A stretch of 63,729 bases of DNA from an uncultured Bacilli bacterium (GCA_944358695.1 CALVRM010000021.1:1-63729), one strand, 5' to 3'. Counted from the stretch's first letter, positions 1-63,729 are shown. Numbers and translations are program-made. The notes: generated from the sequence alone by a model not told the origin.

Positions 1-165
1 ACAGGTGCTTCGGGATCTTGTGTCTTCGATTCGGATGGCTTGGGCTGCTATGTTGGTGATCTGTACTTGAATGCTTTTTCCAGCGGCTATGTTGCTGCTG
101 TCGATTATGCTTCTGGCGTCGCCTGCCGTGTCTTCAGCAATGGCAATGCGGGTTGCGAGGAGTAG
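1..165 (+). CDS. 3' end of a gene truncated by the window edge; Cys/Gly/aromatic-rich C-terminus, candidate DGR variable region
   Basis: Frame 1 is open from nt 1 to TAG at 163-165: TGASGSCVFDSDGLGCYVGDLYLNAFSSGYVAAVDYASGVACRVFSNGNAGCEE. Only 22/165 nt are A, and 44/54 codons end in C/T. Confidence 0.7.
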   Translation, partial: TGASGSCVFDSDGLGCYVGDLYLNAFSSGYVAAVDYASGVACRVFSNGNAGCEE

Positions 166-183
166 TTGCGGTAGTCCAGCTAA

Positions 184-204
184 AAATCTTAAAATCTAAG
201 ATTT
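184..204. other. Perfect 8-bp inverted repeat downstream of the putative VR (candidate DGR hairpin/cruciform)
   Basis: AAATCTTA-aaatc-TAAGATTT. Confidence 0.5.
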
Positions 205-535
205 AATATCTTGCATGTAGGTAAAATAAATCGTTATTCATTTAAAAGCTTAAGCAAAGAGTATCAAATATATATTAAATATGATTAATAAAACAAACGA
301 TAATGGTGTAAAGTAAATAGTGTCAATGACAACTATACGAACGTTTATTGTTTGTTTTTTTATTTATTTTATTTTTAGTTTTTTGTATAGTTTTAAATAC
401 GTATTTATTAAATGATAAAATTGACCTTTATCCTTTTATATAAAAGAATAAGGTATAAGCTGTTGTTTTTATTTTAATATAATTAAACAGTCCCATAATT
501 ATTACAAAAGCATATAATGCTTTAGAGGTGAGAGC

Positions 536-982
536 ATGTATAGAATATACGAAGTTCAAAATGGTGATACTTTGGCTTCTGTTGCCAGCAGACTGGGAGT
601 TAGTCCTGAGGTTTTAGCCACATTAAATGGGCTAAACGTTAGTGCTATTTTAACTCCTAATAGTTATATAGTTGTTCCTAATGGGGATACTCTTTTTGAT
701 AAATATATTGTAAAAAAGGGTGACACAATTTATGAAATAGCTAGAAGAATTAATGTTGCACCTACCCAACTATTAAAATTAAACGGTTTAGGTGAAAACG
801 AGTATATTTATCCGGAACAAGAAATTTTAATTCCAAAATCAAGAACTAGTTTTTATGTTACTGGTGATAGTGACACATTAAATGGTGTGATTAGATATCT
901 CAAAACTACGGCTGATAATATAGCTAAACAAAATGATACTATTTATTTAGTGCCAGATCAATTAATCGTTTATAAGAAATAA
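536..982 (+). CDS. LysM repeat protein (SafA-like spore/peptidoglycan-binding)
   Basis: Repeats YEVQNGDTLASVA, YIVKKGDTIYEIA and a degenerate third; RBS GAGGTG. Confidence 0.85.
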   Translation: MYRIYEVQNGDTLASVASRLGVSPEVLATLNGLNVSAILTPNSYIVVPNGDTLFDKYIVKKGDTIYEIARRINVAPTQLLKLNGLGENEYIYPEQEILIPKSRTSFYVTGDSDTLNGVIRYLKTTADNIAKQNDTIYLVPDQLIVYKK

Positions 983-986
983 TTTC

Positions 987-2451
987 CAGGATAAAAACAT
1001 GAAAAAAGAAAAGACAGTTAAAAAGCCAATATAAATAAGGGGATTAACTGTTTTTTTAAGAAAAAATTTAATGAGCAAGGATGTTAAAGAATCTAAGGAT
1101 CTCAGTTTCATAAGATAAAGATAATCTAAATCTTATTAATTTTAAACTACGATTATAAATGCTTTTAACATCATTAAGAAAAGCTAAACATAATTTTTTT
1201 AATATTTGTAAATTTAAAAGAGCATTTTTATCCATGGTTGAATTATCATCTTGTTTAAAGGTAAAATCTAAGTGCCAATGAAGCTTATTTTCAACATTCC
1301 AATGTTGTCTAATTGCTTTAGAAAAAGTCTCAATATCTATATATAAACTAGATATATAATACCTCATCTCAATAGTTTTATTACCGTTTTTTTCAATCGT
1401 TTTTTTAACGGCGCCAAACGATTTAATACCTTTCCAATTTTTTAAATCATAATACCAAGAAATATCATCAGTTTGAAAATATTCATAAGTAATAATAGCT
1501 GAATGTGATTTTTCTATTTCTTTAGTATATGCTTTTCCTATACCATTGGCTTTAATTATTTCTAATTGCGTATCATTAAAGTATAGTACTAAGTCATTAT
1601 AAAAGTTTTCTTGATTTAACTTAATCGGTACAACATAATCACCTTTAAGATTAATAACCATTTCAACATTAGATTTTTGCGTATTTAAAGCATCCCAAGT
1701 AATGATATTTCCTTTAACATTTATTCTTTCTAATATTTTTGGAATAGTAGTAATTTCATTAGTTTTATCTTCGATTTTTTCACTAGCTATACATAATCCT
1801 AAATTATTTGAATATACGTTTAAAACATTTAAAGATTTGATTTTATCTCTGATATCATTTTCATTTCTTTTACTACGATTATCGGTTTTACCATCAATAT
1901 TCATAATATCTCTTTTGCTTGAAAAGAGTTTCAAAACATCTTGTGCAAAAAGAACACAAATATTTTCAAGTTCTTCAGGTTTAATAATAGAAAAAACTCT
2001 TTTATAAGTGATAGCAGAAGGAATTCCACCAGTAAGCATTAAAAAATTTTTTAACCAACTTTTTTTAGCAATAGCAAATTCTCTAATTTCCTGCCAATCA
2101 TTACAATTACCTAGTATAGCCAAAAAACTAACAACAATAATATCCCATATTTTATATTTGACCTTACCTTTTTGTCTAGTATCAGATAGATCTTTAATTT
2201 TTTCTTTAAATTGCCTAAGAGCATCATAATTTAGTTCCTCTAAATTGACTTTATATTTATCTAATAACTTTTCGTTTATTTCCGCTTTAGTTAATTTTTT
2301 CTTTTTCATAAACAACACCCAATAATATTTTACAGGTATTTTACGAAAATTTCAGCAAAATTATCAATATTTTTATTTCCTTTATCTTCTATAACCCTGA
2401 TAAACAAACGTTGTCAATACTTATATCTCTTTTTTTCATGTTTTTATCCTG
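987..2451 (-). mobile_element. ISAs1-family insertion sequence
   Basis: Perfect 21-bp terminal IRs CAGGATAAAAACATGAAAAAA at 987-1007 and 2431-2451 flank an intact transposase. Confidence 0.92.
1068..2309 (-). CDS. ISAs1-family DDE transposase
   Basis: Motifs DTRQKGKVKY, IDGKT, NEITTIP, ITWDALNTQ, IRQHWNVENKLHWHLD; probable ATG at 2309. Confidence 0.93.
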   Translation of the reverse strand: MKKKKLTKAEINEKLLDKYKVNLEELNYDALRQFKEKIKDLSDTRQKGKVKYKIWDIIVVSFLAILGNCNDWQEIREFAIAKKSWLKNFLMLTGGIPSAITYKRVFSIIKPEELENICVLFAQDVLKLFSSKRDIMNIDGKTDNRSKRNENDIRDKIKSLNVLNVYSNNLGLCIASEKIEDKTNEITTIPKILERINVKGNIITWDALNTQKSNVEMVINLKGDYVVPIKLNQENFYNDLVLYFNDTQLEIIKANGIGKAYTKEIEKSHSAIITYEYFQTDDISWYYDLKNWKGIKSFGAVKKTIEKNGNKTIEMRYYISSLYIDIETFSKAIRQHWNVENKLHWHLDFTFKQDDNSTMDKNALLNLQILKKLCLAFLNDVKSIYNRSLKLIRFRLSLSYETEILRFFNILAH

Positions 2452-2528
2452 TTAATTGTCTCGTTTTTATTGAAAAAAAATCAAAATTTGTTTATAATTG
2501 TATTAATAACAATAAAGAAGGAGATAAA

Positions 2529-3017
2529 ATGAAAAAGAAGTTAAATCAATTCAAAAAAATTGTTCTAAACCATAAAAAAGTTTCCATCGGTATTATAATT
2601 ATTTTAATAGTTTTTATCGTTGCTATTGTCACTTTAGTGATTAATAACAATGAAGGTAGTACTTCAAACAAAAAGAAAGAAGACAAGCTTATCGTTAATA
2701 CCAACGCCGGGATCATAAAAGAGGAAGAATATAAAGGGTTAAAATTTTCCAACATAACTTTAATAAAGGCTAAAGATACAGAAACTTATACTTTATCCAT
2801 GGATGTAACTAATACAACATCTGAGACTAGTAATATTACGCAAGTAGATATTCCAATTAAAAACAAAAAAGGAGAAGTAGAAGTAACTTTATTAGGATAC
2901 ATTGGTGAAGATTTAAAACCAAATGAAACAAGAACAATTACCGCTTCAGCAGGCATTGACCTAAGTAAATCCGCTTCCAAAGAAATAAAAGAACATAATC
3001 AGCAAAATTCACAATAA
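2529..3017 (+). CDS. Membrane-anchored hypothetical protein (Ig-like/FxLYD-like ectodomain)
   Basis: N-terminal TM helix; beta-rich domain ending LKPNETRTITAS; RBS AAGGAG. Confidence 0.6.
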   Translation: MKKKLNQFKKIVLNHKKVSIGIIIILIVFIVAIVTLVINNNEGSTSNKKKEDKLIVNTNAGIIKEEEYKGLKFSNITLIKAKDTETYTLSMDVTNTTSETSNITQVDIPIKNKKGEVEVTLLGYIGEDLKPNETRTITASAGIDLSKSASKEIKEHNQQNSQ

Positions 3018-3254
3018 AACGAGTATGCTTTTTTATTAAGCAAATTGATAAGTGCTTTAACCATAATTATAAAATATAACTTTGGCGTTTAATTATTCTA
3101 AATTGATATATTTGACAAATTTCGTAAAAAATATTTTTTATAATATAACCGGTGAAAAAAATGAAAGTTAAAGGCGTATGTAAATATCATCTTTATGATG
3201 ATAAAATTGAAATTAGACTTGGAAATTAAGTCTTTTTCTTTTCGCTATTTTTCT

Positions 3255-3283
3255 ACATAAATTGCCTATCTTTGCCATAAAAT
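3255..3283 (+). promoter_or_regulatory. SigE-like promoter of yqfC-yqfD
   Basis: acATAaa-14 bp-CATAaaaT fits the SigE consensus; yqfCD is SigE-controlled in B. subtilis. Confidence 0.55.
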
Positions 3284-3298
3284 TATTTAGGTGATATA

Positions 3299-3532
3299 AT
3301 GCTTAAGGATTTAAGAAATTACATATTAGAAAGCGATTTTAGAATTAATTATGTACTTGGTAAATTAAACATCGTAAATTATGAGTGCATTGATCACTTT
3401 AGTGATGATAAAGTAATGATTAGATATAGTGAAGGTATGGTAATAATTAAAGGAGAAAATTTAATTATTTCCAAATTATTAAATGATGAAATATTAATAT
3501 CAGGAATAATCAAAAGCCTTGAGTTGAAATGA
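3299..3532 (+). CDS. yqfC: YabP/YqfC family sporulation protein
   Basis: NIVNYECIDHFSDDKV and IIKGENLIISKLLNDEILISGII; directly upstream of yqfD. Confidence 0.85.
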   Translation: MLKDLRNYILESDFRINYVLGKLNIVNYECIDHFSDDKVMIRYSEGMVIIKGENLIISKLLNDEILISGIIKSLELK

Positions 3533-4677
3533 TTGAAAAATTTAAAAGCAAAATTGCTCTAAATGTCAAGGGCAAGAACATAAATCGTTTCATCAAAAAA
3601 CTAACCACTAGAAAAATCAATATTTTGTCATTAAAATATATAAATAAAAATGAAATAGAAATAATTATATATAAAGAAGACTATGAAACTGTCTTGAAAA
3701 TAAAAAGCATTTATGATGTTTTAGAAAAAGAAGTTTATGGATATTTAAAAATCAAAAAAGTATTTAAAGTAAACAGACATCTAGTATTTATGTTTATAGC
3801 CGGATATATTATTTTTATTATTTTAACCCACATTGTTTTTGATATTGAAGTAGTTCATTCTAATAAAGAAATTCGTCATTTAATTCAAGAGGAATTAGAT
3901 AAAAACGGAATAAAAAAATATACCTTTAAAAAAAGCTTTAAACAGCTAGACAAAATAAAAGACAAAATCTTAAACGACCATCCTGATAAAATAGAGTGGT
4001 TAGAAATAGAAACTGTTGGCACTAAATATGTTGTTAGAGTTGAAGAACGCGAAATCATTGCGAAAGAAGAAAATATCGTTCCAAGAAATCTTGTTGCTAA
4101 AAAAGATGCCGTTTTAAAAAAAGTTACAGCCAGCAAAGGCGATATATTAAGAAATACTGATGACTATGTAAAAAAAGGGGACATTATTGTAAACGGTGAG
4201 GTTATGCTTAATGAAAAATCAATGGGTAAAGTTAAAGCCAGCGGAAAAGCCTATGGTGAAGTTTGGTATGTATTAAAAACTGAATATCCTTTTGTTTATC
4301 ACGAGGAAAAAGAAACTGGGAATAAAAAAGACGTTTATGCCATAAAGTTTTTAGAAAAAGAGTTTGAATTTACTACCCATAAATTTAAAAATAAAAAAAT
4401 AAATGAAGAAACCGTCTTGTCCCATCCATTGTTACCAATAAAATTAGTTAAACAACATCAAAAAGAAGTAACAGTTAAAAATGATATTTTAACCTTTGAT
4501 GAGGCACTTTTAAAAGCTAAAGAGTTATCAATAAAGAAAGTTGAAGCAACCTTAAAAAAAGACGAATATATAATTCGCAGTAAATATTTAAAAAGCACTA
4601 TGAAAGATAGTACAATAGAGGTAGAAATGTTCTTCGCTGTTTACGAAGATATAACGGATTATCAAGAAATAGCGTGA
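3529..4677 (+). CDS. yqfD: Stage IV sporulation protein YqfD
   Basis: IEWLEIETVGTKYVVRVEER, NLVAKKDAVL, VKKGDIIVNG, ASGKAYGEVWY. Confidence 0.9.
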   Translation: MIEKFKSKIALNVKGKNINRFIKKLTTRKINILSLKYINKNEIEIIIYKEDYETVLKIKSIYDVLEKEVYGYLKIKKVFKVNRHLVFMFIAGYIIFIILTHIVFDIEVVHSNKEIRHLIQEELDKNGIKKYTFKKSFKQLDKIKDKILNDHPDKIEWLEIETVGTKYVVRVEEREIIAKEENIVPRNLVAKKDAVLKKVTASKGDILRNTDDYVKKGDIIVNGEVMLNEKSMGKVKASGKAYGEVWYVLKTEYPFVYHEEKETGNKKDVYAIKFLEKEFEFTTHKFKNKKINEETVLSHPLLPIKLVKQHQKEVTVKNDILTFDEALLKAKELSIKKVEATLKKDEYIIRSKYLKSTMKDSTIEVEMFFAVYEDITDYQEIA

Positions 4678-4681
4678 TAGA

Positions 4682-5293
4682 ATGATTAGAAATACGGTTT
4701 TAAATATTTTCGGTGAAACATGGCCAACAATTGTTATTACAATAGTAATCGTTGCTAGCATGCGGATTGTTTATTTAATAAAATATCACCATAAAATAAT
4801 TGTATATAAAGAACTGTTAACTTTATTGTTTATTATTTACATTTTATGCCTTTTTTACGTTGTTACCTTTCAAGATATTAGTTGGAATACTTCTAATTTT
4901 ATCCTTTTTAAAGAAATGTTTAGATATGAATTTGGTAGTCATTTATTTATTAAAAATGTCATTGGTAATGTATTATTATTTATTCCATATGGTTTTTTTG
5001 CTGCTTATTATTTAAAGTTAAAAAATGTTACTTCTATTCTGGGACTATCCTTTTTAGTTTCAACGACAATAGAAACAACGCAATTATTAATTGGCCGAGT
5101 TTTTGATATCGATGATATTATTCTTAATGTTTTTGGAGGATTATTCGGATTTTATATTTATTTTCTATTAGATAAGCTAAATAAAAAACTTCCTTCGATC
5201 TTGAAAAACCCCGTTATTTATACTATAATAATGGTAAGTTTACTGGTGATTGTCGTAATTTATTTAAGTGGATTTATAGAGTTAGGAGTATAA
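4682..5293 (+). CDS. VanZ family membrane protein
   Basis: NVIGNVLLFIPYGFF and IETTQLLIGRVFDIDDIILNVFGG. Confidence 0.88.
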   Translation: MIRNTVLNIFGETWPTIVITIVIVASMRIVYLIKYHHKIIVYKELLTLLFIIYILCLFYVVTFQDISWNTSNFILFKEMFRYEFGSHLFIKNVIGNVLLFIPYGFFAAYYLKLKNVTSILGLSFLVSTTIETTQLLIGRVFDIDDIILNVFGGLFGFYIYFLLDKLNKKLPSILKNPVIYTIIMVSLLVIVVIYLSGFIELGV

Positions 5294-5294
5294 A

Positions 5295-5738
5295 ATGAAT
5301 GAATTTGAAATTTTTAATGAAACGGATGAACAAATAGATCTAGAAGAAGAAAAAAAAATAATTGAATATGCTTTAAATTATAAAAGACTAGAAAACGTTA
5401 TATTTAACGTTATATTTGTCGACAATGAAACCATTAAAAATATAAATAGAAAGTATCGAGGAATTGATAAAGAAACTGACGTGATTAGCTTTGCTTTAGA
5501 AGACAGCAAAGATATAACTTTTGATTTTGGTCGGCTTTTAGGTGATATATATATATCTGTTTCCAAAATGAAACAGCAAGCTAAAGAATATGGTCATAGT
5601 GAGCAAAGAGAAATGGCGTTTTTAACTATTCATGGGTTATTACATTTGCTAGGATATGATCATATGACCAAAGAAGACGAAGAAGTAATGTTTAAAGAGC
5701 AGGAGTTGATTTTAGATGGATATGGTATCACGCGCTAA
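5295..5738 (+). CDS. ybeY: rRNA maturation RNase YbeY
   Basis: YRGIDKETDVISF, LGDIYIS, HGLLHLLGYDH. Confidence 0.97.
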   Translation: MNEFEIFNETDEQIDLEEEKKIIEYALNYKRLENVIFNVIFVDNETIKNINRKYRGIDKETDVISFALEDSKDITFDFGRLLGDIYISVSKMKQQAKEYGHSEQREMAFLTIHGLLHLLGYDHMTKEDEEVMFKEQELILDGYGITR

Positions 5739-6117
5739 ATTAAAACAAAGAGGATTGAAAAGATTTGGTAAAAGTTTTAAGTATGCAAAAGACGGCTTAA
5801 AATATGCTTTTAAATATGAACAAAACATGCTTGCTCATATTTTAGCGACCACTTTAGTAATTGCCATGGGGATAATATTTAAAATTAGTTTGATTGAATG
5901 GCTATTTGTAATTTTAATTATTGGTTTAGTTATTGCAACCGAATTAATCAATACAAGTATTGAAGCGGTTGTTGATTTAGCTTGTAAAGAAATTGATCCT
6001 GTGGCCAAAGTCGCTAAAGATACCGCTGCTGCCGCTGTTATGGTTTTTGCAATAGTTGCCATTCTTTTAGCACTATTTATCTTTTTACCTAAATTAATTG
6101 TTTTAATTGGAGGTTAG
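5716..6117 (+). CDS. dgkA: Diacylglycerol/undecaprenol kinase
   Basis: ELINTSIEAVVDL and AKVAKDTAAAAV; ybeY-dgkA-era context. Confidence 0.93.
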   Translation: MDMVSRAKLKQRGLKRFGKSFKYAKDGLKYAFKYEQNMLAHILATTLVIAMGIIFKISLIEWLFVILIIGLVIATELINTSIEAVVDLACKEIDPVAKVAKDTAAAAVMVFAIVAILLALFIFLPKLIVLIGG

Positions 6118-6119
6118 CT

Positions 6120-6413
6120 ATGAGAGTAAAAGCGGAAACTCAAGAACTTTATTTTTGTTTTCAAAATTTAGAAGATGAAGTTGTTTGCTTAATGAATAAA
6201 TTAAGTGAAAAAGAACCATTATATGAAGAATTAAAATCTTTAAAATCTCGGATTTATAATATTTTAAAGGATATAAAAGAATATGAGCCTCATAACGACT
6301 TAAATACTTATTTTTCTAATATCTATGGCTATTATAATATTAATGAGATGGCTCTTGAGATAAATAACAGATTTGAATTAATTAAAGAAAAATTGGAGGA
6401 AGGTCAAAAATGA
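6120..6413 (+). CDS. Hypothetical helical protein between dgkA and era
   Basis: RBS GGAGG; stop overlaps era start (ATGA). Confidence 0.7.
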   Translation: MRVKAETQELYFCFQNLEDEVVCLMNKLSEKEPLYEELKSLKSRIYNILKDIKEYEPHNDLNTYFSNIYGYYNINEMALEINNRFELIKEKLEEGQK

Positions 6414-7297
6414 AAAGTGGATTTGTAAGCTTAGTGGGAAGACCAAATGTTGGTAAGTCAACTTTACTTAATAATATTTTAGGTAAAAAAGTCGCTATCA
6501 CCTCAGCGAAGCCTCAGACAACCAGAAATATAATTCAAGGAATTTATAACGAGGATGATACTCAGATTGTTTTTGTTGATACTCCAGGTATTCATAAACC
6601 TAATCATAAACTTGGAAAAATTTTAAATAAAGGTGCTTATTATAGTATTGATGATGTTGATGTGGTTGCTTTTTTAGTAGATGGACAAGCTGGACTTGGT
6701 AAAGGCGACGAATATATTATTGACAAGTTTAAAAATTTAAATAAGCCGGTAATTTTAGTCATTAATAAAATTGACGGTCTTTCTAAAGAAGAAATATTAA
6801 AAAAAATCACCGAATATAAAGATTTATATAATTGGTCAGACATTGTACCTGTATCAGCTTTAAAAAATAAAAATACCGAAGAATTTTTAAAAGTTTTAAA
6901 AAGTTATTTACCAGATAATATAAAATACTATGATGATAAACAAGTCACTAATTATTCCGAAGAGTTTATGATAGGCGAATTAATTAGAGAAAAAGTTTTT
7001 GATTTAACAAAAGAAGAAGTTCCTCATTCTATCACCTGTATTGTTGAGCAAATGATTAAAAATCATGATAAAACAATCATTAATGCCGCTATTATTGTAG
7101 ATAGGGATTCCTTAAAGAAAATTATTATTGGCAAAAACGGTGATATGGTAAAAAAAATTGGAACTTTGGCTAGAAAAGATATTGAAAATTTTCTAGGAAC
7201 TAAGGTATATTTAGATCTTTATGTAAAAACCATCAAAAAATGGCGTGATAAAGAAAAATACTTAACCGAATTAGGTTATAACGATTTTTTAAGATAA
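6410..7297 (+). CDS. era: GTPase Era
   Basis: GRPNVGKST, DTPG, NKID, KH domain IIGKNG. Confidence 0.98.
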   Translation: MKSGFVSLVGRPNVGKSTLLNNILGKKVAITSAKPQTTRNIIQGIYNEDDTQIVFVDTPGIHKPNHKLGKILNKGAYYSIDDVDVVAFLVDGQAGLGKGDEYIIDKFKNLNKPVILVINKIDGLSKEEILKKITEYKDLYNWSDIVPVSALKNKNTEEFLKVLKSYLPDNIKYYDDKQVTNYSEEFMIGELIREKVFDLTKEEVPHSITCIVEQMIKNHDKTIINAAIIVDRDSLKKIIIGKNGDMVKKIGTLARKDIENFLGTKVYLDLYVKTIKKWRDKEKYLTELGYNDFLR

Positions 7298-7354
7298 CTT
7301 GACAAACTTTTAAATAAATAATATTATATGTAAACAAGAAGGGGGGAAATTACG

Positions 7355-7819
7355 ATGGGAACAATGAGTAACGGTGGACCTAGTTTTATTGATATGATTT
7401 CTATTATGAACTCAGAGCCGGATTTATCAGTTTTTGAAATTTCACAGGCAGATATCCAAAAGGAGATAGAACAAATATCACAAGAACTTTTCGCCTTAGA
7501 AGGCAAAAGTAACCCTTATAATTTAGAATTATCTAGCTATCCACCAAATGGTTATATTGAGTGTGAAGAACAAGCAAACAGTAAAAGGTCGCAGTTAATT
7601 GTCGAAGATAAAACTAACAAAGATCAATCATTTAGACAATATGTAGAAGATAAAACTAACAAAGATCAATCATTTAGACAATATGTAGAAGGTTATGATG
7701 AAGAAGGTCTTGAATATACAATAGATTTGTTGAAGTGTGAATTGACTGAATTGGCTGATTGGCAAGATGAATGTAGGCAAAGCTCAAATGGCAAAACAAA
7801 AGTTTTTTTTAGGAAATAA
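7355..7819 (+). CDS. Acidic hypothetical protein (ORFan) with internal duplication
   Basis: Own TTGACA-17-TATTAT promoter and GGGGGGA RBS. Confidence 0.7.
   Translation: MGTMSNGGPSFIDMISIMNSEPDLSVFEISQADIQKEIEQISQELFALEGKSNPYNLELSSYPPNGYIECEEQANSKRSQLIVEDKTNKDQSFRQYVEDKTNKDQSFRQYVEGYDEEGLEYTIDLLKCELTELADWQDECRQSSNGKTKVFFRK
7604..7687 (+). repeat. Exact 42-bp tandem duplication (14 aa EDKTNKDQSFRQYV x2)
   Basis: Units 7604-7645 and 7646-7687 are identical. Confidence 0.95.
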
Positions 7820-7906
7820 TAAAAAGTTTCAGCTTATTAGCTGTTTTTCTATACAAAAACTTAATATTTTATTATTAACAAAATATAATTTATAGAAGGT
7901 GAAAAA

Positions 7907-8326
7907 ATGACAAAGATGGAAGCCAATAAGAGTGATCCTGTAATAAATGTGGCACATACGGTTTTTAATGATTATGTAGATGAATATTTATACTTATATA
8001 ACACAAACGCTAGTCCGCTAGACTTAATGGATATTGAAGATCGTCTAAATAGTTCACTATTGACCTTTCTTGGCGTTCTTCCGGAAACTGACAATGTTTC
8101 TTATAGTGGAAATTTATCAATACCGACCATCAATTTAAGTGAGACATTATCTGTAACGATATATCAAGAAAAATATTATTTTATTAGACAAAATCCCGAA
8201 GGCCAAAAAGTAGATTATTATACTGTTTTTAGTAGTGAAGATGCTTTATATAAAGATATCAAAAGAGAATTGGATATAATTTATCCGCCAAGCCTTAATT
8301 GTCATAAACAATTAAAAATTGAATAA
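7907..8326 (+). CDS. Hypothetical protein (ORFan)
   Basis: RBS AAGGTGA; 139-aa ORF. Confidence 0.7.
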   Translation: MTKMEANKSDPVINVAHTVFNDYVDEYLYLYNTNASPLDLMDIEDRLNSSLLTFLGVLPETDNVSYSGNLSIPTINLSETLSVTIYQEKYYFIRQNPEGQKVDYYTVFSSEDALYKDIKRELDIIYPPSLNCHKQLKIE

Positions 8327-8370
8327 AAAAAATTTAATCCGCTCACTATAATAATAGGAGCGTGATAAAG

Positions 8371-8460
8371 ATGAATTTATTTTGGAATTTATTTGAAAAA
8401 ACAGGAAAAGTTGAATATTATTTAAAATATAAAGAAGAATCTAAGAAAAAAGGAAGATAA
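8371..8460 (+). CDS. yqzL: YqzL family small protein (not in the ORF track)
   Basis: MNLFWNLFEKTGKVEYYLKYKEESKKKGR; RBS AGGAG; WxxFxxTGxVxxYL pattern immediately upstream of recO, as in Bacillus. Confidence 0.85.
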   Translation: MNLFWNLFEKTGKVEYYLKYKEESKKKGR

Positions 8461-8463
8461 TTT

Positions 8464-9198
8464 ATGAAAGAAGTAGAAGGCATAGTTGTTAGCGAAACTA
8501 ATTATAGTGAGACCTCAAAAATATTAAATATTATTACAGCTGAATATGGTTTGATTGGGGTGATTGCTAAGGGATGTCGTAGTTTAAAAAGTCCACTTAG
8601 AAGTGTTTCTGGCAAACTGATTTATGGAAAATTTATAATTTACTATAAAGAAGGTAAGCTTTCTACTTTAACCGAAGCAAGTATTATAAATCCTTTTAAA
8701 AATATAAAAAAAGATATAACTAAAATAAGTTATGCATCGTATTTATTAGAATTAGCTGAACAAGTATATAAACAAAATAATAGTAATGATATTTTAAAAC
8801 TTTTAATAGCCGCTTTAACTAAGATAGATGAAGGCTTTGACCCATTAATTATTATGAATATTTTAGAATTAAAGTATTTAGATTACTTAGGTGTTATGCC
8901 GATTATAGATGGTTGTACTATTTGTGGTAAAAAAGAAAACATTGTAACTTTATCTAGCTATAAAGGTGGCTATGTATGCAAAGATTGTTACACTAATGAA
9001 AAAATGGTCAGCGAAAAAACAATAAAATTAATTAGAATGTTTTATTACGTTGACATTTTTAAAATATCAAAGCTAGAACTCAGTAGTCAAGCTAAAAATG
9101 AGATCAATATTTTTTTGAATGACTACTATGATAGATATACTGGTTTATATTTAAAAAGTAAAAAATTTATTAGAGATTTACAAAAAATAGAACATTGA
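8464..9198 (+). CDS. recO: DNA repair protein RecO
   Basis: N-terminal OB fold (YSETSKILNIIT, GVIAKG) and CxxC...CxxC zinc site. Confidence 0.95.
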   Translation: MKEVEGIVVSETNYSETSKILNIITAEYGLIGVIAKGCRSLKSPLRSVSGKLIYGKFIIYYKEGKLSTLTEASIINPFKNIKKDITKISYASYLLELAEQVYKQNNSNDILKLLIAALTKIDEGFDPLIIMNILELKYLDYLGVMPIIDGCTICGKKENIVTLSSYKGGYVCKDCYTNEKMVSEKTIKLIRMFYYVDIFKISKLELSSQAKNEINIFLNDYYDRYTGLYLKSKKFIRDLQKIEH

Positions 9199-9296
9199 AT
9201 ATATCTTTTTTTATGGCAAAATCTTGCAGGGAAACAAACTTGACAAAGAAAAAGCGGCCGTGATATAATAACCTCCATCGAAAAGGGGGATTTTAT

Positions 9297-10571
9297 ATGT
9301 CAGTAGCCGAAGCTATGCTAAATGAATACACTAATCAGATAGATAAAGGGATAGAGCTTACATACGAGGAGTTTGAAAAACAATATTGTGATGAATGGAT
9401 GCAAGGGCTGAACCTTGCTTATCGCTATTATATTTTTCATAATAGTTTAGAAGTACCACTTGATTATATTATTGATGGTTACCCATTAGGCCATTGGATC
9501 GAAAGCCAGAGGAAATTCAGAAAAAGCTTAACCGCTAATCAATTTAAGCTCTTAGATGATTTGAATATGAAATGGTCGACCGAATGGAATTACCACCGTA
9601 AACGAACTAAACAAGAAATTAAATATGGTGATGAACAGTATGCTAAATGGATAGAACATTTATTACAAGCGAAAGCCTTTTTTGAAGAACATGGACATTT
9701 AGATGTGCCAGTAGGATATAAAATCATATCTGAAAATGGGAAATCTTTTAATTTGTATACTTGGATTTGTAGCCAAAGACATAATTATAAAATAAATCGC
9801 ATTCCTTCTGACCGTATGAGTAAGCTAGATACGTATTTTATGATTTATGATTTCACTCATAAAGATGAAATTAAACGTCTTTTAGGGGTAAAAGATCATT
9901 ACTTTTTACCTGAAAAATACCGTGGAATAAACCCATTTGTTGAAGAAGAACTACCTGAGATTTTTGGCGAAAATTCATTAGATGATTTAAATGGTATACC
10001 GGTTAACTTTGAATCTATAATTAGTGACTTAGAAGATGAACTTAATTTTCCTTCTGAAATTACATGTAGTATGGAAAAACATAATTTTAAAGATCAAAGA
10101 CTTAGTCAAGAAGCTAGATGGAATGGTAAATATAAATGCGCTAAAGATTTTTATGCTACCCATGGTCACTTATTAATTCCAAGGAGCGAAGTTGTTGTTT
10201 TAGAAGATGGTACAAAAGTGAAAATTGGGCAGTGGATTAATAATCAAAGAACCATCTATAAATCAGGGAAAATGCCTGCGAAACGCCAAGAAGCTTTAGA
10301 AGCAATTAATATGATTTGGAGCCCACGTTTAAAAGAAAATAGTCCTTTACAACCAGAGACTAATGACACGTTAACGATGGAATCACTAGAATCGCGCCTT
10401 GATAATCTTTCTAGTAATAGTCTAAAAGCTTTAGAAGATTCCATTGCTACTTTTTATAGACAATTAACTGAGCTAGACGAAACTAGTCAAATAAGTTTTG
10501 AATTATTTATTGGTGGCGATTCACTACCTTCTACTGCCAAGACTAATGTTTACGCTCAAAGAAGAAGTTAA
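9297..10571 (+). CDS. Helicase-associated (HA) repeat protein without a helicase domain
   Basis: Three W..(Y/F)..HGH..VP...LG.W...QR repeats; no Walker motifs; own TTGACA-18-TATAAT promoter. Confidence 0.8.
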   Translation: MSVAEAMLNEYTNQIDKGIELTYEEFEKQYCDEWMQGLNLAYRYYIFHNSLEVPLDYIIDGYPLGHWIESQRKFRKSLTANQFKLLDDLNMKWSTEWNYHRKRTKQEIKYGDEQYAKWIEHLLQAKAFFEEHGHLDVPVGYKIISENGKSFNLYTWICSQRHNYKINRIPSDRMSKLDTYFMIYDFTHKDEIKRLLGVKDHYFLPEKYRGINPFVEEELPEIFGENSLDDLNGIPVNFESIISDLEDELNFPSEITCSMEKHNFKDQRLSQEARWNGKYKCAKDFYATHGHLLIPRSEVVVLEDGTKVKIGQWINNQRTIYKSGKMPAKRQEALEAINMIWSPRLKENSPLQPETNDTLTMESLESRLDNLSSNSLKALEDSIATFYRQLTELDETSQISFELFIGGDSLPSTAKTNVYAQRRS

Positions 10572-10573
10572 GA

Positions 10574-10602
10574 TTGACAATTTGATGAAAAAAGAATAAA
10601 AT
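10574..10602 (+). promoter_or_regulatory. Sigma-A promoter of the glyQS leader
   Basis: TTGACA (10574-79), 17 bp, TAAAAT (10597-602). Confidence 0.8.
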
Positions 10603-10606
10603 ATAA

Positions 10607-10732
10607 ATATATTTAGAGACGAAGATAGGCTTGGAAACCTGGAGTCATGTATTTTTAAGGGATTCTTTTAGAATAAGTAAGGTGGAACCGCGGGGATAAC
10701 TCGTCCTTACGATCTAGGAGGATTCTTTTTTA
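10607..10732 (+). ncRNA. Glycine T-box riboswitch, unusually short
   Basis: T-box AAGGTGGAACCGCG at 10679-10692; antiterminator partner CGTCCTT; terminator plus U-run; GGA in stem I apical loop. Confidence 0.85.
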
Positions 10733-10752
10733 TATCTAGAAAGGAAGAAATT

Positions 10753-12132
10753 ATGGAAAAAGTTACAATGGAAAAATTAACCGCCGTATGTAAACAATAT
10801 GGTTTTATCTTTCAAGGAAGTGAAATTTATGGAGGGCTTTCAAATACTTGGGACTATGGGCCTCTTGGCATAGAACTTAAAAATAATTTAAAAAAAGCTT
10901 GGTGGCAGAAGTTTATTAAAGAAAAATCAAATGTTTATGGATTAGATTCAGCGATTATTATGAATCCAGAAGTTTGGGTTGCTTCAGGTCACGTTTCAAG
11001 TTTTTCTGATCCTTTAATTGACTGTAAGAAATGTAAAAGCCGTCACCGCGCGGATAAGTTAATTGAAGATTATACTAACGGTAAAGAAACAGGTGATGGT
11101 TGGAGTAATGAAAAACTAGAAAAATTTATTGCTAAAGAAGGCATCACTTGTCCAAAATGTGGGGCGAATGATTTTACCGCTATTAGAAAATTCAATCTAT
11201 TGTTTGAAACTCACATTGGCGTAACCGAGGATGCCAAGAGTAAAGTATATTTAAGAGGAGAAACAGCTCAAGGAATATTTGTTAATTTTTTAAATGTTCA
11301 AAGAAGCACTAGAGCTAAATTACCATTTGGTATCGCACAAATTGGTAAGAGTTTTAGAAACGAAATTACGCCAGGCAATTTTATCTTTAGACAGCGTGAA
11401 TTTGAACAAATGGAGATGGAATTTTTCTGTAAACCAGGCGAAGATTTAAAATGGTTTGATTATTGGCGCACTTATTGCATGGATTTTTTAAAGTCAATTG
11501 GTTTAACGGAAAATAATTTAAGGTTTCGTGATCATAAAAAAGAAGAACTATCTTTTTACAGTAAAGCCACAACCGATATAGAGTATAAATATCCACATGG
11601 TTGGGGTGAACTTTGGGGTATTGCTGATCGTACCGATTACGATTTGAATAGACACATGGAACACTCTCAAAAAGATTTACAGTATTTAGATCCTGAAACA
11701 AACAGTAAATATATTCCATATGTTATAGAACCAGCAGTTGGTTTAGATCGAATGTTATTAGCTGTTTTGACAGAAGCTTATAAAGAAGAAGTTTTAGAAG
11801 ATGGCACCACTAGAGAAGTTATGAGTTTTCATCCTTTCTTAGCTCCATATAAATTAGCCATATTACCGTTGGTAAAAAAGCATCATAGTGAAAAGGCTTT
11901 AGAAATATATCATAATTTATCAAAAGAATTTATGAGTATTTATGATGAGACTGGGAATATTGGAAAAAGATACCGAAGACAAGACGTTGCCGGAACCCCT
12001 TTTTGCATAACAATAGATGACGAAACTTTGAATAATGAAACCGTAACAATTAGAGACCGTGATACAATGAAACAAATCACTATACCAGTAAACGACATAG
12101 TAGACTATATTAAAGAACAAATAAAATTATAA
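10753..12132 (+). CDS. glyQS: Glycine--tRNA ligase, alpha2 type
   Basis: EIYGGLSNTWDYGPLG, LRGETAQGIF, FRNEITPGNFIFRQREFEQME, PYVIEPAVG. Confidence 0.97.
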   Translation: MEKVTMEKLTAVCKQYGFIFQGSEIYGGLSNTWDYGPLGIELKNNLKKAWWQKFIKEKSNVYGLDSAIIMNPEVWVASGHVSSFSDPLIDCKKCKSRHRADKLIEDYTNGKETGDGWSNEKLEKFIAKEGITCPKCGANDFTAIRKFNLLFETHIGVTEDAKSKVYLRGETAQGIFVNFLNVQRSTRAKLPFGIAQIGKSFRNEITPGNFIFRQREFEQMEMEFFCKPGEDLKWFDYWRTYCMDFLKSIGLTENNLRFRDHKKEELSFYSKATTDIEYKYPHGWGELWGIADRTDYDLNRHMEHSQKDLQYLDPETNSKYIPYVIEPAVGLDRMLLAVLTEAYKEEVLEDGTTREVMSFHPFLAPYKLAILPLVKKHHSEKALEIYHNLSKEFMSIYDETGNIGKRYRRQDVAGTPFCITIDDETLNNETVTIRDRDTMKQITIPVNDIVDYIKEQIKL

Positions 12133-12204
12133 AAATAGACTTATTAAGTAAATATTTTAAATCATAAATCAAGTATAATTACGTACAATAATTAAAAATC
12201 ACCA

Positions 12205-12249
12205 TGTCGAAAAATCATCATTTTACAAACTTTTTGTTTAATTTCGTCA
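12205..12249. promoter_or_regulatory. Two Spo0A-box matches upstream of sepF-divIVA
   Basis: TGTCGAA at 12205-11 (+) and TGACGAA at 12243-49 (-). Confidence 0.4.
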
Positions 12250-12339
12250 AATCAGAAAAAAAGATATTTTATTTTTATCCAATCTATGATAAAATGTAGT
12301 ATAGTAAAGTGCGAAAATGTCACTATAAGGAGGATAAAT

Positions 12340-12738
12340 ATGGGTTTTATGAAGAAAATAATGGGTGAGGAGGAAGACGTTTTCTCATCATCAGAAGAAT
12401 ACTACGATATAAAATCAGAGGATGCTCTTACTGATGAAGGTGGGGCTAAAATGATTCTTTTAGAACCACGTGCATACTCTGAAGCGCAACAGATCGCCGA
12501 TCATTTAAAAAAGAGAAATACCGTTGTTGTTAACCTTAAAAGGGTTACCCCAGAACAAGCAAAGAGAATCGTTGATTTTTTGGGCGGAACGATTTATGCT
12601 ATAAATGGAAAAATCCAAAAAATAGGTGGTGGCATTTTCTTGTGTGCCCCAAATAACGTTAGTGTTCAAGGCGAAATTACTGGTGAAACCGATGGTAAAG
12701 GTATTCATGATAACAATGATATAAATATTGAGTGGTAA
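12340..12738 (+). CDS. sepF: Cell division protein SepF
   Basis: [34 protein letters not shown]; start moved to the ATG after AAGGAGG. Confidence 0.95.
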
Positions 12739-12801
12739 AAGACTTTAAAAAAATGGAAATTTGTGTTACAATATGTAGCACCAAAAGGTGAGGTATAGAT
12801 T

Positions 12802-13260
12802 ATGGATAAATTTAATCGTACACTTCGAGGTTATGACCCAGAGGAAGTCAATTCATTTCTGGACCAGATAATTGCTAGAGTTGAAAAGATGGTTTCTGAA
12901 ATTGACAAAAAAGATAAAGAACTTAGAGAACTCAGAGCTAAGCTTGCCGAAACTGAACGTTTAAGAGAAAAACTTGAACAATATGAAAGAATGGAAGATA
13001 CATTAAACCGTGCTATTCTAATGGCTCAAAAAACATCTGATCAATTAAAATTGGCTGCTCATAGAGAAAGCGAAATAATGATGGAAGATGCTAAAAGGAA
13101 TGCCAGCCGAATAGTAAATGAGGCGTTAATGAGGGCTGAAAGAATTGAAAACGATGCGATGACTTTGAAGAGAAATGTTAATATATTTAAACGACGTTTA
13201 AAAGATATTATTGAATCGCAGTTAGAGATTATTGATGAGATTGATAAAGTAGAACTTTAA
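12802..13260 (+). CDS. divIVA: DivIVA
   Basis: FNRTLRGYDPEEVNSFLD followed by coiled coil; sepF-divIVA-ileS synteny. Confidence 0.95.
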   Translation: MDKFNRTLRGYDPEEVNSFLDQIIARVEKMVSEIDKKDKELRELRAKLAETERLREKLEQYERMEDTLNRAILMAQKTSDQLKLAAHRESEIMMEDAKRNASRIVNEALMRAERIENDAMTLKRNVNIFKRRLKDIIESQLEIIDEIDKVEL

Positions 13261-13267
13261 AAACAAA

Positions 13268-13478
13268 TGATAGAGACGATATATTAAAAATGTTTTAAAA
13301 GAGAGTTAGTGGTTGGTGTAAACTAATAAACATTTAATATATGGATCACTCTTGATGTTTCTTTTTGAAATAACAGTAGGGAAGAACGGTAACGCGTTAT
13401 AGTTATAGAGGTGTATATTTTATAAAATAAGGTGGTACCGCGGCAAAGCTCGTCCTTAACTAAAGGAGGAGTTTTTTG
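13268..13478 (+). ncRNA. Isoleucine T-box riboswitch (full-length class I)
   Basis: Long stem I with AGAGAG bulge and GGTTGGTG loop; ATC specifier 13345-47; AGTA/GAA stem II; AAGGTGGTACCGCG; terminator 13449-13477. Confidence 0.93.
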
Positions 13479-13528
13479 TTATAAGATTCAATTATAAAAG
13501 TTTGAAAATAATTAAGGAGGAAAGAAAG

Positions 13529-16255
13529 ATGAACTATAAAGATACATTATTAATGCCAACGACAAATTTTCAAATGCGAGGAAATTTACCAGAAAATGAA
13601 AAACTGCAAAGAATAGATTGGGAAGAAATGGATTTATATGAAAAAATGAAAACCAAAAACAAAGGTAACAAACCATTTGTCTTGCATGATGGCCCCCCAT
13701 ATGCTAATGGAAATATTCATATTGGCCATGCTTTTCAGAAAATTTTAAAAGATTTTATCAATCGTTCAAAAATGATGGAAGGTTATTACGTTGATTTTGT
13801 TCCAGGGTGGGATACCCATGGTCTTCCAATTGAACAGGCAATGGCTAATAATGGTGTTAAACGCAAAGAAATGAAAGCAGCTGATTACCGTGCATTATGT
13901 AAAGAGTATGCGTTAGAGCAAGTTGCAAAGCAAAAGTCAGATTTTATACGTTTAAATATTATTGGTGACTGGGAGAAACCTTATATTACTTTAACTAATG
14001 AATATGAAGCTAAACAAATTGAAGTATTTGCTAAAATGGCTAAAAAGGGCTTATTCTTTAAAGGCTTAAAACCAGTTTATTGGTCTCCAAGCAGTGAAAC
14101 TGCTTTAGCTGAGGCCGAAATAGAATACAAAGATCGCAAAGATCCTTCTGTATACGTTACTTTTGAAATAGAGGCAGGGAATAATTTTGCTGAAAAAGGT
14201 GATAACTTAGTTATCTGGACTACTACACCATGGACACTTCCAGGAAATACCGCAGTTTGCGTTGGAGAAGACCTGCAGTATTCAAAAGTAAATGCTAATA
14301 ACACTACTTATATAGTCGCCAGTGAATTAGTGAAACCATTAATGGAAGAATTTAATTTTGAAAATTATCAAGTAGAAAAAACAGCTCAAGGAACTGAATT
14401 AATTGGTCTTACATATAAACATCCATTTATGGATAGAATTAGTCCTGTGGTCATCGGACATCACGTTAATCTTGATGCTGGAACTGGATTAGTTCATACT
14501 GCTCCGGCCTATGGTGAAGATGACTTTATTGTCGGGCGAAACAATAATCTGCCAATGGTTAATGGTGTTGATGATCATGGCATTTTAAATGAAGAATCAG
14601 GGATGTTTAATGGTTTGTTTTTTGAAGATGCTAATAAGGCTATTACCACTTGGTTAGATGAACATGGTTATTTATTAAAACTCAAATTTATTACTCACTC
14701 ATATCCACACGATTGGCGCACTAAAAAACCAATTATTTTTAGAGCGACTAAACAATGGTTTTGTAGTCTTGATAAAATAAGAGAAGATCTGTTAAAAGAA
14801 ATTGATGAAAACATTTCTTTTCACACTGAATGGGGCAAAACAAGAATTCGTAATATGATCGAAGGTCGTGGTGACTGGTGTATTTCAAGGCAAAGGGCAT
14901 GGGGAGTACCAATTCCAATTTTTTACAATGAAGATGGCACTGAGATCGTCGACTATGACGTCATGATGCATGTATCTAAATTATTCAAAGAGCATGGATC
15001 AAATTATTGGTTTGAACATGAGGCTAAAGAATTGTTGCCAAAAGGTTATACCAATGAACATAGTCCAAACGGGAATTTTACTAAAGAAACTGACATTATG
15101 GATGTTTGGTTTGATTCAGGTACTTCATTTGCCGGTGTTTTGTTAGAAAGAAATATGAATTTCCCGGCCGATGTTTATCTTGAAGGCTCTGACCAATATC
15201 GTGGTTGGTTTAATTCATCATTAATTTGTAGTGTAGCTTCCGAAGGAAAAAGTCCTTACAAAAAACTATTATCTAGTGGTTTTGTTTTAGATAGTAAAGG
15301 ACTTAAAATGAGCAAAAGTATTGGCAATGTGGTCGCGCCAATGGATGTGGTTGATAAACACGGGGCTGATATTTTAAGACTTTGGGCAGCAAGCGTTGAT
15401 TTCACCGAGGATGTTAGATTTGGCGACGAGTTATTAGCTCAGGTTAAAGAAAGTTATCGTAAGATTAGAAATACATATCGCTTTATGTTAGGAAATTTAT
15501 TTGACTTTGATCCTAATAAGGATAAGATTTCTTATGACAAAATGCCTAAAGCTGATAAATATATGATGATTACTTTAAACAATCTAGTTAAAGAAATTAG
15601 AGAAAATTACGATGAGTATGATTTTGACGAGATTTATAAATTAATCAATAATTATGTATCTTCATTATCAAATTTCTATTTAGATTTTACCAAAGATATA
15701 CTTTATATTGATAAAAGTAATAGTTTAGAAAGACGTAGTGTTCAGACTGTTTTATATGAAACACTTTACGCTTTAATTAGATTAATGGCTCCAATTTTAC
15801 CATATACCAGTGAAGAAGTTTATAAATTACTCCCTGGTACTAAACAAGAAAGTGTTCATCTTGAGCTTTTCCCAGATATTATTACTTACAAAGATGAAGA
15901 AGATATTTTAGAATTATGGAGTGTATTTTTCAATATTAAAGATGACGTTTATAAAGCTTTAGAAGAGGCTCGTAATGAAAAAATTATTGGTAAATCATTG
16001 GAAGCTAAAGTGTACCTTCATTTAAGAGAAGAAGATAAAGAAACTCTAGCGCCAATATTACCAAAATTAAAACAACTCTTAATTGTTTCGGATGTTATTA
16101 TGAGTACTAACGATTTAACTAAATACGATTATTGCGAAGTAGAAATAAATAAATTTAACGGGGTTAGGTGTGAAAGATGCTGGAATTATTTCGACGAACT
16201 AGATATAATTGACAACATTTGTCCTCGTTGCCATGATGTTATAGATGAAAAATAG
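13529..16255 (+). CDS. ileS: Isoleucine--tRNA ligase (type 1)
   Basis: HDGPPYANGNIHIGH, KMSKS, C-terminal zinc finger; start after AAGGAGG. Confidence 0.98.
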   Translation: MNYKDTLLMPTTNFQMRGNLPENEKLQRIDWEEMDLYEKMKTKNKGNKPFVLHDGPPYANGNIHIGHAFQKILKDFINRSKMMEGYYVDFVPGWDTHGLPIEQAMANNGVKRKEMKAADYRALCKEYALEQVAKQKSDFIRLNIIGDWEKPYITLTNEYEAKQIEVFAKMAKKGLFFKGLKPVYWSPSSETALAEAEIEYKDRKDPSVYVTFEIEAGNNFAEKGDNLVIWTTTPWTLPGNTAVCVGEDLQYSKVNANNTTYIVASELVKPLMEEFNFENYQVEKTAQGTELIGLTYKHPFMDRISPVVIGHHVNLDAGTGLVHTAPAYGEDDFIVGRNNNLPMVNGVDDHGILNEESGMFNGLFFEDANKAITTWLDEHGYLLKLKFITHSYPHDWRTKKPIIFRATKQWFCSLDKIREDLLKEIDENISFHTEWGKTRIRNMIEGRGDWCISRQRAWGVPIPIFYNEDGTEIVDYDVMMHVSKLFKEHGSNYWFEHEAKELLPKGYTNEHSPNGNFTKETDIMDVWFDSGTSFAGVLLERNMNFPADVYLEGSDQYRGWFNSSLICSVASEGKSPYKKLLSSGFVLDSKGLKMSKSIGNVVAPMDVVDKHGADILRLWAASVDFTEDVRFGDELLAQVKESYRKIRNTYRFMLGNLFDFDPNKDKISYDKMPKADKYMMITLNNLVKEIRENYDEYDFDEIYKLINNYVSSLSNFYLDFTKDILYIDKSNSLERRSVQTVLYETLYALIRLMAPILPYTSEEVYKLLPGTKQESVHLELFPDIITYKDEEDILELWSVFFNIKDDVYKALEEARNEKIIGKSLEAKVYLHLREEDKETLAPILPKLKQLLIVSDVIMSTNDLTKYDYCEVEINKFNGVRCERCWNYFDELDIIDNICPRCHDVIDEK

Positions 16256-16359
16256 GCAAGCAATTGCTTATTTTTTATATATTCTAATTTTTATAATTAA
16301 ACGCTAATTTTTCGTTGATATAAAAAAAATACCTTCATATATTTAATTGGAGGTTAAAT

Positions 16360-16923
16360 ATGAATATTAAACAATTGATTACTGTACGTATTAAAGAAAA
16401 GCCAATAATCGAGCTAAAAAACTGGAACGATGGATGGCATACCGAAAAGGTTTTAGAAGATGTTGCTATTGGGGAAAAAGGTGCTACTACGAATAAACAA
16501 GAAGGTGATTTAAAAACGCCACTAGGATTATTTAAATTAGGTTCAGCCTTTGGAATAGCCGATATTAAAGCGGATTATCCATATTTGACGATTACTGATA
16601 ATAGTTATTGGATAGATGATTCGATGTCACCGGATTATAATAAATGGATTGAAGTCGATAGTCAAAGTACGCATACATGGAAAAGTGCGGAACATCTTAT
16701 TGAACATAAGGAATATAAGTTAGCTTTTATTATTGAATATAACACCATAAACCAATATGATAAAATAAACAAAGGAAATAATAAAGGGTCGGCAATTTTC
16801 TTGCATATTAAAACTAAAAATTATACTGCTGGTTGCGTGGCTACCACTGAGGAAAACCTAAAATATATTTTAAATTGGCTAAAACCCGATAGTAACCCAC
16901 ATATTTTAATTAAAACAGAATAA
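16360..16923 (+). CDS. L,D-transpeptidase catalytic (YkuD-like) domain protein
   Basis: EGDLKTPLG and GSAIFLH...TAGCV. Confidence 0.85.
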   Translation: MNIKQLITVRIKEKPIIELKNWNDGWHTEKVLEDVAIGEKGATTNKQEGDLKTPLGLFKLGSAFGIADIKADYPYLTITDNSYWIDDSMSPDYNKWIEVDSQSTHTWKSAEHLIEHKEYKLAFIIEYNTINQYDKINKGNNKGSAIFLHIKTKNYTAGCVATTEENLKYILNWLKPDSNPHILIKTE

Positions 16924-17037
16924 AAGTAGGATGGTACCGTAGTGTAAAATGGTAAATATAAAATCAAGGGTAAACGAAGTAAATTTTAATATTAGCCCTT
17001 GATTTTAACATATTTGCCATATGAATATAGTTTACTT

Positions 17038-17730
17038 TTACTGCTTTTTATTTTTAATAAATTCTCTTAAAATTTTCGTTAAAGCTCTTTTTTCAATCCT
17101 TGAAACATAACTTCTAGATATTCCAAGTTCCTTAGCAATTTCTTTTTGAGTAATTTCGTCATTTCCATCAAGCCCGTATCTTTTAATTATAATGTCTTTT
17201 TCTCGGTCTGTTAAAACCGCAAAATATTCTTTTAAAAGGTGTAAACTATCTTGATTATGAATATCTAAAGCAAAATCTGGTTTTGGTGTTTTTAAAATAT
17301 CGAGAAAAGTAATAACATTTCCTTCTTTATCAAAACCTATTCCTTCATCAATACTTATGTTTTTGTTATTTTTTTTATCGCTTCTAAAATGCATTAATAT
17401 CTCATTTTCAATACACCTTGCACAGTAAGTTGTTAGTCTTGTTTTGTGTTTGAAAGAGTAACTATCAACACCTTTAATTAAACCAATAGTTCCAATACTG
17501 ATCAAATCGTCAATATCTTCTCGTCGATGATCGTATTTTTTTACAATATGAGCTACTAAACGTAGATTATGCTCAATCAGTTTATTTCGCGCATCGCTAT
17601 CTCCCATATTAGCTTTTTCAATATAGGCTTCTTCTTCCTCCTTAGTTAACGGATCAGGGAAAACATTGTTTGAATAAGATGCTGTAAAAATATAAAAATC
17701 TTTAAATAGTTTTCTTAATAAATTCATCAT
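17038..17730 (-). CDS. sigK: Sporulation sigma factor SigK (pro-form, uninterrupted)
   Basis: YSNNVFPDPL, LIEHNLRLVAHIVKKY, DLISIGTIGLIK, ISRSYVSRIEK; ATG at 17730 after AGGAGTG. Confidence 0.93.
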   Translation of the reverse strand: MMNLLRKLFKDFYIFTASYSNNVFPDPLTKEEEEAYIEKANMGDSDARNKLIEHNLRLVAHIVKKYDHRREDIDDLISIGTIGLIKGVDSYSFKHKTRLTTYCARCIENEILMHFRSDKKNNKNISIDEGIGFDKEGNVITFLDILKTPKPDFALDIHNQDSLHLLKEYFAVLTDREKDIIIKRYGLDGNDEITQKEIAKELGISRSYVSRIEKRALTKILREFIKNKKQ

Positions 17731-17920
17731 ATAAATCACACTCCTAAATAAGTATATGTGATTTTTCTTTTTAAACGCCATAGACAGGCTTGATGTTTAA
17801 AATTAATTGGAAACATAATATTATTAATAGTTTTTGATTTACTACAAAGTAGACTATAATCACACTATCTTAGTTGAAAACTACTTACTAAACATAAAAA
17901 AACAAATAAGTATATTTATT

Positions 17921-18648
17921 TCAGATTGTTGACAAAGTAGTATACTCAAATTGGATATACTACTTTTTTCATGATAAAATTTAGAAATTGGAATATTTTT
18001 CTGAAAATAGGCTTAATTAAGCCAATATTAGGTGATGATTTCCATCTCCAAATACTGTTTCTACATCTATAAATTCATATTCTATTGCTTGCTTTAAAAT
18101 CCTATCAAATATTTGATTAAATACTTCACTTTCTTTATACCTTCTTATATAATTTTGACTCCATGTTGAATAGTTTGGTATATCATCACACATCGATAAT
18201 CCTAAAAACCATCTATATGCAATATTAACCTTACATTCTTCACATGTTCTTCTCATTGAATTTATTCTAAATATTATATTTATAAATATCAATTTAAAAA
18301 GTACCACTGGTGGAATACTTGGTCTTCCGATTGGACTATATAAATCTTTTACTAATTCTTCTATAAATCTAAAATCTATACAGTTATCTAATTTTCTTAC
18401 TAAGTGTTCCTTAGGTACTAATTCATTTAATGTATTCATTATTATACAATCTTTTTTATAACTTTGTTTTGTCATTGCCATTTTTTATCACTTCCTTATC
18501 ATATCCATTTATATTATCTCATATTTCCATAAAAAAAGCGAGATATATGTGACTTAAATTTGGATATGATAAGTCATCTCGCATTTCCATTATATACTAT
18601 TTTTCCTAAAATAAAAAGACTATTAACATTTTTTTGTCAACAGTCTGA
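17921..18648 (-). mobile_element. Internally deleted IS1182-family element (728 bp)
   Basis: 16-bp IRs TCAGA(T/C)TGTTGACAAA at 17921-36 and 18633-48; flanking 19-bp direct repeat at 17902-20 and 18650-68. Confidence 0.9.
18017..18481 (-). pseudogene. Truncated IS1182 transposase (N-terminal DUF772 part only)
   Basis: LVPKEHLVRKL, GRPSIPPVVLFK, NIAYRWFLGL; stops just after the first catalytic Asp region (FGDGNH). Confidence 0.88.
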
Positions 18649-18670
18649 GACAAATAAGTATATTTATTTG

Positions 18671-19282
18671 TTAAATATTGTTCAAAATATAAAATAACAT
18701 TCCAAATCCCATAAACATTGTAATGAAACCTAAAATAGAGCAGTTCACAAATGCAGCTTCTAAAGACATTGGTTCATTTTTTTTCACGTCTGATGCTTCC
18801 ATGAAATTATCATTTTGTTGATTATTTAAAGCGGCTAAATTTTCTAGTTTTTCGTCAGTTAAACTATCAATTTTTTTAGTTAAATTCATTTCTTCATCTT
18901 TTAACGTTGCTTGTTCTTCCGGTAAAGTAGAGGTTTTATTATAGGTTGGGGTAACCCGTTTATAATTAACTGCGACGTCTAAAACTTCAGGTTTCATATT
19001 TAATTTAGGTGTTTCTTTGGCGGCTTTTTTAGCTTTAGCTTCATCGATTAATTCCTGATAATTTATGATTGCCTCTTTGTTTTGAGTATGTTGATAGTCA
19101 CTTCGTGACAAAATGTTTTCAGAAACTACGGGAACATCATTGCCAGAGCTATCAATTTCATATAGCTCACCAAATTCACTAAAGATATCTGTTACTTCTG
19201 GTTCAGTAGTTAAATGTACTTTATTTAAATTGGTATGATTTTTGCTTTTTAATTCTTCAAAAGCATCCTCTTTATGTTCCAT
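18671..19282 (-). CDS. Hypothetical acidic protein with C-terminal TM anchor
   Basis: ATG at 19282 after AGGAGG; hydrophobic C-terminus. Confidence 0.7.
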   Translation of the reverse strand: MEHKEDAFEELKSKNHTNLNKVHLTTEPEVTDIFSEFGELYEIDSSGNDVPVVSENILSRSDYQHTQNKEAIINYQELIDEAKAKKAAKETPKLNMKPEVLDVAVNYKRVTPTYNKTSTLPEEQATLKDEEMNLTKKIDSLTDEKLENLAALNNQQNDNFMEASDVKKNEPMSLEAAFVNCSILGFITMFMGFGMLFYILNNI

Positions 19283-19434
19283 ATTACCGCCTCCTAATTC
19301 TAAATAAATTCTATCATAATAATTGTCGTTTTTCAATCGTAAACCAAAATATTGACAAAATACGACTATATTTTTAATTTTAGTACTTGACAATACATAG
19401 TAGTTGATATACAATATGGTTAAAGAGGTGATAT

Positions 19435-19758
19435 ATGAACTCTCAATTCAAAAAAGGCGTTTTAGAACTAATAGTATTATTATCTATTAGTAAGCGCGAT
19501 ATGTATGGCTATGAATTAATATTAGAAGTTTCTAAAGTTGTTGATGTCAATGAGGGAACGATGTATCCTTTGTTAAAAAGATTAACAAATGAAAAATACT
19601 TTGACACTTATTTAGTAGAGTCAACGGAAGGTCCGTCCAGAAAGTATTATAAAATAACAACATTAGGGAAAAAAAGACTGAAAGAGGTAAAGAAGAATTG
19701 GAAAGAGTTTTCTTTGTCAGTCAATGAATTTATAAAGGAGTGTGAAAATAATGAATAA
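19435..19758 (+). CDS. PadR family transcriptional regulator
   Basis: QFKKGVLELIVL, MYGYEL, EGTMYPLLKRL, RKYYKIT. Confidence 0.95.
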   Translation: MNSQFKKGVLELIVLLSISKRDMYGYELILEVSKVVDVNEGTMYPLLKRLTNEKYFDTYLVESTEGPSRKYYKITTLGKKRLKEVKKNWKEFSLSVNEFIKECENNE

Positions 19759-21253
19759 GAAGGAATTTCTAGAAATATTAATTAAAAAACTATCGATTTT
19801 AAACGAACAAGAAAAGCAAGATATAATCAGTGAATATACTGATACGATTAACGAAAAAGTAAAACATGGCCAAACAGAAGAAGAAGCTGTCAAAGATTTT
19901 GGAAATATTGATGACTTAGTAAAAGAAATATTAACAGCTTATAAAATTAATCCTGATTTTGAAGAATCAGAAGAAACTTTAGCCAGCAAAGGTGAAAAAG
20001 CAATAAAAAATTTATCTGAAAAAATTGCCGATAGCACCAGTACGCTTATAAATCAGTTTAAATCTTCAAATAGAGAAATAAATTTACAACTTGTATTTGA
20101 AATAGTTATTAAAGTGTTTATTCTTTTAATAGTTTTACTTATAACTAAAGAAATATTCAACCTTTTTCATGAATTAGGTAATTCGTTATTTAGGGGGTTC
20201 TTTGAACCATTAGGTACTATTTTAACGACTATTTGGGGCATTTTCTTATTTGCCTTATATATAGGTTTACTGGTAATGATCGTTATCGCTATGTTTAAAC
20301 AATATTTTTATAGTAATAACGTTGATGAAAAAGAGGTATTAAATAATGAGTCTTTAAGCAAAGCTGCTCCAAATACGCTTACAAACGAGAAAGTAAACCC
20401 AAAAGATAATAGCGCAAAACCAAATGCCCCACAAAAGACAAAAAAAGGGACAACCGCTGGTGATGTAATTTTATTAATTGTTAAAATCTTAGTTATTATT
20501 TATGTAATTATTCCGCTGATTATTGTTGATTCTTTAGCCGTTATTGGGTTAGTATTTAGTGTAGTATATTGGATTAAAGGTATTAACCTTTTTGGACTAA
20601 GTTTACTATTATTGGGAATTGTTAGCTTGCTTACATATATTATAAAAATTATTTTTAGTTTATTGTTTGGAAAGTCAAAACCACATTTGTTACCGGTTAT
20701 TGCCAGTGTTATTATGATAGCCGCTGGTAGTTTCCTATTTGTTGACATGATTATAGGTGTTGATTATTATGATGAATTGCCAAGTGATGTTAAACTTCAA
20801 ACTGAAACTAAAGAGTTTAATACTGATAAGCCGGTATATCTGCAAGCCCATGGATATAGTGACGACAAAATAACCAGAACTGTTAACAATGATTTAAAAG
20901 ATGGACAATTCATCGTTAATGTTTCTTATTTTAAAGAAAATCAAACAATAGAGTTCAGCCAAACAGATAATTTTAGATTTAGTGATCACTGCGATTATGA
21001 CTATGACGATGCCAACTATTATAATTATGAAGATGAATATGAAGATTATCAGCACTGTAAAGATACTTCGCTTTATAATTATGTCGAGATTATCAATAAT
21101 TATCAAGGTGACTTTAATACGTTTAAAAAAGAATATAAACGATTTATTGAAAACCTTAAAGATAATAAAGTATACAATTACGGTAATATGAATTATCATA
21201 AGGTTGAAATAGTTGCTAACGAGAAAACTATGGAAACAATTAAAGTAGATTAA
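19751..21253 (+). CDS. DUF1700/HAAS-type membrane protein coupled to PadR
   Basis: MNKKEFL..L...L, EEEAVKDFG, multiple TM helices. Confidence 0.8.
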   Translation: MNKKEFLEILIKKLSILNEQEKQDIISEYTDTINEKVKHGQTEEEAVKDFGNIDDLVKEILTAYKINPDFEESEETLASKGEKAIKNLSEKIADSTSTLINQFKSSNREINLQLVFEIVIKVFILLIVLLITKEIFNLFHELGNSLFRGFFEPLGTILTTIWGIFLFALYIGLLVMIVIAMFKQYFYSNNVDEKEVLNNESLSKAAPNTLTNEKVNPKDNSAKPNAPQKTKKGTTAGDVILLIVKILVIIYVIIPLIIVDSLAVIGLVFSVVYWIKGINLFGLSLLLLGIVSLLTYIIKIIFSLLFGKSKPHLLPVIASVIMIAAGSFLFVDMIIGVDYYDELPSDVKLQTETKEFNTDKPVYLQAHGYSDDKITRTVNNDLKDGQFIVNVSYFKENQTIEFSQTDNFRFSDHCDYDYDDANYYNYEDEYEDYQHCKDTSLYNYVEIINNYQGDFNTFKKEYKRFIENLKDNKVYNYGNMNYHKVEIVANEKTMETIKVD

Positions 21254-21275
21254 AAACGCTTGATGGGCGTTTTTT
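21252..21275 (+). terminator. Intrinsic terminator
   Basis: AAAAACGC-7nt-GCGTTTTT. Confidence 0.75.
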
Positions 21276-21330
21276 ATTTGACTCCCTATTATTAAAATGT
21301 TATAATTTAAACGAATAAAAGGGTGATATC

Positions 21331-21834
21331 ATGGCCAAAGAAATAGAAAACAGAAAAAATATACGCATTGATCAAGAATTTACTAATCCAGTTTACGACG
21401 TGATGGGTGAGGCTATTAGTAAAACTGCCGAAAAACATCATTATGGTAAATACGATATTGCTAAATTAGTTATGGCACTTTACGAAGACGACTTTGGGTA
21501 TTTAACTTCTGATGAGGATTATCGCGAACAAGTTAAGTTACTGGCCCAATACTTTGAAAAAACTTATAACCATAAACTTATTACTTTTGAAATGATTAAA
21601 ACAATTAAATCTTTTGAAGGTACTGATATATACGATGCGTTAACTGCCGATGTAGCTACTATTGAAGCCATGGTAAGATATGGTAAAAATATTCCAGCTG
21701 AGGATTTGTGTATTTTTTCAGAACCGCTTGAGGACAATCGATATGATGAATTAATGACTAAGATTGAAACAGAAAAAAGTTTTCGTTATGGTGTAGCGGT
21801 TATTTATGATAAAATCAAAAATACGCAAAAATAA
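21331..21834 (+). CDS. Hypothetical protein
   Basis: TTGACT-17-TATAAT promoter; RBS AAGGGTG. Confidence 0.7.
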   Translation: MAKEIENRKNIRIDQEFTNPVYDVMGEAISKTAEKHHYGKYDIAKLVMALYEDDFGYLTSDEDYREQVKLLAQYFEKTYNHKLITFEMIKTIKSFEGTDIYDALTADVATIEAMVRYGKNIPAEDLCIFSEPLEDNRYDELMTKIETEKSFRYGVAVIYDKIKNTQK

Positions 21835-21847
21835 AGGAAAGTGAAAA

Positions 21848-22516
21848 ATGGCTAAATCATATTATAATATATTAGAAACTTTAGTCTGTATTTGTGCGGC
21901 CGAAGACGGTCATCTTAAAATTTATCTTAAACGTAAAATGACCGATCCCTATAAGGGATATTGGATTTTACCGGGGAAAATTTTATCAAATGATGAAAGC
22001 CTTGAAGATAGCGCTAAGAAGGTTATCGAAGAAGTTACCGGGCTACCTAGTTTGTTTCTTATGCAAGGAAAGACTTTTAGTAATGTAAATAGAGATCCCG
22101 ATGATCGGATTATCGCTTGCACTTTTACTACTTTATCAGCTAAAGATCTAGTTGAAATTAAAGGTGATGATGGTCGTCATCAACTAAAATGGTTTAATTT
22201 AGATGAACTACCTAAACTTGGTTATGACCATGACGCTATTATTAAAGCAAATATGAAAAAATTAAATCATAAAATATTAAAAAATGAAGACGATATTTTG
22301 TTTAAATTATTTCCAAGTGATTTTACTTTACCAGAGTTGCAACTTTTTTTTGAAAACATTTTAAATAAAAAGTTAGACCGCCGCAATTTTCGTAAGAAAA
22401 TGATTACTCAAAATATTGTCAAACCCACTGGTATTAAAAATGTTGGAGGACTTGGAAGGCCTGGGGAATTATATCAACTTAGCGATAATCTAGGGGAGAG
22501 GAGTATCATAGAATGA
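21848..22516 (+). CDS. NrtR-like NUDIX/winged-HTH regulator
   Basis: PYKGYWILPG, RDPDDRII, FTLPELQ, LDRRNFRKK, GRPGELY. Confidence 0.85.
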   Translation: MAKSYYNILETLVCICAAEDGHLKIYLKRKMTDPYKGYWILPGKILSNDESLEDSAKKVIEEVTGLPSLFLMQGKTFSNVNRDPDDRIIACTFTTLSAKDLVEIKGDDGRHQLKWFNLDELPKLGYDHDAIIKANMKKLNHKILKNEDDILFKLFPSDFTLPELQLFFENILNKKLDRRNFRKKMITQNIVKPTGIKNVGGLGRPGELYQLSDNLGERSIIE

Positions 22517-22941
22517 ACGAAGAAGGTTGGGGGTTAAGAGAATTTTTAGGTTTCATTGTCGTTATTTGTTTAGCAGTCTTAGTTACTATGGCGATGTATA
22601 ATCGCGGATTTAATGATTTATTTGATAGTTCTACTGAAACCGAGAATGAAACATATAATGATATTGAAGATATTTTGGTAAGTACGGCCCACACTTATAC
22701 TGACAATTATTATTATAAAGCCTTAGAAGACGGCGATGAAGATAGAGTTACCGTGAGAGATATGCAGGGGGAAGAACTTTTAAAAAACATTATTGATCTT
22801 AAAGATAATAAAATTCACTGTTCAGGATATGTTTATTTTAAAAAAGAAGATGGCAAAACAACTTATGAACCATATTTAAAATGTGGTGACAATTATCAAA
22901 CGGTTGGATATAAGGCCAAATATGATGAGCCAGTCAAATAG
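22513..22941 (+). CDS. Pilin-like protein with degenerate prepilin leader
   Basis: EGWGLREFLGFIVVICLAVLV; C-terminal CSGYV...YLKC. Confidence 0.5.
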   Translation: MNEEGWGLREFLGFIVVICLAVLVTMAMYNRGFNDLFDSSTETENETYNDIEDILVSTAHTYTDNYYYKALEDGDEDRVTVRDMQGEELLKNIIDLKDNKIHCSGYVYFKKEDGKTTYEPYLKCGDNYQTVGYKAKYDEPVK

Positions 22942-23075
22942 CATAAAAATACTTGACAAACATATAATAAGATGGTATATTGTTAATGCGTTTAATTAGA
23001 TTTACATTTATTGTAAATCTTTAATTAAGAAACAAAATGAAACGCCTGGATATGTGTGAAGAAAGGAGGACAAAT

Positions 23076-23492
23076 ATGCCAACCATAAATCAATTAGTTA
23101 GAAAAGGAAGAAAAAATAAAACTAAAAAGAGTAAATCACCAATGTTAGGAATTGGATTAAATAGTAAAGATAATAAAACCACTAAAACCAATTCTCCACA
23201 AAAACGTGGTGTTTGTACTCGTGTCGGAACCAAGACTCCGAAAAAGCCTAATTCTGCTTTAAGAAAATACGCTCGTGTAAGGCTTTCTAATGGTAAAGAA
23301 GTTGATACTTACATCCCAGGAGAAGGACATAACTTACAAGAACATAGTGTAGTTTTAATTCGTGGTGGACGTGTTAAAGACTTAATCGGTGTTCGTTATC
23401 ACGTTATTCGTGGGACTATGGATACTGTTGGTGTTGATAAACGTCGTCAAGGACGTTCTAAATACGGTACTAAAAAACCAAAAGGTAATTAA
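23076..23492 (+). CDS. rpsL: 30S ribosomal protein S12
   Basis: [28 protein letters not shown]. Confidence 0.99.
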
Positions 23493-23525
23493 AACATCAA
23501 TAATAAAACGAAAGGAGGATTATAG

Positions 23526-23993
23526 ATGCGTAAAAGACGTGCAACTAAAAGAGATGTTTTAGCTGATCCAATTTATGATTCAAAATTAGTTACAAAATTA
23601 ATTAATCAAATTATGATTGATGGTAAAAAGGGAACAGCACAAACAATTTTATACGATGCTTTTGATATGATTAAAGAAAAAACAGGCGAAGAACCAACCG
23701 CCGTTTTCGAAAAAGCTATGACTAATATTAAACCAGCGTTAGAAGTTAAATCGCGACGTGTAGGTGGCGCTAACTATCAAGTGCCAATTGAGGTTAAAGC
23801 TGATAGAAGTCAAGCCTTAGGTCTTCGTTGGTTAGTTCAATATGCTCGTTTAAGAGGTGGACATTCAATGGCTGAAAACTTAGCCAATGAAATTATCGAT
23901 GCTTCAAATGGTGTTGGAGCAGCGGTAAAAAAACGTGAAGATACTCATAGAATGGCCGAAGCAAATAAAGCCTTCGCTCATTATAGATGGTAA
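23526..23993 (+). CDS. rpsG: 30S ribosomal protein S7
   Basis: [26 protein letters not shown]. Confidence 0.99.
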
Positions 23994-24014
23994 TTTAAGA
24001 AAGGAAAAACAATT

Positions 24015-26087
24015 ATGGCTCGTGAATATAGTTTAGAAAACACACGTAATATTGGAATTATGGCTCATATCGATGCTGGTAAAACTACTTGTACCGAAAG
24101 AATCCTATTCCATACTGGAAAGATCCATAAAATTGGTGAAACCCATGATGGGGCTTCGCAAATGGACTGGATGGAGCAAGAACAAGAACGTGGAATTACT
24201 ATCACTTCAGCAGCAACAACCGCTTATTGGAAAGGGCATAGATTTAATATTATCGATACCCCAGGTCACGTTGATTTTACTGTTGAAGTTCAAAGAAGTT
24301 TACGTGTTTTAGACGGCGCAGTAACCGTTATCGATGCTCAAGCTGGGATCGAACCCCAAACTGAAACTGTATGGCGTCAAGCTGATGATTATAAAGTACC
24401 AAGAATGATTTTTGCCAATAAAATGGATAAAATGGGTGCTGATTTTGAGTTCAGTTTAGGCACTATCGAAAAATTATTAGGAGTTAATGCTAAGGCCATT
24501 GAATGGCCAATAGGTGCGGAAAGCGACTTTAATGGCATTATTGACCTAGTAAATATGACCGCTTACCGTTACGATGGTAAACAAGAGGAAAATCCAGAAG
24601 TTATCGATATTCCTGCTGATTTAGTTGACATTGCTAATGAAAAAAGAACAGAGTTAATTGAAGCAATTGCGGAATTTGATGATGAACTTATGAATAAATA
24701 TTTAGAGGGTGAAGAAATTTCTGTTGAATTAATTAAAAAGGCAATCAGAAAAGGAACACTTGCTGTGGAATTCTTCCCTGTACTATGTGGAACTGCTTTA
24801 GGAAATAAAGGTGTTAAATTATTACTTGATGCAATTGTTGATTATATGCCAGCGCCTACTGACATTGAATCTATTAAGGGAATCGATAAAAATGATAACC
24901 CAATTGAAAGACATCCAAGTGATAGTGAACCATTTAGTGCCTTAGCGTTTAAAGTAATGACCGATCCGTTTGTTGGGAAACTTACATTCTTTAGGGTTTA
25001 TTCAGGACATTTATCTAGTGGATCTTATGTTCTAAATGCCACTAAAAACAAAAAAGAAAGAATTGGTCGTATTTTACAAATGCATGCTAATGATCGTCAA
25101 GAGATTAGCGAAGTATATACTGGTGATATAGCAGCTGCAGTTGGTTTAAAAGATACGACAACTGGAGACACTTTATGTGACGAAAAACACGCTTGTATTT
25201 TGGAAAATATGGAATTTCCAGAACCAGTTATTCAACTTGCAATTGAACCAAAGTCAAAAGGCGATCAAGATAAAATGGCTTTAGCTTTACAAAAATTAGC
25301 TGAAGAAGATCCAACATTTAAAGCCTCTACTGATCATGAAACAGGGCAAACTATTATTGCCGGTGTTGGAGAATTACATCTTGAAGTCATCGTTGACAGA
25401 ATGAAAAGAGAATTTGGCGTTGAAGCCAATATTGGTCAACCACAAGTTTCATATCGTGAAACAATTAAAACCGCCGCCGATTGTGAAGGTAAACATATTA
25501 AACAATCAGGAGGTCGTGGACAGTACGGACATGTTTGGATTAAATTCGAACCAAATCCAGAAAAGGGCTATGAATTTGTTGATGCAATTGTTGGTGGTGT
25601 TGTTCCAAGAGAATACATCCCTGTTGTTGACAAAGGCCTTCAAGATGCAATGCAAACAGGTATTTTAGCCGGCTATCCATTAGTTGATGTTAAGGCAACA
25701 TTATTTGATGGATCATACCATGATGTTGACTCATCAGAAATGGCATTTAAAGTAGCAGCATCTTTAGCACTTAAAGCGGCTAAAACAAAATGTGATCCAG
25801 TGCTACTAGAACCTATTATGAAAGTTAACGTAATAGTTCCAGATGAATATTTAGGAGCTGTTATGGGAGATATTACATCTCGTCGTGGAAAACCCCTTGG
25901 TCAAGAGTCAAGAGGAAATGCATTATCAATTAATGCAATGGTACCACTTTCAGAAATGTTTGGTTATGTAACAAGCCTTCGTTCAAATACCCAAGGTCGT
26001 GGAAATTTCACTATGGGATTTGATCATTATGAGGAAGTTCCAAAAAACATTGCTGAAGAAATAATTAAAAAAAATGGCGGAAACTAA
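24015..26087 (+). CDS. fusA: Elongation factor G
   Basis: [17 protein letters not shown]; str operon position. Confidence 0.99.
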
Positions 26088-26160
26088 GCTAAAACTCTTG
26101 TATTTTTAGCTTAGCTCTGCTAAAATGTTATATGAAATAGATAAGAGGAGGAATAATATT

Positions 26161-27345
26161 ATGGCAAAACAAAAATATGACCGTTCAAAACCACATGTTA
26201 ACATTGGTACAATCGGACACGTGGATCACGGTAAAACTACATTAACAGCTGCAATTAGTAGCTATCTATCAAAAAAAGGATACGCAGAGTTCCAAGACTA
26301 TGCAAATATCGATAAAGCACCTGAAGAAAGAGAACGTGGTATTACAATTAATACTGCTCATATTGAATATGAAACAGATAAAAGACACTATGCTCACGTA
26401 GACTGCCCAGGGCACGCTGACTATGTTAAAAACATGATCACGGGTGCTGCTCAAATGGATGGAGCTATCTTAGTTATTGCAGCTACTGACGGACCAATGG
26501 CTCAAACTCGTGAACATATCTTATTATCACGTCAAGTTGGAGTACCTCGTATGGTTGTATTCTTAAACAAATGTGATATGGTTGACGATGAAGAACTATT
26601 AGAATTAGTTGAAATGGAAGTTCGTGACTTATTAAGTGAATATGGTTACGACGGAGATAATACTCCAATTATTAAAGGTTCAGCTTTAAAAGCTCTTGAA
26701 GGAGATCCAGCTTACGAAGAAAAAATTGGTGAACTTATGGATGCAGTTGATGAATGGATTGAAACTCCAGCCAGAGACACAGATAAACCATTCTTAATGC
26801 CAGTTGAAGATGTATTCACTATTACAGGTCGTGGTACTGTTGCCACTGGTCGTGTTGAACGTGGTGAATTAAAATTAAATGATGAAATCGAAATTGTTGG
26901 TATTAAACCTACTAAAAAGTCAGTTGTTACAGGTATCGAAATGTTTAGAAAACAATTAGATACAGCTGTGGCAGGTGACAATGCTGGTGTATTATTACGT
27001 GGTATTTCTCGTGATGAAATCGAACGTGGTCAGGTTATTGCTAAACCAGGAAGCGTTACTCCACATACAAAATTCAAAGCTCAAGTATATGTACTTAGCA
27101 AAGAAGAAGGTGGAAGACATACTCCATTCTTTAGTAATTATCGTCCACAATTCTACTTCCGTACAACAGACATTACCGGTGTTATTGAATTACCAGAAGG
27201 TGTTGAAATGGTAATGCCTGGAGACAATGTTGAAATGACAGTAGAATTAATCGCTCCAATTGCTATCGAAAACGGAACAAAATTCTCAATCCGTGAAGGT
27301 GGTAGAACAGTTGGCGCTGGTAACGTTTCAGAAGTTATTAAATAA
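26161..27345 (+). CDS. tuf: Elongation factor Tu
   Basis: [31 protein letters not shown]. Confidence 0.99.
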
Positions 27346-27359
27346 TTTTATAATATATT

Positions 27360-27421
27360 AGAAATGGCGTAAGTCATTTCTTTTAATTAAAAAACTTTAG
27401 TAAAAAAATACTAAAGTTTTT
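27360..27421. terminator. Paired terminators between convergent tuf and murI
   Basis: GAAATGGC-gtaa-GTCATTTC-TTTT and AAAAACTTTAGTA-6nt-TACTAAAGTTTTT. Confidence 0.75.
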
Positions 27422-27450
27422 GTTGTTTTAAGCTAATATAGCCGGGTTTA

Positions 27451-28221
27451 TTAAATATCTTCATTCTTACTAGCATCTAAAATTAAATAATCCTTGCCTA
27501 AAATTTCGCTAAAACGTTTTATTTTCTGTTTATCATTATTAGAATCAATAAAATATATTTTGCCTTGGCCTTTATCTAATAAACCTTTATCTATTAGTTT
27601 TCGTTTAAGTTCTTTACTTATTCCACAGCTACCATCAAAGAAATTAACTTTACCTAAGACTTTGCTAATATTTTTTTTAATTAATGGATAGTGTGTACAT
27701 CCTAAAACTACATTAGTTACTCCTTTGTACTTTGTAAGATGTGAAATTAGATAATTATTTATTGCTTCATTATTACCATCTTCAATTAGTTCGGCAAGTC
27801 CAGAGCATGAATATAGATAAGTAATATTATTATCATATTTATGATATAAATTTAAAAACTTTTCACTTTGAATAGTACTTTTAGTTGCCATTACTAAAGT
27901 TTCTTTATCAAAGGCATAGTCATGCGCCATTTTATATGCCGGCTCAGTGGCAATAAAAGTAACATTTGGATATTCTTCCCTGAGTTTTTTTACGCATACC
28001 ATACTAGCTGTATTACAGGCAATAACTATTATTAATGATCCTTTTGAAATTAAATAATCAACGACCTCTTTAACGTTTTTATAAATTTCCTCGTTGGCTA
28101 GATCACCATATGGATTATGTTTTGAATCACTATAATAAATAAAGTTCTGATTTGGAGTTAGTTTTAAAATTTCTTTAAAAACTGTCGTTCCTCCAATTCC
28201 TGAGTCAAAAATTCCTATCAT
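27451..28221 (-). CDS. murI: Glutamate racemase
   Basis: IGIFDSGIGG, VIACNTAS, VLGCTHY. Confidence 0.96.
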   Translation of the reverse strand: MIGIFDSGIGGTTVFKEILKLTPNQNFIYYSDSKHNPYGDLANEEIYKNVKEVVDYLISKGSLIIVIACNTASMVCVKKLREEYPNVTFIATEPAYKMAHDYAFDKETLVMATKSTIQSEKFLNLYHKYDNNITYLYSCSGLAELIEDGNNEAINNYLISHLTKYKGVTNVVLGCTHYPLIKKNISKVLGKVNFFDGSCGISKELKRKLIDKGLLDKGQGKIYFIDSNNDKQKIKRFSEILGKDYLILDASKNEDI

Positions 28222-28251
28222 TTAAATCACCCTTTAATTATAAAAACCTAG

Positions 28252-29505
28252 CTATCTGCCAGGCTTTAACATGTTACTAAAATTAGTCGATTTACGATAC
28301 ATGAAGTATAATGGTGAATTTGTAATTAATTCAAAATCACCGGCGTATTCAACCGCCATAGCATTAAAACTAAGCTTAAATTCATTTAAACCTTTATATA
28401 AGTCATTTGTCTTTTGGATATTGCTGATGCCACCTAAATTAAATTTTTTAAATCCTAATTTTGAGTATCTGCCCATTAATTTCCATAATAATAAGTGCTT
28501 TCCATTGAAACTTTTATAATTTTCATCATAGCCATCCATGACTAAATAAACTTCTTCTTGCCATTTTACTACTAAGGCTGAAGATAAAATAATGCCATCG
28601 GGGAAATCTCTTAAATAATTAGTTGCTATGACTAGTTGCTTTTTGTATTTTTCAAACTTTCGATCAACGGCAATTTTATCGTTCATGAGTTTATCATTAT
28701 TGACGTGACTGTAAATTAATTTATTGTTTAATTCAGAACTTAAACGTTCGTATTTAGCGTATAAATTTTGTGATATTTTTAAGTATTCAGTTGTATCTAA
28801 TTTGCTATAATAAAAATCAATTAAATTTTCCTTATCAAAGAACCTGTATAAATTTTGAAAATATTCTAAATCTCTAGGATATTTTTTCTTTGTTTGCAAA
28901 TACAAATATTCTAAATTATTTATATTGCCATGATAAATTTTTATACCATCTTTCGTCGCTTTTCTTATTTTAGTTCTAAAAGGTTTCTCAATATTAGCAA
29001 ACATCTGCGTATATGGTAAATCAATATTTACAATAGCTTCGAATCGTGGTTTTAACGCCTCAAAAAAATTATTATATCCAAGATGGTAGTATCCCAGTTT
29101 TTTTAAGCGGGCAAAGAGGGTTTCATAATATATATTTTGGTTTATAACCTTTCCATTTTTATTATATATTTCTTTAATAATAAGTGGATTTATCTTAATC
29201 GCAACAATATCTCGTTTGCCTAAAAATTTTTTTATTTGCTTTGTAAATGTTTCAAGTAATTGTTCATCGTTAAAATTGATTAAAAATCCGCGAGGGGCTA
29301 AAGCATATTTGAATCCATTAATTTTTTGAACAATAATTAAAGTAGCTGCTTTAAGAATATTACCATCTAGTAAGCCTAAGCAAAAAGTATCACAATTTTC
29401 TTCGTTCATTGTAAAAGCATACTGAATAGTCTGATACATTGATGAAGGGCGAAATTGTTCGCTAAAAGCTTTAAATTCTGCATTTGTTAACTGTTTTATC
29501 TTCAT
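28252..29505 (-). CDS. FemABX family peptidyltransferase
   Basis: APRGFLINF, GYYHLG, KPRFEA, FNLGGI, GLNEFKLSFNA...EYAGDFEL. Confidence 0.88.
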   Translation of the reverse strand: MKIKQLTNAEFKAFSEQFRPSSMYQTIQYAFTMNEENCDTFCLGLLDGNILKAATLIIVQKINGFKYALAPRGFLINFNDEQLLETFTKQIKKFLGKRDIVAIKINPLIIKEIYNKNGKVINQNIYYETLFARLKKLGYYHLGYNNFFEALKPRFEAIVNIDLPYTQMFANIEKPFRTKIRKATKDGIKIYHGNINNLEYLYLQTKKKYPRDLEYFQNLYRFFDKENLIDFYYSKLDTTEYLKISQNLYAKYERLSSELNNKLIYSHVNNDKLMNDKIAVDRKFEKYKKQLVIATNYLRDFPDGIILSSALVVKWQEEVYLVMDGYDENYKSFNGKHLLLWKLMGRYSKLGFKKFNLGGISNIQKTNDLYKGLNEFKLSFNAMAVEYAGDFELITNSPLYFMYRKSTNFSNMLKPGR

Positions 29506-29568
29506 TACCTAAGCCTCCTCATATGCCAATATTATAACATATTTTAAAAAAATAAGCCATGTCTAGGC

Positions 29569-29730
29569 CTATTTTTCCATTGATTTCTCATAACTATCAC
29601 ACATAGTCGCTTCTTTTTTACATTCATGACCGCAATCGCATACTTTAATCTCTTCTAGTTTGCAACAATCCTTGTCACAATTACAATGTTCACAGTCATG
29701 AACGCTACATTTAATTGTCTGTTTTGCCAT
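29569..29730 (-). CDS. DUF1540-like Cys-rich small protein
   Basis: IKCSVHDCEHC...CKLEEIKV...TMCDSY; ATG at 29730 after GGAGG. Confidence 0.75.
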   Translation of the reverse strand: MAKQTIKCSVHDCEHCNCDKDCCKLEEIKVCDCGHECKKEATMCDSYEKSMEK

Positions 29731-29818
29731 ATAATTTACCTCCAATATTATTTTGGTCATATTTTGTCATAGTATTCATAAAAATGGGGTATCTTAATAT
29801 ATTTATATTGGTGATAAT

Positions 29819-30721
29819 ATGGACAAAGTTGGTATTCCACGCGGTATTTTTTATTATTATTATGGGGATATTTGGAAAAGTTTCTTTGATTATTTAAAAA
29901 TCCCTTATATTATAAGCCCTAGTACTAATAAGGAGATTATGCTTTTAGGAACCAAATATTCAAATGACGAAATGTGTTTAGCGTTAAAAACATATTTAGG
30001 TCATGTTAGTTATTTAGAAGACAAATGTGATTATATCCTAGTACCGCGAATCGATAACTTCGGCTTGGACAATCAAACTTGTACAAATTTCTTGAGTGCT
30101 TACGATATAGTTCAAAACACTTTTAATATAAAAACTTTGAATTATAACATTGATCTTGAAAAACATGAAACTTTAAAAAGAGGACTAATTAAAATAGGAA
30201 AGATTTTAAACAAAAAACATTCTGAATTAGTAAAAGCTTATAAGTATGCAATGAAAAAATATAAAGAGAAACGCGAATCCGAAATAATGCTGAATTTTAA
30301 TAAATTAAATTCAAGCAAAGTGAAAATTCTTTTGATAAGTCATCCTTATAATACCTATGATGACTTAATCGGTAAAGATATCATAAAATATCTGGAAAAA
30401 AACGATGTAGAAATTATTTTTAGCGATAAGCTTGATGAAAATCTCACTAATAAACTTAGTGAAAGAATATCAAAAGACTTATATTTTAAATATTCTAAAG
30501 ACAATATTGGCGCGCTGGAACTAACAAAAGGTAAAATTAATGGCGTTATATTTTTATCAGCTTTCCCATGCGGACCAGATTCTCTAGTTAATGAATTAGC
30601 AATGCGTAAGATTAATCTTCCATATATAAATTTAGTTTTAGATGATAACTCATCATTTACCGGAACGGAAACTCGTTTAGAAAGTTTTGTCGATATGTTG
30701 AAAGGGGATATCCATGAATAA
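29819..30721 (+). CDS. DUF2229 CoA-activase-related protein
   Basis: VGIPRG, MCLALKTYLGH, ILVPRI, HPYNTYD, FPCGPD. Confidence 0.85.
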   Translation: MDKVGIPRGIFYYYYGDIWKSFFDYLKIPYIISPSTNKEIMLLGTKYSNDEMCLALKTYLGHVSYLEDKCDYILVPRIDNFGLDNQTCTNFLSAYDIVQNTFNIKTLNYNIDLEKHETLKRGLIKIGKILNKKHSELVKAYKYAMKKYKEKRESEIMLNFNKLNSSKVKILLISHPYNTYDDLIGKDIIKYLEKNDVEIIFSDKLDENLTNKLSERISKDLYFKYSKDNIGALELTKGKINGVIFLSAFPCGPDSLVNELAMRKINLPYINLVLDDNSSFTGTETRLESFVDMLKGDIHE

Positions 30722-31775
30722 ATTATCTTATCCATTAATGGGCGATTATCATATTCCCGCAAAGTTTTTACTTTCCCATGTTTTAAAAATTGACATAATA
30801 ACGCCGCCGCCAATATCCAATAAAACAATTGAACTTGGTACAAAATATAGTCCAGAGTTTGTATGTACTCCATTCAAATACACCCTTGGAACGATGTTAG
30901 AATCAATCGAAAAAGGTGCGAATTGTTTAGTTCAAATGGGTGGTGGTTGTCGTTATGGCTATTATGGAGAAGTACAAGCGCAAATTTTAAGTGATTTAGG
31001 GTATAATGTTACTTTGATAAATTTAGTTACTAAAGGAAAAACCGATATTAAAAGAATTGTCAAAGAGTTTAAGAAAATCGATCCTAAGTTTAGCCGCTTA
31101 AAGGCATTATACTATACTTTTATTACTTTAAAAATGGTTAAATATATGGATCATGTTGACGAATATATAAGATCTAATATTGGCTTTGAAATTGAAAAAG
31201 GCGCTTTTGAATCTTTAAAATTTAAAATGTTGCGGGATTTTCAAAAAGTAAAAAGTTATCGTGAATTACATAGAAAATATCATTTTTATCTTAAAGAATT
31301 TAAAAACATTAAAGTTCATAAACCAGATGATTGTTTGAAAATTGGCATTATTGGTGAACTTTATACAATAATGGAACCTTTTTCTAATTATTTTTTAGAA
31401 AAAGAATTAGCGCAAAATCATATTGAAATTAAAAGATTTACAAATGTTCACTATTTATTATTCGAAAAAAGTTTTAAGATAAGAAAATATCTTAAAGATA
31501 CCAAAAAATACATTAAATATAAAATGGGAGCAGATGCGAGTGACAATATAGCTAGGACAAAATATCTTTGTGAACATAAGTATGATGGTATCATTCATAT
31601 AAAGTCATCATTTTGTACTCCAGAAATAGGCGCTATGCCGATAATTAATAAAATAGCTAATAATTATGGGGTTCCAGTTTTATTTTTTAGTTTTGATGCC
31701 AACACCTCAGAAACTGGAATTAAAACAAGGTTAGAAGCATTTTACGATATGTTAGAAATGAGGCGAGGAAAATGA
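30714..31775 (+). CDS. 2-hydroxyacyl-CoA dehydratase-like subunit
   Basis: CTPFKYTLG, GGCRYGYY, IGIIGELY, SFCTPE. Confidence 0.8.
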   Translation: MNKLSYPLMGDYHIPAKFLLSHVLKIDIITPPPISNKTIELGTKYSPEFVCTPFKYTLGTMLESIEKGANCLVQMGGGCRYGYYGEVQAQILSDLGYNVTLINLVTKGKTDIKRIVKEFKKIDPKFSRLKALYYTFITLKMVKYMDHVDEYIRSNIGFEIEKGAFESLKFKMLRDFQKVKSYRELHRKYHFYLKEFKNIKVHKPDDCLKIGIIGELYTIMEPFSNYFLEKELAQNHIEIKRFTNVHYLLFEKSFKIRKYLKDTKKYIKYKMGADASDNIARTKYLCEHKYDGIIHIKSSFCTPEIGAMPIINKIANNYGVPVLFFSFDANTSETGIKTRLEAFYDMLEMRRGK

Positions 31776-32707
31776 GAAATTGTTATTTAGGGGTAGATAT
31801 TGGTTCAATCTCAACTAAAGGTGTAATTATTGATGAAGAAAATAATATTATTACATCTTGTTATATATGGACTGAGGGTAATCCGGTAAAAGCGGTTCGA
31901 AATTTAATTAGAAATATCAAAGAAGAAATACCAGAGGATTGTGTAATTAAAGGCATTGGGACCACGGGCAGTGCTCGAAAGTTAATTGGTTTAATGTTAA
32001 AAGCTAATATTGTAAAAAATGAAATTACCGCCCATGCCGTTGGAACTTTAACTTTTTATCCAAATGTTCGCACAATTCTCGAAATCGGTGGCCAGGATTC
32101 TAAAATAATTTTAATCAGAAATGGAATTATCACTAATTATGCGATGAATACTTTATGCGCAGCTGGTACCGGATCCTTTCTTTCAAGCCAAGCTAAAAGA
32201 CTGGGCTTAGATGTTAATGAATTTGGGAAATATGCTTTAAAATCTAAAAATCCAGTTAAAATAGCTGCTAGATGTACTGTTTTTGCTGAATCAGATTTAG
32301 TTCACAAAGCCCAAGTTGGATATCCTAAGGAAGATATCGTAGCTGGATTGTGTAAAAGCATTGTCTTAAATTATTTAAATAATGTCGGTAAAGGGAAAAA
32401 AATAGAAGCACCGATAATCTTTCAAGGTGGCGTTTCTAAAAATGAAGGAGTAGTTAAATACTTTAAGGAAGTATTGAATGAAGACATTATAGTTGATAAA
32501 AATAGTCATTTGATGGGAGCAATTGGGATTGCCGTTTTAGCGCGAAAAAATAAGGTAGGAAAAACATATTCTTTAGAATTAAGTAATGTGAAGTTCGATA
32601 CTAAAGCAATGGAATGCACAAGATGCTCAAATAATTGTGAATTATTAAAAATATATCGAAATAACGAATTAGTTGATTCCTGGGGCAGTAAATGCGGAAA
32701 ATATTAA
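31772..32707 (+). CDS. Acyl-CoA dehydratase activase (ASKHA ATPase)
   Basis: LGVDIGSISTK, NEITAH, EIGGQDSK, MNTLCAAGTGSF, RCTVFAESD; C-terminal CxxCxNxC...GxxC. Confidence 0.92.
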   Translation: MRNCYLGVDIGSISTKGVIIDEENNIITSCYIWTEGNPVKAVRNLIRNIKEEIPEDCVIKGIGTTGSARKLIGLMLKANIVKNEITAHAVGTLTFYPNVRTILEIGGQDSKIILIRNGIITNYAMNTLCAAGTGSFLSSQAKRLGLDVNEFGKYALKSKNPVKIAARCTVFAESDLVHKAQVGYPKEDIVAGLCKSIVLNYLNNVGKGKKIEAPIIFQGGVSKNEGVVKYFKEVLNEDIIVDKNSHLMGAIGIAVLARKNKVGKTYSLELSNVKFDTKAMECTRCSNNCELLKIYRNNELVDSWGSKCGKY

Positions 32708-32816
32708 AAGGCTTTTTTATATTTAGTATTTATATAGACACATATATATAAAATATTTGACATAAATTAAATATTAGTGTATAAGTGTTATTAGCTTGAT
32801 AAAAAGGAAGTGAATT

Positions 32817-34847
32817 ATGGGAAAGAATTTAGTGATAGTCGAATCTCCGACAAAAGTAAAAAATATTAGTCAATATTTAGGACCTGATTATATAGTTTCA
32901 TCAAGTAAAGGGCATATTAGAGATTTATCTACTAAAGGGCAATATGGTCTTGGTGTTGATTTAGAAGATCATTTTAAACCCGATTATAAAACTATCAAAG
33001 GGAAAAAGAGCGTTATCGATGAATTAAAAAAAGAAGCCAAAAAAGCTGATAAAGTTTATCTTGCTACTGACTTAGACCGTGAAGGTGAAGCCATTGCTTG
33101 GCATATTTATGATGTTTTAGGCCTTACTCCCGATAATTATAGTCGCGTAGTTTTTAATGAGATTACTCAAAAAGCCATTACAGAGGCATTTAAGCACGAA
33201 AGAAAATTAGATATGGATTATGTCCATAGTCAAGAGACAAGACGTATTTTAGATCGTATCATTGGTTTTCGTTTGAGCAAACTTATTCAATCTAAAACTG
33301 ATGGCAGTAGTGCCGGTCGTGTCCAAAGTGTTGCTTTAAAACTAATAGTTGATCGCGAAAGAGAAATTCAGGCTTTTATACCTGAAGAATATTGGTCAAT
33401 TACCGCTGATTTTAAAGATTTTAAAGCTGATTTATTTGAATATAAACATAAAAAAATCGAAATTAAAAATGAATTAGAAGCCAATGAGATTTTAAACAAA
33501 CTATCAAACGCGTTTGAAATCGAAAGTGTTGATAAGAAATTAAAATCAAAACAGTCAAAATTCCCATTTATCACAAGTACCTTGCAACAAGAAGCTTCTA
33601 ATAAATTAAAATTTGGCGCCAAAAAAACTATGATGATTGCCCAGAAATTATATGAAGGAATTGATTTAGCCAATGAAACAGTTGGATTAATTACTTATAT
33701 GCGTACTGATTCAACTCGTTTAGCTGCTGAATTTGTTGCAAGCACTTATCAGTTTATCGAAACAAAATATGGTAAAGATTATGTAGGCCGTGTAAAAGCC
33801 AGTAAAAAGTCTGATAATGTTCAAGATGCTCATGAAGCTATTAGACCAACTAGTATTCAAAGGACGCCAGAAAGCGTTAAACCATATTTAACTGACGATG
33901 AATTTAAATTATACCGTTTAATTTATTATCGCGCGTTAGCTAGTCTAATGAAAGAGGCAAAAGTGGAAGGAACAACGGTTATTTTAAATAATAATGATTA
34001 CCAATTTAAAGCCACTGGTCAAATTATTGTTTTTGACGGTTATTTAAAAGTTTATGCTGATTATGAAAGTACTAAAGATAATATTTTACCACCTTTTGAT
34101 ACTTATAATTCGAAAATAATAGTTTCTAATGATATAACCAAAGATCAACATTTCACCCAACCTCCGGCAAGATATACAGAAGCTAAATTAATTGAAAAAA
34201 TGGAGGCATTAGGAATCGGACGTCCGAGTACCTATGCAACTATTATTGACAATATTAGAAATAGAGGCTACGTTGATTTAATTGAAAAAAAATTCGCTCC
34301 AACGGACATTGGCTTTGAAGTTACTGATAAACTTCAAGAGTGCTTTAGCCATTTAATTAATGTAAAATATACTGCAAATATGGAAACAGATCTGGACAAA
34401 ATTGCTGAAGGCGAGGAAGTGTGGTATGAAGTTTTAGATAAATTTTATAAAGAATTTGAGCCAGCAGTTAAAGAAGCCTTCGATAAATTACCAAAAAAAG
34501 AGGCAGAAGAAACTGGCGAAATGTGTCCTGAATGTGGTCATCCATTAGTTATTAGGAAAGGAAAATACGGACCATTTGTTGCTTGTAGTAATTTCCCAAC
34601 TTGTAAGTATATTAAACAAGAGCCTAGAGAAGAGACTATTGTTTGTGACTGTCCAAATTGTGAAGAAGGTAAAATCATTGAGCGCAAAAGCAAACGCGGT
34701 AAAATTTTCTATGGTTGTAATAATTATCCAAAATGTAAGACAGCTTACTGGGATAAACCAACCGGCGAAAAATGCCCTGAATGTGGAAGCATGCTGACGG
34801 AAAAAAAAGATAAAATAAAATGCAGTAATTGTGATTATACTAAATAA
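32817..34847 (+). CDS. topA: DNA topoisomerase I
   Basis: IVESP, DREGE, GRVQS, ITYMRTDS, C-terminal zinc ribbons. Confidence 0.98.
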   Translation: MGKNLVIVESPTKVKNISQYLGPDYIVSSSKGHIRDLSTKGQYGLGVDLEDHFKPDYKTIKGKKSVIDELKKEAKKADKVYLATDLDREGEAIAWHIYDVLGLTPDNYSRVVFNEITQKAITEAFKHERKLDMDYVHSQETRRILDRIIGFRLSKLIQSKTDGSSAGRVQSVALKLIVDREREIQAFIPEEYWSITADFKDFKADLFEYKHKKIEIKNELEANEILNKLSNAFEIESVDKKLKSKQSKFPFITSTLQQEASNKLKFGAKKTMMIAQKLYEGIDLANETVGLITYMRTDSTRLAAEFVASTYQFIETKYGKDYVGRVKASKKSDNVQDAHEAIRPTSIQRTPESVKPYLTDDEFKLYRLIYYRALASLMKEAKVEGTTVILNNNDYQFKATGQIIVFDGYLKVYADYESTKDNILPPFDTYNSKIIVSNDITKDQHFTQPPARYTEAKLIEKMEALGIGRPSTYATIIDNIRNRGYVDLIEKKFAPTDIGFEVTDKLQECFSHLINVKYTANMETDLDKIAEGEEVWYEVLDKFYKEFEPAVKEAFDKLPKKEAEETGEMCPECGHPLVIRKGKYGPFVACSNFPTCKYIKQEPREETIVCDCPNCEEGKIIERKSKRGKIFYGCNNYPKCKTAYWDKPTGEKCPECGSMLTEKKDKIKCSNCDYTK

Positions 34848-35121
34848 AGCTGTTTAATTTGTAATATAAAAGATAACCAAAAGGAGTAATCGGTTATCTT
34901 TTATTTTGACAAACTATCATAAAAATGTATAATAAAAGTAGTGATGTGGTTAATTATAAAAATTAAGGTTACCTTTTTATGAAAGTTAACAGTGTTTACA
35001 TTTATTGAAATATTAATACTAACGAAATATGCAATTTAAACACATTTAATTATGTTACACGTTATATTAAAATATAAATAGAAAGGGATCTAATATAGAT
35101 CGAATTGATCATGATTAGATT

Positions 35122-36231
35122 ATGTGTGCTAGTATGGTAAGTAAAGCAAAAAGGAAAGGTCAAGATGAAAAAAGATATAGTTTAATAGTTGCTCCGCGTG
35201 AAGTTGTTGCCAGGCAACTAGGGCTTATTAGAGAAAAGTCAGCTATAAGTATTGAACAAGCTGCCACCCATTTAGGCCTATCAATTGACCAATTAAATAA
35301 TTTAGAAAAGGGTGATTTTACCAGTTTTAATCATGTTTCTCCACATCTTCACAAGTATTTTGACTTTTTAAATGCCACGATGACTAATCTTTATGAAAGC
35401 GAAAAATATTCGGTGGATATTCCCGACACCAAAAACCTCGGAAAAAGTTTGGGTAAGCAAACTTTATGGATGGCCATTGATGCGTATACGACACAATTTC
35501 CAACTAAAGAAGCACTACTAGATGATATTAGAGCTAATGGCTATTTAAATATTGATCCTCATATTCCAAATAAAGATCTATGGGTTTTTATTGAATATCC
35601 CCGTTATAACAATTTTAAACCAATTGCTATTATGTATAGCAATCAAACACATTTAGTTTCTTTTATACGTCAAAATAATTTTAATTATTATTTTCCACTT
35701 GGTAATCCATTTGTCGATAAATTTAATGAAGAAATAAAACAGTTATTTAGGCCGCGACCTAAGAAGAGTGATAATATTGCCCCTGAGTTTCGCAGATTTA
35801 TTCATAGTGGATACTTACCGTATTACAATCGTTCATTAATAGAGGCAGTCAAAAGAGAAAATAATGATCCCGATTACCGGGAAGATCAAGCTTATTTTAG
35901 TAGTACTAGCTTATACCCTAATATCCGTACACATTGTATTATTCATACTCTTTTTGATAAATTCGAGCCTATAATAAATAAAAATATGGTTCCCTTTAAT
36001 GAAAGAACGGGCAGGGAATTTGAAAGATCGAGTTTATCGACATCATCAATATTAGAAACAACTCCGCCAGAATTATCCGCCCCAGCTAAATCGTCTGATA
36101 ATACTTCTAAAATTACAATTTTAAAAGTTCCAATGAGGCCAACAAAAATTGAAAGCAAGCAAATTCCAGGACAAATGGCCATAGATTTTGATTTTGAAGT
36201 AAAAACACCACCAACTTATAGCCGAATGTAA
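35122..36231 (+). CDS. Hypothetical protein with N-terminal XRE-like HTH
   Basis: QLGLIREKSAISIEQAATHLGLSIDQLNNLEKG; start codon uncertain. Confidence 0.65.
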   Translation: MCASMVSKAKRKGQDEKRYSLIVAPREVVARQLGLIREKSAISIEQAATHLGLSIDQLNNLEKGDFTSFNHVSPHLHKYFDFLNATMTNLYESEKYSVDIPDTKNLGKSLGKQTLWMAIDAYTTQFPTKEALLDDIRANGYLNIDPHIPNKDLWVFIEYPRYNNFKPIAIMYSNQTHLVSFIRQNNFNYYFPLGNPFVDKFNEEIKQLFRPRPKKSDNIAPEFRRFIHSGYLPYYNRSLIEAVKRENNDPDYREDQAYFSSTSLYPNIRTHCIIHTLFDKFEPIINKNMVPFNERTGREFERSSLSTSSILETTPPELSAPAKSSDNTSKITILKVPMRPTKIESKQIPGQMAIDFDFEVKTPPTYSRM

Positions 36232-36284
36232 AGTAATAAAAAATTACTTTTTTTCGTGGTATAATTGATAATAAGGTGAGGTTT

Positions 36285-37157
36285 ATGAAAGAAATAGAAA
36301 ATTTTCTAGGTTATTTACAATATGAAAAGCGTTTTTCTAAGCATACTATTTTAAATTATCAAAGAGATCTTTGTGATTTCTTCAAAAATATAAACAAACA
36401 AGTCAAAGACGTTAACCTAGATGACATTAGAAAATTTTTACGAAAACTATATGATAAAAAATATAGTAATAAAACTATATCTAGGAAAATAAGTGCTTTA
36501 AAAAGTTTTTTTAAATATTTAGAAGCCGAAAATAAAATTACAATCAATCCCATGGCTTTAATTAGTAATCCTAAGCAAGAAAAAAAACTTCCAAGTTTCT
36601 TAAATTATAACGATTTAGAACTACTTTTAAAAGCACCAAATTTAAATACTCCAGGTGGTCAAAAAGATGCTTTGATTTTAGAAATGCTTTATTCAACTGG
36701 TATTCGTGTTAGTGAATTAACAAATATAAAATTAGGTGATATTAATTTTAGTGAACAAACAATTCTGATTCTAGGAAAAGGTAACAAAGAAAGATATGTT
36801 TATTATGGCAGTCGTTGCCGTGATTTATTGCAGTTATATATAAATGATGGTCGCAAGATTTTGCCAGACAGTACATACCTTTTTCCAAATAAACATGGGA
36901 AGAAAATAAATGACCGAGTTATTAGAATGATAGTCGATAACAATGCTAAAATAGCTGGGATTAAAGTACATGTAACCCCCCATACTCTAAGACATACTTT
37001 TGCGACACATATGTTAAATGAGGGAGCAGATTTAAAAAGTGTTGGTGATTTATTAGGCCATGAAAACCTATCAACAACCCAAATATATACCCATGTTTCA
37101 AATGAACGACTTAGAAATGTCTATTTAAACACGCATCCTAGGGCAAAAAAACGTTAA
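36285..37157 (+). CDS. xerC: Tyrosine recombinase XerC/CodV
   Basis: LYSTGIRVSEL, GKGNKER, PHTLRHTFATH, LLGHENLSTTQIYTH; downstream of topA. Confidence 0.9.
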   Translation: MKEIENFLGYLQYEKRFSKHTILNYQRDLCDFFKNINKQVKDVNLDDIRKFLRKLYDKKYSNKTISRKISALKSFFKYLEAENKITINPMALISNPKQEKKLPSFLNYNDLELLLKAPNLNTPGGQKDALILEMLYSTGIRVSELTNIKLGDINFSEQTILILGKGNKERYVYYGSRCRDLLQLYINDGRKILPDSTYLFPNKHGKKINDRVIRMIVDNNAKIAGIKVHVTPHTLRHTFATHMLNEGADLKSVGDLLGHENLSTTQIYTHVSNERLRNVYLNTHPRAKKR

Positions 37158-37241
37158 AAATTGTAAAGATTATAAAACTATTAGTTTTTAAAAACCATAA
37201 TTTGATATAATAATAAAAGAATAAAAGGAGCGATCGGATAT

Positions 37242-39863
37242 ATGAAACAATACGTTTACTTATTTAGTGAAGGAAACAAAGATATGCGCAGTATTCTAGG
37301 TGGTAAAGGGGCTAATTTAGCTGAAATGGTAAATATGGGATTACCAGTTCCCAAAGGATTTACGGTAACCACCGAAGCTTGTACAAGATATTATGAAGAA
37401 AATCAACAATTAGATGAATTAGTTCTCAATCAAATAAATGAAGCAGTTGAACGTTTAGAAGCCGTAACTGTAAAACAACTAGGAAATCCAGAAAACCCAC
37501 TTTTACTTTCTGTAAGAAGTGGAGCTCCCGTCAGTATGCCAGGTATGATGGATACTATTTTAAACTTAGGATTAAATGATGAAATTGCTAAAACTTTAGC
37601 TAAAGATGAAGACAGTATTCGTTTTATCTACGATTCCTATCGTCGCTTGATTATGATGTTTGCTGATGTAGTTAAAGGAAAAGATAAGGAAGCCTTTGAA
37701 AAGCTTTTAACAGATAAAAAAGCTTCAAGATGTGTAACTACTGATATCGAATTAACTGCTGAAGACATGTACGATATTGCGATGGAATCTAAAAAGATTT
37801 ACAAAAGATTAACCAAAGAGGCCTTTCCAGAGGATCCAATTGTTCAACTGGTTGAAGCTATTAAAGCCGTTTTCCGTTCTTGGAATACTGAAAGAGCCAA
37901 AATATATCGTCAGATGAATGGTATTAGTGATAAATTAGGAACAGCAGTAAATGTTCAAGAAATGGTTTATGGAAATTTAACTGATGATTCACTAACTGGA
38001 GTAGCCTTTTCGCGAAATCCTTCAACTGGTGATAATAACCTTTATGGGGAATATTTAGAAAAAGCGCAAGGCGAAGATATTGTCTCAGGGGTTAGAACAC
38101 CTAAATCGATTGAGGCTATGGAACGTGATTACCCACATATTTATAAAGATTTAAAAGATATTTCTAAGATTTTAGAACGTCATTATAAAGATATGCAAGA
38201 TATGGAGTTTACGGTTGAAAAAGGGAAACTATACATGTTACAAACCCGAAATGGGAAAAGAACCACTTTAGCAGCTTTAGAAATTGCCACCAGTTTAGTT
38301 AAAGAAGGGTTAATTACTAAAGAAGAAGCATTAATGCGTATCGAACCTGAGAAATTAGATGATCTATTACATCCAACTTTTAATGAAGAAGAATTGAGAA
38401 AGGCCAAAGTGTTAACAACCGGTTTGCCAGCTTCACCAGGAGCCGTATCTGGTGAAATTTATTTCTCCGTCAAAGATGTAGTTAAAGCCAAAGATAGTGG
38501 GCAAGATCCAATATTAGTTAGAATTGAAACCTCGCCAGAAGATATTGAAGGAATGAATAGTGCTGTTGGTATTTTAACTGTTAGAGGCGGGATGACTAGC
38601 CATGCTGCCGTAGTTGCTCGCGGAATAGGTCGCTGTTGTATTAGTGGGTGCCATGAAATTGTAATTGATGAAGAAAATAAAACTTTAAGTTGCAATGGTC
38701 AAGTTTTAAAAGAAGGCGAAAAAATATCCTTGGATGGTTTTACTGGTAAAGTTTATATGGGTGTAATTAAAACTGCGGATTTCAAAATAAATGGAGCTTT
38801 TGAAACCATTATGGAATGGAGCCATCAAATCAAGAAACTTGGTGTTAGAGCTAATGCCGATACAGAGAAAGATGCTAAAACTGCCCTAGATTTTAAGGCC
38901 GAAGGAATTGGACTTTGTCGGACTGAACACATGTTTTTTGAAGAAGATAAAATTTTTGCCATCCGTAAAATGATTTTAGCTACTGATGAAGAGGAAAGAA
39001 AACGAGCATTAAAAGAAATATTACCCATTCAGCGTGATGACTTTGAAAAAATATTTAGAATGATGAGTGGGAAAAAAGTCACGATTAGATATTTAGACCC
39101 ACCTTTACATGAATTTTTACCTAAAAATGAAGTAGAAATATCTAAACTAGCCAAAGCCCTTAAAGTAACCGAAGATTACCTTAAAGAAATTATCGGCAGT
39201 TTAAAAGAATTTAATCCAATGATGGGTCATCGTGGCTGTCGCTTAGCTATTACTTATCCAGAAATTGCTGTAATGCAAACTAGAGCTATAATTGAAGCTG
39301 CAATTACAGTTACAAAACAAGGACATAAAGTTTTACCAGAATTAATGATCCCTCTAATTGGTGATGTCAAAGAATTAGAATACTTAAAAAACATTATTAT
39401 TGAAGAAGCAAATGTGGTTATGCAAGAAAAAAATCAAACTATTAGCTATGAATTGGGAACTATGATTGAAGTTCCTAGGAGCACAATTCAGGCTGATAAA
39501 ATTGCTAAGGAAGTGGAATTTTTCAGTTTTGGAACTAATGATTTAACGCAAATGACATATGGTTTTTCAAGAGATGATACTGGATCTTTCTTAAATGATT
39601 ATTACGAAAAAGGTATTTTTCAAAAAGACCCCTTTAAAATAATTGATAAAGAGGGTGTTGGTAAATTAATTATGGTGGCTATGAAATTAGCTAAAGCTAC
39701 TAATCCAAATGTTGAATTAGGTGTTTGCGGAGAACATGGTGGTAATCCAGAAAGTATTGAATTCTTTCATAAAATCGGTTTAGATTATGTATCTTGTTCA
39801 CCATATCGTGTACCGATTGCCATTTTAGCAGCAGCTAGAGCAGCTATAAAGGAGACCAAATAA
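37242..39863 (+). CDS. ppdK: Pyruvate, phosphate dikinase
   Basis: LGGKGANLAEM, GGMTSHAAVVAR, GLCRTEHMF, GTNDLTQ, GVCGEHGG. Confidence 0.98.
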   Translation: MKQYVYLFSEGNKDMRSILGGKGANLAEMVNMGLPVPKGFTVTTEACTRYYEENQQLDELVLNQINEAVERLEAVTVKQLGNPENPLLLSVRSGAPVSMPGMMDTILNLGLNDEIAKTLAKDEDSIRFIYDSYRRLIMMFADVVKGKDKEAFEKLLTDKKASRCVTTDIELTAEDMYDIAMESKKIYKRLTKEAFPEDPIVQLVEAIKAVFRSWNTERAKIYRQMNGISDKLGTAVNVQEMVYGNLTDDSLTGVAFSRNPSTGDNNLYGEYLEKAQGEDIVSGVRTPKSIEAMERDYPHIYKDLKDISKILERHYKDMQDMEFTVEKGKLYMLQTRNGKRTTLAALEIATSLVKEGLITKEEALMRIEPEKLDDLLHPTFNEEELRKAKVLTTGLPASPGAVSGEIYFSVKDVVKAKDSGQDPILVRIETSPEDIEGMNSAVGILTVRGGMTSHAAVVARGIGRCCISGCHEIVIDEENKTLSCNGQVLKEGEKISLDGFTGKVYMGVIKTADFKINGAFETIMEWSHQIKKLGVRANADTEKDAKTALDFKAEGIGLCRTEHMFFEEDKIFAIRKMILATDEEERKRALKEILPIQRDDFEKIFRMMSGKKVTIRYLDPPLHEFLPKNEVEISKLAKALKVTEDYLKEIIGSLKEFNPMMGHRGCRLAITYPEIAVMQTRAIIEAAITVTKQGHKVLPELMIPLIGDVKELEYLKNIIIEEANVVMQEKNQTISYELGTMIEVPRSTIQADKIAKEVEFFSFGTNDLTQMTYGFSRDDTGSFLNDYYEKGIFQKDPFKIIDKEGVGKLIMVAMKLAKATNPNVELGVCGEHGGNPESIEFFHKIGLDYVSCSPYRVPIAILAAARAAIKETK

Positions 39864-40762
39864 TGCGTATTTTGTGTGTTGGTCATGTAACTTATGATAT
39901 AACTTTTCCGTGTGATAGTTTTCCAATTGAAAATACTAAAACAAGATATCATGAAAAAGAGGAATGTGCCGGTGGTCCGGCAAGTATTGCTGCTTTTCTT
40001 TTAGGAAAATGGAACCAAGATGTTGAGATAGCCGGCCAAGTAGGTAATGATGATTTTGGCCGAAAAATAAAGAAAGAATTTGCTTTAAATAGAGTTAATA
40101 CGGAAAATTTAATTTTAAATGATGATATTTCAACTTCAAACAGTGTTGTTTTAGCCAACCGAAGCAATGGTTCAAGAACAATTTTGACTTATACACCAAA
40201 GCATAACAATATGCCAGTTTTTATTCCACAAAAAGCTCCAGACATTATTTTAATCGATGGCTATGAATATGAGGCCAGTAAACAGCTTTTAAAAAAGTAT
40301 CCCAAAGCAATCAGTGTTATAGATGCAGGTCGTGATAAAAAAGAAATTATTGAGTTGGCCTCAATGGTCAATTATGTCGTTTGTTCAAAAGAGTTTTCAG
40401 AAAAAGTAACCGGCCTTAAAATTGACTTCAATTATAAGCAGACTTTGGTAGACGTATATACTAAGATGGAAACTATGTTTAAAAATAACATTGTTATTAC
40501 TCTAGAAAATCAAGGCTGTTTATATCGTGATCAAGGGCAGATTAAAATAATGCCCTCAATCAAAGTTAAAACGATTGACTCAACTGGAGCTGGGGATATT
40601 TTTCATGGAGCCTTTGTTTATGGCTTAGCAAACAATTTTGATTATGAAAAAACGCTTAAGTTTGCTAATATAGCAGGAGCCTTATCGGTAACTAGAGTTG
40701 GGGGTTATCGTTCGATACCAACTCTAGAAGAAATGCAGGAAGTTTATGACGAAGTTAAATGA
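39863..40762 (+). CDS. PfkB family carbohydrate kinase
   Basis: GGPASIAA and IDSTGAGDIFHGAF. Confidence 0.92.
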   Translation: MRILCVGHVTYDITFPCDSFPIENTKTRYHEKEECAGGPASIAAFLLGKWNQDVEIAGQVGNDDFGRKIKKEFALNRVNTENLILNDDISTSNSVVLANRSNGSRTILTYTPKHNNMPVFIPQKAPDIILIDGYEYEASKQLLKKYPKAISVIDAGRDKKEIIELASMVNYVVCSKEFSEKVTGLKIDFNYKQTLVDVYTKMETMFKNNIVITLENQGCLYRDQGQIKIMPSIKVKTIDSTGAGDIFHGAFVYGLANNFDYEKTLKFANIAGALSVTRVGGYRSIPTLEEMQEVYDEVK

Positions 40763-41021
40763 GATTGTATTTATAAATAATTATCCATCCATTGATTTAC
40801 ATGGTTATGATCGCGAAACAGCAAGAGTCGCCATTGAGGATTTTATTAGAGATAATCAAAAAATGGGGAATGAAGTAATTATTATTATTCACGGAATTGG
40901 TTCAGGAGTTTTGCAAAAGCAAACCCATAAAACCTTAAGGGAAAACAAAAACGTGATCGATTATAAATTATATTATTATAATAATGGATGTACAGTCGTC
41001 CAAATAAAGAAAAATAATTAA
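40746..41021 (+). CDS. Smr/MutS2 domain protein
   Basis: IDLHG, IIHGIGSGVL, NNGCTVV. Confidence 0.9.
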   Translation: MTKLNEIVFINNYPSIDLHGYDRETARVAIEDFIRDNQKMGNEVIIIIHGIGSGVLQKQTHKTLRENKNVIDYKLYYYNNGCTVVQIKKNN

Positions 41022-41039
41022 TGGATAATTTTGCATGAA

Positions 41040-41082
41040 AAATTTTCGCTTGATAATAGAAAGGAAATTTTCGCTTGATAAT
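41040..41082 (+). repeat. Exact 18-bp direct repeat with 25-bp period, upstream of the pilin-adhesin promoter
   Basis: AAATTTTCGCTTGATAAT at 41040-57 and 41065-82. Confidence 0.9.
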
Positions 41083-41148
41083 CACAATGCATTGTAATAA
41101 GTATTGACTAAATAACTAAATAAGATATAATTATAATAGGTGAGATGT

Positions 41149-42693
41149 ATGAAAAGTAAAAAGGGATTTACATTAACTGAAATATTAGGTGTCATAGCTA
41201 TTTTGGGGCTTTTATTATTACTTATCGTTCCAACTATTTTAAATAGAGTTAGAACGAGCGAAAGTGATACTAAACAAGCACAGGATAAAATGATTGAAGA
41301 GTCCGCTAATCTTTATATGGACGATAATAAAGATTTATTTCCGAACACTACGGATAATGTTTATTGTATACCAGTTCAAACATTAATCGATAATGGTAAA
41401 ATAACTGAAGAACTAAAAGATGTCACAGCAAAAGATGAAAATATAAAAAAAAGAGTAATCAAAGTGACTATATCTAAAAATGGCAATCGCATATTTGAAA
41501 ATGTAGATTCTTGTAATGAAATACAATATAAAAATATCGTATTTACTGTTGGACCTAAAGATAATAGTGTATGGACAACTAGTAAATATGTAACTATTAA
41601 GTATCCTGATATGGGTGAAGGATATGTTAATAAATACAGTGTTGATGGCGGAAAAACGTGGAAAGTTGTTGTCGGAAATAGTAAAAAAACGGAAGACTTT
41701 ACTGCTGATGGTAAAGTTATGGCGCGAATGGAAGGCCCAACTGTAATAAAAGATGAATATCCAGTTAAGCGGATAGATAGAACTGCCCCAACTATAACCA
41801 GTGTTACTGGCAACCCAACTTCATGGACTAAAAATAGTGTAACATTAACTGTAAATGGGGCCAAAGATAGTCAGTCAGGCTTAGCTGCCTCAGCATATAG
41901 TTTTGATAATGGAGCAACATGGCAAACAAGTAATCAAAAGACTTATACAGCTAATACGAACAACATTATTGTTAAAGTAAGAGATGCCGTAGGCAATATT
42001 TATACTCATTCAGCTATCAATATTACAAAGATTGATAAAACTGCTCCAACTATAACCAGTGTTACTGGCAACCCAACTTCATGGACTAAAAATAGTGTAA
42101 CATTAACTGTAAATGGAGCCAAAGATAGTCAGTCAGGCTTAGCTGCTTCAGCATATAGTTTTGATAATGGAGCAACATGGCAAACAAGTAATCAAAAGAC
42201 TTATACAGCTAATACGAGCAACATTATTGTTAAAGTAAGAGATGCCGTAGGCAACATTTATACTCGTTCAGCTATCAATATTACAAAGATTGATAAAACA
42301 CCACCAAATGCTCCTTATATTGGATCACTTTGGCTGGGTGGTGATTTAAATGTTACTGGTAACAGTTGTAGTAATGTTGGTGGCGGCCAAGCCAATGCTG
42401 TATGTGATGTTTATATTTCTACGGGGCATTATAGCACTTGGTGGTTCGATAGTTCATATTCACATTCCGATGCCGGAGGTAGTGGTATATCATATAATCA
42501 AAACTATTGGACACATAATGGTAGTAGTTCAGACTACTATCCAGATTGGTCAACAAGCTGCTGTGGTAACTGGGCGGCAGATAGCGGAAGCTATAATTAT
42601 GCGACCTGGATTACTTGGGGGTTACGCAGTGTCGATAATGTAGGGAATGTAGGTTATACTACAACTGTTCGTTTCCATATAAGTTATTGGTAA
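41149..42693 (+). CDS. Type IV prepilin-leader protein with Ig-like repeats (putative pilus adhesin)
   Basis: KKG|FTLTE class III signal peptide; two DxTAP..S...N...W...RDAVGN repeats; aromatic C-terminal domain. Confidence 0.85.
   Translation: MKSKKGFTLTEILGVIAILGLLLLLIVPTILNRVRTSESDTKQAQDKMIEESANLYMDDNKDLFPNTTDNVYCIPVQTLIDNGKITEELKDVTAKDENIKKRVIKVTISKNGNRIFENVDSCNEIQYKNIVFTVGPKDNSVWTTSKYVTIKYPDMGEGYVNKYSVDGGKTWKVVVGNSKKTEDFTADGKVMARMEGPTVIKDEYPVKRIDRTAPTITSVTGNPTSWTKNSVTLTVNGAKDSQSGLAASAYSFDNGATWQTSNQKTYTANTNNIIVKVRDAVGNIYTHSAINITKIDKTAPTITSVTGNPTSWTKNSVTLTVNGAKDSQSGLAASAYSFDNGATWQTSNQKTYTANTSNIIVKVRDAVGNIYTRSAINITKIDKTPPNAPYIGSLWLGGDLNVTGNSCSNVGGGQANAVCDVYISTGHYSTWWFDSSYSHSDAGGSGISYNQNYWTHNGSSSDYYPDWSTSCCGNWAADSGSYNYATWITWGLRSVDNVGNVGYTTTVRFHISYW
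41773..42299 (+). repeat. Near-identical 258-bp (86-aa) tandem duplication
   Basis: ACTATAACCAGTGTTACTGGC at 41791 and 42049; only a few substitutions between copies. Confidence 0.95.
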
Positions 42694-42705
42694 TAAGGAG
42701 GAAAT

Positions 42706-43128
42706 ATGGCTTTAAAGAAAATAATCATTTGTTTAATTATTGTTATTGGACTAACTGGTTGTGGGTGTTCTAAGTCTTCATCATCGGAAGATAATAAAAC
42801 TAAAGATGAAGTGACAAAAGTTACCGTAAATAATGGAAGTATGGAAACTATTAATAGTAAAGGATTTAAAATAGAGTTAGATAGAAATGGTGAAAATGCA
42901 ATTATTGTTATTCGAAATGATGATGTGAAAAAAGACCAAGCCTATATAATTGATTTAACGATTAATCAAAAAGAAGGGGGTGCCACGGTTCAAGAGGCCT
43001 ACATACCTGCTAATATGCCAGAACCATTAAAACTAAACACTAATTTAAAATCTGAAGTTATCACTAGCATTGAATATAAAATAACTGAAACAAAGTCACA
43101 ATTAAAAGGTAATTCTAAAAAGGCCTAA
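42706..43128 (+). CDS. Putative lipoprotein
   Basis: Lipobox LTGC; downstream of the pilin-adhesin. Confidence 0.75.
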   Translation: MALKKIIICLIIVIGLTGCGCSKSSSSEDNKTKDEVTKVTVNNGSMETINSKGFKIELDRNGENAIIVIRNDDVKKDQAYIIDLTINQKEGGATVQEAYIPANMPEPLKLNTNLKSEVITSIEYKITETKSQLKGNSKKA

Positions 43129-43259
43129 AATAGGTCTTTTTGTATTTATCATTTGTTGATTTAGTAAACTAATAATAATTTAGAAAAAATAATTTTAAAA
43201 TTGACAAATATTAATGATTGTGCTAATATAATTGGCATATTTTAAAGGGGGAGATTTGT

Positions 43260-44246
43260 ATGTACGAAGAAGGACGAAGTGGATTTGCATTTAAAAATAT
43301 AATTTTAAAGCTTTTGTTTATCGTTTTACTAATCTTCATAGTTATTTGGTTATTTCCTACTAAAAACTATGTAAAAAATTTAATTGAGCAAAAACTCGGT
43401 ACTTCTGCCGATCAAATATTTAACACCAATGTTCAAACAATGAAAGAAGCTGCTTTAACATATTTTAATGGGTCAAGATTACCAGAAGAAGAAGGAAAGT
43501 CTGAAAAACTTACTTTAGAAGAAATGTTAGATAAAAAGTTATTAGTTGGATTTACTGATAGTAATGGTAAAAGCTGTGATAATAAAAAATCATATGTTGA
43601 GGTTACTAAAAATAAAACAGATTACAGTTTAAAAGTAAACTTAGCCTGTACTGATAAGACTGATTATATAAATAGTTATATTGGTTCTTACGCATATTGT
43701 ACAAGTGACGTTTGCGAAAAAAAAAAATTAACTGAAAATAATTCTGAACAAACTGTTAACGCCCAAGAAACTATCACTACCGAAGCCACCCAAGATTCTA
43801 ATGAGTGCCAATATGTTAAAACATCTGGTGGTTATTGGACAAATTATGGTGATTGGTCTACTTGGACTACTAATAAAATAAGTTCGTCAAATTCAAGGCA
43901 AATTCAAACTAAAGTTGAAAAAATTAAAACCGGTACGGTAGTAGAGCAGGTAGGTACTTATAAACATACACAAAATCCTAAAAAAGTGACTGTTACCAAA
44001 AATGATCGAAAACAAATAATATATGTTTGTCCAGCAGATTTTGATAACGGTGGAAGCTATAATAATTTCGTTACCTGCGTTAAGACAATGCCGAATTATG
44101 TGACCAAAGATACTTATAAAAATGTTACTTACTATCGATATCGTGATCGCGTATACAAAAATAATAATAATTCTTATAAATGGAGTAGTTGCAACGATAG
44201 CACGCTCATTAGCCAAGGTTATACTGCGACTGGTAACACTAGATGA
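43260..44246 (+). CDS. Pilin-like surface protein with Trp-rich (WSTW) C-terminal region
   Basis: GRSGFAFKNIILKLL hydrophobic N-terminus; C...SYVEV...VNLAC head; YGDWSTW. Confidence 0.55.
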   Translation: MYEEGRSGFAFKNIILKLLFIVLLIFIVIWLFPTKNYVKNLIEQKLGTSADQIFNTNVQTMKEAALTYFNGSRLPEEEGKSEKLTLEEMLDKKLLVGFTDSNGKSCDNKKSYVEVTKNKTDYSLKVNLACTDKTDYINSYIGSYAYCTSDVCEKKKLTENNSEQTVNAQETITTEATQDSNECQYVKTSGGYWTNYGDWSTWTTNKISSSNSRQIQTKVEKIKTGTVVEQVGTYKHTQNPKKVTVTKNDRKQIIYVCPADFDNGGSYNNFVTCVKTMPNYVTKDTYKNVTYYRYRDRVYKNNNNSYKWSSCNDSTLISQGYTATGNTR

Positions 44247-44370
44247 CACGTATTTACGTGTTTTTCTTTGCCAATAAAATGTAAAGAAAAGCTTAATCAA
44301 TTGACTTTTATTTTATTTTTATGATACTATTAATTTATAGTAGGAGAATAGACAGAAAGGAAGACCACCA

Positions 44371-44793
44371 ATGCCAAAACAAGCAGATAAATATATTTTC
44401 GCTTATAATAACGAGAATGAATTTAAAAAACTAGAAAGCGCATTAAAAAAATATAATATGCTTGCTTTTAAAAAATTGTATTTTGAGTTTTATCCAACTT
44501 TAAAAAGTGGTGTTCTTCTTGGGAAAAAAGTAACTCTTAATGATGGAACGGAAGAATATCAAATTTCTTTACCAACCGATGCCTTATTTACCAAAGTTCA
44601 TGGTGAAGTGAAGTTGCATTATATATTAGACGAAGCAAATAAAGCAATTATTCTTAAAACTTTAAGTCCTGAAGATATTTTAAGCGAAGGACATCAATCT
44701 GAATTAGGGACTTATAAAGGAGTTATGGTTTCTAAAGAACATGCTGAAAAAGATATGTTTAAAATTAATTTATTAAATATGATTCAAAAATAA
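44371..44793 (+). CDS. Hypothetical protein
   Basis: Own TTGACT-17-TACTAT promoter; 140-aa ORF. Confidence 0.7.
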   Translation: MPKQADKYIFAYNNENEFKKLESALKKYNMLAFKKLYFEFYPTLKSGVLLGKKVTLNDGTEEYQISLPTDALFTKVHGEVKLHYILDEANKAIILKTLSPEDILSEGHQSELGTYKGVMVSKEHAEKDMFKINLLNMIQK

Positions 44794-44934
44794 AAGCATT
44801 GCGCTTTTTTTAGTTTCTATAACCATGTATAAATATATTACAATATGATTGCTAATATAAACTACATAAGATAGGAGAAATTAAAAATGATTAAAGTCAA
44901 AAATCTAAGTAGATTGCCATATTGGTAATCTTTT

Positions 44935-45876
44935 TTAGTAGAAAATTGTTTCTGTTAAATGATGTTTACCTTCAATGTTTCTTCCTGTAACCCATATAAA
45001 GTTATCTAACAAAATTGAATTTGTTTTCACTCCGGTATTTTCTAATTCGCTCCTTATTAATTCAATAACATAAATCATATTTGCTCTAATCTCAATTTCA
45101 AAATTAGAATTATGTAGAATTAAATTATCATTATCAACGATATTAGCTAACTCGCTGCTGTATTCAATTAACCCGTAATATCTAAAAATCTTTGGAATAA
45201 CATAATCCGCACACCCTAGTAAATCATCAATATTTTGTATATTATTTTTAACTCTAAAACTTACTTCAAACAAGTCACGAACCAGTAAATTCGCTCGTTT
45301 ATAAAAATAAATCTCTTGCCCTTTATAAGTGCTTACATCGTTGAAACAAGGGAAGTTAGTTACAATATATTCTAACAATTCCATACAACTTTTAAGGTTA
45401 AATAATTCGTCAAAAAACTTATCACCTTTATTATAAATAGTATTTATCGTTTCGCTAATATTATTATATCTTTCATCAATTAAAGGTAAATCATTATCTC
45501 CACCTAAAATATCTAATAAATCATCTTTTGTTAAATTGTTTAAATTATCAATATTTAAAAAACTTTTATCAGTTAAACTTTTATCCAATAGTGAATAAAT
45601 CATTGCTGTCGAACGACTATAATGATGTCCATCAAAATCTTTCTCAATATATGGTTTTTTCCAAAAACAAAAATTTATTGATTCTATTATAAATACTAAT
45701 AAAATAAGTTGCTTTTCCGAAAAGCTATTTTTATATTTATTTAGCCAATAATGATTATTTTCTTTTACCTTTAACATATCGACATAATCATATATTTTAT
45801 CTTTGTTTATTTTTACATCGTCACTATTATCAACTACATATTTTATTTGTTCTAATCTTTGATTTCCAGTTACCAT
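44935..45876 (-). CDS. Queuosine salvage family protein (DUF2419/Qng1-like)
   Basis: ESINFCFW, FYKRANL, ADYVIPKIFRYYGLIEYS, EIEIRA, LDNFIW. Confidence 0.85.
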   Translation of the reverse strand: MVTGNQRLEQIKYVVDNSDDVKINKDKIYDYVDMLKVKENNHYWLNKYKNSFSEKQLILLVFIIESINFCFWKKPYIEKDFDGHHYSRSTAMIYSLLDKSLTDKSFLNIDNLNNLTKDDLLDILGGDNDLPLIDERYNNISETINTIYNKGDKFFDELFNLKSCMELLEYIVTNFPCFNDVSTYKGQEIYFYKRANLLVRDLFEVSFRVKNNIQNIDDLLGCADYVIPKIFRYYGLIEYSSELANIVDNDNLILHNSNFEIEIRANMIYVIELIRSELENTGVKTNSILLDNFIWVTGRNIEGKHHLTETIFY

Positions 45877-45978
45877 ATTACCACCACTATTATTTTATCA
45901 TAAAAAAATAATAGTGAGATATAAATATGAAATATTTAGGCAAACAAAAACCCTTGGTTACAAGGGATAACTTCATAA

Positions 45979-46063
45979 TGGTGCGGGTGAAGGGACTTGA
46001 ACCCCCATGCCGTAAGGCGCTAGATCCTAAGTCTAGTGCGTCTACCAATTTCGCCACACCCGC
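45979..46063 (-). tRNA. tRNA-Leu(TAG)
   Basis: GCGGGTGTGGCGAAATTGGTAGACGC...CT-TAG-GA, variable arm, GTTCAAGTC, encoded CCA. Confidence 0.97.
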
Positions 46064-46072
46064 ATATTTAAA

Positions 46073-46149
46073 TGGTGGACCCTGATGGATTCGAACCATC
46101 GACCGTCCGGTTATGAGCCGGATGCTCTAACCAACTGAGCTAAGGGTCC
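46073..46149 (-). tRNA. tRNA with CAT anticodon, most likely Ile2
   Basis: GGACCCTTAGCTCAGTTGGTTAGAGC...CGGCTCATAACCG; acceptor/anticodon pattern as recalled for Bacillus Ile2 rather than Met. Confidence 0.88.
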
Positions 46150-46336
46150 ATCTCCTGACCTTTATATAATAACATATTACTTTATTTTATGCAATAATTA
46201 TTTTTAAAATTCTGTAAAATTTTCAGGATTAAATAAATAGTAGTTACCAAGTAGGTTTTTAAGGTAATTTTTAGTTTTTTTCTTATATTCTAGAATAAAA
46301 TAAAGTAATATGTTATAATAAAGCAAGGTGATAAGA

Positions 46337-47728
46337 ATGAAATTATATAATACACTTACTAAGAAAGTAGAAAAATTTATCCCCCATAACGAAGAAAAAG
46401 TAACTTTATATACTTGCGGACCAACAGTTTATCATTTCGCACACATCGGTAATATGCGCAATTATATTTCTGAAGATATTTTAGAAAGGACTTTAAAGTA
46501 CTTGGGTTATCAGGTTAAAAGATGTATGAATATCACTGATGTTGGACATTTAACTAGTGACTCTGATAGTGGTGATGATAAAATGTTAAAAGGGGCTAAA
46601 AGGGAACATACTACGGTTTTAGATATTGCCCAAAAATATACGGATGCCTTCAAATCAGACTGCCAAAAATTAAATATTCACTGGCCAGAAATTGTCGTGC
46701 CAGCTACATCTTGCATTGACAAATATATAAAAATGATTGAACTACTATTAGAGAAAGGTTATGCTTATAGATCAAATGGCAATATATATTTTGATATAAC
46801 TAAATTGTCTGATTATTATGCTTTAACCAACCACAAAGAAGATGAAATGGTAGTTGGGGCCAGAGAAGGTGTCGAAGAAGATATAGGCAAACATAATCAA
46901 GGTGATTTTGTTTTATGGTTTACAAAATCAAAGTTTGATGATCAAGAATTAAAATGGGATAGTCCTTTTGGAACTGGTTATCCAGGATGGCACATTGAGT
47001 GTTCAGCAATTTCAATCAACTATTTAGGGGAATATCTTGATATTCACTGCGGTGGAGTGGATAATATTTTTCCTCATCATACAAATGAAATTGCTCAGTC
47101 TGAAGCTTATTTAGGGCATAAATGGTGTAATTATTGGTTTCATACAGAGCATTTAAATGATACAACCGGTAAAATGAGCAAGTCGAAAGGCGATTTTTTA
47201 ACGGTGGATACTTTAATAAGTAAAGGTTATAATCCGTTAGTTTTTAGATACATGTGTTTAAATTCCCATTATCGCAAACAACTGTTATTTGATTTTAATA
47301 ATTTAGATAATGCTAAAGAAGCTTATAATAAATTAGTTAGTAAAATTAAAAATATTAAAGAAGATGGTGAATTAGAAAAAAATAAAATCAATGCTTTTCA
47401 AAATCAATTTAAAGCAGCTTTAGCAAATGATTTAAACACTTCTTTAGCTTTAACTACGGTTTATGATGTTTTAAAGTCAAATATTTCCGGTAAAAGTAAA
47501 TTATTTTTAATGGCTGATTTCGATAAAGTTTTAGGATTAGATTTATTAAAGATAGATACAATAACGCCTAAGTTAAAAGTTTTTATTGAGCAAAAAATCG
47601 CCGAAAGAAATCAAGCTAAACAGAACAAAGACTATGCTAAAGCTGATGAAATTAGAGCAGAATTATTAGACAAAAATATCATTATTAAAGATACTAAAGA
47701 GGGTACTGAATTTGAAATACGCAAATAA
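46337..47728 (+). CDS. cysS: Cysteine--tRNA ligase
   Basis: YTCGPTVY, HIGN, PGWHIECS, KMSKS. Confidence 0.98.
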   Translation: MKLYNTLTKKVEKFIPHNEEKVTLYTCGPTVYHFAHIGNMRNYISEDILERTLKYLGYQVKRCMNITDVGHLTSDSDSGDDKMLKGAKREHTTVLDIAQKYTDAFKSDCQKLNIHWPEIVVPATSCIDKYIKMIELLLEKGYAYRSNGNIYFDITKLSDYYALTNHKEDEMVVGAREGVEEDIGKHNQGDFVLWFTKSKFDDQELKWDSPFGTGYPGWHIECSAISINYLGEYLDIHCGGVDNIFPHHTNEIAQSEAYLGHKWCNYWFHTEHLNDTTGKMSKSKGDFLTVDTLISKGYNPLVFRYMCLNSHYRKQLLFDFNNLDNAKEAYNKLVSKIKNIKEDGELEKNKINAFQNQFKAALANDLNTSLALTTVYDVLKSNISGKSKLFLMADFDKVLGLDLLKIDTITPKLKVFIEQKIAERNQAKQNKDYAKADEIRAELLDKNIIIKDTKEGTEFEIRK

Positions 47729-48596
47729 TAAAACTGGTATATTAGTTGTAAACAAACCCAGTGGACCTACAAGTAGGGATATAGTAAATCAAGTACAAAA
47801 ATTATTAAATACTAAATCTGGACATACTGGAACTTTAGATCCTTTGGCCAATGGTGTTTTAGTTGTTACTTTAGGCAAAGCTACTAAGTTATCAGAAATA
47901 TTGACAAGCCAAACTAAAGAATATCAAGCTGAAGTAGTTTTAGGTATAGAAACTGATTCATTGGATATTGAAGGTGCTATTTTAAAAGAAAAGAATGCTG
48001 TAATTGATCAGTCAGTTATTATTAAGGCTTTAGCTGATTTTGAAAAAACGTATGACCAAGAAGTTCCAAAATATTCGGCTGTTAAAGTAAATGGTAAAAA
48101 ACTTTATGAATATGCTAGAAAAGGTGAAGAGGTTAAACTACCAAAAAAGAAAGTAACAATCTTTAAAAACGAATTATTATCTTATAAGGTAAAAGATAAT
48201 AAAACAATTTTTACATTTTATACAAAAGTTAGTAAAGGGACATATATTAGAAGTTTAATAAGAGATCTCGCTTATTATTTAAATACATATGGAACTATGA
48301 CCGCTTTAACTAGAATTTCTCAAGGGAAATTTAAGCTTGATAACTCTTCAACTCTCGAAGAAATAGGGAAAGGAAATTATCAAATAATTCCCATAAAAGA
48401 GGCTTTAGATATTAAAATTAAAAAAGTGACTAATGAAGAAAAATTTAAGATTTTAAATGGCGTTCCAATTGAAGGCACTGATGAAGAAATTTTATTCGTC
48501 GACCAAGAAGGACAGGAGCTGGCAGTTTACCATAGAGAAAATGGCAAATTAAGGATGTGGAAAATGCTATATGAGAACAATGGAAAAAGTAAATAA
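47712..48596 (+). CDS. truB: tRNA pseudouridine(55) synthase
   Basis: GHTGTLDPLANG, VPKYSAVKVNGKKLYEYAR, SKGTYIRSL; TTG start overlapping cysS. Confidence 0.96.
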   Translation: MKYANNKTGILVVNKPSGPTSRDIVNQVQKLLNTKSGHTGTLDPLANGVLVVTLGKATKLSEILTSQTKEYQAEVVLGIETDSLDIEGAILKEKNAVIDQSVIIKALADFEKTYDQEVPKYSAVKVNGKKLYEYARKGEEVKLPKKKVTIFKNELLSYKVKDNKTIFTFYTKVSKGTYIRSLIRDLAYYLNTYGTMTALTRISQGKFKLDNSSTLEEIGKGNYQIIPIKEALDIKIKKVTNEEKFKILNGVPIEGTDEEILFVDQEGQELAVYHRENGKLRMWKMLYENNGKSK

Positions 48597-49311
48597 AAAA
48601 GCCGGGAATTATCGTTTAACAGCTATTGCAAATACTAAAAATTATGCATTAATAATTGACGGCAGTCTAGAAGCTAACAAAGATACTACTCAAGTAAAAT
48701 GGTATGTTTCAAATTTAAAAATGGCTTTAAAAAAATATTTATTGACAGAAGATTTAGTTGCAGCACTTATTAAGGCTAGTGAATATGTCAATAAGAATTT
48801 TCATGGAAATGTTCCTTATATTAGCCTAGGGGTTTGTAAAAAGAACAAAGATAAACTGGAGATTCTTTTAGTTAATAGTGCTAAATGTTATTTGAAAACT
48901 GATGATGTTCATTTGTTAGAACATAAAAATATTAGTGATTATAAAAATAATTTATTAAAGCAGCTTAAAGCTAAAAGTCAAAATAATTTTCTTAAGCTAA
49001 AAAATAAAGCTTTAATGCAAATTAAATTTCAAAAGTTATATTCTAATATTGATGATCAGACTAAATATCTTTATAGTGAGTTAGACTATGATAATGTTCA
49101 TTCTATATTACTTTGTAATGAGGGTTTTCAAAATTATCAAAAATATTTAGAACTAAAAGATAAAGATTTTTTCACTTTAGCTGGGGAACAAGGCGTTAAA
49201 TACTGTTACAATCATTTAAAGCGAATTGAAGAGAAAGATCAAACTTTAGAAAAATTACCACGCTTTAAAGAAAATGATGATGTAGTAGCTATTTATAAAA
49301 TTTTAATTTAA
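48571..49311 (+). CDS. Hypothetical protein, possibly a degenerate PP2C-like fold
   Basis: ALIIDG, ILLCNEG and NDDVVAI loosely resemble PP2C motifs. Confidence 0.45.
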   Translation: MRTMEKVNKKAGNYRLTAIANTKNYALIIDGSLEANKDTTQVKWYVSNLKMALKKYLLTEDLVAALIKASEYVNKNFHGNVPYISLGVCKKNKDKLEILLVNSAKCYLKTDDVHLLEHKNISDYKNNLLKQLKAKSQNNFLKLKNKALMQIKFQKLYSNIDDQTKYLYSELDYDNVHSILLCNEGFQNYQKYLELKDKDFFTLAGEQGVKYCYNHLKRIEEKDQTLEKLPRFKENDDVVAIYKILI

Positions 49312-49362
49312 TTGTTGACTATATGTGTATTTTTATATATTATATATCCTTGAGGTGTATTT

Positions 49363-50178
49363 ATGGAATTAGCAACAAAAAAACAAGAGTTTGTAGAAAA
49401 TGTTGGATATATTACGGAAAATAGTGTTAATGTTAAGTTTAACGATGATCTAAATTGGCCTATTGAATATATTAGATTTGACAATGCAGTTTACTCAAAT
49501 CCAGACAAAGTAAGAGACCAATTGTTAAGCATTAGTCACAACGTTCAAAAAGCATTATCAATGGGAAGAAGGTTAGAAAAAGTTTCCGATCATGGACCGC
49601 ATATAGATCCATTTATTATAAAATATCATCCGGCCTGGATTTCAATTAGAAGACAATTTGGTTTTACTCATGAATCAGATGGAGAAGTCCAATGCACTAA
49701 AAGTGATTGTGCGGAAAAGTATGAGAACCAAATTCGTGATGGTTTTATATCATTAGGTATAGGTGTGGATTATGGTAGGCGAGTTAAAAGAGATGCTCTA
49801 TTAAGTACAAAAGTTTTCAATGAGCTATTTCCAGAAGAAACAGTTGCCAAGTTGATAGGTGACACGGCAAATAATCATCCAGATTTTAACGCTTTTCGTG
49901 ATGTTTATATTGAAAAACTAAGAATTGAATTTTACCAGAACCAAAGAGCACAAGGAGTTAAAGAACAAGATGTAGCGTTTAGTTATAAAGGGGTTGGATG
50001 GACACTTGGACCAGATAATTTTCCTTTACTTACAATTGGCAGTAATAAAAATAGAAAAACTTATGATTTTCGAAATTCAAAAGCCAAAGCTATATTTTAT
50101 AAAAAGTTGGCTGATAAAAACCCTAAGACTGAATTCGGCAAAGCGTTTCATAAAGCGATTAAAACTGCGAGGTATTAA
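49363..50178 (+). CDS. Hypothetical protein (ORFan)
   Basis: TTGACT-17-TATTAT promoter; RBS GAGGTG. Confidence 0.7.
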   Translation: MELATKKQEFVENVGYITENSVNVKFNDDLNWPIEYIRFDNAVYSNPDKVRDQLLSISHNVQKALSMGRRLEKVSDHGPHIDPFIIKYHPAWISIRRQFGFTHESDGEVQCTKSDCAEKYENQIRDGFISLGIGVDYGRRVKRDALLSTKVFNELFPEETVAKLIGDTANNHPDFNAFRDVYIEKLRIEFYQNQRAQGVKEQDVAFSYKGVGWTLGPDNFPLLTIGSNKNRKTYDFRNSKAKAIFYKKLADKNPKTEFGKAFHKAIKTARY

Positions 50179-50322
50179 TAAACTTTATTAATACTTTTTT
50201 ATAAATTCTTGCATTTTTTATCAAAGTAGTGTATATTATTAGTGTACTTATTCTTGGATTAGAAGAACTCCATCTTTTATTCTAGGATTAAGCATCATTA
50301 AATAAGAAAAGGAGGAATGGAT

Positions 50323-50592
50323 GTGGCTTTAACAAAAGAACAAAGAGCAAGTATCGTTAAGAAATATGGTAAAGATGAACAGGACACTGGTTCTGCTGCG
50401 GTTCAAATTGCCATTCTTACCGAAGAAATTAACGAGTTAAATGAACATTTAAAAACTCATCCACATGACTATCATTCAAAAAGAGGACTTCTTAAAAAAG
50501 TTGGTCATAGGAAGAGTTTACAAAAATACTTAATGCAAAAAGATATTACTGAATATCGCAAACTTATTAAATCTTTAGGCTTAAGAAAATAA
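50323..50592 (+). CDS. rpsO: 30S ribosomal protein S15
   Basis: [27 protein letters not shown] start fits RBS spacing better than ATG 50317. Confidence 0.98.
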
Positions 50593-50642
50593 TAAAAATA
50601 CGTAGGCACTCTTTTTTGGGTGTCTTTTATATAGGAGGACGT

Positions 50643-52775
50643 ATGAAAAAAACATTTGAATTAGATTTTAGAGGTCGAAAATTAATTGTTGAACATGGGC
50701 AATTAGCCAAACAAGCTAGTGGTGCTGTGTTAGTAAGATATGGCGATACAGTCGTTTTATCAACTGTTGTAGTTTCAAAAACAGCCAATTTGTTATCAGA
50801 TTTCTTCCCATTGATGGTTCTATATCAAGAAAAACTATACTCAGTTGGTAAAATCCCTGGTGGATTTATTAAAAGGGAAGGACGTCCTACGGAAAATGCT
50901 ACTTTAGCTGCTCGAATGATCGATAGGCCAATGCGTCCATTATTCCCTGAGGATTTTAAAAATGAAGTGCAAATTGTTAATACGGTTTTGTCTGTTGACC
51001 CCAACAATTCTCCAGAAATGGCGGCATTATTTGGTTCTTCTTTAGCTACTTCAATTAGTAAAATACCGTTTAATGGACCGGTTGCTAGTGTAAAAGTAGG
51101 CCGTATAAATGGCGAGTTAATTATTAATCCAACCACTGAACAAGCGGAAATTTCGGATATTGATTTAACTGTTGCTGGAACCAAAGAAGCGATTAACATG
51201 GTTGAATCTTCGGCGAAGGAAGTTAACGAAGATGATATGCTTGAAGCTTTAATGTTTGGTCATGAGGCCATCAAAGAACTTATTACTTTTGAAGAAACAA
51301 TCATTAAAGAAATCGGCGAACCCAAAATGGCGTATGAAAAATTAGAAATTTCTGAAACCCTTCGAGACGAAATTGTTAATTATATTAAAGAGCCATTAGA
51401 CGAAGCTTTAAGAATTAAAGATAAGCTAGACAAGTATGAGAAAATAGATGAAATCAAAACTAATTTAATTAACAAGTATCAAGAAGCCAACGAAGAACAA
51501 TTAAAACCAGAAGAGCTAAAAGAATTGTTGACCAAGGTAACTTTGGTTTTCGAAGAAGTAGAGTATGAGGTTTTCCGTAAAATTGTCGTTTTAGAAAAAA
51601 AACGTGCTGACGGCCGTAAAATGAAAGAAATAAGGCCATTATCAGCAGCTGTCGATATTTTACCAAGAACCCATGGATCAGCACTATTTACTAGAGGGGA
51701 AACTCAAAGTTTATCAGTAACTACTTTGGGGGCATTAGGTGAACATCAAATTTTAGATGGTTTAGATTTAGAATCAGAAAAAAGGTTTATGCTTCATTAC
51801 AATTTTCCTCAATTTTCAGTTGGTGAAACTGGTAGATATGGTGCTCCAGGGAGAAGAGAAATCGGGCATGGAGCTTTAGGGGAAAAAGCTTTAGCCCAAG
51901 TTATCCCTTCAGAAGAAGAATTTCCATATACTATCAGAGTCGTTTCTGAAATTTTAGAGAGTAATGGTTCATCTTCTCAAGCTAGTATTTGTGCCGGCTG
52001 TATGAGTTTAATGGCCGCTGGTGTTCCAATTAAGGCTCCAGTAGCTGGTATCGCCATGGGCCTAATTACTGCCGGTAATGAATATACTATTTTAACTGAT
52101 ATTCAAGGCCTGGAAGATCACTTGGGGGATATGGACTTTAAGGTAGCAGGGACTAAAGATGGAATCTGCGCTTTACAAATGGACATTAAAATTAAAGGTA
52201 TTAGTAAAGAAATTTTAAAAGAAGCATTATATCAGGCTAAAGAAGCTCGATTGCAAATTTTAGATGTTATTACTGATACAATTTCCGAACCAAGACCAGA
52301 AGTTAGTGAATATGCACCCAAAATGCTTACCTTTACTATTAATCCTGATAAAATTAAAGAAGTTATCGGAAAAGGCGGCGAAATGATTACCAAAATTATT
52401 TTGGAAACTAGTAATGTTAAAAGTGTTAATGATGTTAATGCGGTTAAAGTTGACTTAGAAGATGATGGGACAGTAATTATTTATCATAGTGATAAACAAA
52501 TTATCGAAGAAACTGCCAGACGAATTCAGGACGTAGTTAAAGAAGTAGAAATGGATACTATTTATACAGGTAAAGTTGTCAAAGTGGAAGATTTTGGCTG
52601 CTTTGTAGAATTATGGCCGGGAACAGAAGGTTTGGTACACGTTTCCCAGTTGGATACTAAACGAATAGAAAAACCAAGCGACCTTGTTAAAGTCGGTGAT
52701 GAAATTTTAGTTAAATCGTTAGGATATGATAAGAAAGGAAGACTAAATTTATCCAGAAAGGAAGCGATTAAATAG
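50643..52775 (+). CDS. pnp: Polyribonucleotide nucleotidyltransferase
   Basis: [39 protein letters not shown] and S1 domains. Confidence 0.98.
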
Positions 52776-53173
52776 TGGCTGATAAAGCTTTGTTAAAAGC
52801 TGCCGCAATTATCGGGATTGTCATTGGAATCATTAGCTGTTTATTCATAATTGGCTTAATTTGGGGGATCCCGATGATTATCGGTGGATACAAATTATAT
52901 GATTATTCTAATATGCCAGATAATGAAGTAGTGAATTATAAATCATCAATTTTAGGATGGTCTATCTTCTTCATTTTTTTCTCATTTATTTCTGGAATAC
53001 TAGGGTTAATTTATTATATAGGATTAACCAGTTTAAATAATCAAATGTATAAAGATGTTGATAGTACAGATTATGTAGCTGAATTAGAAAATTTAAAAAA
53101 ATTATATGATGATAAAATTTTAACAAAAGAGGAATATCAAAATAAAAAGAAGCAAATATTAGATAAAATATAA
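52775..53173 (+). CDS. Membrane protein with C-terminal SHOCT domain
   Basis: TM helices; ELENLKKLYDDKILTKEEYQNKKKQIL. Confidence 0.8.
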   Translation: MADKALLKAAAIIGIVIGIISCLFIIGLIWGIPMIIGGYKLYDYSNMPDNEVVNYKSSILGWSIFFIFFSFISGILGLIYYIGLTSLNNQMYKDVDSTDYVAELENLKKLYDDKILTKEEYQNKKKQILDKI

Positions 53174-53321
53174 ACCATAAAGTGAGTATTAAAAACCATT
53201 TTATGGTTTTTTTGTGAGATTTTGGAATTGAATGATATTTGTCAAGAGATAATTACAAAAAAGAGTAAGAAGAAAAGATTTAGTGGGTGCTAAATCTTAA
53301 AATAAATAGTAAAAAATGTAA

Positions 53322-53582
53322 GTACTATTCAATATAAAAACAAAAGATAAAATTATTAAAACTTGTCAGACGACAATTTGGATGTATAAGAATGCCAATT
53401 GGTGGACTTTAACTCCTGATTCTTTTAAAATTGCTTATATACGTTATCAAGACCGCGTTAATTATACTATCAGTAAATTTGCCGTTCTTGCTAATTATGG
53501 GGCTCGCCCAGCACTTTATTTAAATTCTAACATCGACTTAAGTGGAAGTGGTAGTCAATCAGATCCCTATACGATTAATTGA
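53322..53582 (+). pseudogene. C-terminal remnant of a DUF6273-like surface protein
   Basis: WMY..ANWWTLTP...YGARPALYL...GSGSQSDPY; frame open only back to the stop at 53319; no RBS. Confidence 0.55.
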
Positions 53583-53762
53583 TTACACAGGTTTGAAATT
53601 ATAAAAACATTAAAAGTTAAACAATATATAATAAAAACATACTTATAAAAGTAAAATTATTCTAAGCATACAGTGATGTATGTTTTTTCTTATATTTTTC
53701 ACAAAAACAGCACGCTATTTTCACAAACGCTTCATATACTTAATAACAGAAAGGAGAAGGAA

Positions 53763-55205
53763 ATGTATATTTTAAAAAATGCTTGGACTAATATAAAAAG
53801 AAATTTAGGCCGAAACGTTTTAATTGGGATTATTATTCTAGTTGTTACTGCCAGCAGTTGTATAGCCATATCAATAAACACTTCCGGAAATAAATTAATT
53901 GATAGCTATGTCAATAAAAATCAATTAGAAGTCAGTTTTAATCTCGATATGAAAAATTTTAGACAAGATAAAAATAGTAATAGTGATACTACTATTGATA
54001 AGCTAACAGTTGAAGATATAAATAAATATGGTGATTCAAATTATGTTTCTAGTTATTATTATACCTTAGAGACTAGTCTATCTTCAGGCGATATAGAAGC
54101 TATTGATATGAGTGAAATCTTCAAAAAATCTGATGAAGCACCGGACGATAATTATGGTAATAAACCAGATGGCGGAGAAGAAAATCATAGCCGGCCAAGT
54201 CAAGGGGATTTTAAAATTACAGCATATTCAGACATTTCATATAATGAATCTTTTGTAGAAGGAACTTCAAAAATCGTCGATGGGAGTATGATTACCAATG
54301 AAGATAAAGAAAATAACATTATTATCAGTGAAGATTTAGCAGAAGAGAATGATTTAGAAGTTGGAGATACTATAACATTATATTCACCATCAGATACCAG
54401 CCAAACTTATGAGTTTAAAATAGTTGGTATTTTTGAAACCGAAAGTAATAGTAGTGATGACAATTTTATGAATATGTCGGCTTTAAATAGTCAAAACCAA
54501 ATTTATACAACAGTTACGGCAATAAATAAAATCCTAGAGAATGACGATAATACCAATAGTTTAAATGCTAGATTTTACTTGCAAAATTCTGATGACTTTG
54601 ATAAATTCGAAAAGGAAGTTCGAGAAAAGGGATTAAGCGATTACTATCAAGTTTCAAATAATATCGACCAAATTACTGCCACTTTAAAACCGATTCAAAA
54701 TATTAGTAATTTCTCTTTAACTTTCCTTATAATTATTTTAATTGTTGGAGCTATCATATTAACAGTTATTAATATGTTAAATATTCGTGACCGTAAATAT
54801 GAAATTGGTGTTTTAAGGTCAATCGGTATGAGTAAAATAAAATTAATAACTCAATTAATTTTAGAACTATTTATTATTGCTGTAATTTCCTTTATTATAG
54901 GTACGGCTATTGGCTATGGATTAAGTCAGCCAGCGACCGATAAGATATTAGAACAAGAAATTAATAGCTATCAAGAAGAACAAATGAAAACGGAAAATAA
55001 TTTTGGCGGTAAAGGCTTTGACAGGCCAAATCGCGGAATAATGGCTAGTAGTAATTATATTGATGATTTAAAAATTTCTTTCAATGGTATTACTATATTA
55101 GAATTATTTGGTGTTAGTATTTTATTAGTAATAGTCAGTGGTAGCGTGTCAGCACTTTTTGTAACAAAATATGAACCAAATAAAATTTTACAAAACAGAA
55201 ACTAA
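53763..55205 (+). CDS. ABC transporter permease (MacB/FtsX-like)
   Basis: LKNAWTNIKRN, RKYEIGVLRSIGM, YEPNKIL. Confidence 0.9.
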   Translation: MYILKNAWTNIKRNLGRNVLIGIIILVVTASSCIAISINTSGNKLIDSYVNKNQLEVSFNLDMKNFRQDKNSNSDTTIDKLTVEDINKYGDSNYVSSYYYTLETSLSSGDIEAIDMSEIFKKSDEAPDDNYGNKPDGGEENHSRPSQGDFKITAYSDISYNESFVEGTSKIVDGSMITNEDKENNIIISEDLAEENDLEVGDTITLYSPSDTSQTYEFKIVGIFETESNSSDDNFMNMSALNSQNQIYTTVTAINKILENDDNTNSLNARFYLQNSDDFDKFEKEVREKGLSDYYQVSNNIDQITATLKPIQNISNFSLTFLIIILIVGAIILTVINMLNIRDRKYEIGVLRSIGMSKIKLITQLILELFIIAVISFIIGTAIGYGLSQPATDKILEQEINSYQEEQMKTENNFGGKGFDRPNRGIMASSNYIDDLKISFNGITILELFGVSILLVIVSGSVSALFVTKYEPNKILQNRN

Positions 55206-55208
55206 GAG

Positions 55209-55871
55209 GTGATAAATATTTTAAAATTAAAAAATGTAAATTTCACGTATGACAATGAACGATATGTTCTTGAAAACATAAACCTTGAATTTGATCAAGG
55301 AAAACTATACGGCGTTTTTGGTCCTAGTGGAGCGGGAAAGTCAACGCTCCTTAGTTTAATGGCCGGCTTAGAAAAATGTAAAGAAGGTGAAATTTTATAT
55401 AAAGATAAAAACTTATCAAAAATGAATCGCGATTATTATCGTTGCCATAATGTTGGAATTATTTTTCAAAGTTATAATTTACTGCCATATTTGACCGCCT
55501 TAGAAAATGTTATTTTATCTATGGATATTAGTGGAATTAAGGATAAAAATAAAGAAGATAAAGCGTTAAAATTCTTAAAAAAAGTTGGGATTGATGAAGA
55601 TAAAGCAAAGCGTAGAATATTAACATTATCAGGCGGGGAACAACAAAGAGTTTCTATTGCTAGAGCATTAGCTTATAATCCAGATATAATTTTAGCTGAC
55701 GAGCCAACCGGTAATTTAGATAAAGAAACAGAAGCAGCTATTTTAAACATTTTTACTTCTTTAGCTCACAAAGATAAAAAATGTGTAATTATAATTTCTC
55801 ATTCTAATAAAGTTAAAGAAAAAGTAGATGTAGTTAGTTATCTTAAGAAAGGGAAAATAGAAATTATTTAA
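55209..55871 (+). CDS. ABC transporter ATP-binding protein
   Basis: GPSGAGKST, LSGGEQQRV, LADEPTGNLD. Confidence 0.95.
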   Translation: MINILKLKNVNFTYDNERYVLENINLEFDQGKLYGVFGPSGAGKSTLLSLMAGLEKCKEGEILYKDKNLSKMNRDYYRCHNVGIIFQSYNLLPYLTALENVILSMDISGIKDKNKEDKALKFLKKVGIDEDKAKRRILTLSGGEQQRVSIARALAYNPDIILADEPTGNLDKETEAAILNIFTSLAHKDKKCVIIISHSNKVKEKVDVVSYLKKGKIEII

Positions 55872-55873
55872 CT

Positions 55874-55904
55874 AGTAGGCTATTATTATCTTAGCCTACT
55901 TTTT
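55874..55904 (+). terminator. Intrinsic terminator
   Basis: AGTAGGCTA-9nt-TAGCCTACT-TTTT. Confidence 0.8.
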
Positions 55905-55985
55905 GTGTCATTATTTACAATTAAGTTTATATCAAGTATAATTGTTATAAAATAAAGACTTTTAAAATCGGTTTGAGGTGTAAAC

Positions 55986-57542
55986 ATGAAAAAACAGACA
56001 GTAGTAATAATTGGCGCTGGGCCAGCAGGATTAACGGCGGGATATGAACTATTAAAAAATAATGCTAATTATGAAGTAATAATCTTAGAGGAAAGTAATG
56101 ATATTGGTGGAATTTCTAAAACAATTAATTATCTTGGTAATCGCATGGATATTGGTGGACATCGTTTTTTCTCTAAAAACTCGGATGTAAAAGATTTTTG
56201 GACAAATATTATGCCATTACAAGGAAAACCATCTGTTGACGATAAATTATTAGGTAAAGAAAAAAAATTTGTTCAACATGGACCAGATCCTAATACTGAA
56301 GATAAAGTAATGCTTTTGCGTCAGCGGGTATCTAGAATTTATTATTTGAAAAAGTTTTTTGATTATCCAATTACTTTGAAATTTCAAACTTTTCAGAATT
56401 TAGGATTAAAATTAACTTTTGTTAGTGGTATTAGCTATTTAAAATCGATTGTATTAAAAAAAGAAGAAAGTTCTTTAGAAAACTTTTATATAAATCGTTT
56501 TGGTCAAAAACTATATCAAATGTTTTTTGAAAATTATACCGAAAAGCTTTGGGGACGCCATCCGTCAGAAATAAGCGCTGACTGGGGAAGTCAAAGAGTA
56601 AGAGGACTTTCAATTAAAAAAATTATAACAGATATGCTGAATAAAGCCTTTAATATTAAAGCAGAAACTGAAACTTCATTAATTGAAGAGTTTATGTATC
56701 CTAAATATGGACCAGGGCATTTCTGGGAAATTGTTGCCGAAGAATTTATTAAAATGGGGGGGCACATAAAAAAGAATCATGAAGTAATTACTATTAAGCG
56801 TAGTAAAAATAAAATAATTTCAGTTGTTTGTCAAACCAAGTCGCAGGCCAAAGAAATAAAAGGCGATATTTTTATTTCTTCAATGCCTCTTAAAGATCTA
56901 GTTATAAATTTTAGTCCAAAAGTTTCTAATAAATATTACAACATTGCTAAAGGGTTACCATATCGCGATTTTGTAACAGTCGGTTTATTGGTAAAAAAAT
57001 TAAATATAAAAAATGAAACAAAGATAAAAACTGTCGCTAATATCATTCCTGATTGTTGGATATATGTCCAAGAGCCAAATATTAAATTAGGAAGACTTCA
57101 AATTTTTAATAATTGGTCACCATATATGGTTAAGGATTTTGAAAAAACTATATGGCTTGGTTTAGAATATTTTTGTGATGAAAACGACAATTTTTGGAAT
57201 ATGGACACAAAGGAATGCATTGATTTTTCTATTAATGAGCTAAGTAAAATGGGAATAATAGATGGTTGCAATGTTATTGATGCTCATTTAGAAAAAGTAA
57301 AAAAAGCTTATCCAGCATATTTCGATACGTATAAAGATATAAACATTTTAATCAATTATTTAAATAAATTTGATAATTTATATTGTATTGGCCGAAATGG
57401 CCAGCACCGTTATAATAATATGGATCATTCAATGATGACTGCTTTTGAGACTGTTAAAAACATTTCAAACGGTGTTAAATGTAAAGATAATATCTGGCAC
57501 GTTAATACAGAAAAAACTTATCATGAAAGCAATGAAAAGTAG
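55986..57542 (+). CDS. NAD(P)/FAD-dependent oxidoreductase (UDP-galactopyranose mutase/amine oxidase-like)
   Basis: [37 protein letters not shown]. Confidence 0.85.
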
Positions 57543-57605
57543 AGTAAAAATGTTTTGTATATGCTTAAAATGTGCTATAATGAAATAGATAATGGAGGAA
57601 GAATT

Positions 57606-59777
57606 ATGGCCAAAAAGAAAAAGAGAAAATCACCAGAGAAAAAAAGTGCTGCTTACAGCGTTGAAATAAAGGGAATTGTATTAATCCTTATCGCTATTAT
57701 TGGATGCTGTCCATTTGGTATAGTTGCCGATATAATTCGCGGATTTGCTGCCTTTTTAGTTGGCGTTTGGTATATACCATTACTTATTTTGGTTGGGGCT
57801 TGCGGTGTTTATATGATGGTAAAAAGAGAAACACCGGATTTTTTAACTTCGCGATTAATCGGTTTTTATATTTTAGTTTTAGGTATTTTAATCCTTTCAC
57901 ATACTGGCTATATTGCAAGTTTAAGTAAACACGGTATTGAAGGCCTTGAAATGTTTACAGAGACGGTTAATAATCTAATGGGGTTTATTCAAGGGGCTGT
58001 GGATGTTCAAGGTGGGGGCATGCTTGGAGCTCTATTCGCTGTACTGTTTGTTAGTTTGCTCACCTTACATGGTACCGAAGTAGTTTGTATTGCTTTAATT
58101 ATTTGTGGATTAATTATGTTTACTGGCATTTCTATTTATGATGTTGTAATATGGGTTAAAGAAAAACATCAAAAAGCTAAGGAACTTAAAGCAAACATTC
58201 AAGCAGAACGTGCGGCTAAAGAAGCCGAAGAAAAATATGAAGAAGACAAAAAGATTGTTATTTCTTCTATTGACGAATTGCCGAAAACTAAAGTTAAAGA
58301 AGAAAAAGAGGAAGAGCTTACTGAAAATCTTCCATCAGGAACGTATAAGAAACCTTCAATTAATATCCTAACAAAACCTAAAAAAGTAAATGTTAAAGAA
58401 AATCAAGAAGCGATAAAGAAAAATGTTATCGATTTAGAAAAAGTTTTAAGCGATTTTGGAATTGAAGGAAAAGTCGTGGCGGCTAATATCGGACCTTCAG
58501 TCACGCAGTATGAATTAGAATTAAAATCAGGAACCAAAGTTTCTAAAATTACGGGTATTAACAAAGAGATCGCCCTAGAATTAGGGGCTAGAGATGTTCG
58601 AATTCAAGCGCCAATTCCTGGCAAAAAAACGGTTGGTATTGAACTACCTAATAAAGTAATTAGTCCAGTTGCCATTAGAGAAATACTAGAAGAAGTTCCA
58701 AAATCTAAAGAAGATAGTAAGCTTTTAGTCGCTTTGGGGCGTAGTATTATGGGAAATCCTATTTGGTGTGAGATTGATAAAACACCTCATTTATTAGTTG
58801 CCGGAAGTACTGGTAGCGGTAAGTCAGTTTGCATTAATAGCATGATAACATCTATTTTAATGCGAACTAATCCCGACGAAGTAAAATTAGTTTTAGTTGA
58901 TCCTAAAAAAGTAGAACTTTCTATGTACAATGGTGTTCCACATTTACTAACTCCCGTGGTAACAGATCCTAAAAAAGCCAACATTGTTTTGCAAAAAATT
59001 GTTAAAATAATGGAGGATAGATATGAGCTTTTTGAGGAAAGTCGAACTAAAAATATCGCTGGTTATAATGCTTATGTAGCTAAGAAGAATGAAACTTTAG
59101 AAGATAATCAATTACAACCACTTCCATATATTGTCGTTATTATCGATGAGTTAGCTGATTTAATGTTAGTAGCGGCTAAAGAAGTTGAAGATTCAATCAT
59201 GAGAATTACCCAAATGGCTAGAGCCGCCGGCATTCACTTGATAGTAGCCACACAAAGACCAAGCACCGATGTTATTACCGGGGTAGTAAAAGCCAATATA
59301 CCATCGAGAATTGCTTTTGCTGTTTCTAGCAGTATTGATTCTAGAACAATTTTAGATATGAGCGGAGCCGAAAAACTTTTAGGAAAAGGAGATATGCTTT
59401 TAAAACCGCAAGGCGAAAATATTCCAATTCGAGTTCAAGGAAATTTTATTAGTGATGAGGAGATAAAAGCAGTTGTTGATTATACTATTAAACAGCAAAA
59501 AGCTAAATATGATAATTCCTTGACAATTTCCGAAGAAGATAAAGGAGCTACTACTATGGTTCAAGATGACTATGAAGAGCCACTTTATAATGAAATTGTT
59601 GAATTTGTTATCACTCAAGGTAAAGCCAGTGCTTCGTTATTACAAAGAAGATTTCGCTTGGGGTATAATAGAGCCGCAAGATGTATAGACTTATTAGAGG
59701 AACGTGGTATTGTTGGCCCAGCAAATGGATCAAAACCAAGAGAAGTCCTCGTAAAAATGGAAAATACAGAAGAATAG
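57606..59777 (+). CDS. ftsK: DNA translocase FtsK/SpoIIIE
   Basis: N-terminal TMs, AGSTGSGKS, IIDELADLM, gamma domain LQRRFRLGYNRAAR. Confidence 0.96.
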   Translation: MAKKKKRKSPEKKSAAYSVEIKGIVLILIAIIGCCPFGIVADIIRGFAAFLVGVWYIPLLILVGACGVYMMVKRETPDFLTSRLIGFYILVLGILILSHTGYIASLSKHGIEGLEMFTETVNNLMGFIQGAVDVQGGGMLGALFAVLFVSLLTLHGTEVVCIALIICGLIMFTGISIYDVVIWVKEKHQKAKELKANIQAERAAKEAEEKYEEDKKIVISSIDELPKTKVKEEKEEELTENLPSGTYKKPSINILTKPKKVNVKENQEAIKKNVIDLEKVLSDFGIEGKVVAANIGPSVTQYELELKSGTKVSKITGINKEIALELGARDVRIQAPIPGKKTVGIELPNKVISPVAIREILEEVPKSKEDSKLLVALGRSIMGNPIWCEIDKTPHLLVAGSTGSGKSVCINSMITSILMRTNPDEVKLVLVDPKKVELSMYNGVPHLLTPVVTDPKKANIVLQKIVKIMEDRYELFEESRTKNIAGYNAYVAKKNETLEDNQLQPLPYIVVIIDELADLMLVAAKEVEDSIMRITQMARAAGIHLIVATQRPSTDVITGVVKANIPSRIAFAVSSSIDSRTILDMSGAEKLLGKGDMLLKPQGENIPIRVQGNFISDEEIKAVVDYTIKQQKAKYDNSLTISEEDKGATTMVQDDYEEPLYNEIVEFVITQGKASASLLQRRFRLGYNRAARCIDLLEERGIVGPANGSKPREVLVKMENTEE

Positions 59778-59793
59778 AAAAGAAGGTGAGAAC

Positions 59794-60516
59794 ATGGCAC
59801 GACCAATTCATGAAGAAAAAGATGTAAGTTCTTTACGAATATTTATTACATTTATCCTTTTAGTAATAGCAGTAATCAGTTATGTGGCTATAAATAAATA
59901 TATGTCTACTGATCCAACTGATACAGAAAAAAACATTGTTGATAAAACTAAAAATGAAGCGATGACTGACGATGACGCTATTAAACTTGCAACCGAAAAA
60001 TATTATATTGCCGTAGCATCTGTTACTAATACTAAAAGCGACATTGATAAAATATATAATTTAGTAAAAACAAATGATGTTGTGCTAGATAAACAAGAGC
60101 TTATTGACAATCTAAATAAGTTTGGAGTTAAAACATATGCCATGAACTCTGCTGTTCAATTAGTCAGCAATTATGATGAAGCTATAACCAATAATTTTAC
60201 TAATGAATTTATCAATAATAATATTTTGTATCCAAAAGGCTTTATTGGAAAAGTTAATAATGATTATTATTTGATAAAGGAAAAAACTGATAACTATTTC
60301 TTTAAAGAAGCTGATTTAAAATTAATGAGTAAAACAAGCAATGAACTTTATTTTCAAGTTGTTAACACTAATTATGATACTAGCTGTGTTAGTGCCGGTT
60401 CTACTATTCCAAGTATAACCTGTTCTGATACTAAAGAAAGTAAGGCTACTGATTTTCGTTTGGTAAAAGATGGTGACAATTGGAAAGTGTCTGAAATAAC
60501 TTTAATAACCACTTAA
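59794..60516 (+). CDS. Membrane-anchored hypothetical protein
   Basis: N-terminal TM helix; RBS AAGGTGAG. Confidence 0.7.
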   Translation: MARPIHEEKDVSSLRIFITFILLVIAVISYVAINKYMSTDPTDTEKNIVDKTKNEAMTDDDAIKLATEKYYIAVASVTNTKSDIDKIYNLVKTNDVVLDKQELIDNLNKFGVKTYAMNSAVQLVSNYDEAITNNFTNEFINNNILYPKGFIGKVNNDYYLIKEKTDNYFFKEADLKLMSKTSNELYFQVVNTNYDTSCVSAGSTIPSITCSDTKESKATDFRLVKDGDNWKVSEITLITT

Positions 60517-60701
60517 AAATTTTTAGATTTTGGTTAAAAATATATAATATTCAACTTTAGCTAAAATAACTAAAGTTTTTTTGTACTTTAGCGTTACCAT
60601 AGTTATTGCTAATAAAATAAGCATGTTAGTTTTTTGCTTGAACAAAATATATAAATATGGTATTATCTATAAAGACCTTAATCAAGAAATGGAGAGATAA
60701 T

Positions 60702-62120
60702 ATGCAAATGCCCAATTTAAAGGAAGCCAAAGTGAGAACCCAAAATACCCCAAGGACTATTAATTATAATATTAAAGAGGATTACAAATCTTTAGGTAAA
60801 AATAAAACCTATTTTATTAAAACTTACGGGTGTCAAATGAATGAACATGATACTGAAAATATTAAAGCTATCTTAGAGCAAATGTCTTTTAGAGAAAGTC
60901 CAATTATGGAAAATGCAGATTTAATTCTTTTAAATACATGTGCAATTAGAGAAAATGCTCATAATAAAGTTTTTGGTATGATTGGAAGAATTAAACATTT
61001 AAAAGAATCAAAGCCTAATATAATAGTTGGCATGTGCGGTTGTATGGTTCAAGAAGAAATCATTGCTGAAGAAATTAAAAATAAATATAAATGGTTAGAC
61101 ATCGTCTTTGGAACACATAACATAAATGAGCTTCCTCGTATCTTATCACAATCTTTAAAAGAAAATAAACTGGCTTTAGAAGTTTATAGTATCGAAGGCG
61201 ATATTATTGAAAATATGCCGGTAAAAAGAGAAAGTAAATACAAAGCTTGGGTTAATATTATGTATGGTTGTGATAAGTTTTGTACATATTGCATAGTCCC
61301 TTATACCAGAGGTAAACAAAGGAGTCGTACTAAGGAAAATATTATTAAGGAAATTAATGAATTAAAAAAATCTGGATATAAAGAAATAACTTTATTGGGG
61401 CAAAATGTTAACGCATATGGTAAAGATTTAGGTGTAGGCTATGATATGAGTGATTTGCTTAGTGAAGCCGCTAAGACCGGGATTGAAAGAGTGAGATTCA
61501 TTACTTCACATCCGTGGGATTTTACAGATAGTATGATTGAAATTATCAAAAAATATCCGAATGTTATGCCATACATTCATTTACCATTGCAATCAGGAAG
61601 TAATCGCATTTTAAAATTAATGGGCAGACGTTATACAAAAGAAAGCTATTTAGAGTTGTTTAATAAAATAAAGGAAATACCCAATGTTGCTATAACGACA
61701 GACATAATTGTTGGTTTTCCAGGTGAAACAGAGGAAGATTTCAATGATACTTTAGAAGTTGTTAAAGCCTGTAAATATGATTCGGCATTTACTTTTATTT
61801 TTTCACCTAGAGAAGGAACACCAGCAGCTAAGATGATTGATAATACCCCTCTTGAAATTAAAGAAAAAAGACTGTATATTCTCAACAATTTAATCAATAA
61901 ATATGCTAGAGAAGCTAATGAAAACTATTTAAATAAAATTGTTCCGGTATTATTAGAAAATATAAGTGAGAAAAATTCTGAAATGCTTATGGGCTATACT
62001 GATACAATGAAGTTAGTTAACGTAAAAGCTCCTAAAGATAAACTTGGTCAAATTGTTAATGTTAAGATTAACGAAGTAAAAACATGGAGTATGGACGGAG
62101 AAATAATCGATGAAATTTGA
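60702..62120 (+). CDS. miaB: tRNA methylthiotransferase MiaB
   Basis: TYGCQMNEHD, NTCAIRENA, GCDKFCTYCIVPYTRG, TRAM domain. Confidence 0.97.
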   Translation: MQMPNLKEAKVRTQNTPRTINYNIKEDYKSLGKNKTYFIKTYGCQMNEHDTENIKAILEQMSFRESPIMENADLILLNTCAIRENAHNKVFGMIGRIKHLKESKPNIIVGMCGCMVQEEIIAEEIKNKYKWLDIVFGTHNINELPRILSQSLKENKLALEVYSIEGDIIENMPVKRESKYKAWVNIMYGCDKFCTYCIVPYTRGKQRSRTKENIIKEINELKKSGYKEITLLGQNVNAYGKDLGVGYDMSDLLSEAAKTGIERVRFITSHPWDFTDSMIEIIKKYPNVMPYIHLPLQSGSNRILKLMGRRYTKESYLELFNKIKEIPNVAITTDIIVGFPGETEEDFNDTLEVVKACKYDSAFTFIFSPREGTPAAKMIDNTPLEIKEKRLYILNNLINKYAREANENYLNKIVPVLLENISEKNSEMLMGYTDTMKLVNVKAPKDKLGQIVNVKINEVKTWSMDGEIIDEI

Positions 62121-62192
62121 TTATTTTTTTCATTTTAATTGATAAATTTCTATCAATTTGGTATGATTATAATGAAAGTAGGAGGGTGCAGT

Positions 62193-63599
62193 ATGAAAGA
62201 AGATAAAGCTAGTAAAGAATTCAAAGATGATAAAAATAACCTTTTAAATAGTAGTGAAAAAGCCGAAATTGCCACTGATGTAAAAGCCGCATTTAATAAA
62301 GCTAAAGGTGAAACTGAAGAAGTCTTAAGTCTAGATACTTTAAACAGCATCGATAAAACCAAAGATGGTGCTCCAGATACTTTAAGCCAAGAAGAAATTG
62401 ATAAAGTAGTTGGTGGTAATATTCGAAGAAATACAAAAAAGAAATCGAAATTACCAATTTTCATTACTGTTTTTCTTATTTTATTAATTTTTAGTAGTGG
62501 TATTTATTGGTATTTAGCCAATAATCCTAAGACTATATTTATTAGATCGATGGATGTTATATTTAATAATATAATGGAGAGTATTGAAGATCCTAAATAT
62601 GAGATAACTAAGGGTAATATTGATATTAATTATAATTCTGAGTCTAAAAATAATACATCTTTGAAACTAAATCAAATAGGTTTAAAAGCTAATTATATTA
62701 CCGACTCAATAAACAAAATCTCCAAAGTTGAATTAAAAACCACTTATGAACAAAATCATTTGATAGATGCCACCATATATAAAGAAGAAGGTAAGACATA
62801 TTTTAAATCAGAAGATTTGTTAGATAAATATATTGAGTTTGCTAACGATGATAAGACAATAAATTATGATGCGAAAGATCTAAAAACAATCTTAAAATCA
62901 TTAAATGCTGCCCTTATTAATTCGTTAGATGGTCAAAAATTTAGCGGATCCAAAGTAGAGCTTATGATTGCCGATCAAAAAATTAAAACTTACCAGGCTT
63001 CTTTAGTTATTAACAAAGACAACATTGGAAGCATTTTAGATAGCATTAATGATACTTTACAAAATGACACAAGATTCCTTAATGCTTATAGTAATATCTT
63101 TGGAATTAAAAGTAGCCAAATAAAAAAAGAAATAGATAATTATTTTAAATCATTGAAAAATGAATCAAAAACTATGGAAGATTTAACCATTAGCATATAT
63201 ACCAAAGGCTTCGACCATGAGTTTGTAAAATTAGAACTAAGCGGTAATAATCGCGATCAAATAGATAATATAAGTATTACAGCTTTAAGCCCAAATAAAT
63301 ATGATTATCTTGTGGATATTAAAAGCAAGCAAGAAAAAACTGAAGGAACTTTTGAGTATAAAACAACGGATAATAGTAAAACTTTAAATTTAACCATTAA
63401 AATTAGTAATAACAACCAAGAAGTCGTAAATGGAACATTAAAAATTAAGACTACCGAAGAAGAAGCTAATAAAATTCAAAAAGAAGATGTTAGTAAAAAT
63501 GTTATATCTGATAAGCTAACCGAAGAAGAAAAGGCAGCTATAACTTACAAATTGCAATCTAACCCGATTTTAGCTAAATTCATAGCTATGCTGTCGTAA
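62193..63599 (+). CDS. Membrane-anchored hypothetical protein
   Basis: Charged N-terminus, one TM helix, beta-rich ectodomain; ATG after GGAGG. Confidence 0.7.
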   Translation: MKEDKASKEFKDDKNNLLNSSEKAEIATDVKAAFNKAKGETEEVLSLDTLNSIDKTKDGAPDTLSQEEIDKVVGGNIRRNTKKKSKLPIFITVFLILLIFSSGIYWYLANNPKTIFIRSMDVIFNNIMESIEDPKYEITKGNIDINYNSESKNNTSLKLNQIGLKANYITDSINKISKVELKTTYEQNHLIDATIYKEEGKTYFKSEDLLDKYIEFANDDKTINYDAKDLKTILKSLNAALINSLDGQKFSGSKVELMIADQKIKTYQASLVINKDNIGSILDSINDTLQNDTRFLNAYSNIFGIKSSQIKKEIDNYFKSLKNESKTMEDLTISIYTKGFDHEFVKLELSGNNRDQIDNISITALSPNKYDYLVDIKSKQEKTEGTFEYKTTDNSKTLNLTIKISNNNQEVVNGTLKIKTTEEEANKIQKEDVSKNVISDKLTEEEKAAITYKLQSNPILAKFIAMLS

Positions 63600-63603
63600 G
63601 AAA

Positions 63604-63729
63604 GGTTCTTTGTCAAATAGTGTTGGTGAACATTAATTTGATAAATGTAACTATAATGAAGGATGAAGAAAATCATCCTTTTATAATACCCTTAATTAAG
63701 AAAACTCTGGCAATAAAATGGGAATATTT
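63604..63729 (-). mobile_element. End of an ISL3-family element truncated by the window edge
   Basis: Terminus GGTTCTTTGTCAA resembles ISL3 ends (GG(C/T)TCT); minus-strand frame 63729-63673 reads KYSHFIARVFLIKGIIKG*, like an ISL3 transposase C-terminus. Confidence 0.7.

Follow-up and report, generated by a model that had tools for sequence, protein, structure and literature searches.

The window, which is the whole stretch of 63,729 nucleotides of DNA analysed here, opens inside the 3′ end of a target gene and carries chromosomal genes, among them YabP/YqfD sporulation genes, YbeY, DgkA, Era, RecO, aminoacyl-tRNA synthetases, and a T-box. The features are as follows.

1-165, plus strand: 3′ end of the target gene, comprising the last 54 codons and a TAG stop, from translation; the ORF is open at the window start
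13-180, plus strand: predicted DGR variable region (VR) of 168 nt, comprising 50 codons, the stop, and 15 nt, from a gapless match to the VR and template repeat (TR) pairs of the related loci L003 and L005
166-180, plus strand: G+C-rich VR end past the stop (TTGCGGTAGTCCAGC), the putative IMH equivalent, from its position and its ...CCAGC end as in L003, L005, L136, and L137
181-205, plus strand: conserved post-VR motif (AAAATCTT AAAATCTA AGAT), with columns kept in the window, L006, L003, L005, L136, and L137
208-227, plus strand: degenerate post-VR hairpin (ATCTTGCA TGTA GGTAAAAT), from comparison with L006 and from folds
536-982, plus strand: gene for a LysM-domain protein (Pfam LysM, E 3e-24), in the place taken by TR-avd-RT in relatives
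1068-2318, minus strand: IS transposase (DDE_Tnp_1 and DDE_Tnp_1_assoc, ISAs1-like), from Pfam, with the same arrangement on the ENA contig L001
13258-13460, plus strand: T-box leader upstream of a class I aminoacyl-tRNA synthetase gene at 13502-16255
45979-46149, minus strand: tRNA-Leu(TAG) and tRNA-Met(CAT) genes

The sequence at 981-1007 has a 27-nt inverted match at 2431-2457. The plus-strand ORF at 7355-7819 contains an exact tandem duplication of a 14-residue segment, VEDKTNKDQSFRQY, in two copies.

Frame 1 of nt 1-165 translates as TGASGSCVFDSDGLGCYVGDLYLNAFSSGYVAAVDYASGVACRVFSNGNAGCEE*, with TAG as the stop. The preliminary description of this DNA had reported 96 G or C among the first 180 nt, and a recount gives the same value (53.3%), as it does for the 22 adenines in nt 1-165, the C or T at the third base of 44 of the 54 codons, and the complete lack of Lys and Gln codons. 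This adenine count is the minimum of all 165-nt stretches of the window, which have a mean of 62 and a standard deviation of 8.6 (z about -4.7), with the next lowest stretch at 31. A G+C content as high as that of the block occurs elsewhere in the window in tRNA genes only, and the DNA outside the block is about 30% GC. The upstream part of the same gene, read from the ENA contig L006, has 30% GC and 43% A, and C-ending codons make up 7.6% of it compared with 35% of the VR. On the contig L002 the AT-rich coding sequence changes abruptly to the adenine-poor block at GGA TCT TGT, which is window 13-21. The other end of the block had been placed exactly at the stop codon, and this is incorrect: the G+C-rich sequence continues to nt 180, 15 nt past the stop, the same point at which VR/TR homology stops in relatives. 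DGRs mutate template adenines, turning AAC or AAT codons into NNC or NNT at the C-termini of their targets.

The complete gene, of about 356 codons, is present on the ENA contigs L006 and L002. L002 shares 1056 nt with the window and extends the gene upstream by 325 nt, and L006 gives the whole gene, made up of an N-terminal hydrophobic segment, a middle part, and this C-terminus. The LysM gene at 536-982 is found on two ENA metagenome contigs. The N-terminus of the full-length orthologue (L006/L002) is hydrophobic and contains neither the prepilin motif GFxxxE nor a TIGR02532 or N_methyl match. The proposal that the product is a chromosomal surface protein agrees with the gene context (YqfD, YbeY, Era, RecO, and aminoacyl-tRNA synthetases) and with the N-terminal hydrophobic anchor of the full-length protein. 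Judged from its sequence, the target is best explained as a surface protein, secreted or anchored in the membrane, that is encoded on the AT-rich chromosome of a spore-forming member of the Bacillota. Upstream of the gene, 457 nt are seen in the L006 allele, from another assembly; they contain the end of an unrelated ORF and no TR, Avd gene, or RT gene.

The alleles of the gene are nearly identical in the VR. L002 is the same as the window across 1056 nt except at nt 128 (CGT vs CAT), and the VR of L006 equals that of L002, so it also stands one base (nt 128) apart from the window. L001 starts at window nt 148, and its 33 VR bases are those of the window. At nt 128 the SNP falls on the middle base of a codon for which each of the three related TRs has AAT. 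The assembly comparison of the window with L001, L002, and L006 shows no multi-site VR variation, which is weak evidence because the three contigs share one study and could derive from a single clonal population. In L006, which represents another sample of that study, the allele contains a nonsense codon, TAT to TAA, at L006:1157-1159. Beyond the VR, the identity between L006:1566-1650 and window 203-275 falls from about 100% to about 73% from nt 203 on. Going by the aligned sequences, this points to a recombination breakpoint just past the VR cis elements, or to two paralogous loci.

The 54-aa fragment alone has zero homologues in a word-indexed protein search, and the 162-aa fragment from L002 finds homologues at 48-63% identity. 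At least ten target-TR-Avd-RT cassettes of uncultured gut and rumen Bacilli share the C-terminal Cys-rich domain at the end of the target gene. L003, from the same ENA study as L001, L002, and L006, and L005, from the NCBI MAG 'Bacilli bacterium' GCA_017511225.1, have the target gene, then a 168-nt direct repeat, then bAvd, and then an RVT_1 reverse transcriptase. The mismatches between VR and TR lie at TR adenines in 30 of 31 cases in L003 and in 24 of 27 in L005. With the L003 RT as a query, 11 more loci are found in GTDB genomes, in MAGs of uncultured Bacilli, 'Tenericutes', and Erysipelotrichaceae from rumen and gut. VR/TR pairs are recognised in eight of these 11, where they measure 121-181 aligned nt, and all VR/TR pairs extend over 120-181 aligned nt. 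In six of the GTDB cassettes nearly all mismatches fall on TR adenines (17/18, 13/13, 20/22, 22/24, 22/25, and 23/30), and the other two pairs are less strict (22/32 and 26/54).

The TR of related cassettes translates as ...CN..SNSNCNVG..NLNANSNGNVNANDN...NCNVN.NGNANCNE*, and a further example of a translated related template is GSCNFTSSNSNCNVGDFNLNANSNGNVNANDNSANANCNVNDNGNANCNE*. Avd and a DGR RT adjoin homologous targets in L003, L005, L128-L135, and L140-L147. The cassette order in relatives is target, a spacer of about 250 nt, TR, avd, and RT, in many cases with a MutS_I-like gene next. The L003 gene is represented by two assemblies, L003 and L007, which have 33 VR differences, 31 of them at TR adenines, compared with 15 differences in about 1050 nt outside the VR; these differences show that the lineage is active in nature. 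Of the 15 non-VR differences, 11 lie within 45 nt directly 5′ of the 168-nt VR (L003:1167-1209 vs L007:738-780). Either homing at times extends 5′ past the detected repeat, or this cluster reflects diversifying selection.

More than 1000 RT homologues are found at E <= 1e-40. The target-family profile retrieves 407 proteins at E <= 1e-3 among 1.84 billion representatives, some of which match the N-terminal motif only. Searches of IMG/VR and PHROGs retrieve no relatives. A type IV prepilin N-terminus occurs in four of 47 family members, and Ig-like modules are fused in others.

An ORF of 133-138 aa with a MutS_I domain follows the RT in L125-L127, L133, L135, and L140-L147, and lies between VR and TR instead in L128 (980-1378) and L130 (663-1061). 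It has 64% identity among cassettes and 27% to the genuine MutS N-terminus, with the F-Y-E motif kept. RT-MutS_I fusions of about 518 aa are found in at least ten RT clusters, and L003 has a full-length mutS after the RT in place of the MutS_I ORF.

Incomplete members of the family are also seen. L136 (6208-6860) has a family target, a spacer, and a TR that is non-cognate to its own VR. It lacks avd and RT and represents a cassette that has decayed or recombined; its Muribaculaceae binning is probably wrong. The RT of L138 is broken, and L004 has two tandem targets and no RT. From the states of L136, L138, and L004 it follows that the family does decay elsewhere. The MAG RUG357 (L137, L138, L139, and L126) contains two or more target paralogues whose VRs differ, together with two cassettes, one of which has a broken RT. 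The RUG357 contigs end inside the conserved part of target genes, and the window may be cut at its start for the same reason.

Window 13-180 can be aligned with no gap to the 168-nt VR and TR in both L003 and L005. Of the 21 codons for which two or more of three related TRs have AAY, the window shows NNY at 20, three of them still AAT. A scaffold residue common to the window and at least one template is present at 24 of 29 codons. The A fraction of the window VR is 0.13 and lies within the range of VRs with a cognate TR (0.125-0.173), and its G+C fraction of 0.53 is within that of VRs with a living template (0.49-0.60). The gapless register, the NNY codons, and the A and G+C fractions are strong evidence of writing by mutagenic retrohoming. 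The earlier reading of the block as a VR is thus supported, since the window fits the family template codon by codon and the relatives show adenine-specific TR/VR pairs. These relatives carry DGR RTs, Avd genes, and adenine-rich templates, and the homologues differ by A-to-N substitution and not by ordinary divergence.

The block might otherwise be a G+C-rich, A-poor patch that owes nothing to a DGR and derives from horizontal transfer or from a composition rich in Gly, Ala, Ser, and Cys. The window is without a template, and small Cys-rich extracellular domains can be compositionally odd, as this explanation would have it. In contrast, the composition switches at about nt 13-21, which is the start of VR/TR homology in relatives, and the block stops at 180; elsewhere in this gene the codons are of the normal AT-rich kind; and homologous domains are demonstrably rewritten at template adenines. 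Amino-acid composition cannot explain the block because it runs 15 nt into non-coding DNA. An origin of this kind is therefore extremely improbable, and the window segment is very probably a DGR-written VR of this Cys-rich-domain family. This authorship rests on homology and composition, because the searches described below show no cognate TR. The VR is still A-poor and C-rich at third positions in a genome of 30% GC, which argues that the last homing event was recent.

The domain had been described as having four Cys in the spacing C-x8-C and C-x9-C. The spacing stands and the number does not: the conserved Cys are six, because two more lie upstream of the window start. They pair naturally as C-x10-C, C-x8-C, and C-x9-C. 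An AF2 model of the last 115 residues of the window orthologue (P0001, 9-sequence alignment) has a pLDDT of 87.7 and a pTM of 0.80, and a model of the complete conserved domain of 157 aa (P0007, AF2, 47 sequences) has a pLDDT of 97.9 and a pTM of 0.92. Over the C-terminal ~110 residues the prediction runs from three strands through two helices to six short strands that form three hairpins, and the longer model adds further N-terminal elements. Template Asn codons occupy alternate positions of the last strands, and the Leu, Ala, Val, and Cys residues between them are fixed. From this alternation, one face of the sheet is inferred to be the variable surface.

Foldseek comparison of the two models with the PDB gives best E values of 0.07 and 0.11 with TM <= 0.39, to polo-box and TCP10 beta-sheets, and no C-type lectin (CLec) chain is among the 50 best PDB matches listed. 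Against BFVD, Foldseek finds nothing convincing (best E 4.6e-3, TM 0.36). Pfam, searched at permissive thresholds and including FGE-sulfatase and DUF1566, has no match for the domain, whether the window fragment, the full-length protein, or the 47 family members are scanned. NCBIfam has none in six target proteins scanned, and a PHROGs scan and a PDB sequence-profile search show no family for the domain. As far as prediction goes, AF2, Foldseek, and the family scans uphold the earlier idea, drawn from a pattern unlike the usual CLec GFR signature, that the domain may be a distinct display fold.

Published classifications would lead to a different expectation. In the largest survey, that of Roux et al. 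2021 (PMC8144416), all annotated VRs map to CLec folds, and the unannotated ones are probably new CLec variants. The VR classes of Wu et al. 2018 are CLec1-3, the tentative Ig1/Ig2, and unknown (PMC5758913). In the DGR structural papers covered, every solved DGR variable protein has a C-type lectin fold (PMC6328139, PMC5006420). The domain would accordingly be a highly diverged C-type lectin fold and no new display scaffold, as Roux et al. expect of unannotated VRs (PMC8144416), and the predicted order of strands, two helices, and strands can be judged loosely reminiscent of a CTLD. The two confident models nevertheless have polo-box and TCP10 sheets as their best PDB matches, and no CLec chain is among the 50 best listed; the FGE-sulfatase and DUF1566 families of Pfam give no match; and the PDB sequence-profile search is negative. 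A diverged lectin is improbable on these grounds, and the variable domain is, by prediction, not a C-type lectin fold.

The proposed mechanism is that of other DGRs. A non-coding TR would be transcribed, in which scaffold codons avoid adenine and about 20 display codons are AAC or AAT, as is shown in relatives and supposed for the window. The DGR reverse transcriptase and Avd would copy the TR RNA and misincorporate opposite adenines, and the cDNA would replace the VR as far as the ...CCAGC boundary just beyond the stop codon. A change of AAY to NNY would allow 15 possible residues and zero stops. On the six short beta-strands of the prediction, variable codons would alternate with fixed Leu, Ala, Val, Gly, and Cys, the Cys pairs C-x8-C and C-x9-C probably flanking two of three predicted hairpins. 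In the predicted model, the variable side chains would cover one face of a small beta-sheet.

Directly after the VR, the ATCT..ATCTAAAATC-like repeats of the post-VR motif recur through the wider clade, and in the fold of the window allele a weaker local 8-bp A/T hairpin is possible at 184-204. In the clade, some 25-30 nt separate the hairpin from the VR end. At the position of window 208-227, L006 forms a perfect 9-bp hairpin, and independent folds give perfect stems of 6-11 bp, with differing sequences, in ten other target loci (L003, L007, and L128-L135). Examples of these stems are TTTTGCC/GGCAAAA, CCACTTGC/GCAAGTGG, TCTTTTGA/TCAAAAGA, and AAAATTCC/GGAATTTT. Compared with L006, the window has stem changes at 210, 215, and 222 and a loop change at 217; the three stem changes break the hairpin and are common to the window, L001, and L002. 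The minimum-energy fold of the window is without the 208-227 hairpin. Efficient retrohoming in BPP-1 depends on the post-VR hairpin, whose stem tolerates changes of sequence (PMC3240598).

For about 70 nt past the VR the window is homologous to the VR-TR spacer of L003 and L006; it then diverges, and the LysM gene and the IS transposase follow. A stem-loop-like element, TGCCGAA-N(2-25)-GTAGGCA, occurs once in each of 12 related loci, and lies between VR and TR wherever both are mapped. Its positions include L003:1525-1555, L005:841-871, L128:882-902, L129:1942-1967, L130:564-584, L131:3205-3226, L132:3169-3189, L133:1000-1020, L135:3159-3188, and L142:1197-1225. The element is missing from the window and from 117 unrelated loci, and Rfam has no family for it or for the cassette RNAs. 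It may be part of the DGR RNA or of target recognition.

The preliminary description had seen neither a template nor a reverse transcriptase in the window, and blastn, an adenine-aware scan, and tblastn all agree. A search of the 63.7 kb for a TR (blastn at word size 7, and a sliding comparison of both strands that allows for adenine changes) gives only A-rich noise, and tblastn with the Avd and RT of related cassettes finds neither gene in the window. Among 25 related cassette or target loci no TR is cognate, the best having 34-35 non-adenine mismatches compared with 1-3 in true pairs. The TR of L003 was considered as the window template and rejected: it comes from the same study, yet has 35 non-adenine mismatches. 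A TR-compatible 45-mer, in which A is kept, variable G and C become R and M, and scaffold codons are plain bases, was used as an IUPAC pattern, and finds no cognate TR in GTDB genomes, JGI metagenomes, or IMG/VR, with the 63.7 kb of the window as the covered part of its own genome. Exact scans are empty for a 62-mer over the VR end and flank in GTDB genomes and for a 21-mer in JGI metagenomes. The loose anchor TAGTTGCNNTAGTCCAGC has 117 chance matches in unrelated phyla and is useless.

The window copy can be read in two ways. It is on balance a stranded target, or at best a weakly served remote one, that is not efficiently rewritten now. This reading is slightly favoured because TR, RT, and Avd are not in the window, the TGCCGAA..GTAGGCA element is missing from it, and the post-VR hairpin is broken by three stem substitutions relative to L006. 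The near-invariance of the VR, one base from L002 and L006 and identical in the 33 bases of L001, leads to the same reading, as do the nonsense codon of the L006 allele and the IS transposase about 900 nt downstream of the VR. The transposase is a possible agent of the rearrangement that parted the VR from its cassette.

The same VR could instead belong to a live remote target, which a TR-Avd-RT elsewhere in the genome still rewrites in trans. Its composition is indistinguishable from that of VRs with cognate templates, its ORF is intact in the window and L002, and the IMH-like end and the post-VR motif are kept. Genomes of the family hold several targets, some of them away from any RT (RUG357 L137-L139 with L126; L004), and for chromosomal DGRs the literature records targets over 100 kb distant from the RT (PMC5758913). 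The lone SNP at nt 128 is at an adenine-equivalent position, and two assemblies are interrupted at an edge of the VR, one at the start of the window and the other at nt 148, where L001 begins, as expected with a repeat partner. These points stand against the lack of a cognate TR in the window, the 25 related loci, GTDB genomes, JGI metagenomes, and IMG/VR, the broken post-VR hairpin, the circulation of the nonsense allele of L006, and the lack of multi-site VR variation between assemblies, unlike L003 compared with L007. Once the VR is accepted as DGR-written, the stranded or inefficient state is therefore modestly favoured, and live service from a distance is a tentative alternative that is rather doubtful.

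Taken together, the related cassettes, the predicted fold, and the state of the window copy suggest, with a probability of roughly 0.55, a DGR lineage of gut and rumen Bacilli with the order target-TR-Avd-RT(-MutS_I-like), in which about 20 template Asn codons randomise one face of a non-CLec beta-sheet scaffold with three Cys pairs. The scaffold is fused to anchors, Ig-like stalks, or type IV prepilin N-termini, and would be a second independent structural solution, with the window as a detached member.

If the scaffold is confirmed to be unrelated to CLec, DGRs have recruited display folds more than once. With about 110-155 residues, three Cys pairs, and variable residues on alternating strand positions, it would offer a compact framework for engineered in vivo diversification. 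The lineage is common, and its proteins appear to lie on the surface of poorly known gut Bacilli, sometimes on pilins, which points to adhesion or recognition. The window copy is a natural example of a target detached from its cassette, in which the lifetime of the signature and the order of cis-element decay can be asked.

The BPP-1 DGR (Mtd/TR/Avd/bRT) resembles the window family in the adenine-specific transfer from TR to VR seen in relatives, and in the VR at the 3′ end of the target. In BPP-1 and in these relatives a G+C-rich VR end is followed by a hairpin (PMC3240598), and Avd with an RVT_1 RT is present in the relatives of the window. In contrast, the BPP-1 order is mtd-avd-TR-brt, whereas that of the window relatives is target-spacer-TR-avd-RT. 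BPP-1 is phage-borne and the window family is chromosomal, the searches of IMG/VR and PHROGs having given no relatives. The BPP-1 hairpin comes immediately after the VR, compared with about 25-30 nt after the VR end here, and the C-type lectin fold of Mtd differs from the window domain, which is predicted to be non-CLec.

The DGR of Treponema denticola (TvpA) is likewise chromosomal and varies surface proteins, and its targets can be far from the RT (PMC5758913). The window copy would be a TvpA-like non-adjacent target if it is still served. TvpA and its paralogues are described as having an FGE-sulfatase-type CLec fold and an HRDC accessory gene (PMC5758913), whereas the window domain has no Pfam match and another predicted fold. 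Compared with the TvpA system, no TR matching the window VR is found in the collections searched.

The MSL DGRs ('Architecture D', Legionella LdtA; PMC5758913) share with most related cassettes a MutS_I-like gene after the RT or an RT-MutS_I fusion, and their targets are also surface-displayed. The MutS_I accessory ORF matches the MSL class and the RT extensions of Wu et al. 2018 (PMC5758913), which are known and little studied. LdtA is described as a DUF1566/CLec lipoprotein of a Gram-negative organism (PMC5758913). The window family, in contrast, consists of Bacilli proteins with an N-terminal anchor, Ig-like middle domains or prepilin N-termini, and a predicted Cys-stapled beta domain.

Ig1/Ig2-type VRs are the only DGR VRs flagged earlier as not clearly CLec (PMC5758913, PMC8144416). 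They are described in phage tail-fibre proteins and include many internal VRs, whereas the window family is cellular with a C-terminal VR, the two being set apart by description only. According to a preprint on Bacteroides (bioRxiv 10.1101/2024.11.15.621889), chromosomal DGRs vary type V pilus adhesins in gut bacteria. Variation associated with pili is common to both groups, as four of the 47 window-family members have type IV prepilin N-termini. The phylum and the pilus type differ. The variable fold of the Bacteroides pilus adhesins is reportedly CLec, unlike that predicted for the window family. Compared with these systems, the scaffold and the lineage would be the new elements, and the mechanism is already known.
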